Positions 1 to 20,411 of a stretch of DNA of 20,411 bases are shown here, piece by piece (position 1 is the first letter of the stretch; each line of letters opens with the position of its first letter). The notes beneath the pieces are model-generated. The model made no database searches and had not been told where the DNA came from. It was given only the letters and a program-made list of their open reading frames with translations. Origin of the DNA: Ignavibacteriales bacterium. Lineage in GTDB: Bacteria; Bacteroidota; Ignavibacteria; UBA10030; UBA6906. The position numbers and the translations under genes were made by a program. Location of the stretch: positions 1 through 20,411 of the forward strand of contig JBBIRR010000059.1 in assembly GCA_037441705.1 (NCBI GenBank), given 5' to 3'.

Positions 1-4
1 ACGT

Positions 5-46
5 CTGTCATGCTGAGCTGCGCCTTCCAGCAGCGAAGCATCCAGA
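5..46 (+). repeat. YGTC-tagged palindromic repeat, type A, copy 1
   Basis: ctgtc-ATGCT-GA-GCTGC-gccttcca-GCAGC-GA-AGCAT-ccaga: two stems separated by a tandem GA/GA mismatch. Related copies at 69, 512, 651, 6169 and 6618. Confidence 0.9.
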
Positions 47-68
47 ACCCTGCGCAGGTGAGAACCAC

Positions 69-110
69 CTGTCATGCTGAGCCCTGCTTCCCAAGGGCGA
101 AGCATCCAGA
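69..110 (+). repeat. YGTC-tagged palindromic repeat, type A, copy 2
   Basis: ctgtc-ATGCT-GA-GCCCT-gcttccca-AGGGC-GA-AGCAT-ccaga, identical over 42 bp to 512-553. Confidence 0.9.
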
Positions 111-135
111 CCCACGTCTCTTGGCGGAATGGTAT

Positions 136-420
136 TCACCAGCTCTCCGCCAGATCATGCCAGTCAGGATTGGCTGATTCGATGAGCGCGAGCTTCTTCA
201 CACGCAGCCAGCCCTTGATTTGCTTCTCTCGTGTGATTGCTTGGCGCGCATCGCTGAACTCCTCGAAGTAAACGAGCTTGTCGAGACCATATTTGGCAGT
301 AAAGCCTGGCAAAAGTTTGTGCTTGTGTTCGTAGACGCGACGCACCAAATCATTAGTAATTCCAACGTACAGCGTCCCATTACGCTTGTTGGTCATGATG
401 TAGACGAAGAACTGTTTCAT
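136..420 (-). CDS. Small stand-alone GIY-YIG nuclease (UPF0213/YhbQ-like)
   Basis: 94 aa with FVYIM...TLYVGITNDLVRRVYEH...AITREKQIKGWLR...ESANPDW. The VY/YVG motifs and the catalytic-type Arg, His and Glu are all present. Confidence 0.92.
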   Translation of the reverse strand: MKQFFVYIMTNKRNGTLYVGITNDLVRRVYEHKHKLLPGFTAKYGLDKLVYFEEFSDARQAITREKQIKGWLRVKKLALIESANPDWHDLAESW

Positions 421-444
421 CTATTCATCTGATGAAGGCACTGA

Positions 445-489
445 TTCTGGACTTTTGGCCCTAAGCGAAGCCGAAAGGCTCAGAGTGAC
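445..489 (-). repeat. Inverted partner repeat, type B (degenerate)
   Basis: ttctggact...ccctaagcgaagccgaaaggctcagagtgac, a shorter version of 576-630. On the minus strand it reads GTCACTCTGAGC...AGTCCAGA. Confidence 0.8.
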
Positions 490-511
490 GAGTTCTCAAC
501 GCACAAGCGGT

Positions 512-553
512 CTGTCATGCTGAGCCCTGCTTCCCAAGGGCGAAGCATCCAGA
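512..553 (+). repeat. YGTC-tagged palindromic repeat, type A, copy 3
   Basis: Identical to 69-110. Confidence 0.9.
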
Positions 554-572
554 ACCGAGTACCTGCAAAGCC

Positions 573-630
573 CGGTTCTGGACTCTTCGCGGAGTTTACC
601 CTGAGGCAAGCCGAAGGGCTCAGAGTGACA
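573..630 (-). repeat. Inverted partner repeat, type B, with nested hairpin
   Basis: Minus strand reads tgtc-ACTCT-GA-GC...GC-GA-AGAGT-ccagaaccg. It contains CCCT-GA-GGC-aa-GCC-GA-AGGG (599-618) on the + strand. tccagaaccg (548-557) pairs with cggttctgga (573-582). Confidence 0.85.
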
Positions 631-650
631 ATTTCCTTACACACAAGCGT

Positions 651-688
651 CTGTCATGCTGAGCTGTGCTTTCCAGCAGCGAAGCATC
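651..688 (+). repeat. YGTC-tagged palindromic repeat, type A, copy 4
   Basis: ctgtc-ATGCT-GA-GCTGT-gctttcca-GCAGC-GA-AGCAT-c. Its end overlaps the stop codon (687-689) of the metal-binding protein gene. Confidence 0.88.
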
Positions 689-1562
689 ACTTCAACGCCG
701 CCGCCAGCGTCGCAATGTTGTAGTCCATCAAACTGATGTAGTCCTTCGCCTGGTCCACCCCGCCGACGGACGTCGCCAGCCGCACGATCTTCACCTCCGT
801 TGCGCGGGCAATCTGTTCCGGCGCACTCGTGTCGTAAAACGGCTCCACGACGATAGCCTTGATGCCCCCATCCCGCACCTTTCGAATCAACTGCGCCGTG
901 TGACTCGGACTCGGCTGGATGCCCGGCTTCGGCTCCACCTGATCCACAACGTCGAGTCCGAGCCAGTTGGCAAAGTACGTCCAGCTGCGATGAAATGTAA
1001 TGAGTTTGCTCCCACGGAACGGCTTCATTGTCGCCTCCCACTCCGCTATCTTCGCGTCGAGCTTCTTGAGATAGCGCTCGGCGTTTGCGCGGAACAGCTG
1101 CTCATCTGCCGGCGACACCCTGGTCAGCGACGCGACGATCTCATCCAGAATCACCCGGACATTCCTCGGATCGAGCCAGTAGTGTGGGTTGCCGTACCTG
1201 TGCACGTCGCCCTGACTCGCATCCACCTTCGTCGGCACTTCCATCTTCTCAATGGGTCGGGACAGATCCACCACCACCAGCCGATCGTTCCGTGAACCGT
1301 CAATGATCTGCTGCGCCCACAGTTCCAATTCCAATCCGATCATCAAAAAAACATCAGCTGACTTCAGCTTCAGCATGTAGCTCGGCTTCACATCAACGAA
1401 ATGGGGATTCTGATTCCCTCGCACAATAAAGTCCACCTGAACTTTCTCGCCGCCGATCTGCTTCGTCAGGTCGGCAAGATCGGGGAGTGTTGTTACGACT
1501 TTTACATCGGCATGCGATGCGACGGCGAAGAGTGGTAGGAGAAGAAGAAACGGAACTCTCAT
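687..1562 (-). CDS. Metal ABC transporter substrate-binding protein (ZnuA/TroA, cluster A-I; Zn/Mn-type)
   Basis: Signal peptide, then KVVTT, QNPHFVDVKPS, GDVHRYGNPHYWLDP, ITFHRSWTYF, EPKPGIQPSPSH and IVVEP. AGAGG SD upstream. Confidence 0.92.
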   Translation of the reverse strand: MRVPFLLLLPLFAVASHADVKVVTTLPDLADLTKQIGGEKVQVDFIVRGNQNPHFVDVKPSYMLKLKSADVFLMIGLELELWAQQIIDGSRNDRLVVVDLSRPIEKMEVPTKVDASQGDVHRYGNPHYWLDPRNVRVILDEIVASLTRVSPADEQLFRANAERYLKKLDAKIAEWEATMKPFRGSKLITFHRSWTYFANWLGLDVVDQVEPKPGIQPSPSHTAQLIRKVRDGGIKAIVVEPFYDTSAPEQIARATEVKIVRLATSVGGVDQAKDYISLMDYNIATLAAALK

Positions 1563-1610
1563 GGTCTAACCTCTGCGTTGATTCACAAGTGTAGATTCGA
1601 GATTCATCAG

Positions 1611-2741
1611 TCAGAACGGATGAGCTTTATGCGGCCCGAGCGAGAACAGCACCTGCACGCCGATACTGTTGACCGACTGCGCACCGCCGGGCGCTTCCGA
1701 TCGTGTGTTCTGATACTGCACGCGCAGACCGAGTGTCTCTTCGACGGGATAGTATCCGAAGAAGATCGCTACGGCCCGCGCGTTATCATCGCCGCTGTAG
1801 GGCGATTGGCTCCAATCGAACCGGGCACCGATGCTGTACGTCTTGAGAAACTGATAGTCGGCGTAGAGATACAAACCCGCGCTGGTGATACGTCGTGTGT
1901 GCGGGTTGCCGTTCTCGTCGAGAAACGGATTGAAGTCCCGGTCCTGTGCTGCCGTTCGTCGGTTGAAGAGAACCTCGCCCTGCACCGTCAACGACGTGTA
2001 CATGTCGGGCTTGTACTTGTACTTGAAATCCACATTCCAATACCAGAAGCGCTGGCGATGGTACGGGTCGTGGATGCCGGTGTAGAAACTGACGCCGGTC
2101 TCGAGATCGGAATACTCGCCGACGGGAAAGAAGCCCATCAGCCTGCCTGCAGCGGCATAGGTCGGTTTCGCGCCCGTCGTGTCTTCGATGCCCGTCGCCT
2201 CGCCGATAGGAATGCCGCGCAGCAGATCGAGCGTGAGCTTGCTGTACACATCGCCTGTGGGCAGCAGCGTGCTGAGCGAGATGCCGAGATCGTTCAGACC
2301 TTCTTCACCCAAAAATCGCTGAGCCGATAGCGGTTGGGTGATGAAGGGCCATTGATGCGGGTGCATCATGTTGAGCTTGCCGAAGTCCACGCGGTACTTG
2401 CCGAGCCGGACGTTCAAGTCGAGCGGCAGGCCGCGCAGCACGCTGACGTACAGTTCCTCCAACCCCAACTTTCCCTCTTCGACGTCGGGACCGGGAAGTG
2501 TGAGGACAACGTCGGCGCGGGCAAACGGGTTCAGGTACGCGGCGACCACCATTTCGAGTTCCTGAAATTGGAAGTCAGGACGAGCAAACTCGCGGATACC
2601 TTCGCCGAGGCGTTCGCCGTCATTGGTCTCGATGAGAAAGCGCGGAATGACGCTGATGTCGGGATTGATGGTTGTTTGTGCGTTGCCGGCTCCCGACACA
2701 AGCGCGAGCAACGCCAGCAGAATGCACGTTCTGCACGGCAT
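1611..2741 (-). CDS. Outer-membrane beta-barrel (porin-like), probable metal-uptake channel
   Basis: Signal peptide, INPDISVI, FGKLNMMHPHQWPF, alternating aromatic beta-strands and a C-terminal His motif LGPHKAHPF. Strong AGGAGG SD. Lies directly upstream of the ZnuA-like gene. Confidence 0.75.
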   Translation of the reverse strand: MPCRTCILLALLALVSGAGNAQTTINPDISVIPRFLIETNDGERLGEGIREFARPDFQFQELEMVVAAYLNPFARADVVLTLPGPDVEEGKLGLEELYVSVLRGLPLDLNVRLGKYRVDFGKLNMMHPHQWPFITQPLSAQRFLGEEGLNDLGISLSTLLPTGDVYSKLTLDLLRGIPIGEATGIEDTTGAKPTYAAAGRLMGFFPVGEYSDLETGVSFYTGIHDPYHRQRFWYWNVDFKYKYKPDMYTSLTVQGEVLFNRRTAAQDRDFNPFLDENGNPHTRRITSAGLYLYADYQFLKTYSIGARFDWSQSPYSGDDNARAVAIFFGYYPVEETLGLRVQYQNTRSEAPGGAQSVNSIGVQVLFSLGPHKAHPF

Positions 2742-2745
2742 GGAA

Positions 2746-2809
2746 TCCTCCTGACAAAAATTATGCGTGAAATGAAATAGACGCGTTGGAGTGCTATGCG
2801 CAGGGAGGA
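2746..2809 (-). promoter_or_regulatory. Putative anti-SD/SD hairpin sequestering the ribosome-binding site of the beta-barrel gene
   Basis: In the mRNA, UCCUCC(CUG) lies within the Gly-Pro-Pro codons of the leader (2809-2801) and is complementary to the SD CAGGAGGA (2753-2746). Confidence 0.6.
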
Positions 2810-3141
2810 CCGCGCTTGCCGGAGGAAATGACGTCAGGTTCGGAAGTGGATGAACACGGCGTGAGTTGCAGCGTGTGGCTCACGTCCGTCGGATCGGTGC
2901 CCACGACGTGCCCCGTGCCGACCGCAATCCGTTGGACGAAGGGTGAACAGGCAAGACAATGCCGCGCCTGGTCGGCCGGAATGTGTTTCTCGTGAGCGCC
3001 GCAGTCATGCGTTGCAACGACGGGCAGCGATTCCAGCAACAGGCTTGCCGCATCGTGGTGCGCAAGCTCAAGCAAGCCGCTGCCGAGAAGATACCCGATC
3101 AGCACCGCAACAACACGACTATGTCGCAAGAACGATGTCAT
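2794..3141 (-). CDS. His/Cys-rich leader protein with N-terminal membrane segment, CxxC and C-terminal RGPP (DUF2946/CutF/CruR-like)
   Basis: 115 aa: hydrophobic VVAVLIGYLLGSGLL, then AHHD, HDCGAHEKH, RHCLAC, ending KRGPPCA*. First gene of the metal-uptake unit. Confidence 0.75.
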   Translation of the reverse strand: MTSFLRHSRVVAVLIGYLLGSGLLELAHHDAASLLLESLPVVATHDCGAHEKHIPADQARHCLACSPFVQRIAVGTGHVVGTDPTDVSHTLQLTPCSSTSEPDVISSGKRGPPCA

Positions 3142-3150
3142 CGTGGGTAC

Positions 3151-3179
3151 AATATACGCGGAGCGGCGCGGAGATACAA
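3151..3179 (-). promoter_or_regulatory. Sigma70-type promoter of the leader/metal-uptake operon
   Basis: TTGTAT-N17-TATATT, 9 nt upstream of the ATG at 3141. No SD, so the transcript would be nearly leaderless. Confidence 0.6.
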
Positions 3180-3220
3180 GCAGGCGCTGTTCGCGCGCGG
3201 GGTTTCGACGGAAGTGGCGG

Positions 3221-3304
3221 GAATTCAGGGTTCGCGGTTCGGAGTTTGAGGTTTAGGGTTCAAGATTCAGGGTTCAGGATGCAAGATGCAAGATGCAGGA
3301 TGCA
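3221..3304. repeat. Degenerate heptamer tandem repeat, 12 units
   Basis: gaattca gggttcg cggttcg gagtttg aggttta gggttca agattca gggttca ggatgca agatgca agatgca ggatgca. Confidence 0.85.
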
Positions 3305-3321
3305 CGGATCGGAACAGAATT

Positions 3322-3356
3322 AGGTCGCCCCGATGGGGCTTGTGCGATGTCTTTGC
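3322..3356 (+). repeat. Dispersed REP-like hairpin (GCCCC-gat-GGGGC)
   Basis: aggtcgccccgatggggcttgtgcgatgtctttgc matches 6227-6261 at 33/35. Confidence 0.85.
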
Positions 3357-3515
3357 CGCACGAGAATAACCAATTTGATGATGAGAGGAAAGCCCTTCTG
3401 CTTGCATCGAACTTGTCCTGTCACGAATCCGCGCGCTCTCTACCATCATTCTCCAAAAATTCCTTCATTATGTCTGTTGTATTCCCTGCTTGAGTGTTGC
3501 ACAACCGAGGACAAC

Positions 3516-5633
3516 ATGTACCGGCTTATGATGATAACCGCATTACTCTTTGCCCGGCTCGATCAGGCGTCTGCTCAGGAACAGCCGACACCGCAGCCCC
3601 CCAAGGCGAAAATTCAGATGACGCGCCTCGTAAAACATGGCCACGAACGCCGCGATTACTACTACTGGCTCCGCGAGCGTGATAATCCGGAAGTGATCGA
3701 GTACCTCAAGGCGGAGAATGCTTACACCGACGCCGTGATGGCGCCGTACAAGAATCTCGAAGAGAAACTCTACGCCGAGATGCTGGCGCGCATCAAACAA
3801 TCGGACCTTTCCGTTCCTTACAAACTCGATGACTACTACTATTACACACGCTACGAAGAAGGCAAGGAATATCCCATCTACTGCCGGCGACGGGGTTCGA
3901 TGGAAGCGCCCGAAGAGGTGATGATTGATGGGAATGCAATGGCGCGCGGACACGCCTACTTCGCAGTCGGAAGCACCGCCATCAGCTTCGGGCAGGATAT
4001 TCTTGCCTTTGCGGTTGACACCGTCGGACGGCGACTGTACACGATTCGCTTCAAGAATCTGACGACGGGTGAAATGCTTTCCGATGAAATTCGTTCCTCC
4101 ACGGCCAACATTGCATGGGCGAACGACAACCGCACGCTGTTCTACACGAAGCAAGATCCGACCACGCTGCGCCCGTTCCAGATCTATCGTCACACGCTCG
4201 GCACCGATCCTGCGCGTGATGTGCTTGTCTATGAAGAAAAGGACGAAACCTTCTCGTGTCACGTTTTTCGGACGAAGTCCAAGCAGTTCCTCATGATTGC
4301 TTCCACGCAAACGCTCAGCTCGGAGTATCGCTTCCTCGACGCAAACACGCCGGAAGGCGAGTTCAAAGTGTTTTTGCCGCGCGAACGCAACCACGAGTAT
4401 GCGGTTGACCATTTTGAAAATTACTTCTACATCCGGTCGAACGATCGCGCGAAAAATTTCCGTCTGATGCGCACACCCGTCGGCGATACGCGCAAGACCG
4501 CCTGGCGGAACGTCATTCTGCACCGCAAGAATGTGCTGCTGGAAGATTTCGAAATCTTTCGTGACTTCCTCGTGTTGACCGAACGAAAGAACGGCCTGCG
4601 TCAGCTTCGCGTTCTGCCGTGGATCGGTTCCGGCGAGCATTACATTGCGTTCGATGAACCGACCTACACCGTGGCGCTGGATGTGAACCCGGACTTCAAC
4701 ACGCGGCTCGTGCGCTTTCGCTATCAGTCGCTCGTGACACCCAACTCCGTGTACGACTACGACATGGCGGGCAAAACCCGGAAACTGCTGAAGCAGGATG
4801 AGGTGCTGGGCGGTTACGATCCGTCGCAGTATGAATCCGAGCGGCGGTACGCTCGCGCACAGGACGGCACGCTCGTTCCCATCTCGATGGTGTACAAGAA
4901 GGGAATGAAGAAGGATGGAACGAATCCGCTGCTGCTGTACGGGTACGGCTCGTACGGCATCAGCACGGACGCGACGTTTGCATCGTCGCGGTTGAGTTTG
5001 CTCGATCGCGGCTTCATTTACGCCATCGCGCACGTACGCGGCGGGCAGGAGTTGGGGCGTGATTGGTATGAGGATGGAAAACTCCTGAAGAAGAAGAACA
5101 CCTTCACCGATTTCATCGCGTGCGCAAGGTATCTGATCGACGAAAAGTACACCAATCCCGATAAGCTGTTTGCCATCGGCGGCAGCGCGGGCGGGCTGCT
5201 GATGGGCGCGGTGGTGAACATGGCGCCGCAGTGGTTCAAGGGCGTCGTAGCGCTTGTCCCGTTCGTCGATGTGGTGACCACGATGTTGGATGAGAGCATT
5301 CCGCTGACGACCGCCGAATACGATGAATGGGGAAACCCCAACGAGAAGAAGTACTACGACTACATGCTCTCCTACTCGCCCTATGACAACGTCGAAGCAA
5401 AGGCGTATCCCAACATGCTGGTGATGGCGGGCTTGCACGACTCGCAAGTCCAGTACTGGGAGCCGGCAAAGTGGGTGGCGAAGCTCCGCGCGATGAAAAC
5501 GGACAACAACCAGCTGCTGCTGAAGACCAACATGGAGGCGGGTCACAGCGGCGCCTCCGGCCGGTTCCGCAGGCTGCGCGAGACGGCTTTCCAGTATACG
5601 TTTCTGCTGCGGCTTGCCGGCATCACCGCATGA
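3516..5633 (+). CDS. ptrB: Oligopeptidase B (protease II, S9A)
   Basis: DYYYWLRER, LYGYGSYG, AHVRGGQELG, nucleophile motif GGSAGG, EYDEWGNP, HDSQVQYWEPAKWVAKLR and AGHSG. Start set at ATG 3516 (GAGGA SD, followed by a signal peptide) rather than 3333. Confidence 0.95.
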   Translation: MYRLMMITALLFARLDQASAQEQPTPQPPKAKIQMTRLVKHGHERRDYYYWLRERDNPEVIEYLKAENAYTDAVMAPYKNLEEKLYAEMLARIKQSDLSVPYKLDDYYYYTRYEEGKEYPIYCRRRGSMEAPEEVMIDGNAMARGHAYFAVGSTAISFGQDILAFAVDTVGRRLYTIRFKNLTTGEMLSDEIRSSTANIAWANDNRTLFYTKQDPTTLRPFQIYRHTLGTDPARDVLVYEEKDETFSCHVFRTKSKQFLMIASTQTLSSEYRFLDANTPEGEFKVFLPRERNHEYAVDHFENYFYIRSNDRAKNFRLMRTPVGDTRKTAWRNVILHRKNVLLEDFEIFRDFLVLTERKNGLRQLRVLPWIGSGEHYIAFDEPTYTVALDVNPDFNTRLVRFRYQSLVTPNSVYDYDMAGKTRKLLKQDEVLGGYDPSQYESERRYARAQDGTLVPISMVYKKGMKKDGTNPLLLYGYGSYGISTDATFASSRLSLLDRGFIYAIAHVRGGQELGRDWYEDGKLLKKKNTFTDFIACARYLIDEKYTNPDKLFAIGGSAGGLLMGAVVNMAPQWFKGVVALVPFVDVVTTMLDESIPLTTAEYDEWGNPNEKKYYDYMLSYSPYDNVEAKAYPNMLVMAGLHDSQVQYWEPAKWVAKLRAMKTDNNQLLLKTNMEAGHSGASGRFRRLRETAFQYTFLLRLAGITA

Positions 5634-5655
5634 GCCGAGCTGCGCACACATTACA

Positions 5656-6114
5656 ATGAGTCGTGCAGCAAACCATAGCGCTCCAGGAGCAAAGCCGTTG
5701 AATGCGCTCACACGCGGCCTGCTCATTGCGGCGGGCACACTCTCGCTTGCCATCGGCGTGGTCGGCGCGTTTGTGCCCGTGCTGCCAACCACGCCGTTCG
5801 TGCTTCTTGCGGCATTCTGTTACGTGCGCAGCTCGCAGAAGCTCTACGAGCGACTCATGCGCAGCCGCTTTGCCAACAAGCATGTTCACGGCGTGCTTGC
5901 GGGACACGGCATCGCGCTCTCCGTCAAGATTGTCTCGCTCGCAGTCTCTGCCGTCATGATCGGCTACGTGAGCGTGTTTGTCACGGAAAGCTTCATGGTG
6001 CGGATGCTGTTGGGATTGCTGTACATCGTGCAGTTGTTCTTCATGCTGAAGATCAAGACACTGAAACACCCGCTGCCGACCGCCGCGCAGAATGAGTCGT
6101 TAGAAAGAGTGTGA
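5656..6114 (+). CDS. ybaN: YbaN/DUF454 family inner-membrane protein
   Basis: IGVVGAFVPVLPTTPFVLLAAFCYVRSSQKLYERL is the family signature. Start taken at ATG 5656. Confidence 0.88.
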   Translation: MSRAANHSAPGAKPLNALTRGLLIAAGTLSLAIGVVGAFVPVLPTTPFVLLAAFCYVRSSQKLYERLMRSRFANKHVHGVLAGHGIALSVKIVSLAVSAVMIGYVSVFVTESFMVRMLLGLLYIVQLFFMLKIKTLKHPLPTAAQNESLERV

Positions 6115-6167
6115 GCAATACCGGCGCCCGCCAGCAATTGAACGTCACGACGTACGCGCGCGCACAC

Positions 6168-6225
6168 ACCGTCATGCTGAGCGCTGCTTTCCCAGCGCGA
6201 AGCATCCAGACCCGGTGAACATGAT
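6168..6225 (+). repeat. CGTC-tagged type A repeat plus 3' extension, copy 5
   Basis: accgtc-ATGCT-GA-GCGCTG-ctttcc-CAGCGC-GA-AGCAT-ccagacccggtgaacatgat, a 58-bp near-identical direct repeat of 6617-6674. Confidence 0.9.
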
Positions 6226-6429
6226 CAGGTCGCCCCGATGGGGCTTGCCCGATGTCTTTGCGGTTGCGTTCTACAAACAGTGCCGCTCCTACGGTGCGGG
6301 TGTTGCCTACATGAGTCTGTGAGGGCGAGCTGTTGCCGAGCGTGTCCAACCAACGTGAGTCCCGTAGGGACGACCTGTTTGTAGCACTGACAATGCCTAA
6401 AAGAACGTAAGCCCCGTAGGGGCGACCTG
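6226..6429. repeat. Nested inverted REP doublets (REPIN/BIME-like), CCCCGTAGGGG family
   Basis: caggtcgccccgatggggctt (6226-6246) is the inverse of aagccccgtaggggcgacctg (6409-6429) at 19/21. ctacaaacag...cctacgg (6271-6297) is an imperfect inverse of gtcccgtagggacgacctgtttgtag (6359-6384). Confidence 0.85.
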
Positions 6430-6490
6430 TATCGGCTCGCCGCGTTGACACTCCGTTCGGCGTTTCTCTCGTGATCACCAAGTTTTCAGT

Positions 6491-6581
6491 CCGTCGCTAC
6501 GCGACGGGTGTGATGATGCGTATATAATTCGTATCCCGACCTTGAAGGGTCGGGCTATGGTCGTGAGGTCACTACGTGACC
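6491..6581. repeat. Three-hairpin REP-like unit
   Basis: CCGTCGC-tac-GCGACGG (6491-6507), CCCGACC-ttgaag-GGTCGGG (6535-6554) and GGTCAC-tac-GTGACC (6567-6581). Confidence 0.75.
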
Positions 6582-6616
6582 CAGCAGTGCGCTACTTGCA
6601 GACATTGCTTGCCTAA

Positions 6617-6674
6617 ACCGTCATGCTGAGCGCTGTTTTCCCAGCCCGAAGCATCCAGACCCGGCGAACATGAT
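6617..6674 (+). repeat. CGTC-tagged type A repeat plus 3' extension, copy 6
   Basis: accgtcatgctgagcgctgttttcccagcccgaagcatccagacccggcgaacatgat. Confidence 0.9.
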
Positions 6675-6675
6675 T

Positions 6676-6700
6676 GTAGGGACATGCCTCCGGCATGTCC
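6676..6700 (+). repeat. GTAG-tagged REP
   Basis: GTAG followed by the perfect hairpin GGACATGCC-tcc-GGCATGTCC. Only one copy in the window. Confidence 0.7.
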
Positions 6701-6787
6701 TGCTGGAAGCGTACAGACAACGCGCATGGTCAACGCAAGGAATCAGCATTCCTCACATCAGGCCACGGATGAGCCGGGCGCCGAAAA

Positions 6788-6839
6788 CCCTTCGACTCCG
6801 TCCCGCTGAAAAGGGGCGGGACTGCGCTCAGCGTGACGG
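6788..6839 (-). repeat. Inverted CGTC-tagged repeat with an internal hairpin
   Basis: Minus strand ccgtcacgctgagcgca-GTCCCGC-cccttttca-GCGGGAC-ggagtcgaaggg. It faces copy 6617-6674. Confidence 0.75.
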
Positions 6840-7033
6840 CGCAGTTCGGACGTCACGGCTTATGCGCGCAAGCTTGTGCCGTGACGGAAGGGCGGGTGGC
6901 GCGAGCCTGCCGAGGCGCGAGTGACGATGTTCAATCGCAGATGCGGCGTTCGTTTCGGGTATCCCTTCTTCTTCTCAATTTGCGTATCTTGATTTCGGTT
7001 GGTTCGATCACTTTATTACCATCGAGATCAGAA

Positions 7034-8119
7034 ATGCAAATCGGTATTGTCGGGCTTCCGTTCTCCGGAAAATCAACACTCTTTCAAACAATCACCAAAA
7101 CGCATCTTGATCCGGCGGCCCTGACCAAGGCGGAAGCGCATCACGCTGTCGTTAAGGTGCCTGATCCGCGGCTGGACAAGCTGACGGAGATGTTTTCTCC
7201 CCAACGGACCGTGCATGCAACGATCGAGTTTGTTGATGTGGTGGGATTGAAGAAAGGTGAATCCGGCTCGACGCAATTCACAACGAACTTCCTTGCGAGT
7301 GTGAAGACGAACGATGCCCTCGTGCAGGTGGTGCGCCTGTTCCGCAATGACGCGGTTCCTCATCCCGACGGCTCGCTGGATGCCGAGCGAGACATCGCAA
7401 CGTTTGAAACGGAATTCATTCTCTCCGATCTCGGCGTCGTAGAAAACCGACTCGAGCGGCTCAAGAAGCAGGTGATGAAGGCCGGCGACGAACAGAGCAA
7501 ACGTGAGCTTCCTGTGCTGGAAAAATGCAAACAGGTGTTGGAAAGCGAGAAGCCGCTGCGCGAGCACGAGTTCTCCAAAGAGGAACTGCATCTCCTCAAA
7601 CCCTACCAGCTCCTCTCCATCAAGCCGATGTTGATTGCACTGAACCTCGACGAGACGCAACTGAACGACGCTTCGGCGATGGTGCAACGTATCGCAGCGA
7701 CGAAGGAAGGGAAAAACACCAAAATCATGGCGTTTTTCGGCAAGATCGAAATGGAGATGTCCGAGCTGAGCGACGATGAAGCGGAGGTGTTCATGGCCGA
7801 ATACGGCATTAAGGAGTCGGCACTCCATACGCTGATTCGCGAAGCGTATGCGTTGCTCGGCCTGCAGTCATTCTTCACCGTCGGCGAAGATGAATGCCGT
7901 GCGTGGACGATCAGGAAGGGAACGGTGGCGCAGGAAGCGGCGGGCGTGATTCATTCCGACTTTTTCCATAAGTTCATCCGCGCCGAGGTCGTTCATTTCG
8001 ATGACTTCATCGCTGCGGGCGGGTCGTTTGCAAAGGCGAAAGAAGCCGGTCACTGGCGGTTGGAAGGCAAGGAGTATGTCGTGAGAGATGGAGATATCGT
8101 GACGATCCGTCACGGTTGA
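7034..8119 (+). CDS. ychF: Redox-regulated ATPase YchF (Obg family)
   Basis: MQIGIVGLPFSGKSTLF, IEFVDVVGL, SFFTVGEDECRAWTI, AAGVIHSDF, FIRAEV and RLEGKEYVVRDGD. True start is ATG 7034. Confidence 0.96.
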   Translation: MQIGIVGLPFSGKSTLFQTITKTHLDPAALTKAEAHHAVVKVPDPRLDKLTEMFSPQRTVHATIEFVDVVGLKKGESGSTQFTTNFLASVKTNDALVQVVRLFRNDAVPHPDGSLDAERDIATFETEFILSDLGVVENRLERLKKQVMKAGDEQSKRELPVLEKCKQVLESEKPLREHEFSKEELHLLKPYQLLSIKPMLIALNLDETQLNDASAMVQRIAATKEGKNTKIMAFFGKIEMEMSELSDDEAEVFMAEYGIKESALHTLIREAYALLGLQSFFTVGEDECRAWTIRKGTVAQEAAGVIHSDFFHKFIRAEVVHFDDFIAAGGSFAKAKEAGHWRLEGKEYVVRDGDIVTIRHG

Positions 8120-8262
8120 GAGGCAGCAGCAAACGAGCGTAGACCGGTGAACGACGCGGAGAGGTGAAGATGGAGATGATCAGGGCGCTCGGCCGAGCGT
8201 GAGTAATCGCGGGGTGGCTCATCGTTGAGCACGCATTCTTTCATCATGCAAGGAAACCTCCC

Positions 8263-8910
8263 ATGAACATCGGCATTCTGGGGACAGGAGTGGTGGGCAC
8301 GACCATTGGCGCGAAGCTGATCCAGCTCGGCCATGCCGTGATGGTAGGCTCGCGATCGACACAGAACGAGAAAGCTGCTGCCTGGGCGAAAACGCATGGT
8401 GCTGCCGCATCGCACGGCACGTTTGCAGATGCCGCGGCGTTCGGCGAGATGGTGTTTCTTTGCACAAAAGGAGACGCGCTGCTCCATATTCTGGAGACGG
8501 TCGGCAGCAACCGCTTCGTGGGCAAGACCGTTGTTGATGTGACCAATCCCCTGGACTTTTCCAAAGGCGTGCCGCCCTCGCTGTTCATCTGTAACACGAA
8601 TTCCCTCGGCGAAGAAGTCCAAAAAACCCTGCCCGATTCGTTCGTTGTCAAGACCCTCAATATCGTCAACTGCGAAGTGATGGTGAATCCCGCCAAGTAC
8701 GCGCCCGATGGGACGATGTTCCTGTGCGGCAACGACATGGCGGCGAAAGAAAAAGTGCGGGCGCTGCTGACGAGTTTCGGCTGGCGCGACATCCTCGATC
8801 TCGGCGATATCAGCGGCGCACGCGGCATGGAAATGATGCTGCCTCTCTGGCTCCGCGCCTGGAGGGTGACGAAGGATGTCCACGTTGCCTTCAAGGCCAT
8901 TCGACACTGA
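8263..8910 (+). CDS. NAD(P)-binding oxidoreductase, F420-dependent NADP oxidoreductase family
   Basis: Rossmann motif IGILGTGVVG, VMVGSR, GKTVVDVTNPL, SLGEEVQ, VVKTLN, MFLCGND and DLGDISGARGME. Confidence 0.88.
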   Translation: MNIGILGTGVVGTTIGAKLIQLGHAVMVGSRSTQNEKAAAWAKTHGAAASHGTFADAAAFGEMVFLCTKGDALLHILETVGSNRFVGKTVVDVTNPLDFSKGVPPSLFICNTNSLGEEVQKTLPDSFVVKTLNIVNCEVMVNPAKYAPDGTMFLCGNDMAAKEKVRALLTSFGWRDILDLGDISGARGMEMMLPLWLRAWRVTKDVHVAFKAIRH

Positions 8911-9084
8911 GGCGAGCAATTTGTAGAGCCTTTCCACTCGCACATCTGAGCGACGATTGCTCCGCAGGTTCACTCGCCATGAGCTTGCAACTCTTCCTGC
9001 CTTTGTGCTAATTTGCACACGCGAACCGCGGCGCTGGTTCGCCGTGCGCACATCGTTCATTCACACACCGCGAATACCAAGGTC

Positions 9085-10494
9085 ATGAAGATTCGGCCGG
9101 ACGCTGCTGCGTGCCTTCTGTTTGCCGCTGCTCCGCTTTTGGTTTCTGGATGCAAGCGAGCGGCGGTAGACCCTCCGGCTATCGAGCTGCCGGAAGTGAA
9201 GACCGCCGTACTTTCGGTAAATCCCGACAACGTGTTGAGTGTGTTCTTCACGTGCAGGACAACCAATGCAGAATTCGTTTCGGTGGATGTGCTGCGCGAC
9301 TCCACGCTTCAATACTCGACCCCGACATTCATGGTTGCGTCGGACTCCGTTACGGTTCCTCTTGTGGGCTTGCGACCGCAGACGCAGTACACGCTTCGGA
9401 TGCAACTGACATCGTCTTCAGGAGGCGTCAGTCTTTACACCTCCACGCTCACGACGCAAGCACTCCCGCCGGAAATCACCCTTCCGTCATTTACGCTCGT
9501 TCGTTCCGACCTGCCGAGTGTGAAGTACGTGCTGCTCGGCATCACTCCGGCAAGCGGCGATAAATCCTATGCGGTCGTGATTGACCGCGATGCAGCGCCG
9601 GTGTGGTACAAGGAGTTTCGCGATGCCGTTGCGGATTTTCAGAAGCAGCCAAACGGGCGTTACACCGCATGGTCGTCGACCGACGGTAGTCCCTCCATCT
9701 TTCATGAGTTCGATGTGACAGGCAGAATCACCGGCAGGTATCGCGCATCCGGCAACCTCGAGACAGGCCCGCATGAGCTGCGGCTCGCGAACACGGGCTA
9801 TGTCCTGTTCGGCATCGAATTCCGTACGATGGATCTCACAGCGTACGGCGGACTTCCCAACGCATCTGTTCGCGGCATTACCGTCGAGTGGAGCCGCGGT
9901 ACGCAACCCTTCCGCTGGAGTACGTTCGATCACTTCAGCGTCGCCGATGCGGCACCGGACATTCCGCTCACGACAGCAACAGTCAATCCCTGGCATGGGA
10001 ACGCGATTGAAATCGACGCCGACGGTAATCTGCTTGTCTCGTTCCGCAACATGGATGAGATCACAAAGATCAACGCACAGACAGGCGCCATCATCTGGCG
10101 GATGGGAGGGCGGCGGAATGAGTTTACGTTCCGCGGCGATCCCCTGAACGGCTTCTCGCACCAGCACGGCGTGCGCCGTCTTCCTAACGGAAATATCATC
10201 CTGTTCGACAACGGCAATCTGCACGCTCCTCCACAGAGTCGCGCCGTGGAGTATCGAATCGATGAGACAAACAAAACAGCCGATCTGGTGTGGGAGTACC
10301 GCCCGTCGCCGCCGCTGTACGCGTTTGCGCTCGGGTTTGCGCAGAGGCTTGCCAACGGCAACACGCTCATTTGCTTCGGTACGGCGCAGCGGATCATCGA
10401 AGTCGATCCCGCCGGTCGCACCCGCTGGGAGGTCACCATCAACGACGCGCAGCGGTACGCATACAGAGCGTTCGCTCTGGAGACACTGTATTAA
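9085..10494 (+). CDS. Arylsulfotransferase (ASST)-family lipoprotein with N-terminal Ig/Fn3-like domain
   Basis: Lipobox LVSG-C, VGLRPQTQY, GPHEL, WHGNAI, LLVSFRNMD, IIWRMGG, FSHQHGVR, LFDNGN, SRAVEY and AQRLANGNTLI. Start taken at ATG 9085. Confidence 0.85.
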   Translation: MKIRPDAAACLLFAAAPLLVSGCKRAAVDPPAIELPEVKTAVLSVNPDNVLSVFFTCRTTNAEFVSVDVLRDSTLQYSTPTFMVASDSVTVPLVGLRPQTQYTLRMQLTSSSGGVSLYTSTLTTQALPPEITLPSFTLVRSDLPSVKYVLLGITPASGDKSYAVVIDRDAAPVWYKEFRDAVADFQKQPNGRYTAWSSTDGSPSIFHEFDVTGRITGRYRASGNLETGPHELRLANTGYVLFGIEFRTMDLTAYGGLPNASVRGITVEWSRGTQPFRWSTFDHFSVADAAPDIPLTTATVNPWHGNAIEIDADGNLLVSFRNMDEITKINAQTGAIIWRMGGRRNEFTFRGDPLNGFSHQHGVRRLPNGNIILFDNGNLHAPPQSRAVEYRIDETNKTADLVWEYRPSPPLYAFALGFAQRLANGNTLICFGTAQRIIEVDPAGRTRWEVTINDAQRYAYRAFALETLY

Positions 10495-10524
10495 CGACGC
10501 TTAGAGATACTCGAAGAGACCCAC

Positions 10525-11208
10525 ATGGCAACGTTCACGTTCATTCCGCTTCAGTTTCAAACCTATCCGCCCGAAGAGCAGCGGAAGCGCGCGACGGAAT
10601 TCTACGAGTTGTGCAAGCGGCGCAGGAGCGTTCGCGCGTTTGCGGACCGACCGGTTTCCCGCGACGTTATTGACCTCATCATCGCCACCGCCGGCACGGC
10701 ACCCTCAGGAGCCAACAAACAGCCGTGGAAGTTTGTGGTGGTGGATGACCCCAAGCTGAAGCACGAGATTCGCATCGCGGCCGAGAAGGAAGAGAGGGAA
10801 AGCTACGAACACCGCATGCCGCAGCAATGGCTGGATGACCTTGAGCCTCTCGGCACGGATTGGCACAAAGAGTTTCTCGAAATCGCGCCGTATCTCATCG
10901 TTGTGTTTCGCGAGAAGTACCGCATCGAGGAGGGCAAACTGAAGAAGAACTACTACGTTGATGAATCGGTCGGCATTGCCTGCGGGTTTCTGCTGGCGGC
11001 CATCCACAACGCGGGCCTCGCTGCGCTCACGCACACGCCCAGTCCGATGAACTTCTTGCGCGAGATTCTCCGACGTCCGCAAAACGAAGTCCCCTACCTT
11101 CTCATTCCGGTCGGCTACCCCGCGGAAGATGCCGTGGTCCCCGACATCTCACGCAAGCCTCTGAAGGAGATCTTGGTGCTCAACGTGCAATCGAGCGATG
11201 CTCCGTGA
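10525..11208 (+). CDS. Nitroreductase superfamily, iodotyrosine deiodinase (IYD)-like
   Basis: [27 protein letters not shown]...[10 protein letters not shown] (E/Y/K substrate-binding lid), [20 protein letters not shown] and PVGYP. Confidence 0.88.
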
Positions 11209-11478
11209 GGACGTTCCGTCACGCGCAGTGGTTACGCCATCTGATCCAATATCATACGCTGTCCTGACCCCTCAGTATGTGGTTGGCAGCAGCATGCGAA
11301 GGCCGAGCCGGGTGGCATTTTGAAGAATCGACAGTTCTCACGTCAGCCTCATCTGGCGAACTTGTCGTATTTCTCGAAGGAAACAAGGGTCCTGAGATGG
11401 TACTCGAATTGTGATGTGAGAGGACATTCCCCATCGCCGGGAAAGGAAAATGTGTTACGCGTCTGGTAGGAATGAACA

Positions 11479-11877
11479 ATGAAGATTTTGCTGGTTGATA
11501 ACGACCCTGTGTACCTGAGCCTTCTGTCGGAGGTCTTGCGGCTTCACGGCTACAAGACTGTCACCGCCATGGACGGTGAAGATGCCCTCGCCAGGTTGCG
11601 CGAGGAGTCCGTTGATCTCATTGTCTCCGACATCAGCATGCCGAAGATGAACGGCATCAATCTTCATAAGAACGTCCGCGCGGATGAGCGACTCAAGCAT
11701 ATCCCCTTTGCCTGGAACTCGGGCTACCGTGAGCTGCGAGACATTGTGGATGTTGAGAACCCGACGATTGATTTCAAGTTGGACAAAGCTCTTCCGGTAC
11801 CGAGCTTTCTCTATTTTATCGATAATCTGAAGAAGAGATTGGAACAGCAAGATACGCCGGGACTCGTACCCGCCTGA
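11479..11877 (+). CDS. Single-domain response regulator (CheY-like receiver)
   Basis: MKILLVDND, VDLIVSDISMPKMNG and KHIPF. AGGA SD upstream. Confidence 0.9.
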   Translation: MKILLVDNDPVYLSLLSEVLRLHGYKTVTAMDGEDALARLREESVDLIVSDISMPKMNGINLHKNVRADERLKHIPFAWNSGYRELRDIVDVENPTIDFKLDKALPVPSFLYFIDNLKKRLEQQDTPGLVPA

Positions 11878-11891
11878 GGCCTGTCTGCTCA

Positions 11892-13097
11892 TCAAGACTC
11901 TTCGGGCGCCCCGCCCAAAAGCTTCTCTGCGTCCTGTGATGGGAGTTGGTGTACGTCTCTGAGCCTTCGTTCGATTGCGCGCGAACGTCTCGACGCATCT
12001 TCGATGGTGTTGCTTGCTTCCTGCAGCTTCTTCTGTGTTTTATCGAGGATTTCACCGAAGCGGCCGAACTCGGTCTTGACCGCGCCGAGCAATGCCCACA
12101 CTTCGCTCGAGCGGCGTTCGATCGCCAGCGTCCGGAAGCCCATCTGCAGGCTGTTGAGGAACGCCGCTACGGTTGTGGGGCCGAGCACGGTGACGCGGAA
12201 CTCACGCTGCAGCGACTCGACGAGACCCGCGCGCCGCGTGACCTCGGCATACAGTCCTTCCGTCGGAAGAAAGAGGATGGCAAAATCCGTCGTGCGCGGC
12301 GGGTCAACATACTTCTCTTTGATGCGTCGCGCCTCCATTTTGATACGCGCTTCGAGGTTGCGTCCGGCTTCCTCCACCGCCTCCCGGTTCGCCTGCTCCG
12401 CGGCATCCACCAATCGATGATAGACGTCCATCGGAAACTTTGCGTCGAGAGGAAGCAACACGAACTCGCCGTCGCGTTCCTTTGACGGAATGCGAATGGC
12501 GAACTCGACGCGCTCGGTTCCTCCGGCCTTTGTCACAATGTTCCTGGCGTATTGTTCCGGGGTGAGAATCTGATCGAGCAGCGTCCCGAGCTGGATTTCT
12601 CCCCAGGTACCTCTCGTCTTCACATTCGTCAGCACCTTCTTCAGGTCGCCGACACCGGAAGCGAGCGTCTGCATGTCTCCCAATCCCTTATGAACAAGCT
12701 CGAGCCTCTCGCTCACAAGCTTGAACGATTCGCCCAATCGCCGTTCCAGCGTCGTGTGGAGCTTCTCATCCACCGTGGCGCGCATCTCTTCTAACTTCTT
12801 CTCATTCCGTTCCTGCAATTCTCGAAGTTTCTCCTCCACCGTTCTGCGCATCTGCTCCAGCGAATTGGTCAGCTCGGTGCGTTCCTGTCGTGCCTGAGCC
12901 CCCGTCTCCTCACGATTGCGGGCAAGTTCGTCCCGCAAAGCACGTTCAATCCGCTCCATGCTTTGCACCAGATGGTTCAACTCCGTCGGAAGCTGTGCGA
13001 GGGCGTCGGGGTGGCGACCTCTCAGCAACATCAACAGCAGGGCGCCGAGCAACACTGCCAGAATAATCGTGGATGCGATGAGAAGCGTTTCGGTCAT
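11892..13097 (-). CDS. rmuC: DNA recombination protein RmuC
   Basis: N-terminal membrane anchor and coiled coil, NVKTRGTWGEIQL, LPLDAKFP, TTDFAILFLPTEGLYAEV and NSLQMGFRTLAIERRSSEVW. Confidence 0.95.
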   Translation of the reverse strand: MTETLLIASTIILAVLLGALLLMLLRGRHPDALAQLPTELNHLVQSMERIERALRDELARNREETGAQARQERTELTNSLEQMRRTVEEKLRELQERNEKKLEEMRATVDEKLHTTLERRLGESFKLVSERLELVHKGLGDMQTLASGVGDLKKVLTNVKTRGTWGEIQLGTLLDQILTPEQYARNIVTKAGGTERVEFAIRIPSKERDGEFVLLPLDAKFPMDVYHRLVDAAEQANREAVEEAGRNLEARIKMEARRIKEKYVDPPRTTDFAILFLPTEGLYAEVTRRAGLVESLQREFRVTVLGPTTVAAFLNSLQMGFRTLAIERRSSEVWALLGAVKTEFGRFGEILDKTQKKLQEASNTIEDASRRSRAIERRLRDVHQLPSQDAEKLLGGAPEES

Positions 13098-13122
13098 ACC
13101 AAAACTTTCACCCGATCAGATC

Positions 13123-13158
13123 AAACAAAAAAGCCGACCCTGCACATGCGAATCGGCT
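13123..13158 (-). terminator. Intrinsic terminator after thioredoxin
   Basis: Minus strand AGCCGAT-tcgcatgtgcagg-GTCGGCT followed by TTTTTGTTT. Confidence 0.7.
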
Positions 13159-13242
13159 CCGGATTGATGACAGCCCGTCGTTGTCCGGGGACACGACGGA
13201 CCAGAAGAAGCCACTCCAAAATACGAGAACTTCTTCGAGCTG

Positions 13243-13611
13243 TCAATTCTTCGATATCGGTTCCGGCATCAGGACGGTGTTGATCGCTTCAACGAATGCT
13301 TCCTTCGGCATTGCGCCCATGGCCATTTGGGGCTTGCCCGTTTTCGGAATAAAGAGGATAGACGGGATGCTGCGAATCCCGAACACGGCTGCAAGCTCCT
13401 GCTCCTTGTCGGTGTCCACCTTGTACACGTTTATCTTGCCTGCATACTCTCGTGAAATATCTTCGAGAATCGGCGCGACCATCCGACAGGGCGCACACCA
13501 ATCGGCGTAGAAGTCGATGATTGCCGGAAGCTCACCGGCATACTTCCAGTCTTTGTTCTTTTCGTAATCAAAGATCTTTGTGAGAAATGTTTCTTTTGTC
13601 AGGTGCTCCAT
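13243..13611 (-). CDS. trxA: Thioredoxin
   Basis: MEHLTKETF...FDYEKNKDWKY...IIDFYADWCAPCRMVAP...FGIRSIPSILFIP. Start at ATG 13611 with AAAGGA SD. Active site WCAPC. Confidence 0.93.
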   Translation of the reverse strand: MEHLTKETFLTKIFDYEKNKDWKYAGELPAIIDFYADWCAPCRMVAPILEDISREYAGKINVYKVDTDKEQELAAVFGIRSIPSILFIPKTGKPQMAMGAMPKEAFVEAINTVLMPEPISKN

Positions 13612-13720
13612 ACTACATCCTTTCATGGGTTTGGGTGAAGTTTTGTCCACCCGTTAGATGCACCCACGTGAGCAAAAGGGTCAGTGAGTATGAAGGGGTT
13701 CAATCACCTGCGAGCGACAC

Positions 13721-13753
13721 GAGGGCAGCGTATTGCGTGTGCACGCTGCCCTC
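13721..13753. other. Perfect 11-bp stem-loop downstream of the PUR-like gene (possible terminator or RNA stabiliser)
   Basis: GAGGGCAGCGT-attgcgtgtgc-ACGCTGCCCTC. No clear U-tract on the minus strand. Confidence 0.5.
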
Positions 13754-13771
13754 TTCGCCGGACAGTGGGGA

Positions 13772-13999
13772 TCAGGCTTTTGCCGCTTCGGCCGCTTCTT
13801 CGACCGCCTTGCGGAATTGTTCGATCGTGTCGCCGAAAAATCGAACGGTCGAGCGCTTCTTCTCCTCGCCTTGCATGCTGTTCTCGGAGATCGAAAGATA
13901 CTTGTTGCCGTTCTTCGCCTCCTTCACGTCCACGAAGTACGTTGTCTTGCCCGACTTCAGCATGGTCGAGTAGAGCGAGTTCGTGTTTGCCTGCGTCAT
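13772..13999 (-). CDS. DUF3276 / PUR-repeat single-stranded nucleic-acid-binding protein
   Basis: LYSTMLKSGKTTYFVDVKEAKNGNKYLSISE...RSTVRFF...IEQFRKAV matches the PUR-repeat pattern. AGGAGG SD. Confidence 0.85.
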   Translation of the reverse strand: MTQANTNSLYSTMLKSGKTTYFVDVKEAKNGNKYLSISENSMQGEEKKRSTVRFFGDTIEQFRKAVEEAAEAAKA

Positions 14000-14043
14000 G
14001 ATGACCTCCTGTGGTTTGTGTGAGTTGTTGTTTGAAACCCCCT

Positions 14044-14073
14044 CTACCTATATAAACGAAATCAGGTAACAGC
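14044..14073 (-). promoter_or_regulatory. 30-bp conserved motif, copy upstream of the PUR-like gene (putative ECF promoter or operator)
   Basis: GCTGTTACCTGATTTCGTTTATATAGGTAG, 28/30 identical to 15813-15842. It overlaps the last codons of the peptidase gene. Confidence 0.7.
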
Positions 14074-14553
14074 CCCAGGCTTATGCTGGGAAAGCAGGCG
14101 GATTTTGAGAGCCATTGCTTCTTCGCTGACATCGAACAGGCGAGAAAGCGGGCCGGTGTGCTTGATCGTGGGCAGAAAAGACAGAAGCGTTTCGGTGGGT
14201 ATGAGAAGCTCCGAGGCGAATGCATCGGCCTCCCGGTTCAGCAGGGCGATACGCGCAGCACTGCAGGCGCGTTCCGGGGGGTGCTTCAGGACGACGTGGC
14301 CAATCTCGTGTGCCAGTGTGAAGCGCTGCCGGTGACGATGCTGGCGGCCGTTGATGCCGATGAGGCGGTGCACCGGACTGACAATGCCGGCGAACTCCAC
14401 CGCCACATCATAGAGACGCACGACGCGAAATCCCATCGCTTCCGCAATCCGCTCGATATTAACTGGAGGAGATGTATAGGCGCTGGCGCGCAGCAGTTCC
14501 AGCGCAGCGTGTCTACTCCGCTCGAACGTATCTGTCGAACGGTCCCGTACCAT
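14062..14553 (-). CDS. ImmA/IrrE-family Zn metallopeptidase (Peptidase M78)
   Basis: PPVNIERIAEAMG, IGING...RQRFTLAHEIGH (HExxH), READAFASELLIP and LFDVSEEAM. Start is ATG 14553 (TGATG overlap) or GTG 14556. Confidence 0.92.
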   Translation of the reverse strand: MVRDRSTDTFERSRHAALELLRASAYTSPPVNIERIAEAMGFRVVRLYDVAVEFAGIVSPVHRLIGINGRQHRHRQRFTLAHEIGHVVLKHPPERACSAARIALLNREADAFASELLIPTETLLSFLPTIKHTGPLSRLFDVSEEAMALKIRLLSQHKPGAVT

Positions 14554-15143
14554 CACTCACGCGACGATTGGAGGGTTGATAAGAGGTCGTTCAGCTTTTT
14601 CTCGTCCGAGGGCGGAAGAGGAAGATCGGCTCGGGTGTACAACTCGCGATACGCTTTCTCGAGAGCGAGCTTCTTCTTTCCACGTTTCTTTCCTTTGTAT
14701 CGGGCCAGCATGCCTCCCAATGCCGGCCGATATGCTACCAGGCGGCACGTTCTGCGGATGGTATCGGCAATCTCTTCGAAAGACATGTTGAGAAGCACCA
14801 TCAGCTTCTGCCACGCCGCGGCCGGGATTTTCAGCGGCGAGATGGCATCCTGCTCCATGAGTGTGTAGATGTTTTTCGTGACGCCGATGCGCGCGAAGAT
14901 CTCTTGCGGCTGCAATCCGCGGCTCCGCACGGATTTCAACAGGGCGCCAACGGTGAGCGGCATCGCTTTCTGCCCGCGTGCGAGAGCGCCTTCGAGACGC
15001 TCGATGAGGAAAGCCCGTTCTTGCGGCTGCACCTGAAGCCGCAGCGTTCGCCGCGCCACAGCCTTCTCGTACGCCCCGCGCGTGTGCACCAATCCTTCCA
15101 GCCAGGCAAGTCGAAGGAGTGCGTCAATGTTCTCGTTCTTCAT
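14553..15143 (-). CDS. Uncharacterised protein with a central XRE/Cro-like HTH, encoded in the anti-sigma position
   Basis: LTVGALLKSVRSRGLQPQEIFARIGVTKNIYTLMEQD resembles an XRE HTH, followed by a basic patch KGKKRGKKK. Overlaps the sigma gene by 20 nt and the peptidase start. Confidence 0.7.
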   Translation of the reverse strand: MKNENIDALLRLAWLEGLVHTRGAYEKAVARRTLRLQVQPQERAFLIERLEGALARGQKAMPLTVGALLKSVRSRGLQPQEIFARIGVTKNIYTLMEQDAISPLKIPAAAWQKLMVLLNMSFEEIADTIRRTCRLVAYRPALGGMLARYKGKKRGKKKLALEKAYRELYTRADLPLPPSDEKKLNDLLSTLQSSRE

Positions 15144-15804
15144 GCTGTGTCAGTTCCGGATAGTATTCTGCAAGGATGTTCACAAATTTCTTTCTCACCC
15201 GGGCGTGATAGACCTTCAGGTGTGAAACCGGCTTACCGGTGTACGAAGCGATTTCTTCGTAGGGGACGTCGAGCGCACGGCAGCGCAGCAACACACGCTC
15301 CCACGCCTCGAGCCGCTCCAGCGCGTCGGCGATTGCGGCAAGCTTGCCGACAGCACGGGTCGACTCTTCGTCCGCGTCGGAACCATCCGCGCTTTCCGGC
15401 TCCACGAGCGCATCCCGGTACTGTTGAAGGACGATGCGCGTCAGCTCACGGTCCGGCATCTCTGAGTCATCCTCTCGCTCCGTCACGATGTCGTCGTCGA
15501 AGCCGACCATACGCCCCCGGCGGGCCTGCAGCCGAACATGGTCCCGCACCTTATTTCGAAAGACCGTCATAACCCAGGCATGGAAATCTCCCTCGCCCCG
15601 CTGAAACGTGAACCCGTGGATTCCTTCCACCACCGCGAGCAGGACGTCGCTCACCACCTCCTCCGCGTCGTCCCTTCGAAGCGAGAATACCGACACGGCC
15701 TCACGAAGCAATACGCCCTGATAGCGATCGACCAGATGAGCACACGCCTCTCGTTTCCCCTCTTTCAGGTGCTGGACGAGCGCTTTCGGAGAGAGAGTCG
15801 GCAC
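15124..15804 (-). CDS. ECF-type RNA polymerase sigma-70 factor
   Basis: Region 2: DAEEVVSDVLLAVV...DFHAWVMTVFRNKVRDHVR. Acidic linker. Region 4: ALERLEAWERVLL...VPYEEIASYTGKPVSHLKVYHARVRKK. GTG start with GGAAGGG SD. Confidence 0.9.
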   Translation of the reverse strand: MPTLSPKALVQHLKEGKREACAHLVDRYQGVLLREAVSVFSLRRDDAEEVVSDVLLAVVEGIHGFTFQRGEGDFHAWVMTVFRNKVRDHVRLQARRGRMVGFDDDIVTEREDDSEMPDRELTRIVLQQYRDALVEPESADGSDADEESTRAVGKLAAIADALERLEAWERVLLRCRALDVPYEEIASYTGKPVSHLKVYHARVRKKFVNILAEYYPELTQHEEREH

Positions 15805-15812
15805 ATCCCTTC

Positions 15813-15842
15813 CTATCTATATAAACGAAAACAGGTAACAGC
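15813..15842 (-). promoter_or_regulatory. 30-bp conserved motif, copy upstream of the sigma gene (putative autoregulated promoter or operator)
   Basis: GCTGTTACCTGTTTTCGTTTATATAGATAG, ending 8 nt before the GTG start. Confidence 0.7.
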
Positions 15843-15900
15843 GTTGGCAGCGAAAGTCCCCGTCGTGCCGGTGGTCGCCGTTTTCAGACTCAGACCGAAG

Positions 15901-16062
15901 GACTAACGGTTCCTGTGCTATGAAAATGCTGTACGCCGGCTGGTGCAGTGGGTGTTGCGGAAATCGGTTTCAGGCTGAGAGCGACTTCGGCAAGGAACGA
16001 GTCCCGGCGTCTCACCGGCAGGGCGAGTGCCTACCTGCTTTCAATGTCGGTTCTGGCATGTG
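15901..16062 (-). mobile_element. Degenerate attC-like site downstream of the restriction gene
   Basis: Minus strand starts CACATGC-CAGAACCGACATTGAAAG (17/18 identical to 18121-18138) and ends ttttcatagcacaggaacc-GTTAGTC. The R'' box lacks AAC. Confidence 0.4.
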
Positions 16063-16095
16063 AAGTGTCGGCACCTGAAAGTTGAGTTGAACACT

Positions 16096-16836
16096 TCAGT
16101 TCGATTTAATGTTGCCACTGTTGAACCGCACCAATTCGTTCCAGTCAATTCTCCCGTCACGGCAGAACTGGTTTGAGAAGTCAGCCGTGAACTTGTTTAT
16201 CACAACAGCAAGCTCCTCTTCGTATCGCTGGTTGCGTTGCTTCGCTTGATGGCCCAGTGGTTCGATGATGTCCGTATAGAGATTCTTATTGCCACTGATA
16301 AAGTACCAGAACTCTTGCCCGCATATGCGAAGGTACTCGCCGGTGTCCACTGTTTTTCTTTTGCCGTAACAAGATGCTAACACAGGCTGTACCGCCTTGA
16401 CCGATTTCGATTGTTTGAGTACCTGGACTGCTTTCTTGAATCGATCTCTGAGGGCTGCATATTGCGAGCTATTGCCCCAGTTCACGCCAGACTTGATTGA
16501 AACGAGGTACACGACGCCGTCTTTCGAGAACTCCAAATCAATACCAGGTCCCGGTGATTTCTTACCATTGAGTGTTTTGCTGGGAATGAAGATGGCAAGC
16601 TCTTCAAGAAAGTTCCCGAAGAGCTCTTCCTCAGAGGAAGAAAGATACGCTTGCAGGAGAGACTCGATGAGCTTCTGTGCCGTGAGGATGTTCTTTGCCT
16701 TGAAGAGGTATGGATTCTTCTTCTGCAGGACTTCTCTCAGCTTGATCTTCTTGACTCTGTTGATTCGGCTTTCGTGAAACTCGCCAATGTGCTGATTGAC
16801 AAATTCTGTAACTTCTTCCAAGGATATGGATTTCAC
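16096..16836 (-). CDS. Type II restriction endonuclease, EcoO109I/PmeII-like PD-(D/E)xK family
   Basis: KKNPYLFKAKN, SSSEEELFGNFLEELAIF, GIDLEF...VSIKSGVNWGNSSQ and CGQEFWYFISG. GTGA overlap with the methyltransferase gene. Confidence 0.82.
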   Translation of the reverse strand: MKSISLEEVTEFVNQHIGEFHESRINRVKKIKLREVLQKKNPYLFKAKNILTAQKLIESLLQAYLSSSEEELFGNFLEELAIFIPSKTLNGKKSPGPGIDLEFSKDGVVYLVSIKSGVNWGNSSQYAALRDRFKKAVQVLKQSKSVKAVQPVLASCYGKRKTVDTGEYLRICGQEFWYFISGNKNLYTDIIEPLGHQAKQRNQRYEEELAVVINKFTADFSNQFCRDGRIDWNELVRFNSGNIKSN

Positions 16837-17789
16837 TCGAATAATTCTCCGTTCTGAGGTGGCTCGTGTTTGACTCGCTTCTCAGCTTGAGCACAAAAGT
16901 CCTTCAGAAGCTCAATGCCAATGTATCTGCGCCCTAGATGCTTTGCTGCCACAGCCGCCGTGCCAGAGCCCAGGAATGGATCGAGTACAACATCACCGGG
17001 TTTTGTGAATAGCTTGATGAACCATTTAGGAAGGGCCACGGGAAAAGCTGCACTGTGATTCTTGTTTCCGGACTCAGTCGCCAAGTGGAGAACGTTGTCC
17101 GGGTAGGCCATCTTTCGTCCCAACCAATTGGAGATGTTCTTTCCGAAGCCGCTGCCCACCTTTGATTCATCTCTTCGCTTGTCAGTGTCGCTCAGGTTTC
17201 TTAATCGAGTTTTGGCCCAATCGCCCATTGGGACCATTACGCTCTCTTGATACATCGAGAATTTCCGTTGTTTGTTGAATTGAAGACAGTGTTCCCAAGC
17301 ATCTCTGAACCTGTTCGGCCACTTACCCGGGTAAGTGTTCCGCTTGTGCCATATGTACTCCTCAGTCCAGAGCCATCCTTGCTTTCTCATTTCAAGGATC
17401 AACTCCAAAACGTATGTCTGCCGTTCACCGTTAGACACGCCCTCCTTAATGTTGAGTATGAATGTGCCGGACGGCTTTAGGACCCGTTTGAGTTCAAGAG
17501 CTATTGGCAAAAACCATTGAACATATCGGTCGGGATGGATACCACCATATGAATTCTTGCGTTTGTCTGCATAAGGCGGTGATGTCACAATCAGGTCAAC
17601 AAACTCATCGGGGAAGGTGCGAAGAACTTCAAGAGCATCTCCGCAAATGATCGAGTCCAGTGGAAGTTGCTTCTGTGTTGAGGAAACACTGACGACATAA
17701 AGTCCCTCTTGCTCCCGAACCTTGGACTTGACAAAGCTGAATTTCTTGCCAGCTAGGTTGATTCCCTTCATATTTCCGATCTTGTGCAT
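16833..17789 (-). CDS. Beta-class amino DNA methyltransferase (probably N4-cytosine)
   Basis: IICGDALEVL, DLIVTSPPY (motif IV) preceding HSAAFP and VVLDPFLGSGT (motif I), then YIGIEL. Start is uncertain (17789, 17771 or later). Confidence 0.93.
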   Translation of the reverse strand: MHKIGNMKGINLAGKKFSFVKSKVREQEGLYVVSVSSTQKQLPLDSIICGDALEVLRTFPDEFVDLIVTSPPYADKRKNSYGGIHPDRYVQWFLPIALELKRVLKPSGTFILNIKEGVSNGERQTYVLELILEMRKQGWLWTEEYIWHKRNTYPGKWPNRFRDAWEHCLQFNKQRKFSMYQESVMVPMGDWAKTRLRNLSDTDKRRDESKVGSGFGKNISNWLGRKMAYPDNVLHLATESGNKNHSAAFPVALPKWFIKLFTKPGDVVLDPFLGSGTAAVAAKHLGRRYIGIELLKDFCAQAEKRVKHEPPQNGELFE

Positions 17790-17856
17790 AATTCGATAGC
17801 TAAACTACCGAAAGATAAGGAAACGTCAGTGGACATTCCAATGTGTGCCGCCATTT

Positions 17857-18145
17857 CACATAACGATTTCTATGTTACGATTGAAGGAACAAAGCCGGCG
17901 GGTCGTCAGACTTCGACGGACTCTGTCGAGGTGTCCCACACTGAGATCGGTGCTCCAGTGATCTGGATATCGTTGCTTCGAGGCGACATGTCCTGATGCC
18001 CGGGGACCAGACACTGCAAAGATAATCATCAACGAGGAGGTTTTCCCTTTTCAGCTTCTACCGTGCGCTGGCAAGCTCGGCAAACCCGTCAACCTTTTGC
18101 CGAGCGTGCGCAAGCTCTGACTTTCAATATCGGTTCTGTTATACG
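17857..18145 (-). mobile_element. Long attC-like structured site between the DUF262 gene and the methyltransferase gene
   Basis: Minus strand CGTATAAC-agaac-cgatattgaa ... ttcaatcg-taacatagaaatc-GTTATGTG. Begins 18 nt after the DUF262 stop. Internal hairpins include the perfect GCTCGGCAAA/TTTGCCGAGC (18075-18105). Confidence 0.5.
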
Positions 18146-18163
18146 CCGTGCAGCCGAAAGAAA

Positions 18164-19792
18164 TCATCTTCCGAGCAGCAAAACTACGCGTTCCAAAATA
18201 CGTTGTCGGCGGTTCGTAACGAATGTCTCGAAACCATCTGGCTTCAGTTCATCTTTCTCGATCAGGTAGTCAGTAGCTAGTTCTTCTGCAGGGACACCCT
18301 CGAAGTACTCCCAAGGTTCATCATCACTCTTTCGGATGTTACGTAGCTTTCCCAGGAAGGCAAGATTGCCAATATCGTTTACGAGATGTGGATGTGTGTG
18401 AACGTATTTTGACCGTGGGAATATGTGGTCAACTTCAGCTCGTTCTTGCCACGACAGAGTTTCTCTACGGATTTTGGGCTGGACGAGATTGAGCGCTAAA
18501 GCTGTCTTTGCATTGAGCATGTCGAGGGATGAAGAAACGTAGTGCCAAGTCTGCCGCTGTTCTATAACGCGCAAGAGTGCATCTAGGGGTAGTGCACGAC
18601 CGTTGTATGGTCTTAACTTTTCACGAAGATAACGGATCCTTGCTTCTGGTCGGCGCAAGAATTCGTTGAAGAGTAGGAAGTAAATAAACGTGCGAAGCGG
18701 TCTTCGCTGGTCGTCTGGGATCGAGTGGTTATGTTGATGGTAGACGTAATAGATGATAGGAAAGAGTGTAGCCACTGGATTCAGGAGAGACGCAGAGAGA
18801 ATGCCAACGTCAGGACTTCGGACGAAATCAATAGTATTTCGCATACTGCGGGCGAAACCATCAAAGACTTGCTCTATGACGGCCCAGTGGCGTTTTATGT
18901 TGTCAACTTCGTACTTCGGGGGAGCATCGGCAACAGTCAACAGCCCGCGGATGATGAAATCCTTGTCAATTCCGAGCGGGCTGTGGCGTTCGATGTCGGC
19001 TACAAGTTGGTCGAAACTAACTCTTGCAGATGACCAATGTCGTTTTATGATGGAAAACATCAGATCCGATCGGCTGAGTCGAGTGCCGCCAGTGTTGACT
19101 CTTACAAAAATATCGAGCACTTCGTCTATGGTTCTCGCAGCGGCTTCGTTGGGGGCATCATGATCGATGTATTCTACTGGTACTAAGTCTGATTGCTGCA
19201 TAACCGCGCGAAGTCGTCGCATATTAGCGGCGGCGGTTGTTGCCTCAGTATCTTGAAGGGGAATTTGACTAATAATGCGTGCAATCTCTTGTTCTTCGAT
19301 TCGTAGTGACCAGCTAACTATCTCGGATACGAGAATGTGGCGACGTGGTCGGTTCGAATCATCGGGTTTCCAGAAGTAGAAGCGGAATGCACCCGACTCG
19401 CCGTCCTCATCTTCCGAAACTGCCGCCGACCCGCTTGTTACATCGAAGTAGAGCCGCCTGCCTTCGTGTGAGCCGTAAGTGCCGATCAAGAAAGATTGGA
19501 GACGTTGTTGTCCATCGAGTACCATTTCAAGGGGTTTGCCTTTGTCTTTAGTCTTCACGACGAATGTTTGCCCGGGCTGGTGGTCAACTACGAAATCGCG
19601 ATAAGCGACATCTAAGTAACGGGTTTCCCAGATGAGCAGTGAACCGAATGGATACCCTCTCATCAAAGAATCAAAGAGAAGTCGAATCTGGTCGCGATCC
19701 CAGACGAAGTCGCGTTGGATGTCTGGGAGAACGAGCGTGTGATCATTGTGAATTCTGTTGAGAAGGTGCATTATGGAAGTGGACTGGGCCAT
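18164..19792 (-). CDS. DUF262 (ParB/Srx) + C-terminal HNH (DUF1524-like) protein, GmrSD-type restriction family
   Basis: LVLPDIQRDFVW, GYPFGSLLIW, VLDGQQRL and IFVRVNTGGTRLS, with C-terminal VDHIFP...NDIGNLAFLGKLRNIRKSD. Start set at ATG 19792 because the longer ORF start lies inside the attC-like site. Confidence 0.9.
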   Translation of the reverse strand: MAQSTSIMHLLNRIHNDHTLVLPDIQRDFVWDRDQIRLLFDSLMRGYPFGSLLIWETRYLDVAYRDFVVDHQPGQTFVVKTKDKGKPLEMVLDGQQRLQSFLIGTYGSHEGRRLYFDVTSGSAAVSEDEDGESGAFRFYFWKPDDSNRPRRHILVSEIVSWSLRIEEQEIARIISQIPLQDTEATTAAANMRRLRAVMQQSDLVPVEYIDHDAPNEAAARTIDEVLDIFVRVNTGGTRLSRSDLMFSIIKRHWSSARVSFDQLVADIERHSPLGIDKDFIIRGLLTVADAPPKYEVDNIKRHWAVIEQVFDGFARSMRNTIDFVRSPDVGILSASLLNPVATLFPIIYYVYHQHNHSIPDDQRRPLRTFIYFLLFNEFLRRPEARIRYLREKLRPYNGRALPLDALLRVIEQRQTWHYVSSSLDMLNAKTALALNLVQPKIRRETLSWQERAEVDHIFPRSKYVHTHPHLVNDIGNLAFLGKLRNIRKSDDEPWEYFEGVPAEELATDYLIEKDELKPDGFETFVTNRRQRILERVVLLLGR

Positions 19793-19838
19793 ATGATGCT
19801 CTCGTTGCAGGTTATGATTCGTTGGTTCGGCTGCATGG

Positions 19839-19970
19839 CGCATAACGTATTGAGTGCTCACGCAGCGTCAGCGCATGGAGTCCACCGCAGGCGGACGCAA
19901 TAAGCTGACGTTGAGCGACATCTATCAAAAGCTATAACTGATGGAGCGCCGTGAACACGAGTGTTATGCG
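19839..19970 (-). mobile_element. Integron attC-like recombination site (132 bp)
   Basis: Minus strand CGCATAAC-actc-GTGTTCACG ... CGTGAGCAC-tcaatac-GTTATGCG: perfect 8-bp R''/R' boxes, unpaired asymmetric spacers, 9-bp L boxes with one G-T pair, and an inner stem 19863-19872/19904-19913. Confidence 0.72.
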
Positions 19971-20296
19971 TCGTGGGCGAAGGGAACACTGCCGTTCCAT
20001 CAGAAACAGAAATCTCCACTACCTCGCTTTCTCCTCTCAAGACACAAGAATGTTCGGAGCGAGTTCGTCTCCACGGTAGCCCGCTCCTCGTTCTGTTCTG
20101 CTACAAAAAAATGGGAACCTCTTTGCTCATTTCTGCGTTCAGCAAACCGTGCGTCGTCGCTTGCGAGTCTGTCCGCGAAACCTCTTCCGCAACTCGTCGT
20201 TTCTTCCAGGACAGACTCTCAGCTCCTTCACGCTTTGCTCAACTCTCCAAACTCTCATGCCTCCCCCTTTTTTCTATAACCCACAAACCTCGCTCC

Positions 20297-20317
20297 CGTG
20301 TAGCCGAAGGCTACACG
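20297..20317. other. Perfect 9-bp hairpin with GAA triloop
   Basis: CGTGTAGCC-GAA-GGCTACACG. Confidence 0.5.
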
Positions 20318-20411
20318 ACGTTCTTGTTCTCTTCAGAAACGTCGCTGCTCACCCGAGCCCATGACGCCATAACTCCTCCAACTACGCAACTACTACTGCG
20401 TCTATTATCCC

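Follow-up and report, generated by a model that had tools for sequence, protein, structure and literature searches.

What is the role of the short open reading frame that precedes, on the minus strand, the genes for an outer-membrane β-barrel and a ZnuA-family protein in an Ignavibacteriales genome? For the 20,411-nt stretch of DNA analysed here (the window; contig JBBIRR010000059.1 of assembly GCA_037441705.1), a sequence-only reading had proposed a metal-sensing ribosome-arrest leader. It pointed to the frame itself with a membrane segment, His clusters, the motif HCLAC and a terminal KRGPPCA, to a TCCTCC stretch complementary to the GGAGGA Shine-Dalgarno (SD) sequence of the following gene, and to a promoter, and all of these elements are indeed in the sequence. 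The leader and its parts lie as follows, in window coordinates:

2794..3141, minus strand: leader ORF P0001, 115 aa plus a TAG stop (sequence and conservation)
3061..3114, minus strand: hydrophobic segment, residues 10-27 (sequence; helix in the AlphaFold2 model)
2947..3060, minus strand: His/Cys cluster, residues 28-65, candidate metal site (conservation)
2815..2946, minus strand: ruler, residues 66-109, variable in sequence and constant in length (entropy and gap count)
2803..2814, minus strand: arrest-type motif R110-G-P-P113, codons CGC GGT CCT CCC (conservation; PMC12992588)

Judged by its conservation, the leader is a real gene under selection. An intact frame, with no stop inside it, occurs in 26 of the 41 related genomes. 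In the same family, 21 of 24 genomes gave a match, as did 29 of the 301 genomes of a phylum-wide sample, mostly within the window's order. A search for related loci with an alignment of seven sequences gave seven loci, and a profile search of a library of 1.84 billion proteins gave 310 cluster representatives at E<=0.001; according to a protein-atlas listing, the family probably extends beyond the Bacteroidota to the Acidobacteriota. Since the 26 loci are related to one another, statistics over them overstate the support. Six residues are invariant in all 26 (H28, C62, C65, R110, P112 and P113), H45 and C47 are shared by at least 90% of them, and among 149 library sequences the same level of at least 90% is reached by H28, H45, C47, E51, H53, C62 and C65. 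In the window leader the cluster is made up of H28, H45-x-C47-G, E51, H53 and C62-x-x-C65, HCLAC corresponding to residues 61-65, and the histidines are at positions 7, 28, 29, 45, 50, 53 and 61. Comparison of the loci supports the proposed combination of CxxC with a C-terminal RGPP in a small, predicted membrane or exported protein.

The top-conserved block of the leader is the C-terminal xKRGPP. A motif of the form R[GASR]PP lies two to six residues from the stop in 26/26 loci (RGPP in 23, and RAPP, RSPP and RRPP in one each); in the window leader two residues, C and A, separate RGPP from the stop. Among the 149 library sequences, 133 carry RGPP and 12 RAPP, so that one or the other occurs in 145. 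The distance from CxxC to the Arg of the motif is nearly fixed, at 44 residues in 18 loci, 43 in five, 45 in two and 42 in one, and at 44, 43, 45 and 42 residues in 94, 38, 10 and 1 of 146 library sequences, respectively. The residues in between are free: positions 66-105 show the highest column entropy of all regions (2.86 bits), with 8 gapped cells in the 26 x 40 block. In the window's genome 10 open frames end in R[GA]PP, and the leader alone among them combines this ending with a hydrophobic segment and a CxxC. Over frames of at least 200 aa in this genome (1.84 million residues), RGPP occurs 5 times and RAPP 14 times, against 9 for AGPP and 38 for AAPP. RAPP and RGPP have been equated functionally and described as robust arrest cores; proteomes are depleted of them, while they are enriched as C-terminal motifs in small proteins of the secretory or membrane type encoded ahead of metal genes (PMC12992588). 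AlphaFold2 gave no folded domain for the leader, predicting only a membrane helix (residues 3-28, pLDDT 85-95) and one short helix. R6 and R9 precede the hydrophobic segment and acidic residues follow it, from which, by the positive-inside rule, residues 10-27 would form a signal-anchor with N-in/C-out orientation.

The sequence-only reading had also likened the leader to DUF2946-type leaders, with which it shares parts of the architecture but not the profile match. The Pfam model of DUF2946 (PF11162, gathering score 23.7 bits) does not match the window leader even at E<=10, a genome-wide search with PF11162 did not match it either, and Pfam and NCBIfam scans of the leader returned nothing. 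When the profile of the family (A2) was compared with that of four same-phylum DUF2946-like RAPP proteins (A4), the probability was 6.5%; the small A4 alignment is poor, and the value speaks neither for nor against homology. On the other side, PF11162 is the commonest weak Pfam match within the family (13 of 149 sequences, best E=9.4e-4), one relative, L049, matches both PF11162 (23.8 bits) and the model of its own family (E=7.5e-14), and the protein atlas places one cluster with 12% DUF2946 members in the neighbourhood. The leader family moreover shares the CXXC of DUF2946 and falls within its 45-residue (±1-2) spacing between CXXC and motif, and it consists of small (<300 aa), predicted membrane or secretory RAPP/RGPP proteins whose genes precede, on one strand with them, the genes that they would regulate. 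From these features it looks like an outlying DUF2946-like family, a distant cousin of the copper-sensing leaders. Three weak PF11162 matches elsewhere in the window's genome (L038-L040) were set aside, as they are not leader-like ORFs.

Two genes follow the leader within the window:

1611..2741, minus strand: barrel gene P0002, porin-fold outer-membrane β-barrel, 376 aa, carrying a signal peptide and ending in Phe (AlphaFold2 and Foldseek)
687..1562, minus strand: P0003, ZnuA-family (cluster A-I) periplasmic metal-binding protein, 291 aa (Pfam)

The AlphaFold2 model of P0002 (pLDDT 80.7) had DcaP (6eus), OmpT, OprP (2o4v) and Omp32 as best Foldseek matches, all with a probability of 1.00, and the protein has a weak Pfam BBP2 match. 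P0003 belongs to the Pfam ZnuA family (PF01297, E=2.6e-63), and in an alignment with its nearest solved relatives (5kzj, 5w56 and Synechocystis ZnuA 2ov1) the His, His, His and Asp columns coincide. Its nearest NCBIfam model is AztC (147 bits, cut-off 350), with ZnuA at 75 bits (cut-off 268), and since it lies below every equivalog cut-off, its metal is one that we only infer. The barrel is found downstream of the leader in 24 of the 26 loci and ZnuA comes next in 22, two of the loci without it being cut by contig ends; in L013, an ABC_tran ATPase and an ABC-3 permease come after ZnuA. In the remaining two loci, L023 and L037, TonB-dependent receptors without a barrel lie downstream, and such receptors also follow the leader in the more distant members L045 and L047; these four contexts match published DUF2946 contexts. 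As had been proposed, the leader is, by gene order, the first gene of a predicted metal-homeostasis or uptake operon. Judging from the cargo genes, the signal metal is probably Zn(II). CxxC is, on the other hand, the classic Cu(I) motif, so that the metal could be copper.

Upstream of the leader, two hexamers with a 17-nt spacer resemble a promoter:

3174..3179, minus strand: -35-like hexamer TTGTAT (sequence; conserved spacing across loci)
3151..3156, minus strand: -10-like hexamer TATATT, separated by 9 nt from the leader ATG (conservation)

In 18/26 loci a TATATT element (at most one mismatch) stops 6-9 nt short of the start codon, in agreement with the 9-nt distance noted from the window sequence, and a TTG lies 16-18 nt upstream of the -10 element in 16/26. 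Because a generic sigma-70 consensus scan of positions 500-3500 flagged no promoter, the call rests on this cross-locus conservation. An SD-like 4-mer ahead of the leader start was seen in only one of the 26 loci. This absence, together with the TATATT abutting the ATG, suggests that the leader mRNA is probably leaderless or near-leaderless.

If the leader arrests its ribosome, how could this be felt by the barrel gene? The sequence-only reading held that the arrest codons themselves are the anti-SD and that a stalled ribosome opens the hairpin. The elements concerned are:

2742..2793, minus strand: spacer between leader stop and barrel start, 52 nt (sequence)
2746..2751, minus strand: SD GGAGGA of the barrel gene, 4 nt before its ATG at 2741 (sequence)
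2821..2826, minus strand: anti-SD-like UCCUCC no. 1, in the Ser106-Ser107 codons (SD partner in the MFE and centroid folds)
2804..2809, minus strand: anti-SD-like UCCUCC no. 2, within the Gly-Pro-Pro codons GGT CCT CCC at 2811-2803 (sequence)

The barrel gene has a clear SD in 23/26 loci and lacks one in three. In the predicted window fold (z-score -2.42) the SD pairs with UCCUCC no. 1, located 12 nt upstream of the arrest-codon copy, and this pairing extends via GGCAA (2820-2816), which is paired with UUGUC; UCCUCC no. 2 forms the loop of a small hairpin. The site equivalent to no. 2 is the SD partner in L013, L019, L020, L027, L032 and L035, and in most loci the position of the partner varies between -18 and +29 nt of the Arg codon. 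The claim about the arrest codons stands for some loci only: CCUCC lies within the Pro-Pro codons in 15/26, the window fold prefers the Ser-Ser copy, and the motif is conserved (RGPP or RAPP in 24/26 loci) but the position of the anti-SD is not. The first Pro codon is CCU in 15/26 loci, whereas in the window's genome CCU makes up 13% of Pro codons overall and 20% of those that open a Pro-Pro pair. A preference for a rare codon could explain this enrichment just as well.

The SD pairing probability was 0.93 for real sequences, 0.81 for shuffled ones and 0.81 under a stalled-ribosome constraint, and the SD pairing seen in the window is attained by 9% of its shuffles. By this measure, masking of the ribosome-binding site (RBS) is without specificity. 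Since pairing probability saturates and discriminates poorly, duplex ranking and opening cost were used instead. The 45-nt stall zone gives the best duplex with the RBS among about 31 leader windows in 12/26 loci (mean -13.5 versus -10.1 kcal/mol); complements of the RBS are enriched around the stall site, at variable positions. With a modelled stalled ribosome the mean RBS opening cost over the 26 loci falls from 9.9 to 8.0 kcal/mol, an average unmasking of 1.9 kcal/mol, and in the window from 11.8 to 8.3 kcal/mol. A control ribosome placed 40 nt upstream leaves the mean at 9.9 kcal/mol. The cost drops by at least 2 kcal/mol in 11/26 loci with the stalled ribosome and in 2/26 with the control. 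The modelled opening of the hairpin is modest, being below 2 kcal/mol in 15/26 loci and leaving structure worth about 8 kcal/mol.

We consider it rather likely, from sequence and modelling, that the leader is a RAPP/RGPP-class arrest peptide, DUF2946-like, which controls the porin-ZnuA(-ZnuC-ZnuB) operon post-transcriptionally and is released by metal. Transcription would start at the leader ATG, or no more than about 3 nt away from it, off the TTG-N17-TATATT promoter, and the N-terminal helix would bring the nascent chain to the membrane with its N-terminus inside and its C-terminus outside. Once Pro112 has reached the P site and Pro113 the A site, RGPP would halt elongation two codons before the stop. 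The stalled ribosome would then cover both UCCUCC copies and GGCAA, freeing the GGAGGA of the barrel gene, and may also keep Rho off the G-poor spacer; by either route the transporter genes would be expressed. When metal is plentiful, it would be bound by H45-x-C47 and C62-x-x-C65, a site fixed at 44 residues from the arrest motif. Metal-driven compaction would pull the chain and release the arrest, the ribosome would terminate, the RBS would be masked again and uptake would be turned off. Stalling, metal release, the identity of the metal, the sensing compartment and the respective shares of SD unmasking and Rho are all steps that we infer.

It could also be that the arrest leader is the same and that its output is Rho-dependent termination of the CruR type, within the spacer or the early barrel gene, rather than SD unmasking. 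The stall would block loading of Rho, which, after release by metal and termination of translation, would end the transcript. We see this as an unlikely but serious alternative. Such is the published mechanism of CruR, the sole DUF2946 leader reported to head an uptake gene (PMC9426467), and Rho is encoded in the window's genome. The spacer is pyrimidine-rich with 8% G outside the SD, spacers of at most 45 nt in other loci are likewise C/U-rich with 0-15% G, no intrinsic terminator-like site was found in the spacer, and the modelled SD unmasking is small. Yet the loci with longer spacers are not G-poor, complements of the RBS cluster at the stall site, and spacers are short (52 nt in the window; roughly every second locus has 46-57 nt), while the intergenic distances of DUF2946 operons are described as long (PMC9426467). 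Rho control and SD unmasking are in any case mutually compatible.

To our knowledge, metal-sensing arrest leaders have been shown by experiment only for copper, in CruR and CutF; the targets named in the wider RAPP/RGPP survey are related to copper and to TonB. Like the leader, CruR (Bp2923 of Bordetella pertussis) is encoded by the first ORF of an uptake operon that opens with an outer-membrane transporter, and it combines a CxxC with an R-x-P-P two to three residues before the stop, with a fixed spacing between them (about 45 in CruR, 44 in the leader). Its N-terminal export signal would correspond to the predicted signal-anchor of the leader. In CruR, the 45 residues are conserved to within 1-2, insertion of five residues impaired regulation, and the export signal is dispensable for regulation (PMC9426467), so that periplasmic sensing by the leader is not assured. 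By analogy, the two would be expected to share a logic in which the stall means on and metal releases it. In contrast to CruR, the leader has RGPP instead of RAPP, is unmatched by Pfam DUF2946 and has the additional conserved H28 and H45-x-C47. It precedes a porin-fold barrel and a ZnuA-type ABC importer rather than a TonB-dependent transporter and a PepSY protein, its short spacer with a strong SD and anti-SD-like tracts replaces the long Rho-dependent one of CruR, and its host is an Ignavibacteria-type member of the Bacteroidota and not a proteobacterium, in which its start is probably leaderless. ApcA, ApdA, ApdP and the Streptomyces lividans set including SLIV_16130 likewise have a C-terminal RAPP/RGPP and lie upstream of their presumed targets, and some RAPP/RGPP arrest peptides share with the leader conserved Cys/His and a position upstream of metal genes; TonB-dependent receptors, YcnI, PCu(A)C and PepSY are the metal-related classes that the published text names, and a ZnuA-type importer is not among them (PMC12992588, PMC10987492). 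In SecM-secA of Escherichia coli, the exported leader stalls near its C-terminus, which exposes the next RBS, and pulling on the nascent chain relieves the arrest (bioRxiv 10.1101/2025.02.05.636593), as proposed for the leader studied here. However, SecM senses secretion activity and not metal, its arrest sequence ends in RAGP, and it is not homologous to the leader.

CutF of Rhodobacter capsulatus (PMC8456105), a DUF2946 protein, resembles the leader, as far as predicted, in having an exported nascent chain, a Cys/His site and a C-terminal Pro-rich motif, and raises the possibility of the reverse polarity, in which metal, perhaps copper or another thiophilic one, induces the stall and turns the operon on. 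The CxxC, as a Cu(I)-type motif, would fit this. CutF itself acts in this manner, and its stall has been proposed to open a stem-loop by which the RBS of the next gene is shielded (bioRxiv 10.1101/2025.02.05.636593). But CutF controls a detoxifying multicopper oxidase, which copper switches on, whereas the leader precedes an importer set (ZnuA-family protein, ABC-3 permease, ATPase and porin), from which the opposite polarity is to be expected: an importer induced by the metal that it transports would defeat homeostasis. RGPP is, in addition, described as an intrinsically robust arrest core (PMC12992588), and we judge the CutF-type polarity to be very improbable. Finally, conserved His/Cys, a membrane helix and a constant place beside transport genes would suit a stable accessory protein of the periplasm, anchored in the membrane and binding metal (as a chaperone or as part of a transporter), with incidental RGPP and pyrimidine tracts, but there is little chance that this is right, given that the top-conserved block is xKRGPP, a motif that proteomes avoid (PMC12992588), that forty residues of free sequence and fixed length fit a ruler and not a folded domain, that AlphaFold2 yields no domain, and that members of this one family precede outer-membrane transporters of two unrelated kinds.

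Coming back to the metal-released arrest leader, a bolder form of it would make this the first zinc-responsive arrest sensor, in which the His-x-Cys...Cys-x-x-Cys knuckle, exactly 44 residues away from RGPP, would fold on Zn(II) while emerging, pull the chain out of arrest and thereby turn off a dedicated zinc porin and ZnuABC importer, replacing a Zur repressor in this lineage. We put this forward tentatively, as possible though rather doubtful. Engineered force sensors combining zinc fingers with SecM exist, and a zinc arrest sensor would be their natural counterpart. The replacement of Zur is suggested because the single Fur-family gene in the window's genome looks more Fur-like than Zur-like (87 bits for Fur versus 46 for Zur); by eye, no AT-rich palindrome that could be a Zur box at the promoter was seen in 3142-3230. 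Our literature search found no paper linking an arrest peptide with zinc and ZnuA, and nothing relevant tying CruR and RAPP to zinc was among the matches listed.

If the proposed mechanism is true, it would extend the arrest-leader principle in three directions: to a zinc-type ABC importer, to a porin-fold outer-membrane channel, and to lineages outside the proteobacteria, namely the Ignavibacteria-type Bacteroidota and, going by the atlas listing, probably the Acidobacteriota. Since the 44-residue ruler is common to this family and DUF2946 despite a divergence past Pfam detection, the spacing may be taken as a testable mechanistic constant. A leaderless start, a membrane helix and an HxC...CxxC separated by 44 residues from RGPP would also provide an annotation signature for a family in which the window leader carries no Pfam name.

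The 115-aa leader ORF heads an operon of three genes, all in one orientation on the minus strand:

2794-3141, minus strand: leader ORF, 115 aa
1611-2741, minus strand: second ORF (barrel), 376 aa, starting 52 nt downstream of the leader
687-1562, minus strand: third ORF (ZnuA family), 291 aa, starting 48 nt after the barrel gene

The leader peptide is made up as follows:

R6, R9: short basic N-terminus
residues 10-27: hydrophobic stretch
H28, H29, H45-D-C47, E51, H53, H61-C62-L-A-C65: His/Cys-rich part
after the His/Cys-rich part: about 40 unremarkable residues
SGKRGPPCA, then stop: C-terminus

Judged by its conservation, the leader ORF is a real gene. A word-indexed protein search with the leader returned six relatives, among which HCLACSP and GKRGPP are invariant, and a six-frame search across 41 genomes, 40 of relatives and one the window's, found the ORF without internal stop in 26, and in 21 of the 24 genomes of the same taxonomic family. 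The 26 loci compared here are 25 places from relatives plus the window; a second, weak match in genome G021, which contains a TGA, was left out. In their alignment H28, C62, C65, R110, P112 and P113 do not vary, and conservation is 90% or more at M1, H45 and C47. When the 26-sequence profile was searched against 1.84 billion cluster representatives, 310 proteins matched at E<=0.001, of which 153 passed E<=1e-10; almost all are of about 115 aa, with the alignment reaching the very C-terminus. In a phylum-wide sample the ORF occurs in 29 of 301 genomes, concentrated in the window's order (7/7, 11/14, 4/7, 1/1 and 1/2 by family) and rare elsewhere. Its close relatives are labelled Ignavibacteria, Chlorobi and 'Bacteroidota' MAGs, and its nearest clusters in the protein atlas, labelled 'hypothetical protein', are commonest in Acidobacteriota.

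The sequence details given in the sequence-only reading for the leader, the Shine-Dalgarno sequence (SD) of the barrel gene and the leader promoter all proved correct: TCCTCC lies within the codons GGT CCT CCC at 2809-2804, GGAGGA at 2751-2746, 4 nt ahead of the barrel ATG, and TTGTAT-N17-TATATT at 3179-3151, its end 9 nt ahead of the leader ATG. A second TCCTCC (2826-2821), absent from that reading, is formed by the Ser106 and Ser107 codons. The promoter was not flagged by a generic sigma-70 scan. In 18 of the 26 loci a TATATT, one mismatch allowed, has its end 6-9 nt 5′ of the leader start codon, and in 16 a TTG lies 16-18 nt 5′ of this element; only one locus shows an SD-like 4-mer ahead of the leader start, and for the barrel gene the SD is clear in 23. 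Given how close the -10 element lies to the ATG, the leader mRNA is probably leaderless or nearly so. Just upstream of the promoter, degenerate 7-nt tandem repeats (3223-3304; periods 7, 14 and 21, with units like GGTTCAG and GATGCAA) sit in the roughly 375-nt gap between the leader and a divergent gene:

3333-5633, plus strand: S9 prolyl oligopeptidase (Peptidase_S9_N E=2e-108, Peptidase_S9 E=2e-71)

The longest-ORF start of this peptidase gene looks too far upstream, a signal-peptide-like MYRLMMITALLFARLDQASA beginning at residue 62.

Fujiwara et al. 2025 (PMC12992588) report RAPP and RGPP as the most robust arrest cores, refractory to EF-P, excluded from proteomes and overrepresented close to the C-terminus of small secretory or membrane proteins, whose genes lie upstream of metal-homeostasis genes and also of sec genes; in the CruR arrest the two Pro codons of the motif occupy the P and A sites. 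According to Roy et al. 2022 (PMC9426467), CruR belongs to DUF2946, its CXXC-RAPP spacing is 45 residues and kept within 1-2 across >2000 homologues, regulation is impaired when five residues are added to that spacing, and copper relieves the arrest, leading to Rho-dependent termination ahead of a TonB-dependent transporter gene. CutF, also of DUF2946, is described by Öztürk et al. 2025 (bioRxiv 10.1101/2025.02.05.636593) as stalling when copper-bound, which melts a stem-loop masking the following gene's ribosome-binding site.

Comparative evidence that our leader is an arrest-type regulatory leader is strong. RGPP stands at the C-terminus in 23 of the 26 loci and in 133 of 149 sequences (the window plus the 148 best library matches), RAPP in 1 and 12, RSPP in 1 and none, and RRPP in 1 and 1; no locus lacks a C-terminal motif, and of the three library sequences that do, two look truncated and one has a longer tail. 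The stop follows the motif after 2-6 residues in all 26 loci, and after 2 in 14. Counted from the last Cys of the CxxC to the Arg, the intervening stretch measures 44 residues in 18 loci and 94 of the 146 library sequences with the motif, 43 in 5 and 38, 45 in 2 and 10, and 42 in 1 and 1, every locus having a CxxC in range and 3 library sequences none. This stretch is the most variable part of the leader (column entropy 2.86 bits, as against 2.01 for the His/Cys part and 1.10 for the last eight residues ahead of the tail) and has only 8 gapped cells in 26x40; free in sequence yet fixed in length, it therefore resembles a spacer or ruler. The motif is scarce in the window's genome: across the 1.84 million residues of its open frames of 200 aa or more there are 5 RGPP, 14 RAPP, 9 AGPP and 38 AAPP. 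Among its 10 open frames of at least 60 aa that close with R[GA]PP and no more than 10 further residues, the leader alone has a hydrophobic segment and CxxC. The AlphaFold2 model of the leader, with only a membrane helix (3-28) and a short helix at 66-72, would fit a peptide that is unstructured until metal-bound, and proves nothing.

A DUF2946 relationship, which the sequence-only reading had proposed to check by HMM search, was not borne out at the level of Pfam: the window leader has no match even at E<=10, and formal membership is thus not supported. Neither have its six closest relatives at that threshold, and the PF11162 (DUF2946) model run over the whole genome left the window untouched. 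A profile-profile comparison with four same-phylum DUF2946-like RAPP proteins gave a probability of 6.5%, the four-sequence alignment being poor. Weak links do exist, as PF11162 is the commonest weak Pfam match among the 149 sequences (13/149, best E=9.4e-4), one neighbouring atlas cluster has 12% DUF2946 members, and L049, a locus of a same-order relative, scores 23.8 bits against PF11162 (cut-off 23.7) and E=7.5e-14 against the leader-family model. These links, the common architecture and the common ruler lead us to read the leader family as a peripheral branch of the DUF2946 kind, which the Pfam model misses in the case of the window leader and which would work like DUF2946.

The second gene is, by its AlphaFold2 model (from 22 orthologues; mean pLDDT 80.7), a porin-fold outer-membrane beta-barrel. 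Its best Foldseek matches are DcaP (6eus), OmpT, OprP (2o4v), a chitoporin and Omp32, all at probability 1.00, and Pfam gives a weak BBP2 match only; the earlier description as a non-TonB barrel was right, there being no plug domain. Across the 22 orthologues H127 and H129 (in N-x-x-H-P-H) and H371 are invariant and H374 is at least 90% conserved, the latter two in a C-terminal G-P-H-K-A-H-P-F; they may be metal-binding residues of a metal-selective channel. A second barrel class, 26-34% identical to the window's, is seen in nine loci (L016, L018, L019, L022, L025, L029, L033, L034, L036), where a permease directly follows ZnuA; its members have an N-terminal extension, Gln-rich or coiled-coil-like in L029 and L034 (barrels of 438-442 aa). 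The third gene matches the Pfam ZnuA family (E=2.6e-63) and reaches no NCBIfam equivalog cut-off, the closest model being AztC (147 bits against a cut-off of 350), with MntC and ZnuA behind it. Among solved structures it is closest to 5kzj, 5w56 and Synechocystis ZnuA 2ov1, and three His and one Asp in its NPH, NPHYW, FHRSW and YDT fall opposite His, His, His and Asp in 5kzj. Since we take these aligned residues to be metal ligands, the cargo of the operon looks Zn-type.

The barrel gene directly follows the leader in 24 of the 26 loci and is itself followed by znuA in 22, the two exceptions ending at contig edges. In L023 and L037 a TonB-dependent receptor follows instead, and in the more distant L045 and L047 the leader likewise heads such a receptor (CarboxypepD_reg, Plug and barrel in all four), which is the classic DUF2946 context; one leader family is therefore associated with outer-membrane transporters of two unrelated kinds. 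In relatives, znuA is directly followed by znuC and znuB (L013 by Pfam, others by eye). In the window znuA is followed up to the contig edge by repeats and a GIY-YIG ORF:

5-49, 69-113, 512-556, 651-695: four copies of a 45-nt repeat, between the znuA end (687) and the contig edge
between znuA and the contig edge: two copies of a 51-nt repeat
136-420, minus strand: GIY-YIG ORF, 94 aa (Pfam E=3.1e-17)

Because the znuC (ATPase) orthologue, 82% identical, lies here at the end of another contig (G000:C71:7897-8664), the window operon has either been broken up by an insertion or been cut in two where the assembly ends at the repeats.

How a stall might act on the barrel gene was approached by RNA folding. 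The sequence-only reading had equated the arrest codons with the anti-SD, which stands in part: the SD partner falls within the Pro codons in six loci (L013, L019, L020, L027, L032, L035), but in the window's own fold GGAGGA pairs with the Ser-Ser UCCUCC, in a helix extended by GGCAA-UUGUC pairing, and the Gly-Pro-Pro UCCUCC lies in the loop of a small hairpin. This fold (2720-2840) has -33.1 kcal/mol and a z-score of -2.42, with 3 of 200 shuffles folding as well. Nor is the position of the anti-SD conserved, as the minimum-free-energy partner of the SD ranges from -18 to +29 nt from the Arg codon in the other loci and lies just 3′ of the stop in four (L015, L017, L024, L026). Mean SD pairing probability in 23 loci (L016, L025 and L036, without clear SD, being dropped) was 0.93, against 0.81 with a dinucleotide-shuffled upstream part and 0.81 under a stalled-ribosome constraint, and 9% of shuffles reach the observed value in the window, a weak result. 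Among about 31 overlapping windows along the leader, the 45-nt stall zone, which takes in the Pro-Pro codons and the first bases of the pyrimidine-rich spacer, gives the best duplex with the ribosome-binding site in 12 of 26 loci and is among the best two in 13 (mean -13.5 vs -10.1 kcal/mol), so that predicted complementarity is clearly enriched there. Blocking 31 nt around the P-site Pro codon lowers the ensemble opening cost of the ribosome-binding site from 9.9 to 8.0 kcal/mol (11.8 to 8.3 in the window), the drop being 2 kcal/mol or more in 11 of 26 loci and 4 or more in 4; with a control block 40 nt upstream the cost stays at 9.9, with a fall of at least 2 in 2 of 26. The modelled unmasking thus appears real but modest. 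The loci are kin, and the p-values of these tests are not to be taken at face value. The first Pro codon of the motif is CCU in 15 loci, CCG in 4, CCA in 4 and CCC in 3; in the long open frames of the window's genome CCU accounts for 12.9% of Pro codons and for 19.7% of those that come first in a Pro-Pro pair; this preference fits selection for CCUCC, and selection for a rare codon would look identical. A masking element that overlaps the stall footprint is likely from these models; it would not be the arrest codons in particular, and may be only part of the mechanism. Because G is strikingly scarce in the short spacers (8% in the window, 0% in L014), Rho is encoded in the window's genome and no intrinsic terminator was found in the leader-barrel spacer, a CruR-like Rho component may take part in the control of the operon.

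As to the signal, we infer zinc, from the cargo genes and the Cys3/His-type residue set; it could be copper. A further hint comes from the window's genome, which marker genes put at 100% completeness in 92 contigs: it has no obvious Zur and a single Fur-family gene (G000:C31:52007-52447; L056:1008-1448), with an HHHH run and two CxxC pairs, which scores 87 bits for Fur, 77 for PerR and 46 for Zur, all below cut-offs. A Caulobacter DUF2946 gene at the head of czrCBA is listed in a Zur-regulon table (PMC4176598).

The principle is already known from DUF2946, CruR and CutF and from a survey in which RAPP/RGPP uORFs were listed ahead of metal genes. In the available part of that survey, porin and zinc links are present as unannotated rows (PMC12992588), and the leader family may already be in its RGPP table. 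A literature search found no paper joining 'arrest peptide', zinc and ZnuA, and one for CruR, RAPP and zinc gave nothing relevant among the matches listed. What appears to be new is a family branch without a Pfam name for the window leader, RGPP as the dominant core, the additional H-x-C, the lineage carrying the leader, the putative leaderless start, and a porin-fold channel with a ZnuA-type ABC importer as target, pointing to Zn over Cu. We infer that the stall is the on state and metal the off state, because the operon encodes an importer and the precedent linked to uptake, CruR, works in this direction. By default the ribosome would stall at RGPP and keep the barrel ribosome-binding site open, or Rho off, so that the importer is made; metal bound by the H-x-C and C-x-x-C of the nascent chain, fixed 44 residues from the arrest site, would release the stall, and with termination two codons later expression would fall.

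Follow-up and report, generated by a model that had tools for sequence, protein, structure and literature searches.

A candidate self-inducing sigma factor cassette with an M78 peptidase in Ignavibacteria-like bacteria

Why should an ECF-type sigma factor share overlapping reading frames with an XRE helix-turn-helix (HTH) protein and an M78 peptidase, and what might such a trio switch on? The question arises from an Ignavibacteriales bacterium (assembly GCA_037441705.1, contig JBBIRR010000059.1), of which we analysed positions 1-20,411; this stretch of 20,411 nt is referred to as the window. A preliminary description had proposed a set of four genes, three of them overlapping, and this layout was borne out, all four open reading frames lying on the minus strand where it had placed them. 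They encode the sigma factor (15124-15804, 226 aa), a middle protein referred to as mid (14553-15143, 196 aa), an M78 peptidase with an HExxH motif (14062-14556, 164 aa) and a PUR/DUF3276 protein (13772-13999, 75 aa). The sigma and mid genes overlap by 20 nt, and those of mid and M78 by 4 nt (1 nt with an ATG start). We favour, with somewhat more confidence than doubt, the explanation that the genes form a portable cassette that induces itself: its M78 peptidase would cleave a chimeric anti-sigma, with DNA damage as the probable signal, and so switch the sigma factor on. Three elements are new relative to the preliminary description: a shared promoter motif, recombinase and recA targets, and an N-terminal sigma-binding domain in mid.

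Conservation and surroundings of the gene set

The gene-neighbourhood comparison of relatives yielded 17 species-level loci sharing this layout, with 39-73% identity. Homologues of the trio had been expected to co-occur and they do so, the order sigma-mid-M78 being kept in 17/17 loci wherever the contig extends far enough. The sigma gene adjoins mid in 16/16 loci with upstream DNA, the M78 gene is adjacent in 16/16 loci where the contig allows, the sigma/mid overlap persists in 15 of 16, and the PUR gene is next after the trio in 13 of the 17. Among 41 relatives, 16 have both sigma and mid, 24 have neither and one has sigma without mid; the G031 genome, which is 100% complete, shows a sigma-PUR arrangement in which no mid or M78 was found. 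The sigma-mid-M78 set is thus a conserved unit that recurs beyond chance, and its carriers are a small group of Ignavibacteria-like bacteria; nothing resembling it was found in viral contigs or in a plasmid collection.

The cassette had also been described as lying next to restriction systems. The adjacency is real: an EcoO109I-type endonuclease gene (1.2e-75) and an N6/N4 methylase gene lie upstream within the window, which also holds a HEC-05-like gene at 18164-19861 (PADLOC, 6.1e-80). A functional link is not borne out, as restriction and methylase genes recur in 0/17 related loci and the bipartite motif described below, found only twice in a scan of the window, precedes neither these genes nor the HEC-05-like gene. 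The trio could instead be read as a CapH/CapP-style regulator of this EcoO109I-type restriction-modification pair and HEC-05-like gene: such regulators occur beside many defence operons in the CapH/CapP literature, capP is the best PADLOC match of the M78 peptidase (2.5e-21, covering profile positions 6-157 of 242), and a multiubiquitin/E1 operon is driven by one of the sister cassettes considered below. The defence genes, however, are located upstream of the cassette, where G+C is lower (0.48-0.50 for the restriction/methylase genes against 0.55-0.59), and the neighbours that are kept across loci lie downstream and encode thioredoxin (5 loci) and RmuC (7 loci). Taken with the motif and the related loci, this makes defence regulation very improbable.

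The sigma factor, its partner and the peptidase

In Pfam, the sigma factor matched Sigma70_r2 (1.2e-9) and, just under the cut-off of 25.7 bits, r4_2 (1.7e-5, 24.8 bits); in NCBIfam it exceeded the cut-off of the sigma70-ECF model TIGR02937 (67.7 against 42.9 bits). Region 3 gave no Pfam match, and an alignment of 16 orthologues resolved regions 2 and 4 separated by an acidic linker of ~55 residues without region 3. Regions 2 and 4 without region 3 or 1.1 are the hallmark of ECF (group 4) factors. No specific NCBIfam equivalog or subfamily was reached at cut-off that would place it in a described ECF group, the type III-E CRISPR RpoE-like model NF041236 giving a weak match (36.2 bits, cut-off 100). 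M78, IrrE and Xre are absent from the text of the ECF reclassification paper, and M78, PF06114 and DUF3276 from the part of its supplement that was covered.

Mid matched no family at E values up to 0.1 in Pfam, NCBIfam or PADLOC, anti-sigma families (zf-HC2, RskA etc.) included, although PF12844 is a precomputed match in 3 of 29 relatives. Its AF2 model (pLDDT 86.1, above 90 in the HTH region) resolves a candidate anti-sigma domain of three helices (2-15, 24-31 and 40-56) in residues 1-58 (14970-15143, minus strand), followed by an XRE/cI-type HTH in residues 62-120 (14784-14960, minus strand) that VIA-align and Foldseek also identify. The best VIA-align match of the HTH was the CapH N-terminal domain (7t5u_A; Z 7.8, rmsd 2.2, 64 aligned), statistically tied with the DdrO N-terminal domain (Z 6.8) and ImmR (Z 6.4). 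Foldseek returned XRE proteins only, neither program found a structural match outside the HTH, an Atlas search with residues 1-60 gave no usable match, and no sequence-level match to DdrO appeared at E values up to 10. Within the HTH, N91 and I101-S102-P103-L104 are invariant in the alignment of mid sequences. A long helix (122-149) ends in L146-A147-R148-Y149 (LARY, codons at 14697-14708, minus strand), which is invariant in 28/28 sequences, R148 being so in 41/41; LARY is part of the segment GGMLARYKG that the preliminary description had put forward as a candidate cut site. Beyond it, residues 150-196 (14553-14696, minus strand) form a basic loop and two helices (155-171 and 178-195), possibly a dimerization tail as in CapH and DdrO.

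The preliminary description had suggested that the HTH protein holds the sigma factor, and structure prediction agrees with this anti-sigma-like role. The predicted sigma:mid complex reached an ipSAE of 0.87 (median of 3 runs) against 0.00 for the best control, with contact agreement between runs of at least 97% and partner pLDDT of at least 76. Of 157 solved complexes 116 score this high, as do 2 of 215 mismatched pairs; this calibration applies only roughly here, as the score derives from alignments that we built ourselves. The interface joins mid residues 4-58 to sigma residues 13-102 and 151-211, which amounts to a predicted clamp of the N-terminal 58 residues of mid on sigma regions 2 and 4. 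A helical N-terminal domain between these two regions is what characterizes class I anti-sigma factors, and mid has one by prediction only; binding would presumably be inhibitory.

The peptidase belongs to Pfam family PF06114 (3.2e-19, 69.4 bits, cut-off 22) and carries the HExxH motif and downstream Glu zinc ligand of M78 enzymes. The motif is HEIGH at residues 83-87 (H83-E84-x-x-H87, nt 14296-14310), and H83, E84, H87 and E109 are invariant in 15/15 orthologues. C98, 11 residues after H87 and 11 before E109, is invariant as well; in the CapP literature, C113 of CapP lies between H100 and E129. With 164 aa the protein is a peptidase domain only, lacking the linker and C-terminal GAF domain that in CapP are described as forming the ssDNA-binding groove; sensing of ssDNA therefore cannot be assumed. 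An XRE-HTH gene adjoins M78 in 16/16 loci, the HTH fold being confirmed by the model. As the HTH matches include the known substrates CapH, DdrO and ImmR, as R148 is invariant and as the catalytic residues are intact, mid is a plausible M78 substrate, and by analogy LARY may be the cut site. In CapH, whose R83A mutant is not cleaved, the cut falls between F82 and R83, within the opening helix of the C-terminal domain (Lau et al. 2022). A cut at residue 147/148 would spare the N-terminal sigma-binding domain, so that release would need a further step, perhaps degradation or loss of dimer avidity.

A bipartite motif and the genes behind it

The motif TGT(T/A)ACC-N5-TCGTT precedes both the sigma gene and the PUR gene. 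Its first copy (15813-15842, minus strand) reads TGTTACC-N5-TCGTT with a TA ~9 nt on, directly upstream of sigma, whose GTG start codon is 36 nt downstream of the first T; the second (14044-14073, minus strand) overlaps the last M78 codons, 72 nt upstream of the PUR start codon. Together they form a 30-nt direct repeat with 28/30 identical positions, and two matches were obtained in 0/100 shuffles of the window. The window and the 17 related loci contain 30 sites, 17 ahead of sigma genes and 13 ahead of PUR genes, without exception on the coding strand. Every sigma gene, that of the window and those of the 16 loci holding one, is thus preceded by the motif (17/17), and so are the PUR gene of the window and those of 12 out of 13 PUR-bearing loci, the exception being L011. 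The first box differs by subfamily (TGTTACC, TGTAACC, TGTCAC) and TTCGTT is constant. The two boxes look like the -35 and -10 elements of ECF promoters. In characterized ECF promoters, however, the -35 (AAC-type) and -10 (CGT-type) elements are ~16-17 nt apart, whereas TGTTAC and CGTT are separated by only ~7 nt. A motif before the sigma factor's own gene in 17/17 cases is reminiscent of ECF autoregulation, but the ~7 nt spacing departs from such promoters and makes the assignment of -35 and -10 ambiguous; TTCGTT could be an operator. We nevertheless infer that the cassette sigma reads the motif.

If TTCGTT is an operator, mid may act mainly as a DdrO/CapH-type DNA-binding repressor upon it, with M78 relieving repression and the sigma factor giving specificity through the variable first box, its contact with mid being secondary or part of a double lock. 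The mid HTH fold is intact and well conserved, and TTCGTT stays constant across subfamilies whose sigma factors barely align while mid residues 72-184 (HTH and C-terminal part) still do. Moreover, TTCGTT would sit in the spacer, a common operator position, if TGTTAC were a normal -35, and the CapH/CapP literature describes CapH and DdrO as acting in this manner. The motif, however, is not palindromic, and no conserved sequence lies upstream of it (information ≤0.3 bits at -10 to -2). The full motif also stands before sigma in G031, a single genome in which no mid was found, and repression would leave unexplained a high-confidence predicted interface with both sigma domains. We consider this explanation rather unlikely.

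The genes behind the second motif point to an output. The PUR protein matched DUF3276 (PF11680; 4.1e-9, 37.1 bits, cut-off 23.1) and, below the cut-off, PurA (2.2e-4) in Pfam. Its model has the β-β-β-β-α order (strands 8-16, 19-27, 33-43 and 46-55, helix 59-74), with Borrelia Pur-alpha (3nm7) as best Foldseek match (E 1.4e-4, TM 0.70) followed by human and fly PUR-alpha. The 75-aa protein is thus a single PUR repeat, and its fold suggests that it may bind single-stranded nucleic acid. The gene has its own Shine-Dalgarno sequence (GGAGG), and the 13 cassette-linked orthologues are 57-91% identical, against 24% for the housekeeping paralogue on contig C5. In three sister loci, sigma and M78 are accompanied by a protein of 216-218 aa, and each locus has one motif copy before sigma and another before the cargo. 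After M78 they carry a DUF2188 gene (G213), 4HFCP_synth then DUF6602 (G120), or, in this order, multiubiquitin, an E1-like protein and DUF6527 (G397). As unrelated genes fill the PUR position, PUR is best regarded as cargo, and, being preceded by the same motif as sigma, it is probably an output. Of the two roles proposed earlier for PUR, output thus gained support, while that of an ssDNA sponge or sensor found none, the exchange of cargo at this position arguing against it.

Other candidate targets are unlinked to the cassette. In the window's own genome only three strong PWM sites occur (46.2, 43.2 and 37.0; next best 16.3); the one besides the two cassette copies lies before an integron-integrase-like gene on contig C47. 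An exact-pattern scan of 41 genomes gave 51 matches against 24 for the reversed-pattern control, so that about half of the raw matches correspond to background level. Fourteen lie before sigma, 11 before PUR, six before tyrosine recombinase genes of relatives and four, in four genomes, inside thpR, upstream of recA; another four have PWM scores of at least 24 and eight scores of 14 or less, and four were left out of this sorting. Three of the seven motif-linked recombinases exceed the TIGR02249 cut-off of 265 (L056, 432.7; L057, 450.2; L065, 458.6 bits); the other four fall below it, the own-genome C47 gene with 223.3 bits, and three of these four pass the XerA/integron-integrase model NF040815 (cut-off 220). 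The four thpR sites, being inside coding sequence (L-L-P-E/Q-I-V), could partly reflect codons, and the own-genome cinA-thpR-recA cluster on contig C27 has no motif (best PWM score below 0).

A motif ahead of tyrosine recombinase genes is also what might be expected of an ImmR/ImmA-like immunity region of a mobile element controlling its own integrase, or the trio might be an XRE/M78 toxin-antitoxin pair. In the literature ICEBs1 excision is under ImmR/ImmA control, and among NCBIfam models the spr1629 repressor/antitoxin family is matched weakly (32.8 bits, cut-off 335). Such an origin is nevertheless scarcely credible: the recombinase genes sit on contigs other than the cassette's, several per genome and three of them integron-type, the searches of viral contigs and plasmids gave nothing, the neighbourhood with thioredoxin and RmuC is chromosomal and conserved, and the sigma gene is obligatory (16/16).

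The proposed switch and related systems

The favoured explanation, M78 cleavage of a chimeric anti-sigma, would give the cassette the plan [promoter]-sigma-(anti-sigma/HTH)-M78 peptidase-[same promoter]-cargo. At rest, the three-helix N-terminal domain of mid would be wedged between sigma regions 2 and 4 and keep sigma off RNA polymerase, and the remainder of mid (XRE HTH, helical tail and the invariant hydrophobic-Arg site LARY) would be a substrate of the CapH/DdrO/ImmR type. A stress signal, for which DNA damage or single-stranded DNA is the likeliest candidate, would prompt the co-translated M78 to cut mid and destabilize the anti-sigma, and the freed sigma would transcribe from TGT(T/A)ACC-N5-TCGTT promoters. 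It would thereby raise expression of its own operon in a positive feedback loop and switch on the PUR-type single-strand-binding protein together with unlinked recombinase genes of the integron-integrase type; in some genomes recA, read from the site inside thpR, would join them. DNA damage is proposed as the signal because elsewhere the SOS response includes integron integrases and recA (Cambray et al. 2011, PMC3108266) and because, in the M78 literature, a DNA damage response is common to IrrE, CapP and ImmA.

Among the closest known systems is CapH/CapP (Lau et al. 2022, bioRxiv 10.1101/2022.04.27.489752; Calloji et al. 2026, bioRxiv 10.64898/2026.05.16.725639). Both systems pair M78 with an XRE-HTH protein bearing a helical C-terminal tail. 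CapP is the best PADLOC match and the CapH N-terminal domain the best, statistically tied, structural match. A hydrophobic-Arg pair lies in the helix before the tail, as F82-R83 does in CapH, and the conserved Cys of M78, placed after HExxH and before the third zinc ligand, corresponds in relative position to the cysteine switch described for CapP. Unlike CapP, the peptidase has neither linker nor GAF domain; unlike CapH, mid has an extra ~58 N-terminal residues predicted to bind sigma; and the cassette genes are co-directional with their cargo rather than divergent, the cargo being PUR and the motif also marking unlinked recombinase genes. The earlier remark that no described system with this four-part layout was known has to be qualified, as Lau et al. 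(2022) already reported 24 systems with a sigma70-family factor beside capH/capP; in their account the sigma was noted but not characterized, and neither of the two papers addressed its role.

Other regulators also share features with the cassette. IrrE(PprI)/DdrO of Deinococcus is likewise a chromosomal pair of M78 and an XRE partner, the DdrO C-terminal domain being cut. Among the genes it controls are those of ssDNA-binding proteins and the cinA-ligT-recA operon; the cinA-thpR-recA order is found here too, with the motif inside thpR in four relatives. It differs in having no sigma factor, in DdrO being a palindrome-binding repressor and in the GAF-like domain of IrrE. ECF factors whose class I anti-sigma is cytoplasmic and removed by proteolysis (RseA and RsiW, for example) share with the cassette a sigma of regions 2 and 4 only, preceded by its own motif, and an immediately downstream, translationally coupled partner whose helical N-terminal domain is here predicted to lie between these regions. 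Mid, in contrast, matches no anti-sigma Pfam family, has no membrane span and is fused to an XRE HTH, and the protease presumed to act on it is a dedicated M78 from the same operon; in known ECF promoters the boxes also stand ~10 bp further apart. In type III-E Craspase-Csx30-RpoE, a dedicated protease cuts a soluble protein holding an ECF-type sigma. The logic is similar, and the sigma has the weak NF041236 match noted above, but this score is far below its cut-off, that protease is caspase-like, there is no CRISPR locus here and the sigma-holding proteins are unrelated.

If correct, the favoured explanation would join sigma/anti-sigma sequestration and M78 cleavage of an XRE regulator in one small protein. 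It would account for the uncharacterized sigma factors beside capH/capP in defence islands, give a little-studied lineage a compact, self-amplifying and orthogonal induction cassette whose promoter is defined, and imply a LexA-independent route from DNA damage to integron integrases and a bacterial PUR protein. The odd box spacing is a separate, directly testable puzzle of promoter recognition. A more far-reaching combination, distinctly unlikely as a whole, would have a -35-like box (TGT[T/A/C]AC) and a -10-like box (CGTT) one helical turn nearer than in characterized sigma-70-family promoters, in a -24/-12 geometry that to our knowledge has no parallel except with sigma-54. Once M78 had cleaved the chimeric anti-sigma/HTH and so released it, the sigma would run an SOS-like regulon (PUR, integron integrases, recA) in Ignavibacteria-like bacteria from a portable damage-inducible cassette, beside or instead of LexA.

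As with LexA and integron integrases (Cambray et al. 2011, PMC3108266), a stress-regulator site stands before integron integrase genes and recA; there it is a repressor operator, whereas here it is a non-palindromic motif common to the gene of the ECF-type sigma itself. The window's own genome also encodes a CI-type HTH + S24 protein, which could be a Bacteroidetes-style non-canonical LexA (PMC8565304); damage regulation may thus not rest chiefly on the cassette. The PUR stop is directly followed by a G+C-rich stem-loop, terminator-like but without a T run (13721-13753, minus strand), which escaped a simple terminator scan; RNA folding gave it -35.5 kcal/mol (z -3.05), equalled by 3 of 200 shuffles.

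A conserved, lineage-restricted cassette

The cassette consists of four minus-strand genes, encoding a 226-aa sigma factor (15124-15804; Sigma70_r2, r4_2 and TIGR02937), a 196-aa middle protein (14553-15143; an ORF with an HTH in its AF2 model), a 164-aa M78 peptidase (14062-14556; PF06114 and PADLOC capP) and a 75-aa PUR protein (13772-13999; DUF3276). The sigma and middle genes overlap by 20 nt and the middle and peptidase genes by 4 nt; the hairpin 3' of the PUR gene was missed by a simple terminator scan. The sigma factor matches Sigma70_r2 (1.2e-9) and r4_2 (1.7e-5) in Pfam and scores 67.7 bits on TIGR02937, the model for the ECF superfamily (above its cut-off of 42.9), none of the specific ECF family models reaches its cut-off, and an acidic linker of ~55 residues connects regions 2 and 4. 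The peptidase belongs to the M78 family (PF06114, 3.2e-19; HEIGH at residues 83-87), with capP as its top PADLOC model (2.5e-21); it covers only positions 6-157 of this 242-position profile and is therefore the peptidase domain alone. Its invariant C98, between HExxH and E109, has the relative position of the cysteine switch of CapP and offers a lead to a possible equivalent. The 75-aa protein is above the DUF3276 cut-off (4.1e-9) and is modelled as a single PUR repeat of four strands and a helix (pLDDT 74.6). Structurally it is matched best by Borrelia Pur-alpha (E 1.4e-4, TM 0.70), with the PUR-alpha proteins of human and fly next. Elsewhere in the same genome, a second DUF3276 gene (contig C5, 92443-92664, minus strand) scores 103 bits versus 35 bits for the window copy; its product is only 24% identical to the window's PUR protein, and this gene is likely to be the housekeeping paralogue. 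The genome also has a second M78 domain (37.8 bits), in a 521-aa open frame on contig C1 (326679-327059, plus strand).

A scan of one genome per species yielded 17 loci, from genomes titled Ignavibacteria, Bacteroidota or 'Chlorobi' MAGs. The sigma-HTH-M78 order around the 14553-15143 protein, proposed as a module in the preliminary description, is indeed conserved: by tblastn, the sigma gene directly precedes the middle gene in all 16 loci with upstream DNA, and the peptidase gene follows it in all 16 with downstream DNA. The PUR gene comes next in 13 of the 17 loci; it is missing by tblastn at two (L012 and L020), and two further contigs end too early. Among 41 relatives, sigma and middle genes are both present in 16, the sigma gene alone in one (G031) and neither in 24, while in a phylum-wide sample the middle gene occurs in 12 of 401 genomes, with the same order in all. 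No relative was found in viral contigs (19 pattern matches, none confirmed) and no tblastn match in the plasmid collection. The cassette is real, conserved and restricted to this lineage.

Downstream of the cassette, thioredoxin is encoded in five loci and RmuC in seven. In the window, the neighbouring defence genes encode an EcoO109I-type restriction endonuclease with an N6/N4 DNA methylase (16096-17789, minus strand; PF14511 1.2e-75, methylase 1.3e-44) and a 565-aa HEC-05-like protein (18164-19861, minus strand; PADLOC 6.1e-80), and these genes occupy a stretch with reduced G+C (0.48-0.50 versus 0.55-0.59). The restriction enzyme and methylase occur in none of the 17 related loci, and the stretch as a whole, missing from these loci, looks like an inserted defence islet.

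The middle protein and its proposed partners

The middle protein matched no family in Pfam, NCBIfam or PADLOC. It belongs to a small, isolated family of 29 clusters at 90% identity, with all members about 190-211 aa: phmmer against 1.84 billion protein representatives returned 28 matches and a profile search 44 clusters, the weakest still at 2e-46, and neither search found a relative outside the lineage. A profile search of the PDB gave only XRE-type hints (E 0.06 or worse). The AF2 model (41 sequences, pLDDT 86.1) comprises helices 2-15, 24-31 and 40-56, an HTH domain (62-120), a long helix (122-149) and a C-terminal part made of a basic loop followed by helices 155-171 and 178-195. Structural searches with the whole protein (Foldseek and VIA-align), in which one domain fills the match list, found relatives of the HTH only. 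The best VIA-align match of this domain is the N-terminal domain of CapH (Z 7.8, rmsd 2.2, 64 residues), the XRE substrate of the M78 peptidase CapP; the substrates DdrO (6.8) and ImmR (6.4) are found among many tied XRE proteins. An Atlas search with residues 1-60 gave no usable match.

The preliminary description had cast the HTH protein as a possible soluble anti-sigma, and complex prediction agrees with an interaction between the two. Co-folding of the sigma factor (16 alignment rows) with the middle protein (41 rows) gave a median ipSAE of 0.87 over three runs, versus 0.00 for the best of three controls. Among solved complexes 116 of 157 score this high, and among mismatched pairs 2 of 215, a calibration that holds only roughly here since custom alignments were used, and the passing score may lean on the general knowledge that the model has of sigma/anti-sigma complexes. 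At least 97% of contacts are shared between the runs, and the partner pLDDT is at least 76. In the predicted interface, middle-protein residues 4-58 contact region 2 (residues 13-102) and region 4 (151-211) of the sigma factor, as in the sandwich binding of class I anti-sigma domains; such binding would block the access of the sigma factor to core.

A candidate cut site for the peptidase lies at the end of the long helix, ahead of the tail, where L146-A147-R148-Y149 does not vary in any of 28 sequences, nor R148 in any of 41. In relative place it corresponds to the cut site F82-R83 of CapH, at which the R83A substitution blocks cleavage, according to Lau et al. 2022.

A duplicated motif and its putative targets

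A 30-nt direct repeat (28/30 identical) lies just upstream of both the sigma gene (15813-15842) and the PUR gene (14044-14073). The window and the 17 related loci together contain 30 sites of TGTTACC-N5-xCGTT, 17 before sigma and 13 before PUR, all on the coding strand. Outside the positions fixed by the pattern, T10-T12, TA at 25-26 (26/30 each) and G30 are conserved, and there is no conservation 5' of the motif in the 30 sites. In family f9, TGTAACC replaces TGTTACC in the cassette. A simple scan for sigma-70 promoters detected none before either gene. The sigma start codon lies 34-37 nt past the first T of the motif at 12 of 14 pre-sigma sites (relatives' genomes, the window's own included), which leaves the sigma mRNA with little or no leader; the PUR leader measures 67-79 nt and contains GGAGG. 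At L007, L030 and L052 (sigma genes of the G001/G006 type), no in-frame ATG, GTG or TTG occurs between the motif and the conserved N-terminus, pointing to a non-canonical start codon or to an error in the assembly.

In sequence, the first box is similar to ECF -35 elements, and CGTT to the ECF -10 element. ECF -35 and -10 elements are 16-17 nt apart; the two boxes of the motif are 7 nt apart. The fixed distance to the sigma start codon favours TGTTAC as a normal -35 element, with the weakly conserved TA region at 25-30 as the -10 element and transcription starting at the sigma start codon; TTCGTT would then be a conserved part of the spacer and might serve the HTH protein as an operator. The other remaining reading takes TTCGTT as the -10 element, with a start at the conserved TA and the first box at about -24; across subfamilies CGTT is constant and the first box variable, which fits this second reading or an HTH operator. 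To our knowledge, a geometry with a box at about -24 is known only from sigma-54. A sigma-54 promoter, considered because of the spacing, was set aside: its consensus has GG and GC doublets, which are missing from the motif. The promoter geometry could be the one feature that is more unusual.

After the conserved TA, positions 27-33 of the motif (in 14044-14073 and 15813-15842) are G-rich on the coding strand, e.g. TAGAGGGGG, and this stretch is common to the sigma, PUR and integrase motif sites. PUR proteins prefer purine-rich single strands, so feedback of the PUR protein at its own promoters is conceivable. A minimal cassette in the 100%-complete genome G031 (L028, contig C1, 600-1501, minus strand) consists of the motif, a 217-aa sigma gene and a PUR gene overlapping the sigma end. 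Neither the middle gene nor the peptidase gene was found in this genome, where the motif goes with the sigma factor. In G016, the PUR gene and the cassette are on separate contigs, with a motif copy 325 nt 5' of the PUR start.

When the whole 3.83-Mb genome was scanned with the motif's weight matrix (PWM), three strong sites emerged (46.2, 43.2 and 37.0; next best 16.3). The third lies 65 nt upstream of a gene for a 291-aa integron-integrase-like tyrosine recombinase on contig C47 (L003, 587-1459, minus strand), which is below the cut-off of TIGR02249 (223.3 bits, cut-off 265) and above that of NF040815 (225.7 bits, cut-off 220). The exact pattern has 51 matches in 19 of 41 genomes, versus 24 for the reversed-pattern control. 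Sorting by downstream gene and PWM score, which covered 47 of the 51, placed 14 before sigma genes, 11 before PUR genes, six before tyrosine recombinase genes (five at PWM 41.2-46.5, one at 23.6) and four inside thpR upstream of recA (20.3-39.1); four others have a PWM of at least 24 (L037, L061 and two in L040), and eight at 14 or less are taken as chance. Three motif-linked recombinases are above the integron-integrase model (432.7, 450.2 and 458.6 bits, cut-off 265), and the other four, that of the own genome included, are under it. The thpR sites (genomes G002, G004, G015 and G016) fall in sequence coding for L-L-P-E/Q-I-V, with the codons TTA-CCT-xAA-ATC-GTT in all four, a hint that the DNA itself is under selection. 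Two of these genomes, G002 and G004, have a nucleotidyltransferase gene inserted between thpR and recA. The cinA-thpR(ligT)-recA cluster of the own genome (contig C27, 14511-17580, plus strand) contains no motif; its gene order is that of the recA operon of Deinococcus, which likewise runs cinA-thpR(ligT)-recA. At L040 (G016, contig C16), the two motif-like sites (~14586 and ~14750, 164 nt apart, the better at PWM 24.3) are followed only by short ORFs.

Inducing signal, novelty and sister cassettes

Three lines point to DNA damage as the signal. DNA damage or ssDNA triggers the three M78/XRE pairs that have been characterised; elsewhere, integron integrases and recA belong to the SOS genes, according to PMC3108266; and PUR proteins, judging by their fold only, would bind single strands. 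Three points count against certainty: the peptidase does not have the GAF groove of CapP, recA is no target in the own genome, and this genome also encodes a 216-aa CI-type HTH + Peptidase_S24 protein (contig C19, region 4693-5058; L021, 1495-2145, minus strand). The gene is flanked by DUF72 and DUF3224 genes, not phage genes, and its product reaches only 69.5 bits on the canonical LexA model TIGR00498 (cut-off 110.95). PMC8565304 describes HTH + S24 proteins of this kind as non-canonical LexA in Bacteroidetes, for which the C19 protein is a candidate.

The cassette combines an ECF sigma, an anti-sigma-like domain, an XRE/M78 pair and a PUR repeat, each of them of a known kind. The preliminary description knew of no system with this layout. 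The association of a sigma factor with capH/capP is already in print, since Lau et al. 2022 note 24 CBASS systems with a sigma beside capH/capP. In the papers listed by literature searches on M78 peptidases with ECF sigmas, anti-sigmas or sigma factors and on ECF sigmas and DNA damage in Ignavibacteria, as well as in the main text and part of the supplement of the ECF reclassification paper, we found no description of a sigma-binding N-terminal domain on an HTH protein, of a duplicated promoter, of the unusual box spacing, or of PUR, integrase and recA targets.

Three distant loci that we looked at (in G213, G120 and G397) have the same overlapping arrangement of sigma (224-234 aa), a 216-218-aa protein and M78 peptidase (167-172 aa), with a barely alignable sigma, a middle protein ~25% identical over residues 72-184 and a peptidase ~40% identical. 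TGTCAC-N6-TTCGTT occurs exactly twice in each locus, once ahead of sigma and once between the peptidase gene and the cargo. The cargo is DUF2188 in G213, 4HFCP_synth followed by DUF6602 in G120, and multiubiquitin, ThiF/DUF6791 E1-like and DUF6527 in G397 (L087, contig C1, 4231-6212, plus strand); DUF2188 and E1-like cargo beside CapH/CapP-like pairs have been noted in print (Lau et al. 2022). The general design would thus be [P]-sigma-(anti-sigma/HTH)-M78-[P]-cargo, in which PUR is the cargo of the window's family, because the sister loci have other genes after the peptidase. The idea that the PUR protein senses ssDNA in trans on behalf of the peptidase, which lacks a GAF domain, was set aside, given its own promoter copy and the unrelated cargo in the sister position. 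In L087, the motif copy lies 24 nt ahead of the first possible ATG of the multiubiquitin gene.

Follow-up and report, generated by a model that had tools for sequence, protein, structure and literature searches.

Restriction genes in a probable decayed cassette array of the integron type at a conserved chromosomal locus of a Bacteroidota/FCB-group bacterium

Do restriction genes that lie side by side on the chromosome of a bacterium of the Bacteroidota/FCB group owe their place to an integron? We analyzed a DNA stretch of 20,411 nt (the window, meaning the whole of it), in which a preliminary description had seen the tail of an array of defence cassettes, one holding a restriction-modification (R-M) pair and one a GmrSD-like gene. 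The minus strand carries every gene from 13243 to 19792, and the GC content is 0.47-0.51 in eight 500-nt segments across 16001-20000 versus 0.52-0.61 in the other 32, confirming that the genes are co-oriented and more AT-rich than their flanks. Three units follow one another head to tail on the minus strand, namely an ORF-less hairpin element (unit 0), the GmrSD gene, and the methyltransferase together with the endonuclease (Table 1), and their ends are GTTATGY and RYATAAC heptamers. The start of each unit is the TTRRRY portion of a core heptamer, and its end is at the inverse-core heptamer that heads its own site. Between core and inverse-core heptamers, the GmrSD-like gene and the R-M pair each form a discrete unit of foreign composition, and both run in the same direction. 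Plasmid genes bearing a PmeII family endonuclease annotation, with a methyltransferase gene adjoining, share 41-46% identity with the restriction endonuclease. The GmrSD gene matches the Pfam profiles GmrSD_N (3.3e-28) and, weakly, GmrSD_C (0.0072), and the PADLOC profile HEC-05 (2.9e-79) over nearly its full length.

Table 1. Features of the cassette-like region, with window coordinates and the basis of each assignment
Feature	Coordinates	Strand	Basis
Unit 0, ORF-less cassette-like long imperfect hairpin, 412 nt	19963..20374	-	DNA folding, conservation in L001
Site 1, non-canonical attC-like hairpin, 130 nt	19840..19969	-	Folding
5' inverted-repeat arm of the GmrSD unit, GTTATGCGCCATGCAGCCGAA, including R' heptamer	19826..19846	-	19/21 complementary to 18138-18158
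GmrSD/DUF262-family gene, 542 aa, candidate type IV restriction enzyme	18164..19792	-	Pfam, PADLOC
3' inverted-repeat arm of the GmrSD unit, closing in GTATAAC (18144-18138)	18138..18158	-	Complementarity
Site 2 interior: remnant of IS110-family 5' non-coding end, then ~40-50 nt of other sequence	17865..18138	-	Similarity to L001
5' inverted-repeat arm of the R-M unit, GTTATGTGAAATGGCGGCAC, including site 2 R' heptamer	17845..17864	-	16/20 complementary to 16055-16074
N6/N4 DNA methyltransferase, 318 aa	16833..17789	-	Pfam N6_N4_Mtase 1.3e-44; PADLOC MTase_II 2.8e-53
Type II restriction endonuclease, EcoO109I/PmeII family, 246 aa	16096..16836	-	Pfam RE_EcoO109I 1.2e-75
3' inverted-repeat arm of the R-M unit, closing in decayed inverse core ACATGCC (16061-16055)	16055..16074	-	Complementarity
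Site 3: shorter second copy of IS110 left end, then decayed sequence to GTTAGTC (15906-15900)	15900..16055	-	L001 similarity, site 2 alignment

We compared the sites between these units to the known architecture of attC. A well-formed attC-like site had been placed at 19839-19970, 46 nt upstream of the DUF262 start. Indeed, we found the heptamers GCATAAC (19840-19846) and GTTATGC (19963-19969) of site 1 at this distance from the in-frame ATG at 19792. They pair in 7/7 positions as an R box (7-8 bp in the fold), in which the conserved AAC/GTT triplet is present. GCATAAC is one position off RYYYAAC and is the R'' box of real arr-3 and VIM-4 cassette attCs. The R box is followed by asymmetric spacers of 4 and 7 nt (a passage of PMC5027507 gives attC spacers as unpaired and 5-6 nt long on each arm), an L stem of nine positions with one mismatch, and a branched tip; the total length falls within the 57-141 bp range of attC sites. 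Other parts of the claim proved weaker. There are no bulged bases in site 1, a 1x1 mismatch being found at the expected bulge position, and the folding energies of -24.7 (plus strand) and -23.0 kcal/mol (minus strand) correspond to a z-score of only -1.8, with 11/200 and 7/200 shuffles being as stable. A simple detector for the shape of site 1 returned this site as its sole match in the window (shuffle mean 0.15), yet it also returned four matches in 48.6 kb of unrelated control DNA.

We next turned to attC covariance models, which were seeded with seven class 1 attCs and then refined (models R1 and R2); they are home-built rather than those of IntegronFinder, and their E-values are rough. Applied to 10 integron loci, the first model picked up 20 attCs at E ≤ 1, some of them outside the seed, and the models missed at least one site picked as attC (dfrA1, L012 4943-5037). 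None of the three window sites was matched at E ≤ 10 by these class-1-based models, and a search restricted to site 1 yielded partial matches only, none above 6.9 bits. As far as a home-made model goes, there is thus no covariance-model match at 19839-19970, which the preliminary description had named as the first of three refuting observations.

A second site, TATAAC...GTTATGT, had been reported just past the DUF262 stop, and a third, decayed one just past the endonuclease stop. The minus-strand heptamers of site 2 are present (GTATAAC at 18144-18138, 19 nt past the GmrSD stop, and GTTATGT at 17864-17858), as are the decayed heptamers ACATGCC and GTTAGTC of site 3, the former 34 nt past the endonuclease stop, but neither pair encloses a stable hairpin. 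Site 2, folded as a 289-nt hairpin, is unstructured (z -0.82 and -1.29), and folding of site 3 gave no structure (z -0.19, 81/200 shuffles). Both interiors instead hold a remnant of an insertion sequence. The 18-mer CAGAACCGAYATTGAAAG, noticed earlier as common to the two sites, occurs twice on the minus strand (16038-16055 and 18121-18138), far above the chance expectation of 0.01, and two matches were seen in 0/100 shuffles. We rejected it as an attC L box, for it belongs to an IS110-family element, of which it forms the left end and the truncated transposase gene of which survives in L001, the corresponding locus of a relative. The interior of site 2 is 76.5% identical over 136 nt to L001 10001-10134, directly upstream of this gene, the remnant being clear from 18138 to 18019 and fainter to ~17906. 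Site 3, whose left-end part consists of the 18-mer and ~20 nt more, is 86.5% identical over 37 nt to L001 9994-10030. The coding sequence at L001 10217-10336 matches the N-terminal 40 residues of 376-aa IS110 transposases at 97.5% identity (NCBIfam NF033542, E 0.0032), and ~210 nt of non-coding DNA lie upstream in the L001 copy; the 376-aa DEDD transposases carry both PF01548 and PF02371. A tblastn search for a transposase remnant in the window found none, only the non-coding part being detectable. In all three copies, counting window and L001, the inverse core directly borders the non-coding end, which lies 0-5 nt past the AAC. In a class 1 integron (L007), an element with a gene annotated as an IS110 family transposase is likewise found 5 nt beyond the AAC of the smr attC, and a passage of PMC11187229 describes the targeting of one attC end by some IS1111-family members. 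Since the 18-mer is an IS110 left end, sites 2 and 3 can at most be attCs that such an element has disrupted, and they are over-long (287-289 and ~160 nt) because IS remnants inflate both.

The relative also offered the other genes in the same context that had been suggested as a check. L001 is syntenic: identity is 73.5% over 166 nt for unit 0 and 67-88% for the sigma, unknown, M78 and DUF3276 genes. Where the window has GmrSD and R-M, L001 carries an OMP-like gene and a frameshifted OLD/AriA/GajA-like ATPase. In this single comparator genome, homology stops at the GCATAAC closing unit 0 and restarts at the inverse core and the IS remnant; the right-hand edge of the variable region in the same comparison, at ~15850, has no heptamer. 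The sigma module, proposed earlier as the terminal cassette, has a host-like GC content and is conserved beside the different cargo in L001, and it is a conserved flank rather than a cassette.

Between the same flanks, 9 nt past the OMP stop and on the gene strand, a 163-nt segment at L001 8093-8255 scored 19.7 bits (E 0.0076) and then 23.7 bits (E 0.00088) in the course of refinement. It is the one strong match of the refined model in 89 kb (the window and L001-L004); our home-built models count zero attC sites in the window and one in L001. From its GCCTAAC the segment runs through a 5-nt spacer and 3 bp to an extra base at position 16, followed by 6 bp, and its two spacers measure 5 and 8 nt. 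Folding its bottom strand gives -34.0 kcal/mol (z -4.47, 0/200 shuffles) and leaves one T and one G bulged out, 6 bp apart. This is what a passage of PMC5027507 describes for attC, where a G at position 16 and a T at 23/24, 6 bp apart, protrude from the R''-L'' arm when the bottom strand folds. The L001 site at 8093-8255 is a canonical attC. Bulged G/T bases are seen only here and are absent from all window sites. At the place of site 1, L001 has another hairpin (7250-7396, z -3.1/-4.3), the interior of which is non-homologous to site 1 (z 1.6; 33/500 shuffles). The strand antisense to the genes folds better at site 1 (by 1.7 kcal/mol), at this hairpin (by 5.0, folded as 7249-7407) and at L001 8093-8255 (by 2.5), the published mean advantage of the bottom strand at attC being 2.12 kcal/mol (given in a passage of PMC5027507). 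The bottom-strand folding proposed earlier thus gave the better fold for site 1 but no extrahelical bases.

Unit 0 extends from GTTATGG (from 20373 downwards) to GCATAAC (19969-19963). Its DNA fold has z-scores of -4.69 (plus strand) and -5.72 (minus strand), and equally stable shuffles were 0/100. Comparison with its counterpart at L001 6789-7256 yields 83 consensus pairs, 12 of which are altered on both sides, a count that includes the terminal stem (CGTC/GACG versus CGAA/TTCG). An Rfam search of unit 0 returned no match at E ≤ 10. A Pfam search found no tyrosine recombinase among the 22 window and 27 L001 ORFs, and tblastn with IntI1 against the window and 20 kb of L001 gave nothing better than E 0.33, and thus no integrase or remnant of one. 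A complete integron would have intI, attI and a Pc promoter beside its array.

The heptamers continue as unit-specific inverted repeats that match in 19/21 (GmrSD), 16/20 (R-M) and ~15/17 nt. Among 81 gene units scored for flanking repeats, the GmrSD unit ranks first (score 15) and the R-M unit third (score 11). The 16/20 repeat taken alone is at chance level, with ~10 such pairs in 7.4 kb, and it counts as evidence because of its location; L001 reads ACATAAC where the window has the decayed ACATGCC. Lengthened in this way to 13-21 nt, the repeats go beyond those of 15 canonical cassettes (scores 5-11) and are not predicted by integron mechanics. A speculative and rather unlikely reading is a variant cassette in this lineage, with the 7-bp R box lengthened to a unit-specific 13-21 bp stem of co-changing arms and with the array headed by a conserved ORF-less hairpin of 410-470 nt. 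If true, formation of the long stem would be confined to a transcript or to the single-stranded circle left by excision; the stem could hold together the foot of long sites that fold poorly, or label units for some recombinase that is not a classical IntI. The hairpin element could in that case be a structured RNA or DNA with a role in regulating or priming the array.

These findings together suggest that the region from ~15900 to beyond 20374 is probably a short, decayed integron-type cassette array, integrase-less within reach, at a conserved chromosomal spot. Of the earlier reading as the tail of a defence-cassette array, the bounded foreign units and the other cargo in L001 stand, whereas attC-model matches and an integrase are missing. 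In a working integron, the integrase would fold the bottom strand of a site, cut within AAC, excise the unit as a circle and re-insert it, and such a history would explain the different cargo between the same flanks in the relative. Integrases read bulged bases. The system in the window is probably frozen: the sites after GmrSD and R-M carry an IS110 remnant 0-5 nt from the AAC, site 1 has no bulges, and the genes now serve as an ordinary static defence island. The analysis shows where the units end, their inverted repeats, the IS remnant, the exchanged cargo and a single canonical attC in the relative; we infer that these particular units were once moved by an integrase and that the window sites were formerly canonical. 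Integrons are known from Chlorobi, Ignavibacteriae and Salinibacter (as stated in a passage of PMC9024848), and restriction systems of types II and IV are frequent among cassettes according to a passage of bioRxiv 10.1101/2024.07.02.601686.

It is unlikely that the locus is an ordinary defence-island hot spot, in which homologous recombination after transfer swaps cargo between the hairpin element and the sigma module, and in which heptamers and repeats reflect transcript-end pairing, termination or chance. In its favor are the lack of an integrase within reach and of an attC-model match in the window, the edge of variability away from any heptamer, the site-1-shaped hairpins in unrelated DNA and the chance-level R-M repeat. 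It does not account for a canonical attC with both bulges exactly between two L001 cargo genes, for the three cargo units occupying ranks 1-3 of 81, for every repeat opening with GTTA and closing with TAAC or a decayed form of it, or for an IS of an attC-end-targeting family at the inverse core three times. Improbable, in turn, are mobile insertion cassettes and a MITE, that is, non-autonomous elements with terminal inverted repeats starting in GTTATG and a DDE transposase encoded elsewhere. The term and concept of mobile insertion cassettes occur in the literature, each unit has 13-21 nt inverted repeats at both ends, and unit 0 is short, ORF-less and a long hairpin as expected for a MITE, but we found a target-site duplication in 0/5 units whose flanks were inspected. 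The repeats moreover diverge between units past the first 6-13 nt, so that a single transposase would not fit all of them. Unit 0 occupies the same locus in two diverged genomes with compensatory changes, unlike a recent insertion, and the canonical attC in L001 would be left unexplained. Invertible modules, in which a distant recombinase flips each gene between inverted repeats in a shufflon-like on/off switch of defence genes, are very improbable. The gene-bearing segments are indeed flanked by sites of alternating orientation and global invertases acting on distant sites exist, but all units have the identical orientation in both genomes, no recombinase is within reach, the repeats are imperfect (16/20) with only the heptamer in common, and cargo replacement and the canonical attC are unexplained.

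How does the favored reading, a decayed integron-type array, relate to known systems? The modules called pdif are flanked by inverted XerC/D recombination sites of alternating orientation, as are the units here, and the arm portion GCGCATAA presumably resembles the XerC arm of dif; unlike in pdif modules, inspection of the sequence found no XerD-type arm and no 6-nt spacer beside any site. With mobile insertion cassettes and MITEs the units share passenger genes, or none, between terminal inverted repeats and the lack of an internal transposase, but they differ by the absence of target-site duplications, by unit-specific repeats and by integron-type heptamer termini. The IS remnants resemble IS1111-family elements at attC ends (a passage of PMC11187229; L007) in that a DEDD transposase element lies a few bases after the inverse-core AAC in a fixed orientation. 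In contrast to the IS1111 type, and as in the IS110 type, the long non-coding region precedes the transposase gene, and left-end remnants alone survive, without a readable right junction or exact target. Anti-phage cassettes of sedentary chromosomal and mobile integrons lie beside IntI or within large attC clusters, mostly in Vibrio and other Gammaproteobacteria (passages of bioRxiv 10.1101/2024.07.02.601686; see also 10.1101/2024.07.02.601719), whereas our array has three units, no integrase and broken sites. The IntegronFinder definition of a CALIN, as given in a passage of PMC9024848, is at least two clustered attC sites and no integrase. Unlike a CALIN, for which at least two attC sites must be called, the window has no site that passes the attC covariance model, and its heptamers are extended into unit-specific 13-21 nt inverted repeats. 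As in a CALIN, the cassettes are co-oriented, their boundaries are of the GTTRRRY/RYYYAAC type, the cargo varies between relatives, a relative holds a canonical attC, and there is no nearby integrase. The cassette array is an already known kind of element, in a host that belongs to the FCB group, where integrons are rare.

All genes between positions 13243 and 19792 of the window lie on the minus strand, and GC content drops to 0.47-0.51 across 16001-20000 (eight 500-nt windows), against 0.52-0.61 in the remaining 32. The co-orientation and AT-richness noted in the preliminary description are thus borne out, as are the positions, within 1-2 nt, of the core (GTTATGY) and inverse-core (RYATAAC) heptamers and of an 18-mer common to sites 2 and 3. 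Unit boundaries alternate on the plus strand at 16055 (GGCAT, decayed)/17864, 18138/19846 and 19963/20373, and the boundary pairs flanking genes form extended inverted repeats. These units comprise a restriction-modification (R-M) pair, a GmrSD-like gene and, heading the array, a hairpin element (unit 0). The GmrSD-like protein matches DUF262 strongly at its N terminus, with the C-terminal nuclease domain under the Pfam cut-off (E 0.0072), and fits better with the candidate-defense family HEC-05 than with classical GmrSD.

Features of the array and its flank
Feature	Positions	Strand	Details
Thioredoxin gene	within 13243-19792	-	
DUF3276/PurA-like protein gene	module 13772-15804	-	conserved module
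M78 peptidase gene	module 13772-15804	-	CapP-like (2.5e-21)
Gene for unknown 196-aa protein	module 13772-15804	-	
ECF-like sigma factor gene	module 13772-15804	-	
Site 3	15900-16055		after REase
EcoO109I/PmeII-family REase	16096-16836	-	
N6/N4 methyltransferase	16833-17789	-	
R-M unit inverted repeat	16055-16074 vs 17845-17864		16/20; alone at chance level
Site 2 (interior)	17865-18138		after GmrSD
GmrSD/DUF262 protein	18164-19792	-	PADLOC HEC-05, 2.9e-79
GmrSD unit inverted repeat	18138-18158 vs 19826-19846		19/21
Site 1	19840-19969		after unit 0
Unit 0	19963-20374	-	no credible ORF
Unit 0 inverted repeat	19963-19979 vs 20355-20373		about 15/17, one gap, judged by eye

A pattern scan of a genome collection with the 18-mer returned four loci, the window's own genome not being among them. 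Three are single matches in unrelated phyla with almost no similarity past the pattern, and we therefore read them as chance; on this outcome, a genome-wide repeat or an attC box was rejected as the identity of the 18-mer. The fourth locus (L001; contig CAVTJO010000006.1), from a MAG labelled uncultured Bacteroidetes bacterium, is syntenic with the window, its plus strand being the counterpart of our minus strand. Both loci contain the hairpin element and the sigma, unknown, M78 and DUF3276 module, and a stretch of L001 is similar to site 2 (76.5% over 136 nt) and to site 3 (86.5% over 37 nt). The two loci carry different cargo: in L001 an OMP-like gene (7458-8084), flanked by the perfect 13-nt repeat GTTAGGCGGTCTC, precedes a frameshifted OLD/AriA/GajA-like ATPase, and a further 6 kb or so of other genes separates this ATPase from the sigma factor. 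The ATPase (8181-9974) is broken across three frames (8181-8471, 8468-8902 and 8874-9974). Its true start is likely the ATG at 8284, 28 nt after an attC site, and given this start it is likely a decaying defense cassette. Units of the window appear to share their boundaries with units of L001.

We scored the flanks of 80 gene units from the window, L001 and three further loci (L002-L004), plus GmrSD with its true start codon, as the best inverted repeat between 100 nt upstream and 70 nt downstream. The highest scores were 15 for GmrSD, 13 for the L001 OMP gene and 11 for the R-M pair, followed by 10, 9 and 9; the L001 ATPase unit reached 7. Fifteen canonical class 1 cassettes scored 5-11 (VIM-4 11; aadA5 and dfrA1 10), so real cassettes can show a few paired bases past the heptamer. 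The 15 and 13 found here exceed the range of this small sample.

We built attC covariance models from ten class 1 integron regions, R46 among them, in which 16 cassette genes were examined and attC ends were placed by folding for 9. Seven of these nine sites seeded model R1, which describes both the R and L boxes, with the extra base at position 16; cmlA5 and dfrA1 were omitted because MAFFT misplaced their 3' arms. On the ten loci R1 recovered 20 sites at E<=1, including the non-seed cmlA5 (46 bits) and gcuD (36 bits), and did not recover our own dfrA1 pick. Model R2 was rebuilt from these 20 sites. The 89 kb of the window and L001-L004, searched with filters off (E-values are rough, per the tool's description), contain a sole strong match, L001 8093-8255 on the gene strand (R1, 19.7 bits, E 0.0076; R2, 23.7 bits, E 0.00088). 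The match begins 9 nt past the OMP stop codon with GCCTAAC, a heptamer that pairs with the GTTAGGC opening the OMP unit. Folding of the bottom strand of this site gives -34.0 kcal/mol (z -4.47), and two single-base bulges, a T and a G, lie 6 bp apart in the 3' arm, the arrangement reported for attC in PMC5027507. A shorter candidate, 8093-8189, did not fold, and the model set the end at 8255. This single canonical attC, in the relative, is taken as proof that the locus uses canonical attC sites.

None of the three window sites matched R1 or R2 at E<=10; the best matches in the window (10266-10329 and 18627-18734) are intragenic and include several non-standard pairs. Site 1 had been described as a well-formed attC-like site. 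It does fold (z only -1.8), with an R box, 7- and 4-nt spacers, an L stem of 9 positions that includes one mismatch, and a branched tip, but bulged bases are missing, and 19839-19970 gave no match at E<=10 with our home-made class 1 models. Searched alone, site 1 yielded partial matches of up to 6.9 bits, and its L001 counterpart 8.4 bits. A detector for an R box plus a 9-position L stem found 0 real attCs in plasmid R46 and served as a chance control only. The GCATAAC closing unit 0 is followed in both genomes by a hairpin that combines an R box with a long L stem (7250-7396 in L001, z -3.1 and -4.3), and homology between the two interiors was not detected (z 1.6, 33/500 shuffles). The site after the hairpin element has kept its structure and not its sequence between the two genomes, the window copy being without bulged bases. 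A reversed array orientation was considered, since unit 0 is conserved but the interior of site 1 is not. We dropped it because unconstrained sequence would be unalignable at this divergence and because it is the gene strand that carries the canonical attC.

Site 2 does not form a hairpin when folded over its 289 nt (z -0.82 and -1.29), nor does site 3 (z -0.19). Their shared 18-mer is far above chance (0/100 shuffles). In L001 roughly 210 nt of non-coding sequence separate it from an ORF whose first 40 residues are 97.5% identical to 376-aa proteins with PF01548 and PF02371. A protein search with this ORF gave 49 of 50 candidates at E<=0.001, and NCBIfam assigns it to the IS110 family (E 0.0032). 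The transposase gene ends after residue 42; the 42-aa peptide has no Pfam match even at E<=10 and no tblastn match in plasmids. The window retains the non-coding IS remnant only, in two copies, and tblastn found no transposase remnant there. All three copies (two in the window, one in L001) directly adjoin the inverse core, where AGAACCGA follows ATAAC or ATGCC. The 18-mer marks the end of an IS110-family insertion sequence. In IS110-type elements a long non-coding stretch precedes the transposase gene, and several members of the IS1111 family have one end of attC sites as their target (PMC11187229). Sites 2 and 3, described as attC-like, could at most be attC sites disrupted by this element: they lack both fold and model match, and the 18-mer is an IS110 end. 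Insertion of an IS110-family element followed by erosion would explain their length, missing structure and shared 18-mer. The 3' end of the thioredoxin gene (13246-13265) resembles the IS left-end motif at about 17/21 positions, outside our 3-mismatch 18-mer search; this match is probably chance. An intrinsic-terminator-like hairpin lies 3' of the same gene at 13127-13158 (minus strand; AGCCGA ... TCGGCT, then a T run) and also gives a chance 16/20 match to one R-M repeat arm.

Unit 0 folds as a long hairpin (z -4.7 and -5.7; 0/100 shuffles as stable). It is 412 nt long in the window and 468 nt in L001 (6789-7256). The two copies have 83 consensus pairs in common, 12 of them bearing compensatory changes on both sides, including two adjacent terminal-stem pairs. 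The arms appear more conserved than the adjoining genes. A known RNA family was rejected, as 13000-20411 has no Rfam match at E<=10. Unit 0 is possibly a structured RNA or regulatory cassette. Immediately upstream of it, L001 6718-6777 contains the 15-nt direct repeat CTAAACGCAATGCGT twice, about 45 nt apart, and the last 37 nt of the window retain a small hairpin related to this region; the repeats might represent protein-binding elements of an attI-like region. Past 20411, synteny with L001 predicts about 0.7 kb of non-coding DNA followed by a CsgG/DUF4810/GNA1162-like lipoprotein operon.

The four-gene module adjoins the variable defense region in both genomes and may encode a sigma/anti-sigma switch under protease control, of the type that senses DNA damage. 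A promoter-like motif, TGTTACCTNWTTTCGTT, occurs exactly twice per genome (in the window at 14052-14071 and 15821-15840 on the minus strand, in L001 at 16544-16563 and 18555-18574), upstream of the ECF-like sigma gene and of the DUF3276 gene; 0 shuffles match. It precedes no defense gene in either genome and seems to define a small regulon governed by this sigma factor itself. The module is a conserved flank rather than the possible terminal cassette once suggested.

We found no integrase: a tyrosine recombinase domain is absent from the scanned ORFs (22 in the window, 27 in L001), tblastn with IntI1 gave nothing in either locus (best E 0.33), and the non-coding stretch that precedes unit 0 showed no signal of a decayed integrase. 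An integron context was not found for the plasmid homologues of GmrSD, which number 383 records with each <60% identity, or for the 13 records of REase homologues. The simplest account, which we hold with moderate confidence, is an integron-type cassette array cut off from its integrase and decaying. Part of the repeat arm resembles the XerC arm of dif; Xer/dif-type sites were rejected, the XerD arm and spacer not being readable beside the sites. No target-site duplications were seen at the five units examined. An island at a tRNA gene was rejected, the window containing neither tRNA nor tmRNA.

Two features are left unexplained by the cassette-array account, the hairpin element with its strong conservation and the long stems specific to each unit; on present evidence, these are curiosities rather than discoveries. 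The stems, which extend the R box, and the hairpin element could bear on the origin and folding of cassettes and sites. If the account is correct, integron-type storage of anti-phage genes reaches an FCB-group lineage in which integrons are barely documented, and the locus is a worked example of array death, with the integrase lost and the recombination sites struck by IS110-type elements. The array would belong to a known kind, since type II and IV defense cassettes have been reported in integrons (bioRxiv 10.1101/2024.07.02.601686) and the Bacteroidetes/Chlorobi group is known to contain integrons (PMC9024848). In the class 1 integron of plasmid pGZAF1_VIM (L007), the smr cassette has its attC interrupted by an element at 279-1322 with an annotated IS110 family transposase. 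This element lies 5 nt past the AAC of the inverse core, shows subterminal inverted repeats at either end, and occupies the same relative position as the IS remnants in the window and L001.
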